A DNA stretch of 64,000 bases, taken from positions 161,944,001 to 162,008,000 of the forward strand of contig NC_088792.1 in NCBI RefSeq assembly GCF_011386835.1. The letters run 5' to 3'. The position numbers and the translations under genes were made by a program. Below, piece by piece: positions 1 to 64,000 of the stretch. The notes below the pieces were generated by a model that was not told the DNA's origin, did no database searches, and was given only the letters and a program-made list of their open reading frames with translations. The first letter of the stretch is position 1. Each line of letters begins with the position of its first letter. This DNA comes from Chrysemys picta bellii. Lineage: Eukaryota.

Positions 1-2775
1 TTCTGCAACAACATTCCTAAAGAGGAGAGGTTAAATATATTGCTGCCATTACACTCTACAAGGAACACATTCCATAAAAACGAAGGTGCCGTAAATTATA
101 CAAATATGATGCTAACAAGCCAGGAAATGCACTGCTAATGAGGTCAGCTATAGAACTCCCGCAGTGCTGCAAATCATGTGCCAATCCAGCGCAGGAGGTA
201 CAAGAGCAGCCCTCGGTCAGCATTTTCTGAGCACATTTGTAACCTGCTGTTTGGTGTATAGTTATACAGGTAGATACAAATCCTCCCCCTCTTCTTGTTT
301 ATGTGTCAAATAACCCAGGCACCAGACAAGCGCACTTTGCATTAATGTACCTTGCTATTATGTCTATTGTTCTGCAGTGCAGAGTGGTGAATTAGTCACT
401 CCAATGTGCAAATATTGGTTACAGTGTGGAAGCATGCACGCTTTTGTGCTCCTATCAGCCTTGCTTCTGAAGGAATTATGCATGCTGGCACTGGGGCTTT
501 TTTTTTTTTTGTACACGCTGTATTTGCGAAAGCTCTAAAATAAATAAATAAATATAATAATAATAATAAACATGTTCTCAGCAGCTGAGTTATTAGCTCA
601 TTCAAGCTTCCTTCCCTGTAAAGCAGAGGGACAATAAACACGCTGAAATGTGGCATTTAGGAACCAAAACAAGAAACCTATCCAATATTTGTGAGCCTGA
701 AAACACAAGCACAAAACCCTTTGGACTGTTTCATCCAACAGCATCAGAAAACGCCCCTGTCAGTCAGTCAGTATTCCTGTGGCACTCATCACTGTAGTCT
801 CTAGGTCCCGAGTATCAAGAGGTCTATTTAGGTACATAATGGGCCCTCGTGTCACAAATGCAGGAGCAATCTTCATGTCAGACTTATACTCACAACTGGG
901 GCAGGGCAAGTAATTGAGAAGGATCATTTACTAAAAGGATTTCTCTCTTTTTCTGTTTGAATTTCGGCAAAGCTTTGCCACGGCTCTGAAGAAAGCAAAG
1001 AGGCCCTGCTTCTCCTCTGCCAAAAGGCAGCAGAGTCATGCCATGATATGGAGGGGAACCCAGACAAATTCAGCACCGACTATGTCCATCTGCAGCTGGC
1101 CAGATGACTGCACACATTCTCTCATTCCAGACCTGGCCACGGCGATCCTTGCGTCTGTGACATCCAGCATTAACAGAATCCAGACATCTCTGCAGAATAA
1201 GAGGTAACAAGGTGATGTCCTTGCCCCAAAGACCTCACCTTACCAAGCAGCACCTAGCACAGTAAATATAAAGGAATATTAATAAAGTCTCTTGACATAT
1301 TTCCACATTCTCATGGCAGTACCAGCTTCATATACCCCCACAGGTGAGCATGTGCAAGTGTGCAAACATAAGTGTGACATGCATACATGCCCATTCATAT
1401 TGACACACATGCACAGTATCACCACATCCACAAAAAAGGCTAATCAGATAATGAGAGAGACACGCACTCCCAAATGCACAGTAAACACTTCCCACCTCCT
1501 CAAACATAACAGCAAATTCTAGTTAGGTGGTCACCTCAGAGCAGTGCCAGACCACAAAGCTGTGCCAGTGTTGGTTCTTCTCACGCAAATAACTATCGCA
1601 ACTAGAAATGTATTGCTATATTTAATAAGCAAGATATTTACGTTAACTAAATAGCAGCTAATTATGAAAATATACTTGGAGCTGAGCAATTATGCAATAA
1701 AATATTACACAGTTATTAAGCCTGCAATACACACACATCCCTAATAATCAAAATATTAATAGGCAGCCACTATTCTATTATACAGCAACTCTGCTATTAT
1801 ACAGCATCTGCCCTATTACTGCCAAATGGAATGCATAGTTAAGTGAATTTAGGGCACTTCATTTAATGTGTTCCCAAGAGTTCACCATGGAAGATTCTAC
1901 AAGGCAAGTCTCCATCTAGGCACCCCCTGCAGAATGCAGCCCTGGGATCCTGGAATTGCCCAATCATTCAAAGTCACATGGCTTCACTTACTGACCATGG
2001 AATATTTAACCCTTGCTTGGGCAGTGTACTGGCAGGGAAATGGCTGATGCAGTAGGGTGTGTTATAAGAGGGGAAAAGTCACTGCCAAGAATGAAGAAAC
2101 CCACATTCAGGGTGATTGGCTTTTTCTTTGCTTTAAAATAACTCTTCTATGCTCATTTAATTTCCATTAAACAGAGACTTGAAGCTAAAGACGTGTGGAA
2201 AGAAAGCTGGCTTCAAGAGTGACACATGTCTGTATTTTCCTGGATGCATGGTTCTCTTTTTATCTGCACAATCTCCAGACCCAGTGTCCACAATTCATAC
2301 TGAATGTTGTCTGCCAAGTCAAAGATTCAGTCTGTATTTTTTCCCTTTATATATTTCTGTATTACTTGACAGGGTTATTATCAGGTTTAATTTTTGTGTT
2401 TTACTCCCCATTGTGAAAACTTCCCAGAAATCTGAAAATACTTTTTCTACATATTTTGTCCTTTTTCCATTTGGCAAATGCCAATTGTTTATTTCTTTTC
2501 CTGTGTTTTAAATGAAGCTGTGCATGGCTGTTATTGGCACAAAGCAGCTTTGTTTGTGTGCAGCCTTTTCAACAGAGCTCTAGGAATACTGCTAATTACT
2601 GAACTGTGGCCCCAGAGTCATCAGAGAGCAAAAGAGCATGTCAACTGCTCTTGCAGTGCATCGCCAGCAGAGGGAGCACAGAATATTGTGTTTGTGTAGG
2701 TCTTTTTTGGAAAAACAATGGGCCTGTTTCTCAACCACTTTATCCTTTCTGTTACAGAGACAAGGTGGGTGAGGA

Positions 2776-3114
2776 ATCACGGACGAGGTGGGAAAAAAGA
2801 TCATCCTGGTCGACGTAACGATTCCGTTCGAGAACAGGACCCCGGCCTTCCGTGAAGCCCGAGCCCGCAAGCTCGAAAAATACGCCCCCCTGGCTGACAC
2901 CTTGCGGACTAAGGGCTACGAGGTGCACGTCGACGCTCTGCTCGTTGGGGCCCTGGGTGCCTGGGACCCGTGTAACGAACGCGTGCTGAAGACCTGTGGG
3001 GTGGGCCGTCATTACGCACGGCTCATGAGACGCCTAATGGTCTCGGACACTATCCGTTGGTCCCGGGACATCTACATCGAGCACATCACCGGCCACTGCC
3101 AATACCGAGAGTGA
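2776..3114 (+). CDS. C-terminal half of a restriction-like endonuclease (PD-(D/E)xK fold) of a Utopia-like retrotransposon; partial, no true start codon
   Basis: The ORF track lists 2788..3114, and the frame extends back to ATC at 2776. The upstream RPD catalytic motif is lost by 5' truncation. Confidence 0.8.
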   Translation: MTDEVGKKIILVDVTIPFENRTPAFREARARKLEKYAPLADTLRTKGYEVHVDALLVGALGAWDPCNERVLKTCGVGRHYARLMRRLMVSDTIRWSRDIYIEHITGHCQYRE

Positions 3115-3495
3115 GCCGGGGAGACCTCGTGCACCCACACACACACCCCTGCTGGACCCTATCCCTTGAGCCCTGAACCCACCAAACCTAGCTGAATCCC
3201 GCCACGTGAGGGTCACCCCATCCCCATTACCCAGCCCGCTTACTTATACCCATGACTGTCTCTACTTCCCGTATGGGTGTTAGACCCTCACCGCTTATCG
3301 ACTGTTTCCTGATCCCGCCCACCAGTTACCCACCCCTCATTGGGGACATTGCAGTCTGTATATACTATGTGTGCTGCCCAGCCCCAAAACACCAACATAC
3401 CCCTATACTCTGTATGTTACCCCCAATGACCAATAACTGACGCTTCAAATTTTCTGTATTGTTTATTTTTTAAATATTCTCTAATAAAATTTAAA
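2776..3495 (+). mobile_element. 5'-truncated Utopia/NeSL-clade (R2-like, restriction-like endonuclease) non-LTR retrotransposon: RLE C-terminus plus 3' UTR
   Basis: The ORF reads ITDEVGKKIILVDVTIPFEN...ARARKLEKYAPLA...GALGAWDPCN...SRDIYIEH. This is the DVTxPFE / KxxKY / GALGxW RLE signature of NeSL/Utopia. A ~380-nt 3' UTR follows, with AATAAA at 3483-3488 and an A-rich end at 3495. CpG-rich and stop-free. Confidence 0.88.
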
Positions 3496-4085
3496 TCTTT
3501 TATTGGACCAGCTTCTGTTAGTGAGAGAGACAAGCTTTCACAGAGCTCTTATTCAGGTCGAATAAGTTACGAATTTAAGCTCCCAGGCTCATCTTTTGAA
3601 GGTGTTTCCTTTGAGGACGCGGACTGATAGGTCATATATAGAGTGATCACTTGGTGAAAAGTGTTCACCCACCTGTGATAGGGTGTTTTTGTCTTTTATC
3701 CTTTTCCTGTGTGAGTTCATTCCAGAGCATAGCGATTGTCTGGTTTCACCCGCATAGTTGCTTTTGGGGCATTTAGTGCACTGGATGAGGTGCACCACAT
3801 GTTGTGATAGGCATGTGTAGGACCCATGGATCTTGAAAGGTGTGTTGGGGGGTGTTTATCAGTGTAGCAGTGGAGATATGTCTGCAAGTTTTGTATCTGT
3901 TGTGCTGGCAGAGTCTGGTGCCACTTTGAGAAGGTGCATCCTGATCTGTGGAGAGCTTGCTTCTGATGAGATTGGAGAGGTGGGGAGTTGGTTGAAGGCC
4001 AGAAGAGGAGGTTCAGGAAAGATTTCTTTCAGAATGGGGTCCCCATCAGGTATGGGGTATAGTGGTTTGATGATACCCTTCCGAT
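3496..4085 (-). mobile_element. Penelope-like element (PLE) 3' part: degenerate GIY-YIG endonuclease plus pLTR. The last ~19 nt of the pLTR lie at 2756-2774, on the other side of the Utopia insertion
   Basis: Minus-strand peptides IIKPLYPIPDGDPILKEIFPEPPLLAF (within ORF 3859..4233) and HLIQCTKCPKSNYAGETRQSL...HFSPSDHSIYDLSVRVLKG (3589..3798) are typical PLE linker and GIY-YIG sequence, frameshifted. The flanks AGAGACAAGGTGGGTGAGG and TCTTTTATTGGACC match the PLE terminus at 44448-44485. Confidence 0.88.
3529..3559 (-). ncRNA. Degenerate minimal type-I hammerhead ribozyme motif in the PLE pLTR (probably inactive)
   Basis: The minus strand reads GAC-CTGAATA-AGAGCTCTGT-GAAA-GC-TT-GTC. Stem I (GAC/GTC) and GAAA are present, the CUGANGA core is mutated and the 3' strand of stem II is missing. 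Confidence 0.45.
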
Positions 4086-4124
4086 TGTCATTTCCACCTG
4101 GACAAAGTAGGTATGATGTGTCAG

Positions 4125-4901
4125 CAGGGCCGGCTCCAGGCACCAGACGAGAAAGCACGTGCCTGGGGCGGCACATTGTAAGAGGCAGCATTCCGGCCAA
4201 TCTTGGGGCGGCCAGCCCAGTCTGAAGGGGCACGGACCCCGACCGGGGAAGAGGGGGGCAGAAACTAGTGATCCCCGCTGCTCATCGTGCTGCCAGGCTC
4301 CCCGGGACACGCCACTCCCTGCCGCCTGCACCGGCCTCTGCCTCCCGCACTGCTCTGAGCCTGGCCCGGCCGAGCCGCCTTTAAAGGAGCGGCTGAGCCA
4401 GCATCTCCTGCAGCCCCCGGGCACTGGAAGGAGGGAGGGTTCTGCAGCGGCCCGGCAGGCAGCGGTGGCAGGGACGGTTCCGCGGAGGCAGGGAGGATTC
4501 TGCGGCCGCCCGGCGGGCAGCGGAGGGGCGGGTCCCACTGATCCCGGTGCTGTTTGCAGTGTGCCGAGCCCCGCTGCAATGCCGGCCCCACGCAGAGGTC
4601 GGAGACCCCAGCCAGCGCTACCTGTGTCGGCCCCCTTGGAGCCTACCCGGCTGGGAGACACACCCCAAGGCCGGAGGGGGGAGCCCCTCTCGCCCAGCTG
4701 CAAGCGGGCTGCAGCGCCTGGCTACCCACGGGCGGAGGAAGCAGGCGGGTGCCGCCCTTCACCCCCTGCAAGCCGCCTTGACCGCCCTCCACACACTCCC
4801 TGCGGCTGCCGTTTTTTTGTGGGTTTTTTTTTGCTTTGGCAGTCTGGCCGCCCTTTTTTTTTTTTTTTTTTGCCTGGGGCGGCAAAAAAGCTAGAGCCGG
4901 C
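4125..4901. mobile_element. GC-rich non-autonomous hAT-type DNA transposon (CAGGGCCGGC.. terminus), right terminal inverted repeat (TIR) truncated
   Basis: Starts CAGGGCCGGCTCCAGG and ends CTAGAGCCGGC, lacking the final CCTG. An internal subterminal repeat GCCTGGGGCGGCA is present. No TSD seen. It explains the long spurious ORFs at 4029-5025. Confidence 0.7.
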
Positions 4902-5384
4902 AGTATTCCGATTTGGTAGGAATTTACACCCACTTTCACCTCACTTTGCTCTGGCTACCTGGCACTGGAGAACCAAGTTCCATAGCTCTGTTTCTTTTAC
5001 CTGCATTGATAAGGTGGTAAATTAAAAGTATTATAATCCAAAGATGATCATCATCCAGGAATCTAAATATTTTTAAAAGTCAAATTTTGGACCTAGAACC
5101 ATGGCCATGCCTCTTTAAATATAACGAATAATGATCCTGAAAAATGATATAGAATTCCAAACACATTCAGGCACAATTCCTGTGACCATTTATTTTTCAA
5201 ATACTGAAACCTCAGAGGAGATGAGAAACTAATGGGAGTCACATAGTATCAATATATCTTAGCTGTAGATCCAGAAAAGGTAATGTTGGTTACCCAGTCT
5301 ACCTTCCTGACATGCACTAATTACCATGTTTATCCACCAAACCACCGTTTAATGTTTTTGTGGTATCCTAACACTTATATTTAT

Positions 5385-5575
5385 TTATTAGAGTGGTGGC
5401 TGATTATTGGAGATGCTGAAAGTTATGCCAGCTCAGATTCCTTCTGTGTAACCTTGGGTAAGTCAGTTTCCGTCCCCGTGCCGCAGTTTCCCCATCTGTA
5501 AAATGGGGATAATAGTGCCCTACTTCACAGAGCTCTCACCAGGACTAATTAAAGTGTATAAAACACTTTGCAAGA
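5385..5575 (+). mobile_element. MIR/CORE-SINE remnant
   Basis: Core motif ACCTTGGGTAAGTCA...CAGTTTCCCCATCTGTAAAATGGGGATAATAG. Confidence 0.75.
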
Positions 5576-6641
5576 GGAAAAGTTCTGGTAAATAGTATTT
5601 GCTCATAGGCTGTTTCACCATCCATGGCTATTGTCACAAATTGAGAGGACTGGAGAGTGTCTGCTTGTCTCTTTTCTCCTATTGCTCAGACCAGAGTCAA
5701 TCAGGAGTAGCGCCACTGAAATTACACCCATGTAAAACTGGTGTAAGCAAGAGCGGAATTAAGCCCCAGGGACCCAGTTCACTGCTGCCATCATTTACAC
5801 GGGTAAAAAGTGGCCATTGCACTTTGCATGTTGCACAGTCATGTACAGCAATGCAAAGTAGCAGCGAATCAAGCCCCTCTGTGTCTCCAGGCAGGAAAAT
5901 GGACCGTGTCTGTGACTAAGCAAAATAGTCCAGCTTGGAGAGAGCCCAGATTGTAAGGCCTGTCAGTCCTTTGGGGACCGGGAGCTGTTAACCAAAGGCA
6001 CTGGGGAAAGCTGCAAAGAAGACAAGCTGAGAGCCTAGAGAGGGGGAAGATGGCAACTTCGTACCTCCTCCTTCATCGTCTCCTCTGGTCTCTAACTTTA
6101 AAGATGGGCTTCCTGCCTGCTGCTGGTGGTCATGTGCTTATTTTTTTTAAGGCCTTATCTGCCATATGGCTTCCAGTTGGGATGATTTATGAGGTGAAGA
6201 AAGCACACTGATAAATTTTACTGCTGGCCCCAACATAGACTGGGGGGTATCAACAGCCCAATCCAGACAGCCCTAATGGAAACTGCCGGCACCAAAGAGC
6301 AAGCCATTATTTATGACTGTCTGCAATGCCACTGTTGGAAATTTATCATCACTTCTCTTGTGCATGTTGGAATTACAGCAGCATGCTCAGGGAAGGCGGG
6401 GGAGGAAGCGAGTGCTCCCTGCCTACCCTGAGCCAGTCCTCACCCCGCACCAGGACACAGGTGCCTGTAAAAGGGAGGGAGAAACCTGGCGAGAACACGT
6501 TGCAGTGTCTAAAAGAGGAGGGGAAAATAGACTTAGCAAGCGTGAAAGGCCAAGAAACAGGAGGAGCGCTCATGTGAGGCCAGTGCGCTGGCCCTGTGAG
6601 CTTAGGCAAAGTTGGCTGGAATTCTCCCTTGAAGATGAGAA

Positions 6642-6726
6642 GCCAGATCCCCTGCTAGCGTAAGCGAGCCCAGCTCCACTGAAGTCAATAGGGTGGCTCC
6701 AATTTACACCAGCTGAGGATCTGGCC
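6642..6726. mobile_element. Short palindromic MITE of the abundant turtle GGGCCAGATCC..GGATCTGGCCC family. Related copies lie near 5.7, 17.3, 19.95, 24.3, 60.1/61.4 and 62.35 kb
   Basis: GCCAGATCC...TTTACACCAGCTGAGGATCTGGCC terminal inverted repeat with a CTCCACTGAAGTCAAT centre. Confidence 0.65.
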
Positions 6727-9039
6727 TCTTCACCGTTCTTTCAGGTGCAGCGCCCTGAATGTGTGCATCCAACAGCTCCCGGTTCAACATGTTCATGTCC
6801 GACTGCTGCTGCAGTAAAGGTGCCCTTTCTATGTTTGCCCCATCTGGGAGATCATGGCCACCCCAGCTCATGGGTTAGCTCTGGTCACTGCGCTCACATC
6901 CTCCACCCTGGCTGGAACGCGAGTCTCGCTTTGTTGTGTGCAGCCAATGGGGGAGGCTGGTCAGACAGCTCTAGGGCTGCACCAAATCCTGGTGCCCCAG
7001 CCTAGTCTGACTGCTGGGCCATGGACAGCAGCGTGTCCTCTATCTCGCTCACTCGCTGCCAGCGCCAAACACATGCTGTGCTGCAGATGAGCCTTGGCTG
7101 TTACGGCCCTTCCAGAGTCATTTTCAGCTAATTGCACGGGAGCGCATATGTCCCAGGGAGGCATCAAGACCATTGTCAGGCCAGCTCTCCGATTCTCACA
7201 CACAGCACATGGGTTATGGGTCGAGGGACAGGTTGTTTTCTTTTGGCTTCCCCTGTGCCCCAAGGCCTGCGCATGAGGCTTCAATGATGAAGTGGATCAA
7301 GATCCTTTGGTGAAAGACGCTATTGAGAATAGGAATACTTGGCATTCATGTGGATAACACTTTTCATCCGCGCCTCTCTAAGCCCTTTACAAAGGTGGGT
7401 CAGTGTCATAATCCCCATTTCACAGAAGAGGGAAAAGGAGATTGCAGGAGTTTAAGGCTGGGATTTTGAAAATAAATCCCTGGTTTGGGTGCTTCCACTT
7501 TGGGGTGCCCAGTCTGGGGCAGCTTAGGTCCTAATTAGCAGAGCTGCTGAACACCCATGACTGTAACTACAGACAAGGAAGAAACAGGTGCTCAGCCTCC
7601 TGAAAGCCAGGCACCAACTGGGGCCCCCAAAATCAGAGGTTGCTTTTGAAAGAAGTCTGTAAATGATATACCCAAGATTATATGGGAAATCCATGGGATA
7701 GCTGCTGAAAGAACCCAACAGTGATCCACTGCAACCCCTCCCATGAGCTGGGAATACAATCGAGGAAGCTTAACCCCGTATCACCAACTCTAACCAGTAC
7801 AGCATGCTGCCCCCCAGAAAAGTACAAAGTGCTGTTACTGTTACAAAGGGGACCCTATAAGCTACGGCACTGGGCTAGCACCCATCTGTAAAAGTTCTCT
7901 ACCTCTCCAGGGTGCTGTGAGGGTCAAATCCATTCATGATTGGCATGGTGCTAAGATGCCATAGTAATGAGGACCATGTAGGTACATGAAAAATGGCACC
8001 TCGTTGGCCGTCTTAGCCAAGAGGCCAAGGAAGAAATGGACTATAGATTCAAGCTGGAGGTCTTCCAGGTAGAGAATGGTGCAATGAGATGGGTGAGAGG
8101 AAATCTAGAGCTGCCATTCACTACACTGTACCTGTTCAACAGGTTAACAGAAGACTGGGAAGACTGCAGTCTCCACCAAATGTCAGGCCCCCGCTTTTCC
8201 ACCAGCACTAAATTCACTGTGGAACAAAAATAATACATAAAAAAAAATTAAGAGAGTGGCCGTAAAATTTGGATACTAATAAAATGTTTCGGGAAGATGA
8301 ATTTTTTTTCAATGTAATGGTAAGCCCTGATCCCGAAATGTTCCACAAATAGATTTTCACAGCGCCACTCAGTATTATTTGTAGATCCTTTTGCAACCCT
8401 TGTCAACAAATCCCTGATAAAAAGGAGACACTTGGCTGTGTGCTAAAGCTATGAATTTAGGAAGTGTCAACCCGTCCTTATTTATGGGGCAATCTTTGCC
8501 TTTCTCATTTTACTGATGTGGTTCGGTGTGGGCTTTCTTTCTCTCTCCCTTTGCTCTGGAATTTGGAGATATTAATACTGAAGCTGTCTCCAAGAGAATG
8601 CTGACTTTCTCAAGATTCAGGGAAGTTATGCTCCGTAAACAAATCTCACCAAGGAAAAAAAATCCATCAAGGGGCAGAAAAAAACAAAAAAAAGAACTTG
8701 GCAGATATGAGAATTCTCAGTGTGTTGTTAGGCAGTATCAGTGTTTGCTCAACTTACACTGTCTCCTTGTGCAGGAGTGATTACGGCTTCTGAGGACTGA
8801 AAACAATGGGGCTAGGAAGTGGCTGATTAAATAGAAATAGGATACCCCTGCAGACTGGGGAGAAGGAAGCAGGAAGGAGGAAGCTGCCCTCTGTCCCTTC
8901 TGCAAGTCAGATCAGGGTTCGGGTCTTTGTTTGTCAGGGAGGCTCCGGGAGGACAAAGTTATGTTAGTATTAGTGATAGGTGAATATAAAGAGATTGGAA
9001 GTTTGGATTTGGATGGGATACTAATAGTAATATAGTGCT

Positions 9040-9200
9040 TTACAAAGGTGGGGAAGTATCATTATCTCCATTTTACAGATGGGGAAACTGAGGCACAGTG
9101 GAGGGAAGGGACTTGCCTGAGGTCAGCCAACAATAATGTGGCAGAGCTAGGAAAATAACCCAGCAGTCCTGATTCCCAGTCCAGTGCCATGTTTACTGGA
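9040..9200 (-). mobile_element. MIR/CORE-SINE remnant
   Basis: ATTATCTCCATTTTACAGATGGGGAAACTGAGGCACAG...GACTTGCCTGAGGTCA. Further MIR-like remnants lie near 9.9, 13.6, 26.35, 27.2, 36.5, 38.25, 41.2, 45.95, 50.45 and 63.5 kb. Confidence 0.75.
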
Positions 9201-10652
9201 TTAGCTATAGATAAAATAAACCTCCTGAATTAGGCATGGACCCAGATCTGAATACACCTGTATTTTGGGAAAGGTCAGATCTGGATGCAATCCTGGATCC
9301 AAAATGTGTGTCTGGATCCATTGCTACTTCAGCACCTTTCACAACCAAACTCGGAACCTTTTATAGCCAAGCTCAGAACCAGTATAAGGTTCTGACATAT
9401 TCACACAAGTGACTTTATTCATTTGCTTATGGTCTCTGGCTGGGACCAGAATGAGACCTGCTACCATACTGAAAGGGGAATTCATCTCATGGCATTTCCA
9501 GCTGGAATTGGAGGCAGAAATGCCACAATCAGTATGAGCGAATGATTCTTATGAGACATCGAGCCAAGTTCTGCTGGTTTAAAAGGCCTGGATAGTCCTA
9601 ATAAAGACCAGAATTTCTGGATGCTCATCCAAATTCAAACCATTAAATATTAGTGGTTCACCTGTCACTGGCATGAATAAGAATCTGAAATGTTATAGGC
9701 CAAATTTATCCCTGGTATCATTCCACTGAAGCCATGACAAATTGGCATTCCTGTTATAATTCCATTTATCAAATTGAATTTACAAAATGGGGCTGAGAGA
9801 ATAGCTTTGTTCATGGAGTCTCAGCACTTCAGAAGATGAACATGGTTAAGTCACTTAATTGGGAGTTCATGAATTGGGATTCAGTTCCTGGCTTTATCCC
9901 AGAAAGTAATTCTGTCATTGGGCAAGTCGTTTCATCTCTCTGTAACTTCAGTTCACCATCGTTAGAGTGAGGATCACAATCCTTCCTTTTGCCCTGTCTT
10001 GTCTCTCTAGAATGCAAGTCCTTCTAGGTAAGAACTGTCTCTTGCTGTGTGCATGTACCTAGCACACTGGGGCCTCTACATACAGTGTAAATGTTTATTA
10101 TTACTCATTAATAATACTGCCATGTGAATAATACTCATCATGATGGGGTTCTAGTCCCAAAAACAGAGATGTCCCTATCTGAACCTTAACACAAAGTTAC
10201 AATCTCGACAGTCTGGCTCTAGAAACAGACAAAGACTTTTATTTTCCTTAAATTATTTGGCCCTCATCCTGAATTAAGAACCATATTTTCCCAAGAAAGA
10301 GCCCAGGACAGGAGATGAATCCATGAATTTTCTCTTTTCATGCCCAGGGGAGAAAAAGAGATTGAATCACTATCCCCTTAGAAGGGACAGGATGGGGATG
10401 TTAATTTCATAATTAGCTCTCAGCCTGGCAATATAACCAGCAATCAGCCCTCTTGGTCAAGCCAGCTGTTGAGGTATCAGCACTAGTAATTCACCAGGGG
10501 TCCTTACTTTCTCTCCACTGCTACAAAATCAGTCATTATATTCAGTAACTCAGATCCAATAATAGTAATAATTAGTAGCATAGTAGCACCAATGCTGTTT
10601 GGTGCTGTACATACCATTAGAGACTGTCCCTGCCTCAAAGAACTTGCAATCA

Positions 10653-11256
10653 ATGTGGTCACCCCATCTAAAAAAAGATATATTGGAATTGGAACAGGTT
10701 CAGAAAAGGGCTACAAAAATGATTAGGGTATGGAACAGCTTCTAGATGAGGAGAGATTAATAAGACTGGAACTTTTCAGCTTGGAAAAGAGATGACTAAG
10801 GGGGGATATGATAAATGTCTATAAAAGCATGACTGGTGTGGAGAAAGTAAATAAGGAAGTGTTATTTACTCCTTCTCATAACACAAGAACTAGGGGGGAG
10901 TCACCAAATGAAATTAATAGGCAGCAGGTTTAAAACAAACAAAAGGAAATATTTTTTCACACAATGCACAGTCAACCTGTGGAACTCTTTACCAGAGGAT
11001 GTTGTGAAGACCAAGACTATAACAGGGTTCAAAAAAGAATTAGATAAATTCATGGAGGATAGGTCCATCAATGGCTATTAGCCAGGATGGGCAGGGATGG
11101 TGTTTGCCCGAAGCTGGGAATGGGCGACAGGGGATGGATCACTTGATGATTACCTGTTCTGCTCATTCCCTCTGAAGCACCTGGCATTGGCCACTGTTGA
11201 CAGGATACTGGGCTAGATGGACCATTGGTCTGACCCAGTATGGCCGTTCTTATGTT
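10653..11256 (+). mobile_element. CR1 LINE 3' end (ORF2 C-terminus plus 3' UTR)
   Basis: TGGTCACCCCATCT...CAGAAAAGGGCTACAAAAATGATTAG...TTCAGCTTGGAAAAGAG...CTAGATGGACCATTGGTCTGACCCAGTATGGCCGTTCTTATG tail. Confidence 0.9.
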
Positions 11257-12165
11257 TTTAATCTAAGCGAAGAGAGGAATTACCCCCATTTTACAGGTTG
11301 AGAATTGAGGTGGAGATGCAAAAGCAATGCTTGTGAAATGGCTATTGGTTTATTCTTCTTGGTTTGGAGCACCTGCACTGCTTCCTAAAAGACCTGACTT
11401 CAGCCAGACGGTGGGGTAACCATGCTGGTGTTCAAAAGGGGTGAGTGGCATCTGTCACAAAGGAATTGCCTCCTGAGCACAGGACATACACCCCACACAG
11501 CAGCATGTCGCTGGTCACCAAACAAAGGGGAGAAAACTCTTTCACTGTATCAAAGAAACTCTGGCTCTAACCTCTCCCTTTTCATGCAGCTCCCAGTCAC
11601 TGCTGTTCTATGTTTACACCTCCGCTGACAAGTGATAACCCTTGAAAGCCCAATTACATTCCACTTGTGTTTTTTTTCCCAGCACAAAGGAACCCTAAGT
11701 GTTCGCCCCCTGTTCGACTCCTTACACAGTACAGGGACAATGACAGGTACAGAGCTCGGCGGTGCATTCTGCCTTATTAAGAATGTGAGCATAATGATTC
11801 TGTTTTGAATACAGGCACTACAATAGATGCCCAGCCTGAGAAAAAATTTGTTATAATTCCTTTATGAGACTCCCAATTAACAAGCAGTCTGTCACAAGGC
11901 TGTTAACGCATGGATCTGCAGCGGGAGAGCCAGGGAACATAACACATAGAGAAACAGAAGTGAGACTGAGACTTGGGTAAACAACAAGACAGGTACCTTG
12001 ACTGTCTTGGGCAACTTTTTTAGATTCACAGTTTTTTTTCTTTGTGAGCTTTGCATATGTGTGTGCGTGTGTCTTTTCTTTAGTGCAGTGCTGATTTCAA
12101 ACCCCAACACAAATTGCAAAGCTAAATTTGAGGACTAGCCATGGAGATAAGCAAAAGGTATCAGA

Positions 12166-12312
12166 GGGTATGTCTTCACTACCCGCCGTATCGGCGGGTA
12201 GCAATCGATTTATCCGGGATCGATATATCGCGTCTCGTCAAGAGACGCGATATATCGATCCCCAATAAATCGATTGCTACCCACCGATACGGCGGGTAGT
12301 GAAGACGAACCC
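12166..12312. mobile_element. PIF/Harbinger-type MITE forming an almost perfect 147-bp palindrome
   Basis: 71-bp arms with 5 mismatches around a GTCAA loop. Termini are GGGTATGTCTTCAC / GTGAAGACGAACCC, flanked by AGA and TGA (imperfect 3-bp TSD). Confidence 0.75.
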
Positions 12313-13065
12313 TGATTTGTGAGGAGAGTTTACAGGCACGTGCAGGTCATTAACATGGGAAGGGTAGTCTAGTGCAGTCTTATTCACGCTTTTCAAGTTC
12401 ACAACCATTTATTCAAAGTCAAATTTCTCACAACCCCATCCATATATTTAAATAAGTAAAATATGTATTGATGATCACAACAAGAAACCTACATAATTGA
12501 TTTGTGTGTGTGTTTCTAGAGGTTGACAGAGAACACACATGCTCAAGAGCTAACTCATCACCAGATCTGGGGTCAGGAAGGCATTTTTTCCCCAGATCAG
12601 GTTGTCAGAGAGTTTGGGGGTTTTCTATCTTCCTCTGCAGCATGGGCCTGGATCGCCAGATAGGATTACCTGAGCATAGCCCACCTAATCAATTCCCTGC
12701 TACTGCAGGGGCCTCAGGCACTGGTAGTGCCTTGGTCCCTCCTGTTCACTTTCTGCAGCACACAACAGTTTAGTCTCCTGAGGACTAAAATGCTTTAGTT
12801 TCACTGAAGTCATTGTGCTCAACACAGGAGTACTTAGGTAAAATTTAATGACCTGTGCTATGCAGGACATCAGGCTAGATGACCTAATCATTCCTCCTGG
12901 CCTTCGATTGTATGAAGCTCTGGGAAGCGATGAAATTCTTCACCTTGAAGAGTCAGGATGTGTAGGCAGTGGGGAAGTGAGGTTTTCCTTGCTTTAGACT
13001 GCAATATAATTGTTAATGCCTCATGACCCCACCCCCACCCCACCCCAACTATGGCTTTAAAGGAT

Positions 13066-13523
13066 TGTGACGAACTGGGACTGTTCTTACTGTGGTCTGT
13101 GAATGCTGACAGGGGAGTGTGGCTAGGATAGTCTGCATTGGGGGATGGGAGACTGCCCGAAGGAGAATACCTGAGCATGTAACATGAGAACCCAGGAAGG
13201 GGTTGGAGGCCAGGTGACACCTTGGCCCGGGAAACTGAACAAAGGCTGTGGGAGGGGTCGCTGAAGGCAGAGTTTTGGAAGCTGGCTGGTGAGATGGCTG
13301 GGAGGCAGAGATGGCTCTGACCTCCCAAGGGGGGCTGGGATGCCCTGGGACCCCAAGATGGACCTAACTGAGGGGGGTCCTGTTGTCTGTGCCTGCAAGA
13401 TCTGTCTTGGACTGTATTCCTGTCATCTAAATAAACCTTCTGCTTTACTGGCTGGCTGAGAGTCATGGTGAATCGCAGGAAGCCGGAGGTGCAGGGCCCT
13501 GAGTTCCCCCACACTCCGCGACA
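13066..13523 (+). mobile_element. Solo LTR (Gypsy/ERV-type), 458 bp
   Basis: TGTGACG...CGCGACA termini, perfect 5-bp TSD AGGAT (13061-65 and 13524-28), AATAAA at 13430-35. Confidence 0.85.
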
Positions 13524-16500
13524 AGGATCTCCCGGGGTCTTGTGTCCCACTGGTTTAGAAACGCTGATCAGGTGGCTAGGGCATAGAGATGAGACTCAGG
13601 AGACTTGGGGTTCATTCCCAGCTCAGCCACAGCTTTCCTGTGCAACTTTGGGGCCGTCATTTAATCGACCCTGTTCCTCATCTCTACAAAATATTGGTGA
13701 TATTTCCCTCCCCCACAGGGGTGTTGTGAGGCTCAGGTCTGTGGATGAGGCCGAAGTGCTGAGATACTCCAGTGGTGAGGGGCATGTAAGTAGACAGATA
13801 GATGCCCAAGTGCTATGACATGTACATGCAATTAATAGTGGGCTTCACCATCAGATCTACCTCTCTGGCAGGGGCTCCCCAGCCTGGTTTCTCCTGCATT
13901 TGCAGGGTTGCAGGCGGGGGCTCCGAGATCCTAAGACAAGCCTCTCAGGATGATTGCTGTTTGCATGTTACAGTGCTTACAGGCCTTCCCCAGCTTGGAA
14001 CTAATGGCAATTAGATGCTGGTTTGTAGATCATGTTTTTACAATAGCATATGGTCATAATTTGAGCCCTTTACTATGGCACTTGGTGAACACTGGAGCCT
14101 CCTGCCTGCTGCCCCATACCTTGTGTTTGGGTGATTTACTGTTGCTCTGTGTCCCTCTGCCCACCGACACTCATAACAACTTCCACACAGGCAGAGTAAG
14201 CTTGTAATTATAGCTGAGTCTGGCAGTGCCATTGGAGTTAAAGGCCTGCTGGGATTTCCCATTAACAGGAATCCAAATCCCAGCTGGAATGAAATCTGCC
14301 CTGCTGGCTGGACCTTTTTATTAGTGTGTGTGAGCCCTTATTAAAAAAAATACTTCAGAATTCTGCAGTAACAATCAGAAATACTCTGCCTTACCCTTGG
14401 GTTTGAGATTTGGATGTTCAAAGGAGCGTAGGGACCGAGGGGGTTAAATTCAATAGGATTTGAGCACCTAACTCCCTTAACGTCTCGGCCCCAGGCCATT
14501 ACTGCAGTGTAATGTGTTGGAGGGTTTTTTTACGAGAGAGGTTTATTTTTAATTATTTAAACAAGCTCAGACAAATGGCTTAGAAATCAGGGAACAACCC
14601 AATAAAAGCCTCAAGGTATTAGGTACATTGTTACAGACTTTGGTATCTGAACTGGCTTTGTTTCCAAAGCATTTCCTTTTTTTTTTTTTTTTGTTTAGTC
14701 CTTAAAGGGAAACCATTGCCTTCATTCAAGTAGTGTTGGTACAACAGTCCTAGGGACAGATGTTTGTGGCTTATCAATAGAATATGTGGCACGAGCAGTG
14801 GTGGCTCATGCTTTTTTCCCAAGCTATGCTACTCATGTCCCTCTGCCCTGCCCTGGAAACACCCCATCTAGGTGTAAGAGGAGATTTCAGTCTCCCCATC
14901 ATCCATTCGCCGAAGCTGCCAGCAAATGCCAGTTGCAACAGTGGTCTTTGTGATGAGGGACCCTGTCCCCTGGGATCCAGATGAAGATCCCTTCATGGGA
15001 ACCTTATTCTTGAGGTCCACAGCTGGAGCTTTTCCACGTCCACTAAGAAGCACCCATGCACTGTGCTGTAAACACATCAATGCAGTGTCTTGTCCAAAAT
15101 ATAATCAGTACAGCACCAGAGTGCCAAGTTTTGGCCCCATTTACTCAAGTGCAACCCCCTTGGCTCCTGTCAGCATTATAAAATTGTTGCTAAATGACTG
15201 ATTTAGCCAGGCTTCCATAGTCAATATTCTTGTCACCCCGAATATTTGTTTAATTAATCATGGTGGAGATTTTCACGGATGCCTAAGGGAATTAGATGCC
15301 AGCAGGATTTGGGCACTTAATTCCCTTAAATTCCTTTGAAATTCCCAGCCCCATCCACACTGGGTAGGTATACACTCAGTACAACAAAAGTCCTTACCCA
15401 CCATGAATTGGGCTCATTGTAATACGGTATCTGGCTGGATTCTCTTGTGATTCTCTTATTTGACTCTTCTAAAGTCCCAGTCAGGAACCTGGAGAGGATG
15501 TTTTCAGGACAGGAGAATGTGATTGTCCACTGGGATCCCAGAGATGAACTGGAAAGTCTAAGGTGTGTGAGGAGCATGGACAAGAAGCACAATCAAGGCT
15601 GGAGGGGTGTGGGAGAAGAAAGTGGGAAGGAAATAAGAGGAAAAAGCTGGTGTGAAGTGGAACAGGCGAGGAGAAGGAGTTCATAGCTCATATAAAGCAT
15701 TTAACAGTTTGAAAATAAAGCAAGAGCATTTCCCAATCTCCAGCGCTGTTTGACTCTGGAACTCAGCTAAGTATTTGAACAGTTCTTGGAATCCATCAAA
15801 GGTGACAGCATTTCACAAACTGCAAACAGCCAGAGGGCCAGGCTGATCTGCTGTGAGTAGTCACATAGCTTCAGAGGAGCTTGTCTGCATCATGCTCAAA
15901 AAATGTGTAATCTTTTGATTTTCACATGACGTTTCCCCTCAAGCGAAGAATATATATATATAGGTTCATATTTTTGCAGCAAAGAGAGAGAGTGAGATCA
16001 GCTGGGGCAGTGAATTGATAGACTCTCATCTTTCATATCTACCAGACCTGGGACTGGAATTGGCCTGGGTTACAAATTACCGAATTCTGCATTCTCAGCT
16101 CAGTGCTGTGCCTAATGGCTGAGAACAAGCAGCTCGGAAACAAGTGATAATGCTTCAGCCAGCAGTGTGCAGACAAGCAAAGGGGAGAGGAGGCTGAGTC
16201 ATCAGCATTCAGACTGGGCCACAGTGGTGTCTCTTCCTGCACTGGCTGGAAAGGCGTCTCCAGGAAGTCCTTGGGGAGGTTTAACCCTATCCATCATCCC
16301 CTTTATGGTACTGACATCACAATGAGCAGTGTGTGTATGTGTGCAGGTACCCAGGGAGGCTGGTGAGTCAGTGGGGAATCTGATTTTTTTATTTTTGGAT
16401 TCAGAAAGATGGAATAGCCTTCACAGAAAGGTGGGATCTTCTTGGGTGAATTGACACACTTCAAGGCCTGAGAATTTCCTCTTTCAGATACACAGACTCT

Positions 16501-17387
16501 GCTGTGCTTCCCAATATCCTAGTTATCTCTGGGTAGATTTCCCTTGCTGTGCTGTTGAATGTACCAGGCACCTCTAGGTAGAATGCACCTTCTGTGCTAC
16601 TGAATGTATCCAGAAGGTCTAGGAACGTTCCATTGCCACATTTGACAGGTATGTTCTAACATTACACTGTTATGGACTCACCAGCACAGCTGGAGTAGGA
16701 AAGTACCAGCAATGAATGGGTCAATTTGTCTTGTGTTGGTTCCTTTGTTCCTTGTGGTGATCCACCTTAACATTCTGTGTTGAATTCTGTCCCTCACTTT
16801 GGCAGGCTGAAGGGTTAAGACAAAGAGCCGCAGGATGCGAGGAATCCAGCTGCTGAGAGGAGTATGGCACAATGAGACCAGATCCAAAAACAGAGAGAGA
16901 AAGACCAAAATAGTGGCTCATGGCTCTCAGATGCAGAAGGCAGGTCCAGAATCACAGGGGGTGAGGCATATTTTTTGATGTGCCAACAATGCAACTGTCA
17001 ACCAGAGGAGCTCAAAGTACAAGGTGCAGATAGGCCAGAATTCCTCTCATGCTCAGCATTTAGCCTCAAGGTGTAAATTCCAATCAAGAAGCCTCTCAAA
17101 AGGTTAAGTGTTGTGGTGTTTGCTCTTTGCACAACAAGAATAATATGAAGGAACCACACAGGCATGTTGGGGTCCAAATAGCCATGTTTACTGAATATTC
17201 ACACCAGCAAGTGAGGGGAGGGGATTCCTGTTTTAATTACACAATTACAAATACAAATTCTGGGAGGGATTTTAAAAGCTTCAGCCATATTTCCTGAAAG
17301 ACTCAGTGAACAAAGGACAATGGGACAGATCCTCAAATGGTGTAAGTTGGCATCGCTCCACTGATATAGAGTGACTTTGATTTACAC

Positions 17388-17786
17388 CATAAGAATAAGA
17401 ATGGCCCTACTGGGTCAGACCAAAGGTCCATCTAGCCCAGTATCCTGTCTTCCAACAGTGGCCAGTGCCACGTGCCCCAGAGGGAATGCACAGAACAGGT
17501 AATCATCAAGTGATCCATCCCCTGTCGCTCATTCCGAGCTTGTGGCAAACAGAGGCTAGGGACACCATCCCTGCCCATCCTGACTAATAAATTCATGGAG
17601 GATAGGTCCATCAATGGCTATCTTTTTTGAGCCCTGTTATGGTCTTGGCCTTCACAACATCCTCTGGCAAAGAGTTCCATAGGTTGACTGTGCGTTGTGT
17701 GAAGAAATACTTCCTTTTGTTTGTTTTAAACCTGCTGCCTATTAATTTCATTTGGTGACCCCTAGTTCTAGTGTTATGAGAAGTAT
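17388..17786 (-). mobile_element. CR1 LINE 3' end, same subfamily as 10653-11256, carrying an internal 33-bp inversion
   Basis: CATAAGAATAAGAATGGCC...GGTCAGACCAAAGGTCCATCTAG is the reverse complement of the 3' end of the 10.65-kb copy. Confidence 0.9.
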
Positions 17787-20259
17787 TCCAGCTTTTGGTT
17801 TCATTTAACCATGGGGAATCTTGTCACTTGCCCGTGTAGGAATCACCCCCATAAATCAAACCTACACATTCGAGACGGCAAAAAAAGTAAATGATGTAGC
17901 AAGCAAGAATCCAGATACAATTCCAAGAAGTTACAACACCAGGCAGTACATTGACCAAATTCCTGCACATTTATATGTCCAGTCCTGATGGAGGTTTCAA
18001 ACACAGTGTCCCAAAGCCCTATGTAATTTAAGTTAAATAACACACTGCATCTTCTGTGATCGCCAGTTAATATGATGATTCAACCCCTACTTATTTATTG
18101 TATGTGATATATTTACTGAATCCAATAAAGGCTAGATGCAGGCCACATTGCAAAGTGGATAAAGAGCTAGCTAAAGCACATCTGTTAATCTCACATCAAT
18201 ATAATTTTTCCTAAGAGCCTGTGGCCTTTGGTTAGCATTTCATCTACAGAGTTTTCACCTTTCCAGGGGCTGTAAAGGGCATTGCTGGGGGAGTCATTGT
18301 GTTGCCCGTGTGGCATTGTGAGATGAGCAACATGTGAACTACTTAACGAGCCTTTCTCTCCCCAGAATCCTTCATACCACTGAAGGAATCACTTTCCAAA
18401 TATATGTATTGAGGGTCTGATCCAAAGCCCATTAATGTCAATGGCAGTCTCCAGTGGAAAGACCCCTCCATTGACTCCAATGGGCATTGGGTCAGGCTCT
18501 CAGTTAATATGGGGAGATAATATTTGCAGTGAACTGTTGGGGGGCGGGGTTTGTTTGTGCTCTCATGATGACAAGGCAGAAGCACACCCATCTCAATCTG
18601 CCTCATGAACTGAGCCAGGATTTAGGAGAAACAAACAGAGTTGGAATAGCAGCCCAGTTCTGTAATTCAGGGATCAGTTCCATGGCCCATGTGGCCTCGG
18701 GAGGATCCAGGGACTGGATTGAGGTGAGTCACCAAATAATTGTTTGCAAGCTATTCTTTAAGTGTGAAATGCTCCCCCTAGCAGAGACAGCATGAGCTGC
18801 CATGTGCAACATAAGGCCAAAGCTGTGGCTTCAGTGCATCTGACATGCATTGCCCTAGTGCTGGCTCCTTGCACACTGAAGAAATTTCACCCATAGGGGG
18901 AGAAATTTCACAAAAGAATTGGCAAAAATTTTCAAATAATGAATGCATTAAAGAATCCAGGGATCCAAAAAAAGTGGGGAAATTTGACAAATTATTCCCT
19001 AAGGATTATTTCCTCAGTCCAATTCTTGGAAATGCTAAATTGTTCTCTAAGAGGCAACCTATAAATAATTTAAAATACATAAGCTTCCAGGACAAAAAGA
19101 TATTACCAGGGACTTTTTTAGCCAAAATGTTTCTGTACTAAAAATTGTTGAAGGGTGTCATGTTCTCTAACTTGCCTCCGTACAGAAAGAAAAGGGAACG
19201 CTGATATTCTACTGACTGCGTGGTTTGGTTGGAAATGTTGGATTAAGCTACAAATACTAACAAAAATCCAACAGCTATACATTAAATGTGGACTAAAGCA
19301 CATATTTATTTACCTCTAATGAGTTTTAGTACATCCACATCCACATTCTTTCCTGTTTGGAACAGCCTGAAAGAAAAGTTATAGGGATGCCCATGTAATG
19401 GCAAATTAAGGGCCCAATTTTGCATGATTTACTTACTGGCATGAAGGCTGCAGGATCAACTCACTAAAAAAGGGTCATTCAAAAGGCACAAATTGTGTTT
19501 AGAAACTGATAACCAACCCGCTCTATTGAAAAGGATTTTATTTCACTATCTAAAGGAGATCTCTGATTAGTGAGTGATGGGGTAACTTCAAAAGCATCAG
19601 AAGGTCTGGTCAAGATAAGCATTCAAAAAGGTGGATGCTTCTTCTACAGACCTCTTTGATCTGCAATTAAGGATGGAAACCTTACAGGCTTTCTCGGGAG
19701 CTATCCAGTGCCTTGTGCATTAATGACGCACCAGGCAGAATAGCATCCAGCTTCCTCTTCCAGCTGCTGCGTGCAGACAGTTAGCAATAAACTAAGCAAG
19801 ACAGTGAGATTTTAAAGAGACAGTAAAGAATTCCAATCCCACCAGTACATCATGTGGTCACTGAGCTTTAGGCTGAAATTCATGCCTGTGCAGAGAGCTG
19901 ACATCATAAAACACTGAAGTCCTACTTAAGCCCTCTTTTGAGGTCTAGGCCTACGTCCTCATCTGGCGTAAAACTGGCAAAACTCCACTTACACCAGCTG
20001 AGGATCTGGCCCCCTAAGTGGTGCATTACGCTTTTCATCTGTCCCGGGTTGAATTTCATCCTTAATGCAAAATACAAGAGGTCAGATTCTGCTCTCACTT
20101 GCATCGGTGCACGTTGATTTTAAGAAAAAAGAAGAACAGGAGTACTTGTGGCACCTTAGAGACTAACAAATTTATTAGAGCATAAGCTTTCGTGGACTAC
20201 AGCCCACTTCCTCGGATGCACTACAGCCCACTTCTTCAGATGCATATATATATGAATAT

Positions 20260-20299
20260 GCATCTGAAGAAGTGGGCTGTAGTCCACGAAAGCTTATGC
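20260..20299 (+). ncRNA. Minimal type-I hammerhead ribozyme motif (PLE-type)
   Basis: GCAT-CTGAAGA-A-GTGGGC(TGTA)GTCCAC-GAAA-GC-TT-ATGC. It has a 4-bp stem I (GCAT/ATGC), a CUGANGA core, a 6-bp stem II, GAAA, and a palindromic AGCU in place of stem III. Confidence 0.65.
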
Positions 20300-20323
20300 T
20301 CTAATAAATTTGTTAGTCTCTAA

Positions 20324-20609
20324 GGCCTTGGCTACACTTACCCGGTAGTTCGGCGGCGAGCGATCGAACTTCTGGGTTCGACTTATCGCGTCTAGTCTGG
20401 ACGCGATAAGTCGAACCCGGAAGTGCTCGCCGTCGACTGCGGTACTCCAGCTCGGCGAGAGGAGTACCGCGGAGTCGACGGGGGAGCCTGCCTGCCGAGT
20501 GTGGACCAAGGTAAGTTCGAACTAAGGTACTTCGAACTTCAGCTACGTTATTCACGTAGCTGAAGTTCCGTACCTTAGTTCAAATTAGGGGGTTAGTGTA
20601 GACCTGGCC
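20324..20609. mobile_element. PIF/Harbinger-type MITE nested in the PLE arm
   Basis: TIRs GGCCTTGGCTACACT / AGTGTAGACCTGGCC with a perfect TAA TSD (20321-23 and 20610-12). Removing it restores GTCTCTAAGGTGCCAC, the mirror of the left arm. Confidence 0.88.
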
Positions 20610-20891
20610 TAAGGTGCCACAAGTACTCCTGTTCTTCTTTTTGCGGATACAGACTAACACGGCTGCTACTCTGAAACCTGTTGATTTTAAGGGAGTTACT
20701 ATCAGTATTTGCATTGCAATAGAGCTGAGGAGCCCCGGGCATGGACCAGAACTCACTGTGCTAGGCGCTGTACAAACACAGAACAAACTCTCGATTTACA
20801 ACCAGGCAGAATTTGGCCCAACTGCTTTTTGACATACCAAACCCTATTGCACTCTCTCCCCTTTAAGAGAAATGGCTGCATTAATGTCATA

Positions 20892-21079
20892 CACCTCTAC
20901 CCCGATCTAATGCTGTCCTCGGGAGCCAAAAAATCTTACCGCGTTATAGGTGAAACCGCGTTATATGGAACTTGCTTTGATCCGCCGGAGTGCGCAACCC
21001 CGCCCCCCCGGTATGCTGCTTTACCGCGTTATATCCCAATTTGTGTTATATCGGGTCGCGTTATATCGGGGTAGAGGTG
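20892..21079. mobile_element. Tc1/mariner (pogo/Tigger-like) MITE
   Basis: 22-bp TIR CACCTCTACCCCGAT(C/A)TAA(T/C)GC, 20/22 match between ends, with TA TSD at 20890-91 and 21080-81. Confidence 0.85.
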
Positions 21080-21516
21080 TACTTTATATGCTCCCAACAG
21101 CAGAAGCTATTGCCGGTGGCTCAGGTTGCCTATCCACAAGTAGGGTAGGTGTACTTTTCCAACTCTGTGACCTATCAAATGCAGAGAAAAAGGAAATTAT
21201 TTTTCATGGTGTTGCCAGAAAAAATATATATTGTGAAACTAGAATATATAATATAAAATAATATACATGGTAAATAAAAAATACTGCAGGTCATGGGGGC
21301 CAAAGAAACTTAAAAAAATAAATAAAATAAAAGGATTTTTACAACAGTTGCAAAGAAATCTTTCCCTTCTTTGCTCAGGTTGCATGCAGCACTGTTGTCC
21401 ATAAGGAAATCTATAAAAGCCCCTCTGCAAGTGTATGTTTATCAGGTCCAATCATTCCTCTAAGTAATATTCACTATCTGGGAGAGGGAATGCAAGAGAC
21501 TCTCTCAGGACTCTTA

Positions 21517-22515
21517 GGGCTTGTCTACACGCTGCCAGCAAAGCACACTAGGAGTGTGATCTGCAGAGTGTTCTAATTAGGGTGACCAGATGACAAAACT
21601 GAAATGTCGGGGGGGGGGGGGCCTCAGAGGGGGAAAAAAAGCCGCCGGAGTGCCCCCCCCCCCGCACCAGCTTGCCTCGTCTCCACCTCCCCCCGTAGGG
21701 GAAGGTGCCCAGTTGGTGCAATCCCGCAGGCGGCCCCGGAGTAGGGGTAGCAGGCCCCAGCCCCCACATCCCGCTTGGGTCCCACAGGGGAAGAAACGGG
21801 GCTGCCGCTGCCTCCATGTGGCGGGAGGTGAAGCCCCGTCGGATGCTGCCCCCCCACCCTCACCCCCACCCCCACCCATGGGCACATACATGGAGCCAGT
21901 TCCCCAGGCCGGCCCCGGGGCTGACCCTGCAGGTACTGCCCCGCCCTCCTGCCTGCGCTTGGGGCCAGGCCGGACTCACTCACCCCGCACTCCCCTGCGT
22001 CCCCCGGGCCTCCCTCCAGTGCTTGCGCCGCCATATAGCTGATCGGCGCAAGCCTGGGAGGGAGGAGGAATGGCGTGCTTGGGGAAGAGGCGGGGATTTG
22101 GGGAGGGATCCAGTGAGGGGGTGGGGCTCTGGGCGGGGGGGGGCCCAAGCCCCTCCGGGATCCGCCTGTCCGCAGGAGCAGAGGGCAAAATTGCTTGTTT
22201 GTCCAGTGTCCTGACTGAACATTGGTCGGGACGCAGGACAAACAAGCAAATATTGGGACAGTCTCGATAAAATCAGGATGTCTGGTCACCCTAGTTCTAA
22301 TGTATAATGCTCAAACTGCCTGGTCTAGACCCAACTGCCGTGCTCTAATCCCCACTGATGGCGTCCCATTTCAAACAGGATTATGTTAATGTGAACTATG
22401 CACCTTTTAGAGCACACCAGCAAGGTCTACCTGGGGCAGTTGGAGAGCAGGACGTTAGTGCGCTTTCCAAATCACACCTCTCTGGTGCACTTTGCCACAC
22501 CATGTGGACAAGCTC
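21517..22515. mobile_element. PIF/Harbinger-type MITE split by a hAT insertion
   Basis: GGGCTTGTCTACAC ... GTGGACAAGCTC termini with TTA TSD (21514-16 and 22516-18). Confidence 0.75.
21578..22293. mobile_element. Non-autonomous hAT (TAGGGTGACCAGA TIR), GC-rich interior
   Basis: TAGGGTGACCAGA / TCTGGTCACCCTA with a perfect 8-bp TSD GTTCTAAT (21570-77 and 22294-301). It explains the overlapping Pro/Gly-rich spurious ORFs at 21548-22289. Confidence 0.9.
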
Positions 22516-22706
22516 TTAGTGGCAGGGTAGCCAAGGAGGTTTCTGGGAGATTATGCCAGTTTAAAGGAAGTTGGTTTCTTTTTCTAGCTTCTTTCTGTTT
22601 TTTGTCCCTTCTGACAACCGCGGCTGTCTCAGAAATATATATTATAAATATATTTGTGTAACTTCAGTGCCTATTAAAAGGACAGGCTGAGAGACTGAGA
22701 GGTTTG

Positions 22707-22732
22707 GAGAGAGAGAGAGAGAGAGAGAGAGA
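22707..22732. repeat. (GA)n microsatellite. (AAAT)n lies at about 22790-22815 and 538-570
   Basis: Read directly from the sequence. Confidence 0.9.
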
Positions 22733-22764
22733 GCACTTTATCACCAGGCCAGGCTCAGGCTAGG

Positions 22765-23050
22765 GAGTAGAACTGGTTGGGAAATCTTAAATAAATAAAT
22801 AAATAAATAAATAAAGGAAAATGGCTTTTTATCAAACAGAAATTTTCTGTGTTCACTAAAAAACACTCACACATTGTGGAAAAATGAAAATTTTTCAGAT
22901 TTTGCTTTTTTTTTATAATCAAAAAGTGTTCACAATTCAGTTTTTCTACCAAAACCCCAAATATTCCATAACTTTTTTGATAAAAGCTAAACATTTTTGT
23001 TTTCTTAATTTTTTGTGGGAAATAAAATACATTTGGCTATCAGCTCTACT
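22765..23050. mobile_element. AT-rich non-autonomous DNA-transposon-like repeat (TAGA(A/G)CTGG.. / ..CCAGCTCTA termini). Similar copies lie near 31.85-32.26, 34.2-34.57, 39.8-40.1, 51.79-52.18 and 52.35-52.66 kb
   Basis: AGTAGAACTGGTTGGG ... CTATCAGCTCTACT, with an interior of recurrent TTTTC/GAAAA tracts. Superfamily not determined. Confidence 0.55.
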
Positions 23051-23193
23051 GAACAGTGGCAAAACACATTTCTCCACAGCTCCCCCAGCCAATTTGTCTC
23101 ATCTCCAACCTAGAGAGATCACCTTGAGGAATACAAGAGATTTCACCCATCCATGACTCATTCAATTATTGGTCTCTCCCTCAACACTGTCGA

Positions 23194-23829
23194 TGTGACC
23201 TCCTTGGTTTCAGAGAGCTAAGCAATACCATGAGGATGCATTTTTGGTCTTTTGATATTTCTATTTCCCTTTTCTCAGCATTTGTAGGTTTCAGAGCTGG
23301 AAAGGCTCAGCACTCACTGCCCCCTGCTGGAGACATCACCACTTCAGCACACCCCAATCTCAGAGGTGTTCAGTTGGAAGGGAAGAGAAGAGAGTTCAGA
23401 CTTCAGGGGTTGCCTGCTGCAGGCAGAACCAGTGAGAGTTGGTCCTCCAACACCTAGAAGGGCCAGAAGAAGGTGGAGGCCAATCCGAGTCCAGCAGGCC
23501 AGAGCCCAAAAGGGCTGGCTGCTTCTACAAGAGGCCAGTTCTGGGTGAAGCCAGAACAGGGAAGACAGGCTCTCGCTGCCCTAACCCAAGCAAGCTGGCC
23601 CAGTCAGGGGCCTAAGGTTGACAACATTAGCCTCTGTGAAGGACTAGTGTTTGTTTAATGACCTGGGGACTGTTTTGAGTTTCAGATTGAAAATTAGTTT
23701 TCTGATAGCCCCTGAAAGGGGAACAGAGCTGACCTGACCAGAAGGCTAGGCCACAAAAACATCCAACCATTGTGGAACCAGGACACACGGGAGGCTGCTA
23801 GAGAGGAAGACCCTCTGTGTCCTGTCACA
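23194..23829 (+). mobile_element. Probable degenerate solo LTR
   Basis: TGTGAC...GTCACA ends and LTR-like composition, but no TSD, and the left boundary is uncertain. Confidence 0.4.
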
Positions 23830-25506
23830 AGGGGGTACTCTGGGGGTGACTGCACACTATAACGCAATCCTAACTGAAACCAAGCAGAACAGAAGTCTTG
23901 AAAAAGTCTAAAGCAAAGAAAAATGAACTGGGCTTTCTGATTCTCAAAGGGGGGGAAAAAGGCTTATTTTGAATGAAGGGTTAGGTTTGCTTCTAAAAGT
24001 AACCATACTGGTTATTTACTCTGATTTATTATTTGTATTATGGTAGTACTTAGGAGCCCCAGTCATGGGAAGGAGCCCATCGTGCAAGGAGCTGTACAAA
24101 TACAGCACATGAAGCCTAGTGACCATCCAGGCTGCCTTGCAGGAATCAAAAAGAATTTCATGCAAAGCTGAATTCATTGAGCCAGCACTTCAGTGGGCGT
24201 AAACTGGCATAGCTTCAAGGAGCTTTTCTTTTTATGAAGGTGCCCTGGGTGAAAAGGTGGAATAGTTTTTGAGGTCTTCAAAAGAAGTTGGGCTCTCAAT
24301 TAACACTGCCGTAAATCAAGAGCCACTCCTCTGAAGTTGATGTGCCCCGTGTAAGTCAATGCTCTCCAATGGAGCTATGCCTGTTTACACCAGCTGACAT
24401 TCTGGCTCATTGCACTTCCTTCAGTTTGCCTGCAGGGAAATCCCACTTCTGTCTCTTTGGTTGTATACAAACGCAAAGCTCCTGATTGTGCCTTTGAACA
24501 TTTGTTCCTGGGTCTATTTGTGCTTATTCTGAAATTATATTTAAAAAAAAACCACCTCAACACTATTAAGCAACGTGCACATCAAGCTGTCAAGATGCCT
24601 CTCTGTTAATATCCACTCAGAAAGCAAACATTGACAGGGGGAGTCTTATTGCTAGCCTGGTTTTTAAGCACAAAATGTGTCACACCTGGAAGTAATTAGA
24701 ATACATTTTTACTAATTCATAGCTAATTGCACAATTACTCTTCTAGGAAAGATTCAGCTCTTGAAAGACACTTCAACACGCATGAAATAAGTTTCTGCAA
24801 AGCTGGCTCCAAGGAATAGCATGAAAACATTTGACTTGATCCAAACTATGTTTTTGGGTTTGGTTTTGTTTTTCAAATTATGAAATTCTTTCCTACTGTA
24901 TTTCAAAGTGTTCAGTTTGTAAATTACCAGAGACACCATCCTGGTCAAATTTGGAGTGTTGAGAAGGCCTGTGTTAAGCCAACTCAATAAAAAGCTTCAT
25001 TCCCATACTGGATGGAACCATAAGCAACCTCTTTATTCACTTGGCATTATTGGGTCTGCCAGACAAATAACAGAAGAAAAGCTTTCCGCGCTTCTCCCCC
25101 TCCTTCTCTCCCCCCCCCCCCCCCATTACTCCCTCTGTGCTACTTGTTTGTTCATTGTGAATGACAAACCAAACAAGTCTAGACTGGTGTTCTTCCATTG
25201 TAAAATAATTTTCTGGACTGAAGCGATTTCTTCATTTAGGATGAGTTCGAAATATGTGAAAGAACACAAACAGCCAGTAGTAACAATAGGCTTCTCAACC
25301 TTTCAGCAGTAGCATTATTCAGGAGCATCATACCTAGATTATACTGATCAAAATGAGTCATCTGCTCCAGCGTGTTACTTTCTGAAGCCACCACTGCTGC
25401 TGTATGTATGTCCAGAAAAGCAGCTTTGTTCCACCAAAAGATGAACTAGACCCATGAACAAGTCAGAAGGGCCCAAGTCCACCTTTCAGTGATACCACTG
25501 ATTAAG

Positions 25507-25790
25507 TGCAATCATACTCCCTTGAGCTGTGACCTTGTCAGCTCTTATACCTAAACCAAGTTGGGGCTGGTCATTGCTTAGATGAGAGACATCTAATGAA
25601 AATATACATACGAAAGGAAGTGGTGATGGTTATTCCGTAGGGAGCACTCTTCCTCTCAGTCATGAGCCACCAGTGGCTCATGACGATGCTAGAGAGCTCT
25701 GTGCTACTGAACTTATTGTCTTATAGATGAGATGTGAAACCAAAGTCCTCCTGTAGTCTTTAAAGATCCTACTGCCCTTTTCAGAGCACT
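25507..25790 (+). mobile_element. AmnSINE1 relic (5S rRNA-derived head plus Deu domain)
   Basis: 25551-25590 CTAAACCAAGTTGGGGCTGGTCATTGCTTAGATGAGAGAC matches vertebrate 5S rRNA at 29/40 positions. It is followed by Deu-like GCACTCTTCCTCT...GATGAGATGTGAAACC...TTTAAAGATCC...CTTTT. Confidence 0.72.
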
Positions 25791-27084
25791 ATGCTCAGCG
25801 AAGACTCTGAACAGCCGCATCTCTGTGAAAACTCAGCCAATCCATTTTGACAACCCCGCTGACGTGTTGTCTGTATTTCCAGTGTGCCTGCAAATAATGT
25901 TTATTATTTAATAAGGTGTGATGAGACTGTCCTGATACTTCAAAGGCAGCTGACACATTTGTTAGAGATAATCAAGGAACTTTGGGACAATTACGATGAA
26001 GGCTTTGACAGCGAGAAAATGCACAAACCTTGTAACTGTAACTAGCACCAAAGTCAAAGACTTTTCCTGGAAACAACTTGAATATTCATTTTATCCATTA
26101 AACATCACATTTGTGCGGTTTTTATGCTTTGCGTGTCTCATGTCTGCTTCCTGCATGCTCAGGAGAGCCCATTTCTTGTGTTTGCAAGATATGAATCCCT
26201 CATCCTTCTAGGTAAATTGCAAATTTTGATTTGTTCCCGGACATCTATTTGTATTGCTGTAGCATCTGAGCTTCGCCCAAGTTCTGGATTTATCCTTGTA
26301 ACATCCCTGTGAACTTGGGAAGGATTATTATAAACCCCATTTTACTGAATGAGGCAGAGAGCAGGAAAGTGACTTGCCCCAGACCATAAAGTGGTCACCT
26401 ACAGTGGGAAACTACATTGTTTTAACTGACACAACTTAGTCCTCAAACAATATAGACAAGGACTGTCACAGAGAGTATCATGTTAGCTAGTTACAGTCAA
26501 TGCTAGGGCAGACACTGAGTGCTAAGCTATGTTCTGCCAGGTGTAATTTAAGACAGGCTGTGACAGAGGCAGTGATCTCCTGCGTCACCATGCAGTTCCT
26601 TAACCCCCAAGCCCACTTGGAGGAAGGGTAGTTATCCTGCGGCACTCAAGGGTCTTACGTTGTTGGGCTCAACAGGCCCTGAATGTGAGATATAACACAT
26701 CCTGTGTGCACATTGCTAAAGCTTCTGGGGGTAGAACTGCATGAGAGAGGCCAGCCTTTCCTGCACACACACTCCTGCTTGATAGCTATTTCAGAAGGGC
26801 CTCTTGTGTGGGAGCAGTCACAAGAGGAGGATGTGAGCACAAGTCCTACCTTCAAAAGCCAGACTGCAGTCAGGACATGAACCAGGATCCCTGCGTTCTA
26901 TAGGCAGCAATTCCACCATCTTGGTATAGCACACATATCGTTGCACTTGAACAGAGGACAGAAAAAGGACAGTTCTGGTCTGGTGAATTAGGCAGAAGCT
27001 GGGACTGGACGAGACAGGAACAGAACCCAGGTGTCCTAATGCTTGGTCCTAGGCCTAAGGTCACACAGCAGACCAGTGGCAAAC

Positions 27085-27190
27085 GGGATGGATCACTCAA
27101 AACTGTTCATTCCATCTGAAGCATCTAGCATTGGCCACTGTTGGAAAACCAGCTAGATGGACCATTAGTCTGACCCAGTATGGCCAGTCA
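27085..27190 (+). mobile_element. Short CR1 3' UTR fragment
   Basis: GGGATGGATCACT...GCATTGGCCACTGTTGG...CTAGATGGACCATTAGTCTGACCCAGTATGGCC, homologous to 11131-11246. Confidence 0.75.
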
Positions 27191-28779
27191 CCCTTCTGTG
27201 CCTCAGTTTCCCCATCTGTAAAATGAAATAATGACATTGACCCACTTTTCTAAAGCTTTTTGAGAACCAAGGAGGAAATGTGCTATATGGGCTTGATCCA
27301 GTGCCCGTCAAAATCAATGGAAGGTATCCCCAGTGAATTCATAGAGATGGGATTGAACCTTGTAAAAGCATTATTAATTCAGCTACAACCCACAAAATTC
27401 AAATATGCCTGAAAACCTCTTAGAAAAGAGGTGAATCAGACTGAAAAGCAGCTGAGCACTTCCTCTTGGTCATCGGATATACTGATTTCCCCTAATATTG
27501 ATTGATTGATATTCAGCTCATAGACATATTGTGAAGTTGGCATACAAGGCTTTCTTCCAGTTAATGTTTAGAGGGGGCGTTTCATTTAATCAAAACCTTC
27601 TATTACTCAAGCTAGTGAGAAATAAATTTGATAATATGGATGTAAAACTAAAGCCACTGATCTAATAAGACTTTTGTATGGTATTAGTGGGAACAAATAG
27701 TGACAGATTGCTAACATGTTACAGTAAAAATTACCAACGTGATGAGACTTTTGCACCATAACCAGCACCTCTTGTTATCCCATTAGCAAAAATGATGCGA
27801 CAAAATTGCTAATAGGAAAAAACTTTCAAGTTGTATTATATCACTCCTGTACTGCATCGGTAACATAACAAAGGGATGGAAGGAAATTAATATGATAATG
27901 CAATAATGGCCAAATGTAGCATCACCTAGCCTGAAAGGCCCACTGCTACATCTATCACAATATGACCCATCAACCCAAGAAACTTGACACCAGTTTTCAG
28001 TAGGGGAACGTGCAAGTATATTTTCTCTGCCTGAGTATGCTTTGAGAGCATTTGCTTTTGTCTGTTTGTTTGTTTGTATAGTAAAATGATGCACAACCTG
28101 CTCAGAGCTGCAGTGTTGATTTTTTACCATGAATAATACTCAGGAAGTGCTGTCTAGCAACAGAATTGATTTCATTATCGCTAAAGCATCCCTGATGGAT
28201 GGGTGTCAATGCCAGTTTGGAATATCGCCAGTGACCCAGGTTTCACTGGTATAGGGCGGCCCTCTTTGCTGTTTCCAATAGCCAGATTTAGAGAGCCCAG
28301 AATTATTCAGATTCTCTCTACTGAAGCATCTGAATTATTCTCTCTAGGTGAAATTGATCCCTGTCCAAGGCCTATGCACCACTTAAACCCTATTTTGGTG
28401 GCCTTAATGAGACTGAAGCAGTGCATACCCCTTGTTCTGGCCATCTTACATAGGTGAATTTCACCCCTTATCCCTATGGGCACCCACAGCTGGAACAATC
28501 ATGCATTCCTTGTATGGCTGCACCCAGATTCATAAGGTAGACACCATAAATGGTGAAAGAGGATAACACTAAACCCTAACAATTTCGTTGCCTGTATATC
28601 CACTTACACCCTAACAATCTCTCTGGTAACCAATTCCTTTCAATCTTCTCCCCACCCCTGCATCATTTCAGAAGCCCACAAGTGGGTGGTATCTTATCTT
28701 CAGGTCCATTCCCACCAATAGATATCTCCAAACCATGCTGTTTTCTGGTACTTCATTCCCAGTTAAATTAAAACTCTCC

Positions 28780-29047
28780 CTCCGCCCCTCCTCCCCACTT
28801 CTTCTGCTCTGTGCCTCTGGATTGAAATAATGATTAAAAGGTCTGGTCACGTGGCCCTTTCCCCTAGCTCCTTTACAGTTTGGCTTCAGCCCTAGCGAAC
28901 AAAACACTGCAGCTGTGCATTGTATTCTCCAGTAGTCACTCAGAAAAGTAATTGGCCAAAGATTATTCTGTATAATTGAATGGCAGGGGCTTTGTATACC
29001 AAACAGGGACTTGTCTTTGTCAAAAAGTCTTTACAAAGTATCCAGCT
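28780..29047 (+). promoter_or_regulatory. Possible promoter or enhancer upstream of the first N-run
   Basis: GC box CCGCCC at 28782-87, USF/bHLH-type E-box GGTCACGTGG (CACGTG at 28848-53) and several CTTTGT/ACAAAG HMG-type sites in repeat-free sequence. Motifs only, no functional evidence. Confidence 0.25.
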
Positions 29048-29243
29048 NNNNNNNNNNNNNNNNNNNNNNNNNNNNNNNNNNNNNNNNNNNNNNNNNNNNN
29101 NNNNNNNNNNNNNNNNNNNNNNNNNNNNNNNNNNNNNNNNNNNNNNNNNNNNNNNNNNNNNNNNNNNNNNNNNNNNNNNNNNNNNNNNNNNNNNNNNNNN
29201 NNNNNNNNNNNNNNNNNNNNNNNNNNNNNNNNNNNNNNNNNNN
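29048..29243. other. 196-nt run of N (assembly gap or masked sequence)
   Basis: Read directly. The flanks (CCAGCT / GAACTC) are not splice sites on either strand. Confidence 0.95.
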
Positions 29244-29959
29244 GAACTCATGCCAGACATTTTTTCCCCCTCCTCTCTCTGTTTCCCTGCTGGCTGAGCT
29301 GAAATTGCTAAGTAGATACACACAGTACATGGAAAACCCGGAGCCTAGTTAGTAACACGAATTGACTCGCTTTTTCTTCCTCCCCTCCCCCCACACTTGC
29401 CCTCCATAGATTAATTTTTTACAACTTTGAAATTGACCCTGGTAAGGTCACGACAGCCAGTGACCCAGAAGGCATGAAGGATCTCCATGTACCTGCCTTA
29501 ATGATACTTAATGCAGAAAGTAAGCTGCCTTAATGTGTTTGCCACATGAAAGGAAATCAGCGTACAATGTGACAGAAAGTGATTTCTTTTAAAGAAAATC
29601 TTCTCTTGTGAAGTGAGGTTTTTTCCCTCCATTCTCCACTCCTCATTTGATGAGATAGCCATTGCACAACGCTCTAAGAAATAAAGTATTGGATGTAGCT
29701 GTTAATTAAGCTAAAATTCCCAACCTAAACCACTTTTCTCTAATACATACATATTTCCCTCCCCCACACCCTCCATAGGACAGGGCAGAAGGACAGAAAA
29801 ACCCAGCCAGATGGGTAAAGGTGAAGGACTAAACAGGGTGAATTGTAAGAGATGAATGTGGGGTGAGGACTCCCCGTGTGCTAAGGGATCAATGTACAGC
29901 CTGTGCGATTATCATGCATGTCCTGTTTTGAGGCTACAAGTGGTGCACAGGCCTTGTGC

Positions 29960-30212
29960 TCATAGACTCATAGAATATCAGGGTTGGAAGGGACCTCAGG
30001 AGGTCATCTAGTCCAACCCCCTGCTCAAAGCAGGACCAATCCCCAACTAAATCATCCCAGCCTGGGCTTTGTCAAGCCTGACCTTAAAAACCTCTAAGGA
30101 AGGAGATTCCACCACCTCCCTAGGTAACCCATTCCAGTGCGCCACCACCCTCCTAGTGAAATAGTGTTTCCTAATATACAACCTAACCCCCCCCCCCCCC
30201 CACTGCAACTTG
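29960..30212 (-). mobile_element. CR1 LINE 3' end ((TCTATGA)n-type tail)
   Basis: TCATAGACTCATAGAATATCAGGGTTGGAAGGGACCTCAGGAGGTCATCTAGTCCAACCCCCTGCTC. ORF 30047..30259 encodes HYFTRRVVAHWNGLPREVVESPSLEVFKVRLDKA, the CR1 ORF2 C-terminus. Confidence 0.92.
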
Positions 30213-32492
30213 AGACCATTACTCTGCTGACTCTGCACAGAGGTGAATTTCACCCCCAAAGTAGATATGTAATGGAGATCCAGGGAGAGGAAGGTCAGAA
30301 GAAATAGCCAGACCTCCTGAAAAGCAGAGATTGTCCTGTCTGAATTAGAGATGGCCCTGAAGCGAAACCCTGCAGCTCAGTAACCCACTGTTTGGTGTGT
30401 ATTACAGTTCCATCTGGTCCAAAGAGGTTATGAGTCTACTACAGCTGAGAGCCAGAGTCTTCTTTAACACAAGCAGTGGTTGTTCATTCTTTTAGCATTG
30501 GAGGCCCTGTGTTCAGTCTCTGCTGATGACCGATGGTAGCAGTCAGTTCACAAGTTCACCATCAGGTTTGGAGGTATTTATGAGTTAAGTTTGGCTCTGA
30601 GTTTTGCAGCATGAACCCATGTGTAGCCTAAATTGCCCAATCTGCTAATTCAGATAGGTTATTTTATTTTATAGAACTGGGTAAATGTGTTGGACAAAAT
30701 ACAGGAAGAACTGAATTGATTTGAAGAACAGAATATTTCTAACTAAAACCAAATCTGTCATGCTATTTGGAGGCTTTGAAAAAGTTCCATTTTCCTTCTC
30801 ATTTCTTCTCAGCTCTGCACTTCCTGTGTCCTGTATAAAAGAAAAAACAGGAAACTGTAATTTGGGGGAAATTAGAAGGTACTAGAAACTGCACAAGAAA
30901 AGCCAAGTTTTGCAGATCAAAGGGGTGGACTAAGAATTCAAAGGAACTTGTAAGCTCTTTGGGGTAGGGATCATCTTTTTGTTATGTGTTTGTACAGCGC
31001 CTTGCACAGTGAGGTTCTAGTCCATGACTGGAGCTAATGTGCTAATAAATACTTATTAATAATCAATAACCCTTTGTAAACTCCCAGTGCTGCAAGATAC
31101 TGAGCATTCTCAACTGCAAATGACTCACAAGGCTCAGCAAAGCACTTGAGACACTCAATACCTTGTAGGATCAGGCCCCATCATGCTCAGATAATTGTGT
31201 TTGTCCCTTCCCTTAAATAATTTCATACTCCCTCTATTCCAGGGCGGAGAGGTATCTCCCTATGCCACTGAGTGACTTTCCAGTAAAGATTTTTCAGTGC
31301 ACTCCTCTGGACTCTTTGGGCACCGGACACACTACTGCTATCCTAATCCAGCTCCCGTACATCTGACACTCCCTTTTACTTCATGCAGTGCTGGCATCTG
31401 GTTGCGTGGGACTGATTTAGGCTCAGAGAATAAAATATGTGTATCTGCACTAGCAGTGGGGGGAAAAAAACCAGTACCAAAGCTCTCCCTAAAACCAACG
31501 GAGGCGTGCAGAAACTGTAGGAGAAACTGACCCCATGCAGAGGGCTTACACAAAGCTTATGCACCATAAAGGTGCCATTTTGAGACCTGACGTGGGACTT
31601 AAAGGATGCACAGGCCACGTGCTGGTTAGCTATATGGGGTGAATTCCACCCCACGTGCTTATAATTCACCTCCTGGGTGAAGCTCAGAACTTCTGAAGCC
31701 CACACTGATGCCTTCACCTTATTTGTTGTGGTGAACCCCTTTGCCAGAAAAGTAAAGAAGGTAATGGGAAAAGCAGCCTAAAATGACAGTGTGAATACCG
31801 ACCACAGGGTAAGAGTGACAGTAAATCATCTTCTTACAGCTCATTGGTAGAGATGGTCGGGAATTTTCCTACAAAACAGTTTTTCATCAGAAAATGCTGT
31901 TTCATTAGAACTGAAATGTTGTGGGAAAGGACCGTTTTCAATGAATTTCCCATTTTAAAAAAAAATTAAAAATGTCCCATTTCAACATTTTCTAAACTAA
32001 ACAGTTTCATTTTTCGGTTCAAGACAACTTTTTGTTTGAAATTTAAATTAATTGATAGTAAAAATAAAATTGTTTTAAATGTAAAAGGTCAAAATTGAAA
32101 GAAAACATTTCTATTGACCCGATCCAAAAACATATTTTGGTTCATGGAAATTTTTGAATTTTGACTTTTTGTCCCGATTTGGGATGGGGAAAAAATTTGA
32201 AATCTCTAAAATTCTTGCAAATTTTAGAGGAAACAGGAAAACTGTTTCCCATCCAATTCTACTCTTTGGTGGCTTGTGTGAAATGTGTTGATGGAGACTC
32301 AGCTCAGTTTGCTTAGAACTACAGTGCTATAGAAAACTCTAAAATAAATTAGGCAGGAGAGATTTTACAGTTCTAGTAATCCTATACAAGAGACCATCTT
32401 TACTAGGCTGTCTCCTGTCTTAAGAAATCATCCCAAAGTATCTCTAGATAGACCCAAATATAATTCTGCTCCATTCTTTTCATAGGACCATC

Positions 32493-33139
32493 TCATAGAA
32501 TCATAGACTTTAAGGTCAGAAAGGACCATTATGATCATCTAGTTTGATCTCCTGCACAACGCAGGCCACAGAATCTCACCCACCCACTCCTGTATCAAAC
32601 CCCTAACCTATGTCTGAGCTATTGAAGTCTTCAAATAATGGTTTAAAGACTTCAAGGTGCAGAGAATCCTCCAGAAAGTAAGCCGTGCCCCACGCTGCAG
32701 AGGAAGGTGAAAAACCCCAGGGCCTCTGCCAATCTGCCCTGGAGGAAAATTCCTTCCCGACCCCAAATATGGCAATCAGCTAAACCCTGAGCATGTGGGC
32801 AAGACTCACCAGCCAGCACACAGGAAAGAATTATCTGTAGTAACTCAGATCCCACCCCATCTAACATTCCATCACAGGCCATTGGGCATATTTACCGCTA
32901 ATAGTTAAAGACCAATTAATTGGCAAAATTAGGCTATCCCATCATACCATCCCCTCCATAAACTTATCAAGTTCAGTCTTGAAGCCAGATATGTCTTTTG
33001 CCCCACTGCTCCCCTTGGAAGGCTGTTCCAGAACTTCACTCCTCTGATGGTTAGAAACCTTCGTCTAATTTCAAGTCTAAACTTCCTGATGGCCAGTTTA
33101 TATCCATTTGTTCTTGTGTCCACATTGGTACTGAACTTA
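32493..33139 (-). mobile_element. CR1 LINE 3' end (ORF2 C-terminus plus long 3' UTR)
   Basis: ORF 32929..33123 encodes RTNGYKL...KFRLEIRRRFLTIRGVKFWNSLPRGAVG, and the tail is TCATAGAATCATAGA. Confidence 0.92.
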
Positions 33140-35710
33140 TATCAGAGGGATAAATACCAGGGAGGGAGAGGAATTATTTGTTTTATAGAGAGCAATCCTA
33201 TCTCCCCTCAGCCTTAAGTCTCCATTAAGTGACAAGTTTTGGCTGTCCCTTGTGTGGTTGCTTAGGCCCGGTTTCATTGTATCCTCTCTCTCTCTGGAGG
33301 TTCTTATATTGGCTCCCATCACCAATAGCTGAGGGTTTTTGTACATAAGGAAACTATTGAAACTAATTTCCCTGTCACCAGTTTTGTTCTTATTATTCTG
33401 GGAAAGTTGAGCTTGATGATTAAGAGAATCTCCACATCATGCGAATGGAGGAGTCTGAACTCTCAGCTTAAATTATGTAGGGAAGTGCTGGAAGGAAGCA
33501 TTGCTGCAGTAAAAAAAAAAAAAAGAAAAAAAGTTACCACACACCCATGGGGATATAACTTCATGGGATTACGTTGATCAAGCCAGTAGACCCAAATCAT
33601 CTTTAAATGGAATCATCTGATCTCTCAATACCTGGTGACTGTAGTGTAGATTACCAGCTCGCCTTTCAACTCAAATGTGCCCATCCGTTTTTTTGCACAT
33701 ATTTGCATGCCTTCGAATTTGACAGATCAGTTCACATCGCAACCACTTTAACCATACATAAAACACATCGCAACCACCTTAACCATACATAAAAACAACT
33801 TGTTTGTTCTACATAGAGAGTGTTTTCTGAGCCACACCTTGCTTGCTGTTAATATATTGGGCAGTTTAGATATAACTCTGCTCTCATTGAATTTAATGAA
33901 AATTTTGTCAGTGAACTTCAGTGGGACCAAGATTAGGCTAACCATTGTCATTACCACATACCCTTCTACAAGAACCCTGCTATGTCCCCCACTTTCCCAT
34001 TGGGTCTCCTTCTTTCTCCTCCTCATAAAAGCCAAGTCTGTTTTCACAGAGTCTGTTTTATTATGACCTTCAGTTGCATTTTTGGGGCATCTCAACATTG
34101 TCCTTCTGAGAGTGACCTATCTAGAATTACACACAATAACATTGTAAATCTGTTTTAATAGCACTAGGATTATACATACACATTCACTTTTATATTTATT
34201 TATACATAGAAGCTTTGCAAAATTTGAACCCCACCCTCTTGCCCAGGGTAACAATGCTGATTAAAATGTCTTTGTCAAAACATTTTTTCAGCCAAAAATG
34301 ACTTTTCAAACAAAATGGAGATTGTCATAGAAAATGTGCTTTTCAGTTGAAATTTTCCAGGTTGATTTTATTTTGGGCGGGGGAGAGGAGAGAGGGAACC
34401 AAAAAAAGTGAAAAAATGTTTTGGTTTTCAAACGCCAACTTTTTTTTTTTTTTTTTTCAGTTTTCATTTAATTGAAAAAACATGTTCCACAAAAAATGTG
34501 CTCTGAAACTACATGGTTTTCATCTTGGTCGAATTTTATGGAAAACAAATACCACTTTTCAACCAGCTCTAGTGAGTAATCTTTTATGATGAGCGTTTAA
34601 AATATCATTAGCTCTTGCCTTCATCAGTCATCATTTGTGCCTCTACCGTTCTTTTCAAGAACAGTTTTAATCTCGGGGCTTGACCCAAAACCCAATGAAG
34701 TTAGTGGCATGACTCCTATTGATTTCATTGGGCTTTGGATCAGGCCCTTAAACTCTAATTCAACAAGCTCTTTGCATGGAGAATTTCCACTGGCATCAGT
34801 AGAGGTTCCATGCACAGAGAGTTTGAGATTGGGCCTTGTGCATGTGCTGAGCCGAATAAATACTACGGCTGGATTTTAAAAAGGGCTGGATAATTTTTCA
34901 GCTGTGCAAAACTCAGACCAGGGCAAGGGCTAAATGGTCTCATGTTTCAAGATATACACCGATGCAAGGGTCAGGAAGGAATTTTCTTCCCCCCCATGAA
35001 CATTTTGCAATTGCTTTGTCTGAGGGATCATGGAATTATTTAGGTCAGTTTTTTATTTTATCCAGACTAATAAAAGCCCGTGCCTTGGATTTATAGTGAA
35101 CAGAGGATAAGGGGGTTGTTGTGATCTGGTATTTGGAGAAAGGACTCAGGAAGAGAATAGGTGCTATGGTATATTGATTCCTCACAGAATCCTGTCAGCT
35201 TTAGTTTCAGCACCTTTTGCAGCATTTTAGTCATTTCTTCTTTATTTTTATTTTCCCCCATCTTCTCTCTCCTGAATAACACTGCAGCTGTAGTTTATTA
35301 GGAGAAAGCCTGTACAATACATCACCCTCCAGAGCCAGTTCTGCTGTACAGATCATGGCTTGTTAGGGATAAAATAGAACATTTCAAACATAACAGCATT
35401 AAAAAAATGAGCTGAACTTAACCCTCCCCCCTTCCCTACCTTCCCCTAAATGTACATAACAAGCTGAGAAACTTGACTCGGTAAGAGATGGGAGCCATCA
35501 GTGGAAGCTGTCAGCCTTGATGTCTTGGAGGTTTGGATCCAACGGCATCTCCCACTGTATGGCGCTAGATATTTAATAAAGTAAAACCCCCAGGATCAAG
35601 AAGGCTGCAATCCCTCCCAGCTCCTTTCTTCTGCTTTTGCTCGAGTTCTTTAAAGCCTGCCTCCCGTCTCCCTCTCTCTCCAGAAAACCCTTTCATGCCT
35701 CTCTCGCCAG

Positions 35711-35985
35711 NNNNNNNNNNNNNNNNNNNNNNNNNNNNNNNNNNNNNNNNNNNNNNNNNNNNNNNNNNNNNNNNNNNNNNNNNNNNNNNNNNNNNNNNNN
35801 NNNNNNNNNNNNNNNNNNNNNNNNNNNNNNNNNNNNNNNNNNNNNNNNNNNNNNNNNNNNNNNNNNNNNNNNNNNNNNNNNNNNNNNNNNNNNNNNNNNN
35901 NNNNNNNNNNNNNNNNNNNNNNNNNNNNNNNNNNNNNNNNNNNNNNNNNNNNNNNNNNNNNNNNNNNNNNNNNNNNNNNNNNNNN
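35711..35985 (+). other. 275-nt run of N that probably replaces an exon of a plus-strand host gene
   Basis: Immediately preceded by a long pyrimidine tract ending CCTCTCTCGCCAG and immediately followed by GTGAGT. Confidence 0.6.
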
Positions 35986-36872
35986 GTGAGTAACGAGTAA
36001 CAGTTCTATTTGCAAACTAACAACGTTATTTATTTAATTTTTAATTGGCTTGCAGACACGAGAGGGACCCTCCCTCCTATGCTCATCGCTCCATTGGGAG
36101 AGCTGGACTTACCCAATGAGGCCCCCCGGAGCCAGGAAAGCATTTAACTTCAAGCCAGGGAAGAGTCCCACTGATTTCAATGGAACTGTATTCACATTCC
36201 CAAGCACTTCGCTGCATCGGGGCCTAAGGTAGTTATGACAACCAATAGAAACGTCAGTAGCAGTGATGGATCACAAGGCACGGTATGGGAGGCAGAGTCT
36301 CAGGCTGCTTATTATTATTATCTGTGCTACACTACAGCCCCACAGCCCATTGTGCTGGGTGCCGTACATACCCATGGTCAGAGGCAGTCCCTGCCCTGAA
36401 AAGTTTATCGTCGGAATAGACAAGACAGACAAAGGGTGGGAGAAATGAATTAGTGATCACCCCTGTTTAATAGAAGGAGGACTGAGGCTCAGAGAGATAA
36501 AGTAACTTGCTCAAGGTCACACATGAAGTCTGTGGCAGAGTCAGGAGTTGAGCCAAGAGTTCATGAGTCCCGATCTAGCATTTTAGATTATCTTTCTCCC
36601 ATTCTTTCATATAGTCCCAAGACATGGCTGCCCCCTTATTGTGTCTGTAAATCTATATAGGCCAATACATTACAATGAATCAGAGGCCCCTAATCTCGCC
36701 AGACTTTTCCCCAGCCTGGACCCTGTAATTTTTTTTTTTGAGGCATGAAGCATTTTGATATACCTTTTTCCCCCATAAGGTTTCATTTTCACAGCAGGCT
36801 GGGTGTGGAAGTGCCAAAATAACTCAAGAAAGCCCATTCTCAGGTTAGCCCACCTGGAAGCAGCACACAATT

Positions 36873-36993
36873 TAGGGTGACCAGACGTCCCAATTTTATA
36901 GGGACAGTCCTGATTTGGGGGTCTTTTTCTTATATAGGGTCCTATTACCCCCACCCCATCCCGATTTTTCACATTTGCTGTCTGGTCACCCTA
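36873..36993. mobile_element. Short hAT MITE (TAGGGTGACCAGA TIR), 121 bp
   Basis: TAGGGTGACCAGAC / GTCTGGTCACCCTA with TSD ACACAATT / ACACTATT (7/8). Confidence 0.88.
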
Positions 36994-37189
36994 ACACTAT
37001 TCTGCCTTGAGATTTCCAGTCCAGTTTTGGAGGCTCACAGATTTTGGATAAGTTTGGAGAAGTAGCAGAACATCTGAAGGGAAGCAAACTACTGGGTCCT
37101 TTGGGATTCACCCATCTTAAGTCCCTAGGCACAGAACCAGTGGTTTAAAAGCTCTGCCTAGGCCTGGAGAAAACCATCCAGAAAAACAG

Positions 37190-37700
37190 ACAGACAGGCT
37201 GCATTTCCTTTTTATTGCATCTTCAGTTTCAGATGCATGGACACGAGCACCCAATTCATTCTTCCTTTCTGAAAGAGAGTGATTTGAAAGTAGCACCGGC
37301 CATGAAACTACTGCATTCAAGTCTGTAGTATGGAGTGCGTCTTCAGGTGTGTCTAATGACTGAAAGAAATTTCTGAGCTGATGATTTATGACAGCTGGCT
37401 CGGTTGTAACTTGCCCATCTCCCTTCATTACAGAGGAGCCATGAGCGTGAGCTCTTTCCACTCGAATCCCATCTGCCAAGTACTTGCCTGCTTTCTCCCC
37501 TGGCTTGTAATATCTTTGCCTTACCCTGGTGAGCATGTGCTCAATCTGTTCAGAGATTTGCACTGAGATTTGAGCACCACCAAAGGTCTTGTTCACCTGG
37601 ATCATGTTTCCTTTCTGGGTTTGGGGTGTGTGAAGATGCCTGTGATTCAGTGAGTTACAGAAAAGCTGCCCCATTTTGCTGAGCTCAACAAACTGAGAAT
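37190..37700 (-). mobile_element. L1/Tx1-clade LINE ORF2 fragment (endonuclease-RT linker)
   Basis: ORF 37117..37740 contains RVRQRYYKPGEKAGKYLA...VMKGDGQVTTEPAVINHQLRNFFQSL, resembling the fish/reptile L1 motif RQRYYExGEKAGKLLA...G.xTTDP..IN..F..FY..LY. Confidence 0.75.
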
Positions 37701-40700
37701 GCAGAAAAGCAACTCGCCCCCCTGTGCAGAGGCCCAGCACAAGGTTGATCTATGGACTGACTAATTCAACTCTGCAAAGGGCCAACACGAGCCCTGTGGA
37801 CTGCTTAAGTCCCATTTAAGCTCTCCTTTAAATGATGCATTGGTTCTGTGTGGGCCGCATTCCCCATGAATAGACTGAGACATTACTGTACATTTTAATC
37901 ATAACTGGCATTTTGGAGCCCTGTGGCCTCCATGCAAGAGAGTGAGATCAGCATATCTCCAGCTATGCAAAAGCCCAGCAGAAGAGACTGGCTGCTCCCT
38001 GAAGAAGCAGTGAAGTTTGGTGGTTAGGAAAGGCAAATTACTACTGGATTCTAGTCCTGCTTCTGCCCCTGATTTGCCATGTGGCCCTGGGCAAATCTAT
38101 TGACAGTAGACTTAATCTATGTTTGTACAGTGCCTTGCACAATGGGTCCCCATTCTCAGTTGCATTGCCATCATAAACATGATAACTAATATGTGATTAG
38201 TAAGCACCCAACACATTTGTGTGCCGTACAAATAATAAAGTAACTTCATCTCTCTGTGCCTCAACACCTCCATATGCCAAAAGGCGATTATGAAGATTTC
38301 TTTCCTTTGCCAAGTGCTTTGAGACCTGCAGGCGGAAGGCACTACACTAGGGCAAGGAATTACGAAATAGGAGCAGTAGCACTGTTTTTGCAATGAGGAG
38401 ATACATGCCTACCCTTCCTTGAATGTAGGGTGTTTGTTTCACTCCAGAATGTACTGTCTTACAGAAATGCTATTTAGAAGCGATATGCCTGTATATTGGT
38501 TTATATGTAGATAGCTACTGGCTTATCAGAACATGTAGCATTCCTCAGAAGTTCGAAGCACCAATCAAGTTGTTATGCACTGCAAATGACTTCCTGAATA
38601 ACACTGTGTTTTATATAGCTCTTGTCCTCGGGTCATCACACACATCAGGGGTAACTTCCAGTCTGGGGTGAGAATGGAGGCGCATCTCACCGAACTAAAA
38701 TACCTCTGGTGCCCATTGTCTCCAATGGGCTTTGATCATGCCTTTAGAATACAGCAGCATCCTTAACCCTGCTCTGTATGGCTCTCATCAGTCAGCATTC
38801 TGGAGGCTTGGCTGGACCAGCCAGGCAATATTTCCAGTCAGCCCCAGGACTATTGAGAAACAGTAGCAGCTGTGAGTAGGAAAGGCCTGGTTAGTAGCAG
38901 CTGAGTGAGAATTGTCAGCTCTGCCATTCCAATAAAAAGTTATCTAGCAGGCATGGGCAGCTGGTGCCATCAACATTTGTTATACCTGTAGGTTTCAAAA
39001 GGATGAACCATCCAGAGCTTCTGTCTCATGTTTCACTGCTTGTCAAGCAGCAGCAAGAGGAAAACCAATGTGGGGGGCTCAGGAGCAGAGCATGTCTCCT
39101 AGCACACATTGTGAACCTTTCTTTGTTCTGCCAACATTGATTGCATGACAATGTTAACCTGGCTAAAGGAGATAGGAGAAGTGCTGGCATCTAGAGATGG
39201 CCCAAAGCAGGACTCTCGAATTCAATGCCCTTTAAATTTTGAGGAGAGAGAGGGATATAGAATCCCCAAACAAGAATCTGCCTGCCATGGTTTTACTTCC
39301 AGGTTTTACTTCCAGGTTGGAAGGGTCCCTGTATTTTTTAATTACCAGTTCAAGTGTGGCCCAAATCTTGCAAACAATCTGGGAATGTTGCTGTCATTTG
39401 GGGCTCAGACATCCCAAAGGCAGCTAGTGAGATTTCAGAACCAACAAATCCAAACCCAAACCCTGAACCCCAGCCCTGGTTCAGTTTCAAATTCAAAAAT
39501 GTCCTAAACCTAATCCAGCTCCCAACCCCTGCCCTGAACAAAACCTCCTTAGCTCATCTCCGTACAGAAGCCTGTAGTAGACTTAGATAGCGCTGAGGGC
39601 GGTAAAATTAGCCTTTCACCTCTTCAGACCTGTGGTCAAACCCTGGTTCAAGATTTGATCCTTCTTCTGTGGAATTCAGTGGATGTTCCGCCACTTTGTA
39701 TAGTGGGTTTAGACTCAGCCCCCTAATTCACAAGTGACTTTATCGTAGGCCGCAATTTCCCCTCCTCATCACAGTCTCCGGCAAAGAGTTCAGCACTGTT
39801 GACAAGAAAGCCAGTTGGGAATTTTTCAGGGATTTACTTTTTGATTTGAAAATGTCAATTCATCAGAAGAAAAAAAAATCTGTTTTTCACTTTGAAACGA
39901 CTTTTTGTTTAGAAATTTCATTTAATTTATAATAATTTTTAAAAGGTCAAAATTGAAACAAAACATTTGGAAATGATTGAAAGGAAATGTTTTGATTTAC
40001 ATGAACCAACATTTGTTCCAATTTTTGGTTTGTGAACATTTTCAAGATTTTGAGCTTTTGGGCCCAATTTGGGACAGGAAAAAAGGTCAAAATCTTGAAC
40101 ATTTTCCTGGGATAGAAAAGCCAGTTCCTTCTTAGCACTGACACCTCCATGGGAGTCATCAAAGACTGGGTAGTAATGGGGGCTGCAGACCAGGATTAAA
40201 GGTCTGGGGTGGAGCTGGGTGGTGTGCCAGGGCAGGAACAGAACTGGGGAAGTTGCAGTGGAAAAGGGAGAGAGCTGAAATACTAGTGTCAATTGTAATG
40301 GGCTTTTTTTTATTTCTTAGGTCTGCCCATTAGGAAGTGAACTGAGACCTAGCAGCTCATTTCACATAGGTCACTCAACAGCCAACCGCTACATTAACTC
40401 TCTACTGACCTGCACTGCTGTTGGCCTAGAGGTAAAAGGTTCCTTAGCCCATTTCCAATGACCTGGTGATCCAGCCCACTCCCCTCTCTTCAAACCCACA
40501 GAATGGGAACACGGTTTAGATACAGACATGAGAAAAGAACCACTGTGGACTCTGAGAAAATTCCAAAACCTCAGCTCCACTGAAGCCTGCTCTGTACCTA
40601 TGAGGGTTGCATTCAAATCAGCTGTAGCTATGGTTCATTTCTAACAAGGGTAATTTATAGATCCTCTTCCATAGAGAACCAGTCAATACATTTGTTTTCC

Positions 40701-41458
40701 TTTGGATCCACAGCTGCAGTAGCAAGCCATGCATAAAGTTTGTTAAGCTTGGCTAATTTTCTAACAGCTCCAGCAGTGATTGATCTCAGCCATATTGGTA
40801 TCTGGCTCAATCTAATAATAATAATATGTATGTTTAATGGTAAAGTGTATAATTCTTTTAAGAAATTTGGATTATATGTCGGGTATCAATGTTAACAACA
40901 TGCCTAGGGCAAATACATCCACAGAGAGGAGAAGGCACTCGGAGAGTGTGGTTTTCAAAAGCGTTCACTGTTAGTCTAACTCATCTTTTACTAAAGTTAA
41001 TGGTTAAAATTCTCATCTACTTCAGTAGGATCAGCAAATCCCCAGTCAATACATATTTGGGTTACTTTAAAGTAAACAAGCTTTAGACTGAGTTTGTTCA
41101 ACATCTGCATTATTTCTAATATAATTACCATGTTGAAGGCTCTTGCAGATTTAATTATGTATCATGCAGGAGAGGACTCCGTTCCATTCTCAGTTCTGCA
41201 ACTGACTTCTTGTATCACCTAGGGCAAGTCACTTAACTTTGCCTCAGTTTTCCTATCTGCAAAATCAATTGCTTGCCTCTCAGGGTGTTGTGAAGCTTAA
41301 TTAAATGCACTCTGAGATCCCCAGATGAACCTTGTTCTAGAAGCACAAAGTCAGTCTGGTCCTGCAAATCCTCAAGAGTCAGGTTTATTTGCATGAGGTT
41401 AAATTTACCCCATTGCAAAGGGGCCAGCACACTGTCTATGCACCACATAAGTCTAAAA

Positions 41459-41740
41459 TGCCTAGTCTACATTAAAAAATTGTACTACTTTAACTATACC
41501 AGTATAATTAGAGTGGTACAACCCCCTATGGTGGACACAGTTATGTTGGCATAAGGAGGCTGAATACTAATATAGCTATTCCTGAACAGGAAGGGAAATA
41601 AGCTACACCCATACAAGGCATCTTTATACCGGTGTAGCTGTGTCTGCCCTAGGTGTTGTAGGGATATAACTATTTCAGTGGGAAAAAAAATCATAGCCCT
41701 AACTGGAATAGTTATACTGGTACAAAATCTGTAGACCAGT
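41459..41740. mobile_element. Older PIF/Harbinger-type MITE
   Basis: GCCTAGTCTACA ... TGTAGACCAG termini and a TATACCAGTATAA-type internal palindromic motif. Confidence 0.6.
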
Positions 41741-44410
41741 GAAAACAGGTCATAATTGCAACTTAAGTAGTACATTAGCTTTGAATAGGTTTGAATTTCC
41801 TTCATGTATAGTCCCATTGAAGGAGATTTACTCAAATGAGTAACAGTTTGGAGAAGCATATTATTACTGTCTCTTTCTTATTGCTATTTGCAATTACTTT
41901 ATCCATTACATGAGGCCTCAAGGTTGAGGGAATTTTTGGCTGGTGGGTGGAGTGAGCTTTCAGAGCTGTGGATAGATGGGCCTTTCCACTGCCTCAAAGA
42001 AAAGAAACCCGCAATGATCTCTGCTGTGGACCCAACTGTAGCCTGTTCTGTGTTTGTGTTTTTTCCCAAAACAATTTAAAGCCTGTTTGCTGTGCCAATG
42101 CGCTCTCATACAGAAACCTGCCAGTCCTGGTGTAAGGAGGCAGGTCTCGGTTGAAGTTAGTGGAGGTACACTTACTGCACTTACACTGCGGATGGATTTG
42201 GCCTATAACAATGTCAAAATGCATTCACTGGCCTGAAGCCTCCACTTTATAGTGCAAGACGTCCTAATGCAGTGGTGGGCAACCTGCAGCCTGTCCTAAT
42301 GCCTCATGTTCAGCAAACCGCAGTACCTGGGGATTATCTCTGAAGAATTTAACTTGCTTCTCTGTGATGAACTCCGGCTAGGGAGATGATGGCTGTTTAT
42401 CCAAGAAGTAAATATTACTTAGCTCTCACTGTAGTCTAACAGAGAGACAGAAAGGGGGTTGCCTGGTGCCATTTTAGGGCAGGGCTTCATGAGATACAGA
42501 GTGTCCTCAGCACCCACGGGAAGAGGAAAGTGCAAAGCACCTCACAGAACCTAACACCTCCTAGCATTGGGTCTATTGTTACTTTACAATAAGTGGAGCA
42601 GGGGTGGGGAAGGATTGGGATAAAGGGTAAGGATGATAATTTCTGGAGTCCCCATCAGGCTCATATGACATGCCAACACAACAAGATAAGGACAACAGCA
42701 ATCTTTTTGTGAGGCTCCCTGTTCTGGAAGGAAAGATTTGCCTGATGGTTTTCTTTGTAGTAGGTTTGAATGGAGGGCAGCCTGGCGGGTAAGGTGATGA
42801 GATAAATGTCCATGGCATTGGTTGCTGGCTGGAACGAAAGCTCTTTTGTCTTCCACCCCAATCCTCCTGGCTGCTCTGCTTCAGCCGGGTTCTTTATTAT
42901 TAGTGCAGTACAGAACTAGACAGGAAGAGAGATCCCCAAGTTTATATCATGCTGTGAAGGAGCTGGGTGTATGGCCTGTTCGCCAGGTAAGTTACGTCTC
43001 TGGGGGCTTTTGCTAAGCTGATTTGCTGAGCTCAGCTAACTTTATAATCTAGATGAGAGATGGCAGGCCTGGTTTGGTAGGTTATTCCCCTCAAATCTCT
43101 CACACTGCTCTAGACACTGTATACAGAATATGACACATATATATTGACACTGAAATTAAACACGGGAAGGATATGTTTGTTTTCCTCTTTATCCCTTAAC
43201 CTTGCAAGCAATAACCTAGCATCTGCTATCTAGCTGGACATTTTACTCAAACATAAGTGAAATTTAACTGACAGTAGCCTTGCTGTTCTGGCTGTGTTTG
43301 GCCTTCTGCAGCTTTTACTTCAAGATCCTACTCTCTGCATTAAAAATAAGGCCAAACTGACTATACATTCCTCTTTACATTCTAGAAAATACAGGTCCAT
43401 TGCTGCTGGCATCCACCCCAGATCTGGCTGCATTACAGTGGTGCTGTAGACATAGTTAATGAAGTTGGAACAATGCTCAGTGCAGGTCATCATCAAGGTG
43501 TGAACCAAGAGCCTTCAGCAAACTTTTTGACCAGCTCTGCCCATCGTGATCTAGAGGGGCCCCATTTTGGTCAGTGCATTTCTCAGACCTGTGTAGTGTG
43601 GGAGCACTGGCTTCTTACCATCCCCAGCAGCAACAGTTCAACCTTCCCTGCCTAGAATCCTTTAGCTTCTTACAAGTGTGACTTTCCTGGGGCAGTAGCC
43701 AGGAGCTTCCAGCCACTTAAAAGATCCCATCTCTTATGTTCAAGGAATGCCCCTCTCTCCCTAGGCTTATTCTTCCTATTTTCCAGCATGAAGCTTCATC
43801 TGAAGGAGAACTATATCACCCCCTGGCTGCCTTGGAAGGAGGCTGTGTAATCAGCTTTGGGCTCCAGTACATGGAATTGCTTTCAGTCATAATAATATTT
43901 GGCACTTCTAGGACACCATTCATTAGAAGACATAAAAGTACTTTAACATTAATCAATTAGGCCTCACACCACTGGAGGGAATTAGGTACATGTTATTCCC
44001 ATTTTACAGAAACTTAAAAGCATTTAAGTGACTTTTACTCCACTCTAATAGACATGGATTTGGGCACTGTAAGACTGTGCTTTAGCATACTGAAAAGTTC
44101 ATACGACTATTACAGCAAACACGCAGTGTTTCATATGTGCTAACTACTCCTGTGCTAATCAACTAATACATTTGAAAATCATGTCTAGCTACTGATGCAT
44201 TCAAAATGATGGTTTAGTGCTGCACCCAATTAATGGCAAATATCTCCCTGACTCCTCTAAGGAATAGATCAGGCATAGTAAGCTAGGATAACAGAAAGTG
44301 GGCCTGATTCTCCATTGCCCGGCACCTTTCGCACGGGCCGGATATAGTCACCTGTGACTGGATTTGCTCACCATTAAGTATAATGTTGGTCAAAGGGCCA
44401 AGAGGATATC

Positions 44411-44527
44411 TGAGGGATAAGGTGGATGAGATAATATATTTGAAGTTGGTCCAATAAAAGATATTACCTCACCCACCTTGTCTCTCTAATATCCTGTGAC
44501 TAACAGAGCTATAACACTGCAAACAAA
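44411..44527. mobile_element. Short Penelope pLTR terminus with an inverted partial copy; the uninterrupted homologue of the Utopia insertion site
   Basis: 44448-44485 GGTCCAATAAAAGATATTACCTCACCCACCTTGTCTCT. A degenerate inverted copy GAGGGATAAGGTGGATGAGATAATATATTT lies at 44412-44441. Confidence 0.75.
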
Positions 44528-44544
44528 AAAACAAAGAAGAGGAT

Positions 44545-44925
44545 AAACTTCTTTCTTTCTTTGCACCTGAAGGCATAGAAGAATATAGGTTGTCTACCAG
44601 TTTCCCCCATTTATTTCAGTCTTGCGCTGGTCTGTTCAGGCTCCTGAGTGTCGTGTTGATTGATTTGGATTCTTTCTCTATTGTTCCACATACTATTTCT
44701 CTAGGTCACCATCTTTTTCTCTTTCCAGTTCATGTCCACATTATCACTTGCCGTGGCGGCACCCTTAAAGCCTGTCCTAAATATATCCATCGTCTTCTTA
44801 TTTGAAGCTTTAGATTGGTTTGTCAGAATTTCTGATGTTGCAAGAAACTCTTTCCAATGGACTCTGAAGTTTTTCCTGTAGGCATTTACTTTGGAATGAG
44901 TTGATCTTATCAATTTCTATTGTAG
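44545..44925 (-). mobile_element. RTE-clade LINE 3' end (frameshifted ORF C-terminus, (AAAG)n tail)
   Basis: Manual minus-strand translation across frameshifts gives KINSFQSKCL..RVHWKEF..LQIRRRWIYLGQALR...TGKRKRW*PRE...QD*NKWGKLVDNLYSS. This resembles the RTE C-terminus (IRRRRWRWIGH.LR..W.P.GKR.RGRPR..W...DR..W..LV..L). Confidence 0.8.
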
Positions 44926-47709
44926 ATTGGCATGACTCTGCCCCATAAAGGACAAACATGATACCATGTTAAAAAATTCAGATTTTTATGTGCTAATTCT
45001 GACTTATTTTACTTTGTAGATACATAGATAGATGATGGCTCATTGCAAGCAATAGATACATCCATGCATCCATGCATATGCATGTATGGCAATAGATGAT
45101 AGATAACTGTAGCCTTCTTTCTAATTCTCATTCCCTTTGTTATTGTGGTGTCTCCTTTGCCCGGTGTGCTTATCTCTCCTCCAGGTTTCAAAGCCATACT
45201 GATCAGATCCATCACAAGGCTTTCATTAGCAAGGCAAGCTCCAGGCTGTCACAGCACCTCATGTGCAGGCATATGTTCCAGGGAAGGGCCGAGTGATTTA
45301 GAGAGGACCATTGACATTCACAGTCATCTCTTCAAATAAACAGGCTGCAAGTGTAATGATTTCAAGGTAAAGCTCTTTTATTAAGACAACACAGGGAACT
45401 TTTTCAACCACAGCTGACATCACTATAATAAATCACCATCAAGTCTAGTGGGATAGAAAAAGCCAAAATACTGTCAGGTCTGATTTTTCTGGCTACTCCT
45501 GTCTCGAGAACAACCATGTGTTTTTAATCAACAAATCTTTGTTTTGCATCTCTAAGACCCCAGCACTCTTTAAATAGTTAGCATTTACCAGAGGGATATT
45601 TTAAATCCAACACACTGCTTCCTTGCTGAAGAAATGAAGAAACAGGACACCACATTATCGACTTACTGGGCTTGTCCGGAACTTTTTAAAATTTGTTTTT
45701 GTTATATTCATACATTGCAGAGGGCTTTCCCTTTCTTGTCTCTGACCTAATTAGACTTTTTTTTCCCCAAAAATCAAGAACATTTGCTGCTTGTGACAGA
45801 CAAGCTGCAGTACGTCATGAAAACACTCCCTGCTCCCATCCAAAGGCAATACGAAAAGCCATAAAAATAGTAACACTACAAATTTCATCTGTAGATTATA
45901 TGGTGCTGCAACAAAGGGAGGACAAGTATAATTATCCCTGTGTTACAGATGGGGAAACTGAGGCATGAAGCGGTTAACTGTTGTTTCATTACATGTTTGT
46001 AGAGCACCTTATACATTGAGGCCCTGGTCCCTGACTGGGGGCTCTTTTCAAAGGCATAGATGCATGTTGGGTGCATAACTGACATTTTTGCTTGAGAATC
46101 CATCCTAATAAAATAATAACAGTTTGCCCAATATCCCACCCCGAGTCAGCAGAAGAACCAGGAATAGCCCCCTGGAGTCCTGACTCCCGCTTTTTTGCCA
46201 GCAAATTCAATCTGGAGAGTTATCCCCCTACTTCTAGTCCTATCAATAATTGCTGCAAATGCTAGAGCAGCCTCATCTCTCTTGGGCTGGACACTCGGGT
46301 TTGCAAAAGAGATTGTAGCTTGTGAAGCTGAGCGGAGGCTTCTTCACCAAGATCTCTGATGCCAGCCACCCCCAATTTGTGCCTCTAGCACTGTGTCCAT
46401 GTCTCTGCTTTTTGAGTTGTACAGTAGTGGGCAATAGCACATACTAAATATTAGATTTCAGTTTGCTGTTCTTTTAGCTATTCTGCAGAAGCCTTTGAGG
46501 CATCCTCAGGCATAGACATTCTCCTCTAGTTGCCGCCTCCAGAGGTATTAATTTGCATTCTAGATGTGCCAAGTTTTTTTTCTAGCTCCCAAGTGCAGGT
46601 CATTCTCTCAGGGGGCCTAACCTCCCAATTATGGTTTCAAGGTCAAACTGAAACAGGAGACGCCCGGATTTTCTTTCATGTCACTTATGGCCCCCCTCCT
46701 GTTCTAACAAATAAACATGACATGTTCTGCCTGTTGGCACAAATGTCAAGGCTGAGAATAACCTTGGGACCAAACCCAGCACCAATCAACGTACCACGTG
46801 TTTCGGGTGCTCCCCGCGAGTGACCAGAGGCAAGTGTCTGAGGGATAGGAGCAGTGGTGCAAGCTGAAGGAACCACCAAAAGTCAGCAAGAGAAGAAGAG
46901 ACAGGAAGGGAAGAGGTTCTTGTCTGAAGGGTAGGCAGGGTACCAGTCGCCGATGCCAAACAGGATCTTTGAAGGATGGGACCTTGCCTGGCTCTAATCC
47001 AGATCCTGCTCCGAACCAAATCTCTACCAGATTTGAGCTTGGAGCAGGTTAGGATTCAGTTTCCCTAGGATTCAGTTTCTCACCAGTTTCCCACCATCTT
47101 AGGCCAAAACCTCAAGGCAGGAGTGGCCATTCTCATCAGGTTATGCTGGAATCTCAGAGGACAAACAGGCCCCCCCTACTCTGGGACCGGAGTCAGAACC
47201 AAAACCACAGGGGGGGAGTTTGGATCCAGGGATTTGAACCTGACCCTCTTCTCCAAGAATATCAGTTCGGAGCCCAGCTTTGGCCTATCTCTGAACATGG
47301 CAGGAGTGTGTGGAGTGAGAGAGGGGCAATGGAAGTGTTGTGCTCAGTGGCCATTCCTACACTAGTGCTTCTATTAGCCCCATCCACACCTGGTGCAGCT
47401 CCACTGGGGCCAGCACCAATGTAGATGTAACCTGCACCAGCTCCATGCAGCGGTCTTTCCCCATCTGCTGATAGCTGGGCCACTGATAGAGGTCAATGAG
47501 GCTGCAGTAGAGGCTTATGCTTTAAGATCCAGAGGTCCCAGGTTCACGCCCCCCAGGGGCACACTGTAACTGGTCATGTCCCGTAAGGGAATTTGAGTAG
47601 GGAGGATCTCGGGACAAGGTTCCCCAGCCAGAGGTGTATGTAACCCACACCCACTCAGTGTGGTGCTCTGTGCCCCGATGGTGGGACATTGTTACACATC
47701 CAGGCTACC

Positions 47710-48411
47710 TGTAGCGGAGTGGTCACCCGCTCCTGCCCAGAAGGGCTTAAAACAGCCCTTCGAGAAGGCTGTGGCAGGGGAACAGCCCAGGCTGAGTGGG
47801 AAGCAGGCTCAGCTGGCCCCACGCCCCAATCAGGACCCAGCTGGCCCTATAAAGGCTTGAGCCTGGAACTCAAGCAAACACTCTCTCTCTGCCTTTAGAG
47901 GGAGAAGGGCCTGGCTGCTAGGGAGCGTACCTGGGCACCTAAAGTAGAGCAGGGCTGGGGGAAGGCAAGAGGATCTGAGGAGCTCCGGCCTGGAAACCCC
48001 CCCAGACTGCAGGCCTAGGGTAAGGCCAACTGGGTACTGGGGTTGCAAAGGGGCAGCCCACGGGTAGGCAGAGGCAGCAGGCCCAAACCCCTTTGCCTGT
48101 GATGGGTGGCTGATACACTGCAGTCTGCCCCAGTGAACAGGGGCTAAGTGATGACTGGCAGTAGCCAAGACTGAGGCGAAGTGGGGATAGTAGGTGGGGG
48201 TTCCCGCGGGAGGGGGAGACCCTGAGACTGAGGGGTTTTGCAAGGGGGGCAGAAACCCCGTGAAGGGGCACCGGGTTCGGGAGGGACACGGGGGCCAGAG
48301 TGAGGTAAGGCAGATCACCGGCCTGCAGAGGGCGCTCCTGGCTGGGTCAAAGAGCTAATTCCCGAGGACGACCAGCAGGAGGTGCCACAGGGGCGAGTCC
48401 AACTCCTTACA
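47710..48411 (+). mobile_element. Solo LTR (Gypsy-type), 702 bp
   Basis: TGTAGC...CTTACA termini, perfect 5-bp TSD CTACC (47705-09 and 48412-16), CCAAT at 47826-30 and TATAAA at 47848-53. Confidence 0.85.
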
Positions 48412-50829
48412 CTACCGTAAGATTAGCACTATGGGATACAGCTCGCATGCAGAGTTGCAGGAAAGAGATCTTTATTAAGCATGCTGAGAGGCCAGTGTTA
48501 CATGCCAGGGCTCTGGAGTCCATGTGCAAGCCTCCTGGTCCCAGCTTGCATTCATGAACCCCCTGGTGCCACCCCAAACTAGGTCTCTTCTGAAATCTGG
48601 CCCTGTTTCTTCAGTTCTGTTCATCATACGACAGCCACAGATGGGCTCCGGTGTCATCTAGACCTGCTCAGAGCAGAGTTGGATGAAACAGTGGTTAAAA
48701 TTCCAGCTGCTGTTCTACACTAGGAACCTCAGTGGTAACGGTTCCTCTGCTGGGCCCTCTACCTCTCTTGAAGTTCTGTCTTCATTCAGTCATGGTTCAC
48801 TGAGGGCAGCTTCCATTTCCGGAGTACCGGGCTGGGCAGCTGCACTGAGCCATTTCTGGGTCCTGGGACTGCCTGCTTGCTGGAAGTGCTGGTCCTGTGG
48901 GACTCACAGGCCCTTAATAGCTGCTCGTGGCCAGAGACTGGGTTGGCAGCAAGAGGAAACATGCACCTCTTCCCCTCCTGGGGCACCACTCGGGTGGGGT
49001 TCAGTGGGACTCTCTGCATTGTGCTTTACAGACATAAAAGACAGCTTCTTGCCCCCAACTAGCTCGCAATCTAAATAGATAGCATCCAGTCAGAAGGAGA
49101 GGAGCAGGTGTGGGGGAGAGCAGGGGGTGATCATGGACACGCACTCTTCTCAGCTCCCCCAATTGTATTCCTCAGCCTCTCCTCACTGCCCTGGTTCCAA
49201 ATGGCCCCTGGAGCACTCAGGCAGGCTGCAGCAGGTTGATGAAAGGCAGATAAAGGCTCTGTCTGAAAGTATCCAAGGAGAGAGCGGGGTAGGAAGGGGA
49301 AATATCATTTAAATAAGTTTGATTGATTTCCATGCACCTTTCCAAACTGCTGTAGGCAGAATATCAAGTCCCTTTCCTTCCCATCATACGTGCCATTCGG
49401 GACTGGGGTCTCTGTTCCCTTTTCCTTTAAAAAGATTAAAGCTGGAACAATTCCAGCCCAAAAGGGCAGGCCTCCCCTCCTCACAGCTCCCTTTCCCCTC
49501 CCCAGATACTCTTGTCCTTGGTTACCCTACCCAGAGAACTAGCTACAGGCAGTACAACACCAGTTTGCACAAAGGGTTTTTTTCTATTTCACTCCTGGTT
49601 ATTTCCTCACAAGGAAAAAATAAAAAAACCCTCATTGCCAGCTGCACCTCCCCCAGATTGTGAATGAACTTTCCCCTCTGAATGAACCCCCATCAGCCCC
49701 AGCGTCTCCTCGGCACATCTGATCTGAGGGTCTGGCTGTGACTCTGGGAGCCTTCCCCCACCTCCTTCTCTTTTCCATAGACCCCCTACGGGCATAAAAG
49801 CAACCTGGGAACACACATTTCTATAATACCACTCCCACACAGCCAAGTGAGATCAAAGCCCTCGTTGGGAATCAAAGCATGTGACAGGCAGGTGTCCATC
49901 CTTCTCGACAGGACCGCGATTAATCAAACAGCCTAACCCACAAGGAGATCAAACCAGGTCTCCCGCTGACTGTTGGTTAAAGTCTGCCTTCAAGTTGCCC
50001 TAATTAAAGTTTCCTTTCCTCTCTTGTTTTTATGCTGACTGCTGTCCCATGACTACCTCTCTCTTGCTCCCTAAAACAAAGGCTGCTGTAAACAGCTTTG
50101 GGCAGCCTTAATACCCTCGCTGGTTGGGCCCACAGATGCTAGTTCTTGCCTTTCTTCTTGTACCGCCACAAAATACAACACGACTGATGCATCCCTATCC
50201 CAAGCAGAGCTTTCCGTGGCCTGAAAAGAGAGATGAGACACACGCTCTGTAAAATCCACTAGGGTGTTGGCTTATTCCAGTCTCTTACGTGGAAGGCATT
50301 CAGATACCATGGTACCAAGCCCTTACGGCAGCCAGGATGGGGGACAACAGCCCTGTGACCAACTTTCCCATCTTTTGCCTAAGGCTCTCAAAGTGTCTTA
50401 AGGCACAATTAATTTACTGGACATCAGCATCCTTGTGTTATCATTATTCCCACTGTTTGGGGCAACCAAGACACAGAGAAGCGATGTGACTTGCCCAAAG
50501 TCACACCTGGCCAGTATGTGGAAGGGCTGGGAATGGAAGCCAGAGACTCATGTTCTCTGTATGCAACTTCCTCTCTGCTCTGTTAGCCCAGTTGTAGCTA
50601 AAGGACACTAAGCATTTCCATCAGGAACAATGGAACTAGTCCAAATCTTCCGGATTGCCATTTTTCAGTGTAATTGTTAGTTGCAATTTTGACCATAATC
50701 ACCCCAGCTCTCAAGGGTTAAAAAACAATGCTAAAAAGTTTCCCACTATTTTCTGATCTGCTTAGGAGCTACTCAGAAATTAATTTTGAATTTAGAAATT
50801 CTGATTAAAATGTTTGTCAGAAAAACACA

Positions 50830-51028
50830 GGGAGGGATAGCTCAATGGTTTGAGCATTGGCCTGCTAAACACAGGGTTGTGAGTCAATCCTTGAGGGGGC
50901 CACTTAGGGATCTGGGGCAAAATCAGTACTTGGTCCTGCTAGTGAAGGCAGGGGGCTGGGCTCGATGACCTTTTGGGGTCAGTTCTAGGAGATAGGTATA
51001 TCTCCATATATTATTATTATTTATTATT
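50830..51028 (+). mobile_element. Tortoise polIII/SINE (tRNA-Lys-derived head, CR1-derived tail; Cry-type)
   Basis: GGGAGGGATAGCTCAATGGTTTGAGCATTGGCCTGCTAAAC...GGTTGTGAGTCAATCC (A/B-box tRNA head), then GGGCTCGATGACC...GTTCTAGGAGATAGG and a (TAT)n tail. Confidence 0.85.
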
Positions 51029-51177
51029 AACCACCTGTCTGATCACCACCTGTTTCAGGAGCTATGGTAACAGGGCACAATTAAACAAGACTGTTTTCTT
51101 CTATTCCTTTTGTTTTGAGCTGGTTCTAGAGTTCTTCTGTTTTATTGTTGGTGGTTGTTGCGCTTAGAAGTTCAGGG

Positions 51178-51338
51178 CAGTGCTTAATTTGTGCCAGGGC
51201 TTGCTGGGGCTAAGCTCCAGCACCTCTGGGCCTGGCAGTTCAGAGCCCCGGCACCTCTGGCCTTGCTGCGTCAGTTGTGAAAGTAAAAAAAAAAGTTGCT
51301 TGAGCCTCACCACCTCTTTCATTAAAAATTAAGCATTG
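51178..51338. mobile_element. hAT MITE (CAGTGCTTAATTT TIR)
   Basis: CAGTGCTTAATTT / AAATTAAGCATTG with a putative TSD GTTCAGGG / GATCCGGG (6/8). Confidence 0.7.
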
Positions 51339-54300
51339 GATCCGGGCTCTGTTGTGACAAGTGCTATAAACATATATAACAAAAAGATTGTTCTAACTCT
51401 CATTAGACATCTAAATATTTTTTTTAATCTGGTCCAAAGAGTTTATCATCTCTGTAAACATGATCCAATGTGTCCTCTATGCTTCCATTGCTGTCCTGAA
51501 AACCAAATTATCTGTGTGTTTTGGCCATTATTATAATAATTATTTGGATTGTGATGATGTCTACCGGCCCTACTCGCAGACAGAGATCCCGTTGTGCTAT
51601 GCATTGTGTACACATGTAATTAAAAGAGAGTCCCTGGTCCAAAAAGCTGAGCTTGCAATGTGGTTTAGATAATTTCTAACCAGAACTAAGTCACATGAAC
51701 CACATTATACTGCATAAAGGGGCCACTTGCAATGAATGCTGGAGCCCTGACCCTTTGCTTCTTTCCCCAAAGCTCTGCAGAGTCTGAATTAGAACTGGTT
51801 GGGAAATGAGACATAGGAGTCATTGGAAATTTTTAAAATATTCCTTTTCTCAACGTTTTTCACATCAAAGTCAGTATTTCCCCATGTTTGACTGAAGGGA
51901 AAAAACCCTCAAAACTCAATAAAATTCATTTTTTCAAAACTGAAAATGGTAATTTTTTGCAGGGTTTTTGTTTGGTTTGTTGTTGGGGTTTTTATGTTTG
52001 TTTCTGCGTTGTTTTTTTAGCAGTGGGAAATGAAAACTGAGAAAACAAAAATTGGAAAGTGAAATTTTTTTAATTGGAAAAACTGGAAAAAAAAATTTAA
52101 AAATCCATATTTTTTTTTATTTTTGGAAAAGGCCACTTCCAATTAGAAAAACATTTTGAATGAAAAATTTTGCCCATCTAGTCAAAATCCCCTGACAGCC
52201 TCTGCAATTCCTGGTTCACCCAGTCCGCACTGCTAATTACACTCTGCAAGGAGGGCTGCAGAATCTTAAACCCCAAAGCGAAAGTTTGTCCTTTCTCTTT
52301 CTCCCGTGGATCTCAGACTGCTGCACATCACTGTAGTATCTCACCAAGAGCTGGTCAGGGAATTATTTTTTATTCCTGTGAAAACTATTGAGGAAAATGT
52401 GTGTGGGGGGGAGATCATTTCCATCACACACACAAAAAACTTTGACATTTTTTAGATTTTCATCAAAAATTCAGAAACCAAATCAAGCTTTACCCTCTCT
52501 GTTTTTGGCAACTGAAAACTATTTAAAAAAATTGAAATTTTCAGTTACCAGAAACAAGTTTTCTTTTTTGCTGTGAAAAAGGAAATTATTTTCACAAAAA
52601 TTTCTGTTTAATTGAGAATCCGTTTACAGTTGGGGAGAAAAAAACACTTTGATGGAAAATGTTCTTCCAGGTCTAATCTCATCGTGTGTGTGTGTGAGAG
52701 AGAAAGAGTATGGGCCCTAGTTTGGTTCCTCTCCCCTCCCTGCAGCAGAGCCAGTGGACCATTTATGAGCATCATTCCAAGCCATGCAACGCTCAGTGTT
52801 TTTTTTCTGGTTCTACCCTGAGCCCTGGGACAACTCAGTTCCAGCTGAGTTACAAAGGGAATCAGCCCTGAAACACAAGGGTGCAAGATGAAAAAACCCT
52901 AAACTGATCAACCTCGATGGGTCACAACCTCGATTCCCCACTTCTCACAAAGAGAGGAGCTCCACCCCACTGGACAACATCTCCTGTGTCCCTGCTGGGA
53001 GAAATCCACTCCCCTGCTTTTGAACTGTGGTTCTACCTGTGATGACTTCAAACCCCCCACTCGCTGGAAAGTTAGAACAGCCCATCCATCTTCTGTGGGA
53101 GTGGTGAATGCAGAACACAGGGTCGGCCCTGGAGCACTGACTCAGGTTAAGCACTTGAATGGGGGAAGTGGGGGGGTTACAAATTGTTCAACTGTCAGTG
53201 CAAGGTGTGATTGATTGTAATGAATGAGGGGTAAGACGTAGGCTTCAGCCACACCCACACTTTGACTCTGGCACCCTGACAAACCACCTTTCACAGCCTC
53301 TCAGTGACCTTTCTCCATTTCCCGGCTCACAGGCTATCAGTCAAACACTTGCCCCAAAGCTGACCTTTTTTCCATAGGAGTCTTTCTAAAACAGTGTTTC
53401 TTTCCACAAGAGGAATTTTATTAATACTGGCCAGGATGCAGTACTGCTCTCTCAAGCCCCTCCATCACATGCCAAGGAGAAAAGCCAGGTTTGGTGCCAA
53501 TTTCATTACAAGGGGCTTCTGAGAGACCCCTGGACTGATTGTAACTGGTTTAAACAGATAAATGCATAGATAAACATGTCTGTCCCTCACCAGCTTCCTC
53601 ACATGTATTTGTCAATTTACACAGCTGCTCTGAATTACCACTTTGAAGTTCCCCCTCTCTGTTTTTCTGGCTGACGGCTTCTTCGTGGGGCTTCTGGGGT
53701 CAGGGTGAGTGGACTTCAAAAAGGTTTGGAAGTCGGATTCAGATGAGCACCCAAAAGTTCAGGCGCTTCACAGTGTCTGGTCCGGAAATCAAACTGGAAT
53801 CTCTTGCAAAAAGCACGGGTGCATACTAGTTTGAATTTGGTTAGAAATATGGTAAAATAAAGCTTTGGCCCCATGGCTTGCAGATTGAGAAGTGACTTAT
53901 CATGTAGCCAGGTCTTGATCTGTTGTTGGCCTTGAAGATTAAGACCAAGGCTTTAAGACATGAAGGTTGGTTGAACCAGAAACTCAAAGCAAAACTCTAG
54001 CTAGGAGCCCTAGATGCACAAAGTCTGAAGGAAACATTCCATGAACCTTTTTGGAGCAAAGCAGCTTAGCTTTACTCAGCTCTGCTCCTGTGAGCCTCTT
54101 CTTGACTCACTGTGCCCTCCCCCCCTCCGCCCCCAAGTACACACAAACGGAGTCTGTTCCCTTCACTAGAGATGCAGCATCTTCTCACATGTCTCTGAAG
54201 ACACTAGAAATGGCCCCCACCCACAAAGTTCACGACTTTCCGAAAGGCCAGGGGTGTTTATGTGAAAACTCCCACCATCTGGGAGTCACTCAGGCGCTTC

Positions 54301-55874
54301 ACTGCCGTACCACTTGAGCTAAAGCAGTAACTCCATTAGCTAGCAGTAGTAGCAGGCTATTATCCGCTACATGGAGCAGTTAATAGAGTGGGATGCATTA
54401 AACATACACTTTGCAAGCGTGTTTCACCTGGATTCAGGGTGTTTGTTTGGAGTCCATCTCTTTTTTAAAATGTACAAGCAAAAAAATAAATGAATAATTG
54501 AGTATTATATTCTGTGTATGCCCAGCTTCTAGTCCAATGGGCCCCTGATCTTGATTGGGGGTTGCTAAGTTCTTCATAAACTGTAAAACGTTGTTACCTA
54601 CAAAGTGAGGATGAAATAGTCAGAGAAAAGTCTGTGAGCAAAACAAGCTGCTTTTGAGGGAGACACGGTTATCTACATAAGATGTTTTTATGTAAGAATC
54701 CATGGTAATACAAATAGTAATGATGGTGGTGGTGGTAATGCTACAAATAAGCTGTTAAGATTGGGATCTTATTCTAAACAAGAAAATAAATCTAAACCAT
54801 GGAGAATGCAGTGAAAATTAATATTGATTATTAGGAATAATGGTGAGGCTAGTAGGAATAGCATCATGATGGTCAAGGAGATTCCACTAGGGCCAGGTAG
54901 TAACCAGGGTTCTATTTCGTATTTATGTCAAAGCACATCCATCACTTAACTAAACCAGAGAAGTCATTAGCAAGTTACCAAATAAATAGAGTTCCGGGAG
55001 AGTGATTGTGTCAGTGAAGTGTGCCCCTCCTGGAATCCTTACCCACCTTAGTCCTTACACACACCACTGTGCCCCTGCTGTGCACTCACACACACCCCTC
55101 TTTGCCTCTCCCCTGCACATACACACAGCCCATTCTCTTCTGCATGCACACGCACCCATATACACATACTGCTACTCTCCCCCCTGCTCTTCACTGCAAA
55201 CTCCCCTTGGCCTGTCACAGATCCCACCGTGCCTTCCACGCCTCAGTCGGGCACCCAGCTTTTCGATGGCTAAGTTCTAGTGTTTCCTGACACCGAAGGA
55301 GACCTGAACATCTCTCTCTGTTTCCTGCTGACACTGCAATTCATACTGCACTGGGTTCTCTGGGAGACCACACAATGTGCCTGACGTGCCGTTTATACAA
55401 CACAATGAAATATGGAAAAGGCTTTCAAAACTCAGCATGTTGAGGCAGAAATCTATGGAAGATGTTTAATACTAATTCTATTAGGCATCTGAGTTAATGA
55501 ATCACAACTGTAAGAAATCATGATAATCCAGAAGGCATTAGTGACAGATTAGCTTCAAAGCTGCCATAAAAGTGCCATAATGCTTACCTAACGGCATGAT
55601 TAATACCAGCAATACACAATGGCATTATAAGGAATGGAGCTGCAGCCTGCTGTTCAACGGGGATCCCACTCTGACCATGGCCAAAAGATCACTGTGGTGA
55701 AGAACGGGGGTCTGTCTAAAGAACCTGTATGGTGCAGTGGGTAGGGCATGTGCCTCTGAAAAAAGACACCTACGTTTATTCTTGGCTCTGCCACTGATTT
55801 ATTGGGAGACCTTTAGCAAGTCACTTCCCCTCCTACCACATGTCTTGCCAATGTAGAGTGTATGTTCCTTAGGA

Positions 55875-56401
55875 CAGTGGTTCCCAACCTTTCCAGACTA
55901 CTGTACCCCTTTCAGGAGTCTGATTTGTTTTGCGTACCCCAAGTTTCACCTCACTTAACAACTACTTGCCTACAAAATCGGACATAAAAATACAAAAGTG
56001 TCGCAATGAACTGCTACTGAGAAACTGCTTGCTTTCTTCTTTTTACCATATCATTATAAAATAAATCGATTGGACTATGAATATCGTATTTACATTTCAG
56101 GGTGATACTTGAGCCTGTTTTTCATTTGTGAGCCTTGTCTGAAGCTGGAGCCCGGTTGGTGGAGCAGAAGACCAAGCCCCGCTGCCCAGGGCTGATGCGT
56201 GTAACTTAGCTTCGTGGGGGCCCCCTGTGGCATGGGAACGTTGGGAAATTGCCCTGCTTGCCACCTCCCAGGCACTTGCGACCCCCCTAAACCCATCCCA
56301 CAACCCCCAGGTTGAGAAACACTGATCTAGATGAGTTGAGTACCCTCTGCAAGACCTCTGCGTACCCCAGAGGTATATGTACCCCTGGTTGAGAACCGCT
56401 G
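55875..56401. mobile_element. hAT-Charlie-like non-autonomous element
   Basis: CAGTGGTTCCCAACC / GGTTGAGAACCGCTG with TSD CCTTAGGA / CCTTAGGG (7/8). Confidence 0.85.
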
Positions 56402-57327
56402 CCTTAGGGGGGACACTGTTTCTCACTATGTAGCTGTATAGCAAATGGTGCAATAGGGCCTCTAGGCGCTGTCGTAATACAACGCCAATAATCCTGCTCC
56501 TGCCGCCCACACGCCTTGCTCTGACTTGTGTGCCTGAGAGAAGTGGAATGAGGTGGTTTACGGGGTGGCTTGCCCCAAACAGAGAGCCAATGGATGAGGA
56601 TAGGAAGGCTCAGGGGATTGATAATGGGCTACACGCTTTCCTTCCTTTGGTTCAGAGTCCAACCTGGGATCTGTCCAGCTGGCAGCCTCTAGGCTGGAGG
56701 CCAAGGACTCAATAGGAAGCCTATGCAGCATTTTGGACTGAGTGGGCACGAGCCTCCCAGCCCAGGCCGACAGACTCAGGCTTGCCAGGCTCACACTAGA
56801 GCCCTAAACATGCCTGTGCAGGCAGCGCTTTGAAGTTGCTGCTCGGGCTGCAGCTTGGGCTCTGAAGCCCACCCTCTTCCCTGGGCTAGCATGAGCCCCA
56901 CAAGCCCACATCTGTCAACCTGGCATGGGAGGCTGTCTCCAAAATGCAGTGTGGACACACCCAAAGGGTTGTGGAGACTGAACTACCCACCACCACCCCT
57001 GTGGAGGCCTAGTGCCCACTGGCAGAGCCATATGAGGAGGCGGCGAAGTGTTTCTTGACAATGCACATGCAGTATCTGTTCTGAATAGAAACAGAGGACT
57101 TGCCTCTCCAGGGCTGCAAAGCAGCAGCTTCACCAGGATCAAATTCACTGCTCAAGAGCCCTATGGAAGGGGGACACAATCAGCTGTGGAAATGAGCAGA
57201 GATGCTGGCAGAGTCACCGACAGACTCGGGTTATATTTCCTTGAACTGATCCAGCCAAAGAATAGGGAGTGAAAACCACCAGACAGGAGCCAGAGGGCAA
57301 GGACTAGGAGAGAGAAGGGTAATTTCT

Positions 57328-57660
57328 CAGAATTGCCAACTCCAAGTATTCAGAAGGCATTAGTCAGGACCCCAAAAAAGTCATGAGATTGGCTTAAAAA
57401 TCATGCTTTTTATATAAAAAAAAACATTTTGGGGGCCTTTTTTATTTCCTTTCCTATTTCTGAGACTTTAGGGTGCACTTGAGTCACATTTTGAGGCATT
57501 TCTCTTCAGCCACGAGGGCTGGAATCCTACTGTCTTTTTTTTTAAATGAAACCTAAGATTCTCCCATAATTACTTTTCTCCAGGAACGGGCAGGGGGAGG
57601 GGAAGTAAAATATTAAATATTGTGAGACTCTCAATGAAATCATGAGAATTGGCCAACACG
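57328..57660. mobile_element. Degenerate hAT-Tip100-like MITE
   Basis: CAGAATTGCCAACT...TCATGAGA...TCATGAGAATTGGCCAAC termini and subterminal motifs. Confidence 0.5.
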
Positions 57661-60140
57661 TTTGTAAACGTCAAACTGAATGTCCAGTATTCACAGCTCA
57701 AAGCAACAATGCAGTTTGGAATCTGCTACTGGTGGGGAAGAAAGGGGGCAAAGAGCAAAGAAACAAGAACTTGTTTACATGGGGAGTTATTCCAGAATAG
57801 CTATTCCTGATTAGTATTCCCGATTGACTCTGTAGTGGATGCTTTTATTCCGGAATAAGAGTGCCTTATTCTGAATTTATTAACCCATTTGAAAATAAAT
57901 CTGGATTAAGGGAGGGTGTGACATTTAAAGTGGATTAATATTTTAATGGGTAATCAAGCCCTAAAATATGCCTTAAAGTCTGGTTGTCTAGTGGTTAGCT
58001 CTCTTCAGCATGGGGATTGCAGAGGCCTTGGATACAACTCCCTGTCCTGGTCTCTTTTTCTGGGGTACAGAGGCCGCATGGTCAGCTCCCATGGGACTGT
58101 GCAGACAGGGACCATGGGTGGGTGGGTCTTACGTCTCACCATTCACCTATGACCAATTAATGGAGCCTCAACAGCATCTCATCCAGTTTTCCCCCAGCTG
58201 GCTAGGACATGAGGCATTTGAGGATAGGTAACGGTGGTGATGAGGAAGGCCCTAGAATGGTGAAAACAGGTGAGGAGGGGGCCCCAGGAAGGATGCAGAA
58301 TACAGAGGCCACCGTCCTTCCCACTCAATGGACTGGTGTTTACTGGGGGCTGAGAGGGAGACATGGCCTCCAGCAGAAGGAAGGTGAATAGGAAAAGACC
58401 TGCCCCTGTGCAATATCATCCATGCTGTAGCAACATGCAATTAGGACAGGGTTCGAACTAAGCTCCAGAGCAGTGGTGAGAAGATAAAGCTGCTGCAGGT
58501 GAGTCTCTTAACCAAGGGTTAATTGGGCAGTGGGTGTGAGAGTATAAATAGGAAGCTCAGCAGCATAGAGAGCAGTATTAGTGCCGTGCTCTAGAGGAAA
58601 GAAGCTCGTCAGTACTGCCGTCCACTGAGGCGATAAAGCAGGGTAGGCTGAGTGTAATAGTAAATTCTCCTGAAAGTTCCACACTGAAGGCACTTTGGAA
58701 GTGGGATCACAGTTAGTAGCTCCTCAGTATCCTTCTAGATACTCCTGGCTTTCACGCTGTCGTGGGTGGCAAATCCCAAAGCCCTTCATGTAGCGTTGTT
58801 TCTTGTGGATAGGTTCTCAGGGCTAAACGTAGAAGTGTTTGTACTTATTAGCGCTCAAGGAGACAGTGAATTATACTGTAGTGGGGCCTGTGGCATTAGG
58901 CGTCGCCCATAGCTGATGACCCTGCTAGTTCCATGTGAGCTGTGAACTCTCGAATGAAATGCTGCTTGGCACTTATGACGTGATTCTTGATAAGTTCAAC
59001 TGCTAGTAACTGGTAACGTCTGTTCTCTCTTTCCCTTTACCTGAGTGTCTCTGGAAGAATCATTCTTAGGTGTAGCTTCTGCCTGCACCTAATCACCCCG
59101 CTAGCAAACAAAACATTATGTGGTGCTAAGACATTACAAGGGATGAGTTTGCAAAACATAAAGAAGTAGACACTTGAGAGGAGGCGTGGTTTGGACCCTG
59201 ACATCCCAACGCCGTTCTAGCCTATCCTATATTATTTTAATACACCCACCACTGTGCTGCAAACAAAGGCTCAATTACCCTCTCTGGATGTCTGGCCACC
59301 CCATTGGCAGACACAGCAGTCTTGAGTGGCAGAACTAACGTGGAACAAGTCGCTATTGAATGAAATTAGATGTCTCATTATGGCTTTTCAGGATTGCTTT
59401 TCTACATCTTTATTGCACAGGTTTTCTTAATTCTAGAATGGATGCCTGCCAAATTGTCTGTCAAATTACCTACTGGCAAATAAGTGGAGATTAGTTCATT
59501 TGAGTGCAGTCCTCTTACACTTGACTTATAGCCAAGCAAAATATGGGTTTAATCAAGGGAGAAATTGGACATGATGTTTCAATGACCATAGTACTGTTTT
59601 TACAGTGGAGACAGAGGGAGATGCAACCTTAAGGCAGAAACCTATAGACGAAGGTTGGTCAGACTGGCTAGAAAGAAATGAACAGAAATGAGGGCACACA
59701 GCCCATGGCTCCAAGGTTTCACTAGTTAAAGTCACTATGGTAGGAGCACACCAAGAAGCTTCACAAGCCTATATGCAGCAAATTGTTTTGTGTCTCATTT
59801 TTGCTCCACAGTGAAGTGTGATTGCATGGTTATCCTGCTTCCTTGCTTGTTACTGGGTAACGAGCAGACATTCGCTTGCTGGTTTACTGACTCCTATCTT
59901 GTTCATTTCAAAATGTGGCAAGAATCGCATGAATTTTGCTAGCTCCAGCTGTTTAATTACACACCTTGCAGATTTTTCTCTAAACAAAATTTTGATGCAA
60001 CTCCCCATATGGCTTAGAAGTCACATGCTGCAGATAATATAGTGCATTATTAATAATAGTGCTTTGGATTTGTATAGTAGTGCTCATTCCACAAGATCCT
60101 AAGTCATTTTACAAATTGTGAGCCAAATCCTCTGCAGGTG

Positions 60141-61351
60141 TAGGGTTACCATATTTCAGCGAGCAAAAAAGAGGACGGGAGGAGCCCCGCCCTAGCCCCG
60201 CCCCTGCCCCTCCCACTTCCCCCCCCCTGACCTCCCAACCCTCCCCCCGTTCCTTGTCCCCTGACTGCCCCCTCCTGGGACCCCTGCCCCTAACTGCCCC
60301 CCAGGACTATCTAAGCCTCCCTGCCTCTTGTCCCCTGACTGCCCCAACCTTTATCCACACCCCCACCCCCAGACAGACCCCTGGGACTCCCACGCCCCAT
60401 CCAACCACTCCCCACCCCCTGACAGCCCCACCCCCAGAACTCCCAACCCATCTAAACCCCTCTGCTCCCTGTCCCCTGACTGCTCCGATCCCCCTCCGCA
60501 CTCCTGCCCCCTGACAGCCCCCCCCAGAACTCCCAACCCATCTAAACCCCTCTGCTCCCTGTCCCCTGACTGCTCCGATCCCTCTCCCCACCCCTGCCCC
60601 CTGACAGCTCCCCCCCAGAACTCCCAGCCCCCTATCCCCCCCGCTCCTTGTCCCCTGACTGCCCCCTCCTGGGACCCCTGCTCCTAACTGCCCTCCAGAA
60701 CCCCACCCCCTACCTAAGACTCCCTGTTCCTTGTCCCCTAACTGCCCCCTCCTAAGACCCCCCCCAACTGCCCACCAGGACCCTACCCCCTACCTGTACC
60801 CTGACTGCCCAAAACTTTCTCCACTCCCCCCAAAAAGCCCCCCCCCGTTTCTTGACTGCCCCCTCCAGAACCTCCCTGCCCCTTCTCCTGCCCCCCCTTA
60901 CCCTGCTGCTCAGAACAGGGTGTTGGGCTCTGTGCGAGCCGGACACGTGGCTAAGCTCCCCAGCACAACAAAACCCGGTCCCTGGCCCTGCACAACAAAA
61001 CCCGGTCCCTGGTCCGGACCGGGTTGCAGGGGAGAGCTGCCCTTGTATCAGCACAAAGTGCTCTCGCTCCCGTTTTGCTACGCTGCATGGCAGAAACCGC
61101 TCCCAGTTGCAAAAGGGGAGGGCTGCACTTTGTGCTGAGACACTTGCTCAGAATGCAGGGCGGAGCTCCTCTCCAGCTGCTCCGGAGTCCAGCCCGGGAC
61201 TTTCCTGCAGCCCTCCCAGCCGCTCGCTCTGCTGTGCCGGGGGAGGGGGAAATCCCGGACATTGTGAGTGCTTTACAAATTCCGCCCGGATGCTATTTTT
61301 AGCACAAAAAGGAGGACATGTCCGGGTAAATCCGGACGAATGGTAACCCTA
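60141..61351. mobile_element. Young non-autonomous hAT (TAGGGTTACCAT TIR), 1.2 kb, C-rich tandem interior
   Basis: TAGGGTTACCAT / ATGGTAACCCTA with a perfect 8-bp TSD TGCAGGTG (60133-40 and 61352-59). It is inserted into a GCCAAATCC..GGATCTGGTCC MITE. Confidence 0.92.
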
Positions 61352-62629
61352 TGCAGGTGTAAATCAGCAAAACCCCATTTAGTACAACAGAGCTGCACTG
61401 ATTTACACTATCTGAGGATCTGGTCCAATAGGTACATGTATCATTTCCCGCTTTTCCCACCACACACACACACACACAGGGTGGAAAGTGGCAGTTACTT
61501 AGCAGTCTACAGCAACACAACACAATAGTTTAGGACAGGAAGTGAAGAAGACTCCCATATGCAAATGAAACTCTAGGTGGAATGTAGGGAGGTAGAATGT
61601 AATTACTCCTATTGGAATTTCACCACAGTTAATCTCTCTACTAAATGAAATGTAAAATGTTCTCTATACCCTAAAACAAATGCAACCCCCTGGAACCCAG
61701 CTATAGAAACTTACTCTTAAACCTGGAGACAAGAACAAAAGATTGAGGCCTGGATTCCCACAGACACCAAGACCCTTTTGCACCATTTTGGCACTGTAAA
61801 AGGGCCTTAATGTGTGTGTGTGTCCTCCTTTGCACAACACCTACTCCAATTCTATTTATACCCACTTTATACCACTCCGGCAGTATAAAGAAATTTAAAG
61901 GGGCCTTAGTGTAACTAAGAATCAGGCCCTTAGTAAATCTATTCCCCGTTCCCATGCAAGGAGTAGACACATTATAAGGTTTTCCCTCCCCACCTATTTT
62001 TTCCTCCTAATTCTAAAAACTTTTCCTGAATCCTGTCCCCCTAGACGTTTTCTTGCTCTCCCCGCTTGCTCTCTTACTGCATCTGCACAGGTTGAAACCA
62101 TACCAGCCACATGTAGGAGCAGAGACTCTGGACTAGTGATAAGGGAACCTCAAACATACACATTCCTACACACACTTCTGTGTCCTCCTACCTCCCAACT
62201 GTTGAACCAGCGCGGGGTCACCTCTCTTTGGCTTTGGAGACCAGCTGTGTATCTATAGGGATGGCTGCCTGCATAATGCTGGCACAAAGAAGGAACTGAC
62301 CAACCCATTTCCACAAGGGGTCCAGCTTTTTAGCCAGACTAAATTAACATCGCTCCATTGAAGTCAATGTACACCAGTTTACACCAGCTGAGGTTCTGAC
62401 CCAGGGACTATTAAGTACGATCTGGGAGTTAGCTGAAGCATCTTGTGAGTTCCGAGGCACCTAGCCATGTCTGGGATACGCACAAGGGAGAAATATCCCT
62501 CCATGCCTAACTGAGTGAATGACCTTCCCACTGCTCCTTGTCCAACTCAAACCCCTCCCCACCCCACTAGACTTGAGGCCGCATCTCTGCTCCTCTCCAA
62601 CCAGGATCACCACCATCTACAGCCAGGAG

Positions 62630-62870
62630 GCCTGCGAAAATCTTGACAATGGATAAGCCACTAGTGCACTGATACCAGTGCCTATTGTGCTGACCAACAT
62701 CGTCCCATTGTTTTCTTGTACTCCCCCGTCAGTCTGTAGCCAGCTCTTGTCTCTAGTCTCAATCTTAGATTTGTAAGCTCCTTGGGGCAGGGACTATCTC
62801 TTTGTTCTGTATTTGTACAGCGCCTAGCACAGTAGGGACCTGGTTCATTAAATACAAATAATAATAATTA
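62630..62870 (+). mobile_element. L2-type LINE 3' end
   Basis: TTAGATTTGTAAGCTCCTTGGGGCAGGGACTATCTCTTTGTTCTGTATTTGTACAGCGCCTAGCAC plus an AATAAT tail. Similar pieces lie near 10.0 and 30.95 kb. Confidence 0.65.
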
Positions 62871-64000
62871 ATAACACTGGGAATTTCCAGCTGGACACCA
62901 GAGCAGGATTATTGCAGTGGAAAGAACTAACAGAACCAGAAAAGCAGGCAGGAATGGAAAGGCCAGAAATCATATTTTTATCCCTCTTATCCCTGATGAT
63001 TGTTACAACTGAGTCAGTGACTCTCAATGTGAGAAGTGTTTATGGGTCAAGAGGCACAGTGGGCCCTTCCTAGCCAGGGATGCACTTTCCTCTGGCTGGG
63101 CCATGATAAACACATATGCAGTGCTCCCTTCCTGCAGATCTTTTTCTCAGTGCCTGGCAGAGACCTGTCCTCCGATCCCCAAAACTAAGGAAGGACCAAA
63201 TGCAGAACCAGCACTTGTAAGATCCTGAACTGTGCCAGTGAGTTTTGTCTTCATTGTTGTGCTGCCTTTGCACCTCCTGTTTCCAGTCTGTATTTGAATC
63301 CTGAAATCTCATCAGAGGAGTCTAGCTATTACAATGGTTGCCGATGGTGAACTCATGGATTGGAGAGAGGAGATCTGTTTATGACTTATACAAATGGATA
63401 GACAAAAGTCTCTTTCCATGAGGTTTCCAGCCTAATACTGAAGATTTAAGAGGTCTGAATGGTTCAAAGAGGCTTTCAAACTCTTGGTACACTTAGTAAT
63501 AATATCTCCATTTCACAGAGGGATAAGCTGAGGCACAAAGAGGTTTTGTGACTTGCCCAAGATTACACAGCAAATCAGTGTTAGTCAGGAATAGAACCCA
63601 GGAATCCTGAGGCCAGTACCCCCGCTACTCTAACTCCTAGACATGCTGTCCACTCAATGCTTAGCCAATAGTTAACCCCACTGTCTGTTTGCAAGCATAT
63701 ACCCTGTGCAAGATGAGAGGAAAAGACAAAAGAACTTTCTGAAGGGCAGTATAACAAGTTCTATCCAATTGATCAGGGCATGTGACAGGCTGACCAGGTC
63801 AGTCAGCAAGTGATGGACAGCAGAGGTCTCCCAATGAACTCTGTGTGACCTGGCAGCTCCTGGGTACATCTCTGATCTTTGCTGATACAGGAACCTTCCT
63901 GCTGTTTTTATAGGAGGTCTCTCATGCTTCCAGAGCATGATGTCTGGGTTTCCACTTGGTTGTCTATTCACACACCCTGCATTGGAGCCAGCAGCTCACA

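What the first reader, a model, noticed from the sequence alone, without database searches (positions are those of the whole stretch)
2756..3515. U2-snRNA-targeting retrotransposon (Utopia-like) inserted at a U2-mimic motif inside a Penelope terminal repeat, with the empty site present in the same window
Seen in sequence: the RLE-encoding element (2776-3495) is flanked by AGAGACAAGGTGGGTGAGG on the left and TCTTTTATTGGACCAGCTTC on the right. At 44441-44485 (minus strand) the same two blocks are contiguous as AGAGACAAGGTGGGTGAGG-TAATA|TCTTTTATTGGACCAACTTC (19/19 and 19/20 identity), which fixes the insertion point. The site GTAATA|TCTTTTATT matches U2 snRNA GTAGTA|TCTGTTCTT at 12/15 positions, with the break in the same register. 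Established knowledge: Utopia elements insert into U2 snRNA genes, reptile families are reported to be only rarely flanked by U2, and GUAGUA is the U2 branch-point recognition sequence. From memory, the Utopia site lies just after GTAGTA, and this needs verifying. Inference: turtle Utopia may keep its sequence preference but have shifted to a much more abundant and harmless look-alike in Penelope terminal repeats, making one retroelement a recurrent landing pad for another. One copy cannot show that this recurs.
Basis: partly seen in the sequence, partly recalled or inferred. Interest (0 to 1): 0.78.

Follow-up and report, generated by a model that had tools for sequence, protein, structure and literature searches.

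The report
Utopia retrotransposon fragment inside Penelope tail
A dead, front-truncated copy of the U2-gene-targeting jumping gene Utopia sits in the tail of another turtle retroelement at a sequence resembling its normal U2 target, which is a clean example of behaviour published for reptile Utopia in 2015 and not evidence of a new target.

Summary
The sequence observation holds. A 721-bp insert (2775-3495, + strand) splits the 3' tail of a Penelope-like element (PLE). Four uninterrupted copies of that tail, from three turtle species, place the break at GGTGAGG-TAATA|TCTTTTATTGG.

The insert is the last 112 codons plus the 3' UTR of a retrotransposon with a restriction-like endonuclease (RLE). 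It is only about 30% like R2 and 72-89% like many turtle fragments. Its 3' end resembles published Utopia-1_AMi copies.

Kojima & Jurka 2015 confirm that U2 sequence downstream of Utopia starts at nucleotide 39 (|TCTGTTCTT), so the 12/15 match is in the right register. Matches that good occur about 1.8e-5 per position in 220 kb of turtle DNA.

The retargeting idea is not supported:
- That paper already describes reptile Utopia inserting at U2-like motifs outside U2 genes, including inside transposons.
- None of nine further independent turtle copies lies in the PLE motif. Five of the eight with a readable 3' end start with TCT, and one with an exact TCTGTTCTT.
- The PLE tail supplies roughly 1/8 to 1/4 of U2-like sites in the sample, so occasional hits are expected.

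Other notes from this scan on the same genome report Utopia inside true U2 arrays (followed up) and two more Utopia/PLE adjacencies (unchecked).

The parts
2756..2774 (-). Distal 19 bp of the PLE 3' tail (the PLE sense strand is the window's minus strand), left of the insertion
   Evidence: 19/19 identical to the uninterrupted tail at 44485-44467. It aligns with four uninterrupted family copies.
2775..3495 (+). 5'-truncated Utopia-type RLE non-LTR retrotransposon fragment. Base 2775 is ambiguous between target, filler and element.
   Evidence: Homology to other turtle copies starts at 2776-2777. The same-subfamily copy L001 aligns to position 719 of 720. The 3' end ...AATAAAATTTAAA resembles the Utopia-1_AMi copies printed in S4 Fig of PMC4640811.
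2776..3115 (+). Last 112 codons of the element's ORF plus the stop codon. This is the C-terminal part of the restriction-like endonuclease domain. The upstream RPD motif seen in relatives is cut off.
   Evidence: Translation is open to the stop. phmmer hits the R2 protein 9nl2_A at residues 1013-1105 of 1121, E 1.2e-5. There are 35 homologues, turtle fragments at 72-89% identity. Relatives carry ...LRPD(L/I).ITDE... just upstream of the truncation point.
3116..3495 (+). 3' UTR of the element, with no poly(A) tail
   Evidence: Aligns with the L001 3' UTR at 75%. The end point is defined by the resumption of the PLE tail at 3496.
3496..3798 (-). Proximal PLE tail and body. It holds TCTTTTATTGGACC (the reverse complement of the PLE's CCAATAAAAGA poly(A)-signal region), a degenerate hammerhead-type segment (about 3520-3560) and a GIY-YIG-like ORF at 3589-3798. 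The copy probably extends further right.
   Evidence: The tail aligns with the family copies. The ORF is listed. The protein atlas places it with a eukaryotic GIY-YIG nuclease cluster, score 0.93 with 191 shared features. Pfam gave no hit.
44442..44485 (-). Uninterrupted paralogous copy of the PLE tail motif, used as the proxy empty site. It is part of a short fold-back insertion at 44403-44495.
   Evidence: exact 30-mer match, 0 expected by chance; inverted repeat.

Best explanation
This is a dead-on-arrival, 5'-truncated copy of a turtle Utopia-family non-LTR retrotransposon. Utopia carries a restriction-like endonuclease and is normally aimed at nucleotide 38|39 of U2 snRNA genes. Here it integrated by target-primed reverse transcription into an older PLE copy.

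Inferred mechanism. The endonuclease nicked the bottom strand opposite GTAATA|TCTTTTATT, a 12/15 look-alike of the U2 site GTAGTA|TCTGTTCTT. This look-alike is the reverse complement of the PLE's poly(A)-signal region. The freed 3' end (...AATAAAAGA-3') primed copying of the element's RNA from its 3' end. Synthesis stopped after about 720 nt. The 5' end was joined with loss of 1-5 bp and no target-site duplication.

The landing site reflects the relaxed, U2-like sequence preference already described for reptile Utopia, combined with the abundance of this PLE tail in turtle genomes. It does not reflect a dedicated change of target.

Shown: the anatomy, the break point, the RLE homology, the register of the U2 site, and the non-random U2 likeness. 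Inferred: the order of cleavage and priming, and that abundance alone explains the PLE hit.
For: - Break point: fixed by four uninterrupted tail copies from three species.
- Element identity: the ORF tail is homologous to the R2 RLE domain (E 1.2e-5, roughly a third of residues identical by eye from the printed alignment). Turtle homologues are 72-89% identical.
- 3' end: the related L003 copy ends CATCTGAATAAAAAATTTAAA. A crocodile Utopia-1_AMi copy in S4 Fig of PMC4640811 ends CATCTATGAATAAAATTTAA.
- U2 register: U2 downstream of Utopia starts at nt 39, and fly junctions read ...AAA|TCTGTTCT.
- Chance: 12/15-or-better matches occur at 1.8e-5 per position.
- Other turtle copies: 5 of 8 readable 3' flanks start with TCT (binomial P 1.6e-7 at a background of 0.0198) and 4 of 8 with TCTG. 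L002 has an exact TCTGTTCTT outside any U2 gene. L009 has TGTAGTAT 4 nt from its 5' junction.
- None of the nine other copies is in the PLE motif.
- The PLE consensus is 1 of 8 sites at 12/15 or better, and 2 of 8 GTA[AG]TATCT cores, in 220 kb.
Against: - The RT is missing from this copy, and no Repbase Utopia consensus was available. Family assignment therefore rests on the RLE tail, the 3' end and junction behaviour, not on RT phylogeny.
- The sample of other junctions is small. With 0 of 9, the 95% upper bound on the PLE share is 28%.
- The sample comes from other turtle species and partly from other subfamilies. Only L001 shares this copy's 3' UTR.
- TCT(G) at junctions could partly be copied from read-through templates and not come from the target.
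- Two unchecked first-reader notes on the same genome claim further Utopia/PLE adjacencies. If both are real, the share in this genome could be higher than in my sample.
Confidence: 0.8

Rival explanations
1. True retargeting. Turtle Utopia, or this subfamily, has evolved a preference for the PLE tail motif beyond what U2 likeness and abundance predict, making PLE tails a recurrent safe landing pad.
For: The index case lands in the exact U2 register. Two further first-reader notes on the same genome describe Utopia next to a U2 mimic inside a PLE, and a Utopia 3' end abutting a PLE hammerhead. Both are unchecked. S4 Fig of PMC4640811 shows TCTTTTATT-containing empty sites for two crocodilian insertions, so T at +4 and A at +7 are tolerated.
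Against: 0 of 9 other independent turtle copies are in the motif. The only same-subfamily copy (L001) is not in a PLE. The PLE motif already makes up about 1/8 to 1/4 of U2-like sites, so a few hits need no special preference. Utopia still occupies real U2 arrays in this genome according to a followed-up note. PLE and Utopia can also become adjacent in another way, as in the L007 chimera.
Confidence: 0.12
2. The element is not Utopia but another RLE clade (R2, NeSL, R4 or HERO), and the U2 resemblance is incidental.
For: No RT is left to place on a tree. Pfam names nothing. The nearest solved structures are R2 proteins. One spider homologue is labelled R2 by its source.
Against: By eye from the printed alignment, only about a third of residues are identical to vertebrate R2 RLE domains, whereas a turtle R2 would be much closer. 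No 28S flank is present. Relatives show TCT(G), TCTGTTCTT and TGTAGTAT at their junctions. The 3' terminus resembles published Utopia-1_AMi copies. Utopia families are catalogued for Chrysemys, Chelonia and Pelodiscus.
Confidence: 0.05
3. This is not an endonuclease-targeted insertion. It would instead be a chimera or rearrangement (template switching, recombination or DNA-break repair capture) that happens to lie at a U2-like sequence.
For: There is no TSD and the copy is strongly 5'-truncated. A real chimera of a fold-back repeat arm and a Utopia ORF fragment, flanked by a 14-bp TSD, exists in L007.
Against: The two PLE pieces are collinear and lack only 1-5 bp. Utopia is antisense to the PLE, which a template-switch chimera would not produce. 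The insert ends exactly at the element's natural 3' terminus. The site matches U2 in the exact register at P of about 2e-5.
Confidence: 0.03

Closest known systems
Reptile Utopia families with relaxed, U2-like target preference (Utopia-1_AMi in crocodilians; Utopia-1/1B/2/3_CPB, Utopia-1/2_CMy and Utopia-1_PSi in turtles; Kojima & Jurka 2015, PMC4640811)
   Same: The element has an RLE-type C-terminus and an AATAAA(A)TTTAA-type 3' end without poly(A). The 3' flank starts in the register of U2 nt 39. It is inserted outside a U2 gene at a U2-like motif inside another transposon, with no recognisable TSD. All of these are described in the paper's section on U2-like targets and in its S4 Fig.
   Different: The paper analysed crocodilian insertions in detail, not turtle ones, and does not mention Penelope tails as a host sequence. 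Here the host motif is the reverse complement of the PLE poly(A)-signal region.
R2 (28S rDNA-specific RLE retrotransposon)
   Same: The RLE domain is homologous (9nl2_A, E 1.2e-5), and integration is presumed to be by target-primed reverse transcription with a precise 3' junction and a variable 5' junction.
   Different: By eye from the printed alignment, only about a third of the RLE residues are identical. There is no 28S target, and the target register is that of U2.
Keno (APE-type U2-targeting non-LTR element)
   Same: It uses the same U2 nucleotide as its 3' junction, according to PMC4640811.
   Different: Keno carries an apurinic-like endonuclease, not an RLE, and is reported from frogs, fish, lancelet and hydra.
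Penelope-like elements with minimal hammerhead motifs in their terminal repeats (Cervera & de la Pena 2014, PMC4209133)
   Same: The host repeat has a GIY-YIG-like ORF followed by a tail of the abundant turtle family. Related copies carry a CUGA..GAAA..GUC-type segment.
   Different: The host copy here is 5'-truncated and its hammerhead segment is degenerate. It is only the passive target.

Membership tests
Utopia (U2 snRNA gene-targeting RLE non-LTR retrotransposons) | C-terminal PD-(D/E)xK restriction-like endonuclease | tested here: met
   The 112-aa tail aligns to the RLE domain of R2 proteins (9nl2_A residues 1013-1105, E 1.2e-5). It retains the VDVT...KLEKY part. The RPD motif seen in relatives is lost to truncation.
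Utopia (U2 snRNA gene-targeting RLE non-LTR retrotransposons) | 3' junction in the register of U2 nucleotide 38|39 (flank begins TCTGTTCTT) | tested here: met
   The register comes from PMC4640811. The window site matches 12/15 in that register. Among relatives, 5 of 8 flanks start TCT and L002 has an exact TCTGTTCTT.
Utopia (U2 snRNA gene-targeting RLE non-LTR retrotransposons) | At least some copies flanked by genuine U2 snRNA genes | tested here: not met
   Rfam found no U2 in the window at gathering threshold. By reading the flanks, neither this copy nor the nine relatives fetched continue into U2 sequence. The paper says this is rare for reptile families. A followed-up note reports U2-array copies elsewhere in this genome. 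I could not link them to this subfamily, because the sequence look-ups were blank.
Utopia (U2 snRNA gene-targeting RLE non-LTR retrotransposons) | RT domain grouping with Utopia in phylogeny; no Myb domain | not testable with these tools
   The copy is truncated to the last 112 codons. All fetched relatives are also fragments of 900 bp or less. No Repbase consensus is on hand.
Utopia (U2 snRNA gene-targeting RLE non-LTR retrotransposons) | Sequence similarity to a named Utopia family | tested here: inconclusive
   Only the last ~20 nt of Utopia-1_AMi copies are printed in S4 Fig. They resemble the ends of L003 and L002 and of this copy. The window protein is 77-79% identical to the L002 and L003 proteins.
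R2 | Insertion at the conserved 28S rDNA site and close similarity to vertebrate R2 proteins | tested here: not met
   The flanks are PLE sequence. By eye from the printed alignment, only about a third of residues are identical to solved vertebrate R2 proteins.
Penelope-like element (host repeat) | GIY-YIG endonuclease ORF upstream of the tail | tested here: inconclusive
   The ORF at 3589-3798(-) sits with a eukaryotic GIY-YIG cluster in the protein atlas (0.93, 191 shared features). Pfam gave no hit at E 0.1 or better.
Penelope-like element (host repeat) | Terminal repeat carrying a minimal hammerhead motif | tested here: inconclusive
   Rfam finds no hammerhead in the window copy or in L010. 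A CUGA...GAAA...GUC-type segment is visible by eye in the L002 and L010 copies. Earlier follow-ups on this genome call the family a PLE with a minimal hammerhead.

The most novel reading that the evidence does not exclude
The PLE 3' tail, through the reverse complement of its poly(A)-signal region, is a statistically enriched secondary target of turtle Utopia beyond what its U2 likeness and copy number predict. One retroelement family would then act as a standing harmless sink that lets a U2-specific element persist in large genomes.
Probability: 0.12. Interest if true: 0.45.

Novelty: already known. Interest (0 to 1): 0.2.

Why it matters
The copy is a tidy, well-resolved illustration of how a site-specific RLE retrotransposon behaves when its specificity is relaxed. 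It still nicks in the register of U2 nucleotide 38|39, but at a look-alike sequence supplied by an abundant repeat.

It extends to turtles what Kojima & Jurka showed for crocodilians, and it gives a concrete oligonucleotide pair (U2 site versus PLE site) for in vitro work on RLE specificity. It does not by itself show a new target, a new mechanism or an interaction between the two element families.

Tried and rejected
- Pfam on the RLE tail gave only a sub-threshold Zeta_toxin hit, taken as noise.
- Pfam on the GIY-YIG-like ORF gave nothing.
- Rfam gave no U2 and no hammerhead, at gathering threshold on the whole window and at E 10 or better on 2400-4400 and on the L010 PLE tail. The weak lncRNA, sRNA and miRNA hits are noise.
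- Self-BLAST of the window found no second Utopia fragment and no second copy of the PLE body.
- A scan of metagenome contigs for the chimeric junction 19-mer gave 26 hits. By reading their flanks, none carries Utopia or PLE sequence beside the match, so I take them all as chance matches.
- Look-ups of earlier findings by sequence were blank, which means nothing according to the operators.
- P0007 had no gene on record.
- L007 and L008 lack their 3' ends, so they give no 3' junction.
- The big HMMER search was not run. The word search had already found relatives, and no claim here rests on an absence of relatives.
- A template-switch chimera was considered for the window copy and rejected on orientation and collinearity.
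- No contig taken for human was met. The 471 N in the window were left alone.
Full report
**What is in the sequence**

- AGAGACAAGGTGGGTGAGG lies at 2756-2774.
- A foreign segment follows and runs to 3495, ending ...ctctaataaaatttaaa.
- TCTTTTATTGGACCAGCTTC lies at 3496-3515.
- At 44485-44442 on the minus strand the two blocks are contiguous, with TAATA between them.

A 30-mer spanning that junction occurs once in the window, against 0 expected. The 44-kb copy is not the empty allele. It is a paralogous short fold-back insertion of the same repeat tail, with 39-nt arms that are 82% complementary. It is still a fair proxy for the consensus. Three more uninterrupted copies, from Chelonia mydas and Lepidochelys olivacea loci fetched later, align with it. 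All carry (T/C)AATA between GAGG and TCTT. The break point is therefore secure to within one base.

**The insert**

Frame 1 from 2776 is open for 112 codons up to a stop at 3113-3115. Pfam names nothing. phmmer against solved structures aligns residues 9-99 to the C-terminal restriction-like endonuclease (RLE) domain of R2 proteins (9nl2_A residues 1013-1105 of 1121, E 1.2e-5). By eye from the printed alignment, about a third of residues are identical. That is homologous but far too distant for a turtle R2.

The word search found 35 relatives.
- Turtle fragments (Mauremys, Chelonia, Macrochelys, Lepidochelys) are 72-89% identical.
- Arthropod and nematode proteins are 50-62% identical. This spread fits the published distribution of Utopia.

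Relatives show ...LRPD(L/I).ITDE... just upstream of the point where this copy begins. The fragment has therefore lost the first catalytic motif and everything upstream. It is a dead, 5'-truncated copy. Alignment with four other copies shows that element homology begins at (A)TCACGG, 2776-2777. There is no target-site duplication, and 1-5 bp of the target (TAATA) are missing.

**The host**

On the minus strand, just right of the insertion, is an ORF (3589-3798) that reads like a GIY-YIG module. Pfam is blank for it. The protein atlas puts it with a eukaryotic, chordate-rich GIY-YIG nuclease cluster, score 0.93 with 191 shared features.

The host is therefore a 5'-truncated Penelope-like element (PLE) whose sense strand is the window's minus strand. 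Utopia lies antisense to it, about 45 nt from the PLE's 3' end. On the PLE sense strand the target reads CCAATAAAAGA|TATTACC. The U2 look-alike is thus the reverse complement of the PLE's poly(A)-signal region.

Rfam does not recognise a hammerhead here or in a better-preserved copy. The minimal PLE hammerheads of Cervera & de la Pena (PMC4209133) are evidently not captured by its models. Earlier follow-ups on this genome call this abundant family a PLE with a minimal hammerhead. I did not re-test that.

**The U2 register**

Kojima & Jurka 2015 (PMC4640811) state that U2 sequence downstream of Utopia starts at nucleotide 39. Their S1 Fig shows ...AAA|TCTGTTCT at fly junctions. The text gives TGTAGTATCTG and TCTGTTCTT as target fragments.

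In 219,879 bases of turtle DNA, only 8 positions over both strands reach 12/15. That is 1.8e-5 per position, so the likeness at this junction is not chance.

**Is it Utopia?**

The RT is gone and no Repbase consensus is available, so I used indirect tests.
- The last ~20 nt of the related L003 copy (CATCTGAATAAAAAATTTAAA) closely resemble a crocodile Utopia-1_AMi copy printed in S4 Fig (CATCTATGAATAAAATTTAA). This copy ends in the same AATAAAATTTAAA style.
- The junction behaviour of relatives, described in the next section, fits Utopia.
- Utopia families are catalogued for Chrysemys picta, Chelonia mydas and Pelodiscus sinensis.

I take the assignment as likely, at about 0.9, but not proven.

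**Does the PLE hit recur?**

I spent all twelve contig look-ups on turtle homologues. They gave 11 independent loci; L010-L012 are one locus in three assemblies. All are short 5'-truncated fragments. The readable 3' junctions are:

| Locus | 3' junction |
|---|---|
| L001 | ...tttaat\|TCTGTGGTG |
| L002 | ...ttttaaa\|TCTGTTCTTCC |
| L003 | ...tttaaa\|TCTGCAAG |
| L004 | ...tgtaaa\|TCTGAATG |
| L005 | ...attaaa\|TCTAAAGC |
| L006 | ...cttaaa\|CTTGAATG |
| L013 | ...attaa\|TTCATCAGC |
| L010 | ...attaa\|GATTACAC |

L009 has a degraded 3' end. It has TGTAGTAT 4 nt from its 5' junction and a possible 6-7 bp duplication.

- Five of eight flanks start TCT, against a background of 0.0198 (P 1.6e-7). 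Four start TCTG (P 1.1e-7).
- L002 carries the full U2 9-mer without being a U2 gene.
- None of the nine is in the PLE motif. The 95% upper bound on the PLE share is 28%.

On the supply side, the PLE consensus motif is 1 of the 8 sites at 12/15 or better, and 2 of 8 GTA[AG]TATCT cores in the sample. About 5 tail copies of this family occur per 220 kb, most of them mutated below 12/15. A relaxed U2-like preference would therefore send something like one in four to one in eight non-U2 insertions into PLE tails without any change of target.

**What was already known**

[quoted passage not shown] It uses TE consensus sequences such as Chompy-8_Crp as empty sites. Two of its empty sites even contain TCTTTTATT. 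A 2026 survey of R2 (PMC13188248) adds nothing on PLE targets. A search for papers joining Utopia and Penelope found none that report this pairing.

**Other notes from this scan**

On other pieces of the same genome, which one follow-up calls the painted turtle, the scan has these notes:
- a followed-up report of Utopia hitting one nucleotide of real U2 genes in a U2 array (s1-329890);
- notes of Utopia at degenerate U2 sites in an LTR element and outside any gene;
- two unchecked first-reader notes of Utopia next to PLE sequence (s1-328359, s1-333568).

These suggest that U2 targeting is retained and that PLE hits may recur at a modest rate. Both points fit the abundance model. I could not inspect those sequences.

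**Mechanism**

The most likely course is as follows.
1. The RLE nicks the bottom strand opposite TAATA|TCTT.
2. The ...AATAAAAGA-3' end primes reverse transcription of the Utopia RNA from its 3' end.
3. Synthesis aborts after about 720 nt.
4. The 5' end is joined with a small deletion.

The anatomy is shown. The enzymology is inferred from R2 and Utopia (established knowledge and PMC4640811).

A template-switch chimera is unlikely. The two PLE pieces are collinear and Utopia is antisense to the PLE. Such chimeras do exist, however. In L007, a 14-bp direct repeat brackets one arm of a different fold-back repeat fused to an internal Utopia ORF fragment.

**Verdict**

The identity of the element and the register of the site are supported. 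The retargeting and landing-pad inference is not supported, because published behaviour combined with motif abundance explains the hit. The kind of event is already known, and interest is low.

Noticed in passing
L007:10550-10968 (Mauremys mutica CM035640.1): A 14-bp direct repeat, GTTATAGCTTCTGT, brackets a composite. One ~87-bp arm of a different fold-back repeat family (the same as the palindrome at L003:6456-6634) is fused directly to a 295-bp internal Utopia ORF fragment. This looks like a chimeric retro-insertion made by template switching onto Utopia mRNA. It is a second route by which Utopia and fold-back repeat tails of this kind can become neighbours.
   Followed up: partly
L002:4755-4763 (Chelonia mydas KB523583.1): The 3' flank of a Utopia fragment is an exact TCTGTTCTT (U2 nt 39-47), followed by non-U2 sequence. 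It is a U2 mimic outside any U2 gene.
   Followed up: partly
L009:4020-4660 (Chelonia mydas KB517139.1): A Utopia fragment has TGTAGTAT 4 nt upstream of its 5' junction. GTATTG is possibly duplicated at both junctions. The nick therefore seems to lie 3-4 nt upstream of the canonical U2 register.
   Followed up: partly
window:44403-44495: The 'empty site' copy is a roughly 90-bp fold-back insertion of the PLE tail, with 39-nt arms that are 82% complementary and a 15-nt spacer. It is not a full element.
   Followed up: partly
window:3496-3512 (minus strand CCAATAAAAGA): The U2-like target motif is the reverse complement of the PLE's AATAAA poly(A)-signal region. Any PLE family that keeps this signal in the same context will offer the look-alike.
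   Followed up: no
window:4029-5025: A GC-rich stretch just beyond the PLE fragment has long overlapping ORFs on both strands (up to 288 aa), consistent with a CpG-island-like region. It was not examined.
   Followed up: no
L010:14519-14600 (Lepidochelys olivacea OZ222855.1): A PLE tail in sense orientation ends about 35 bp upstream of the 5' end of a Utopia fragment. They are adjacent, but not at the U2-like motif and in the opposite relative orientation. This shows how often the two repeats are neighbours by chance.
   Followed up: partly
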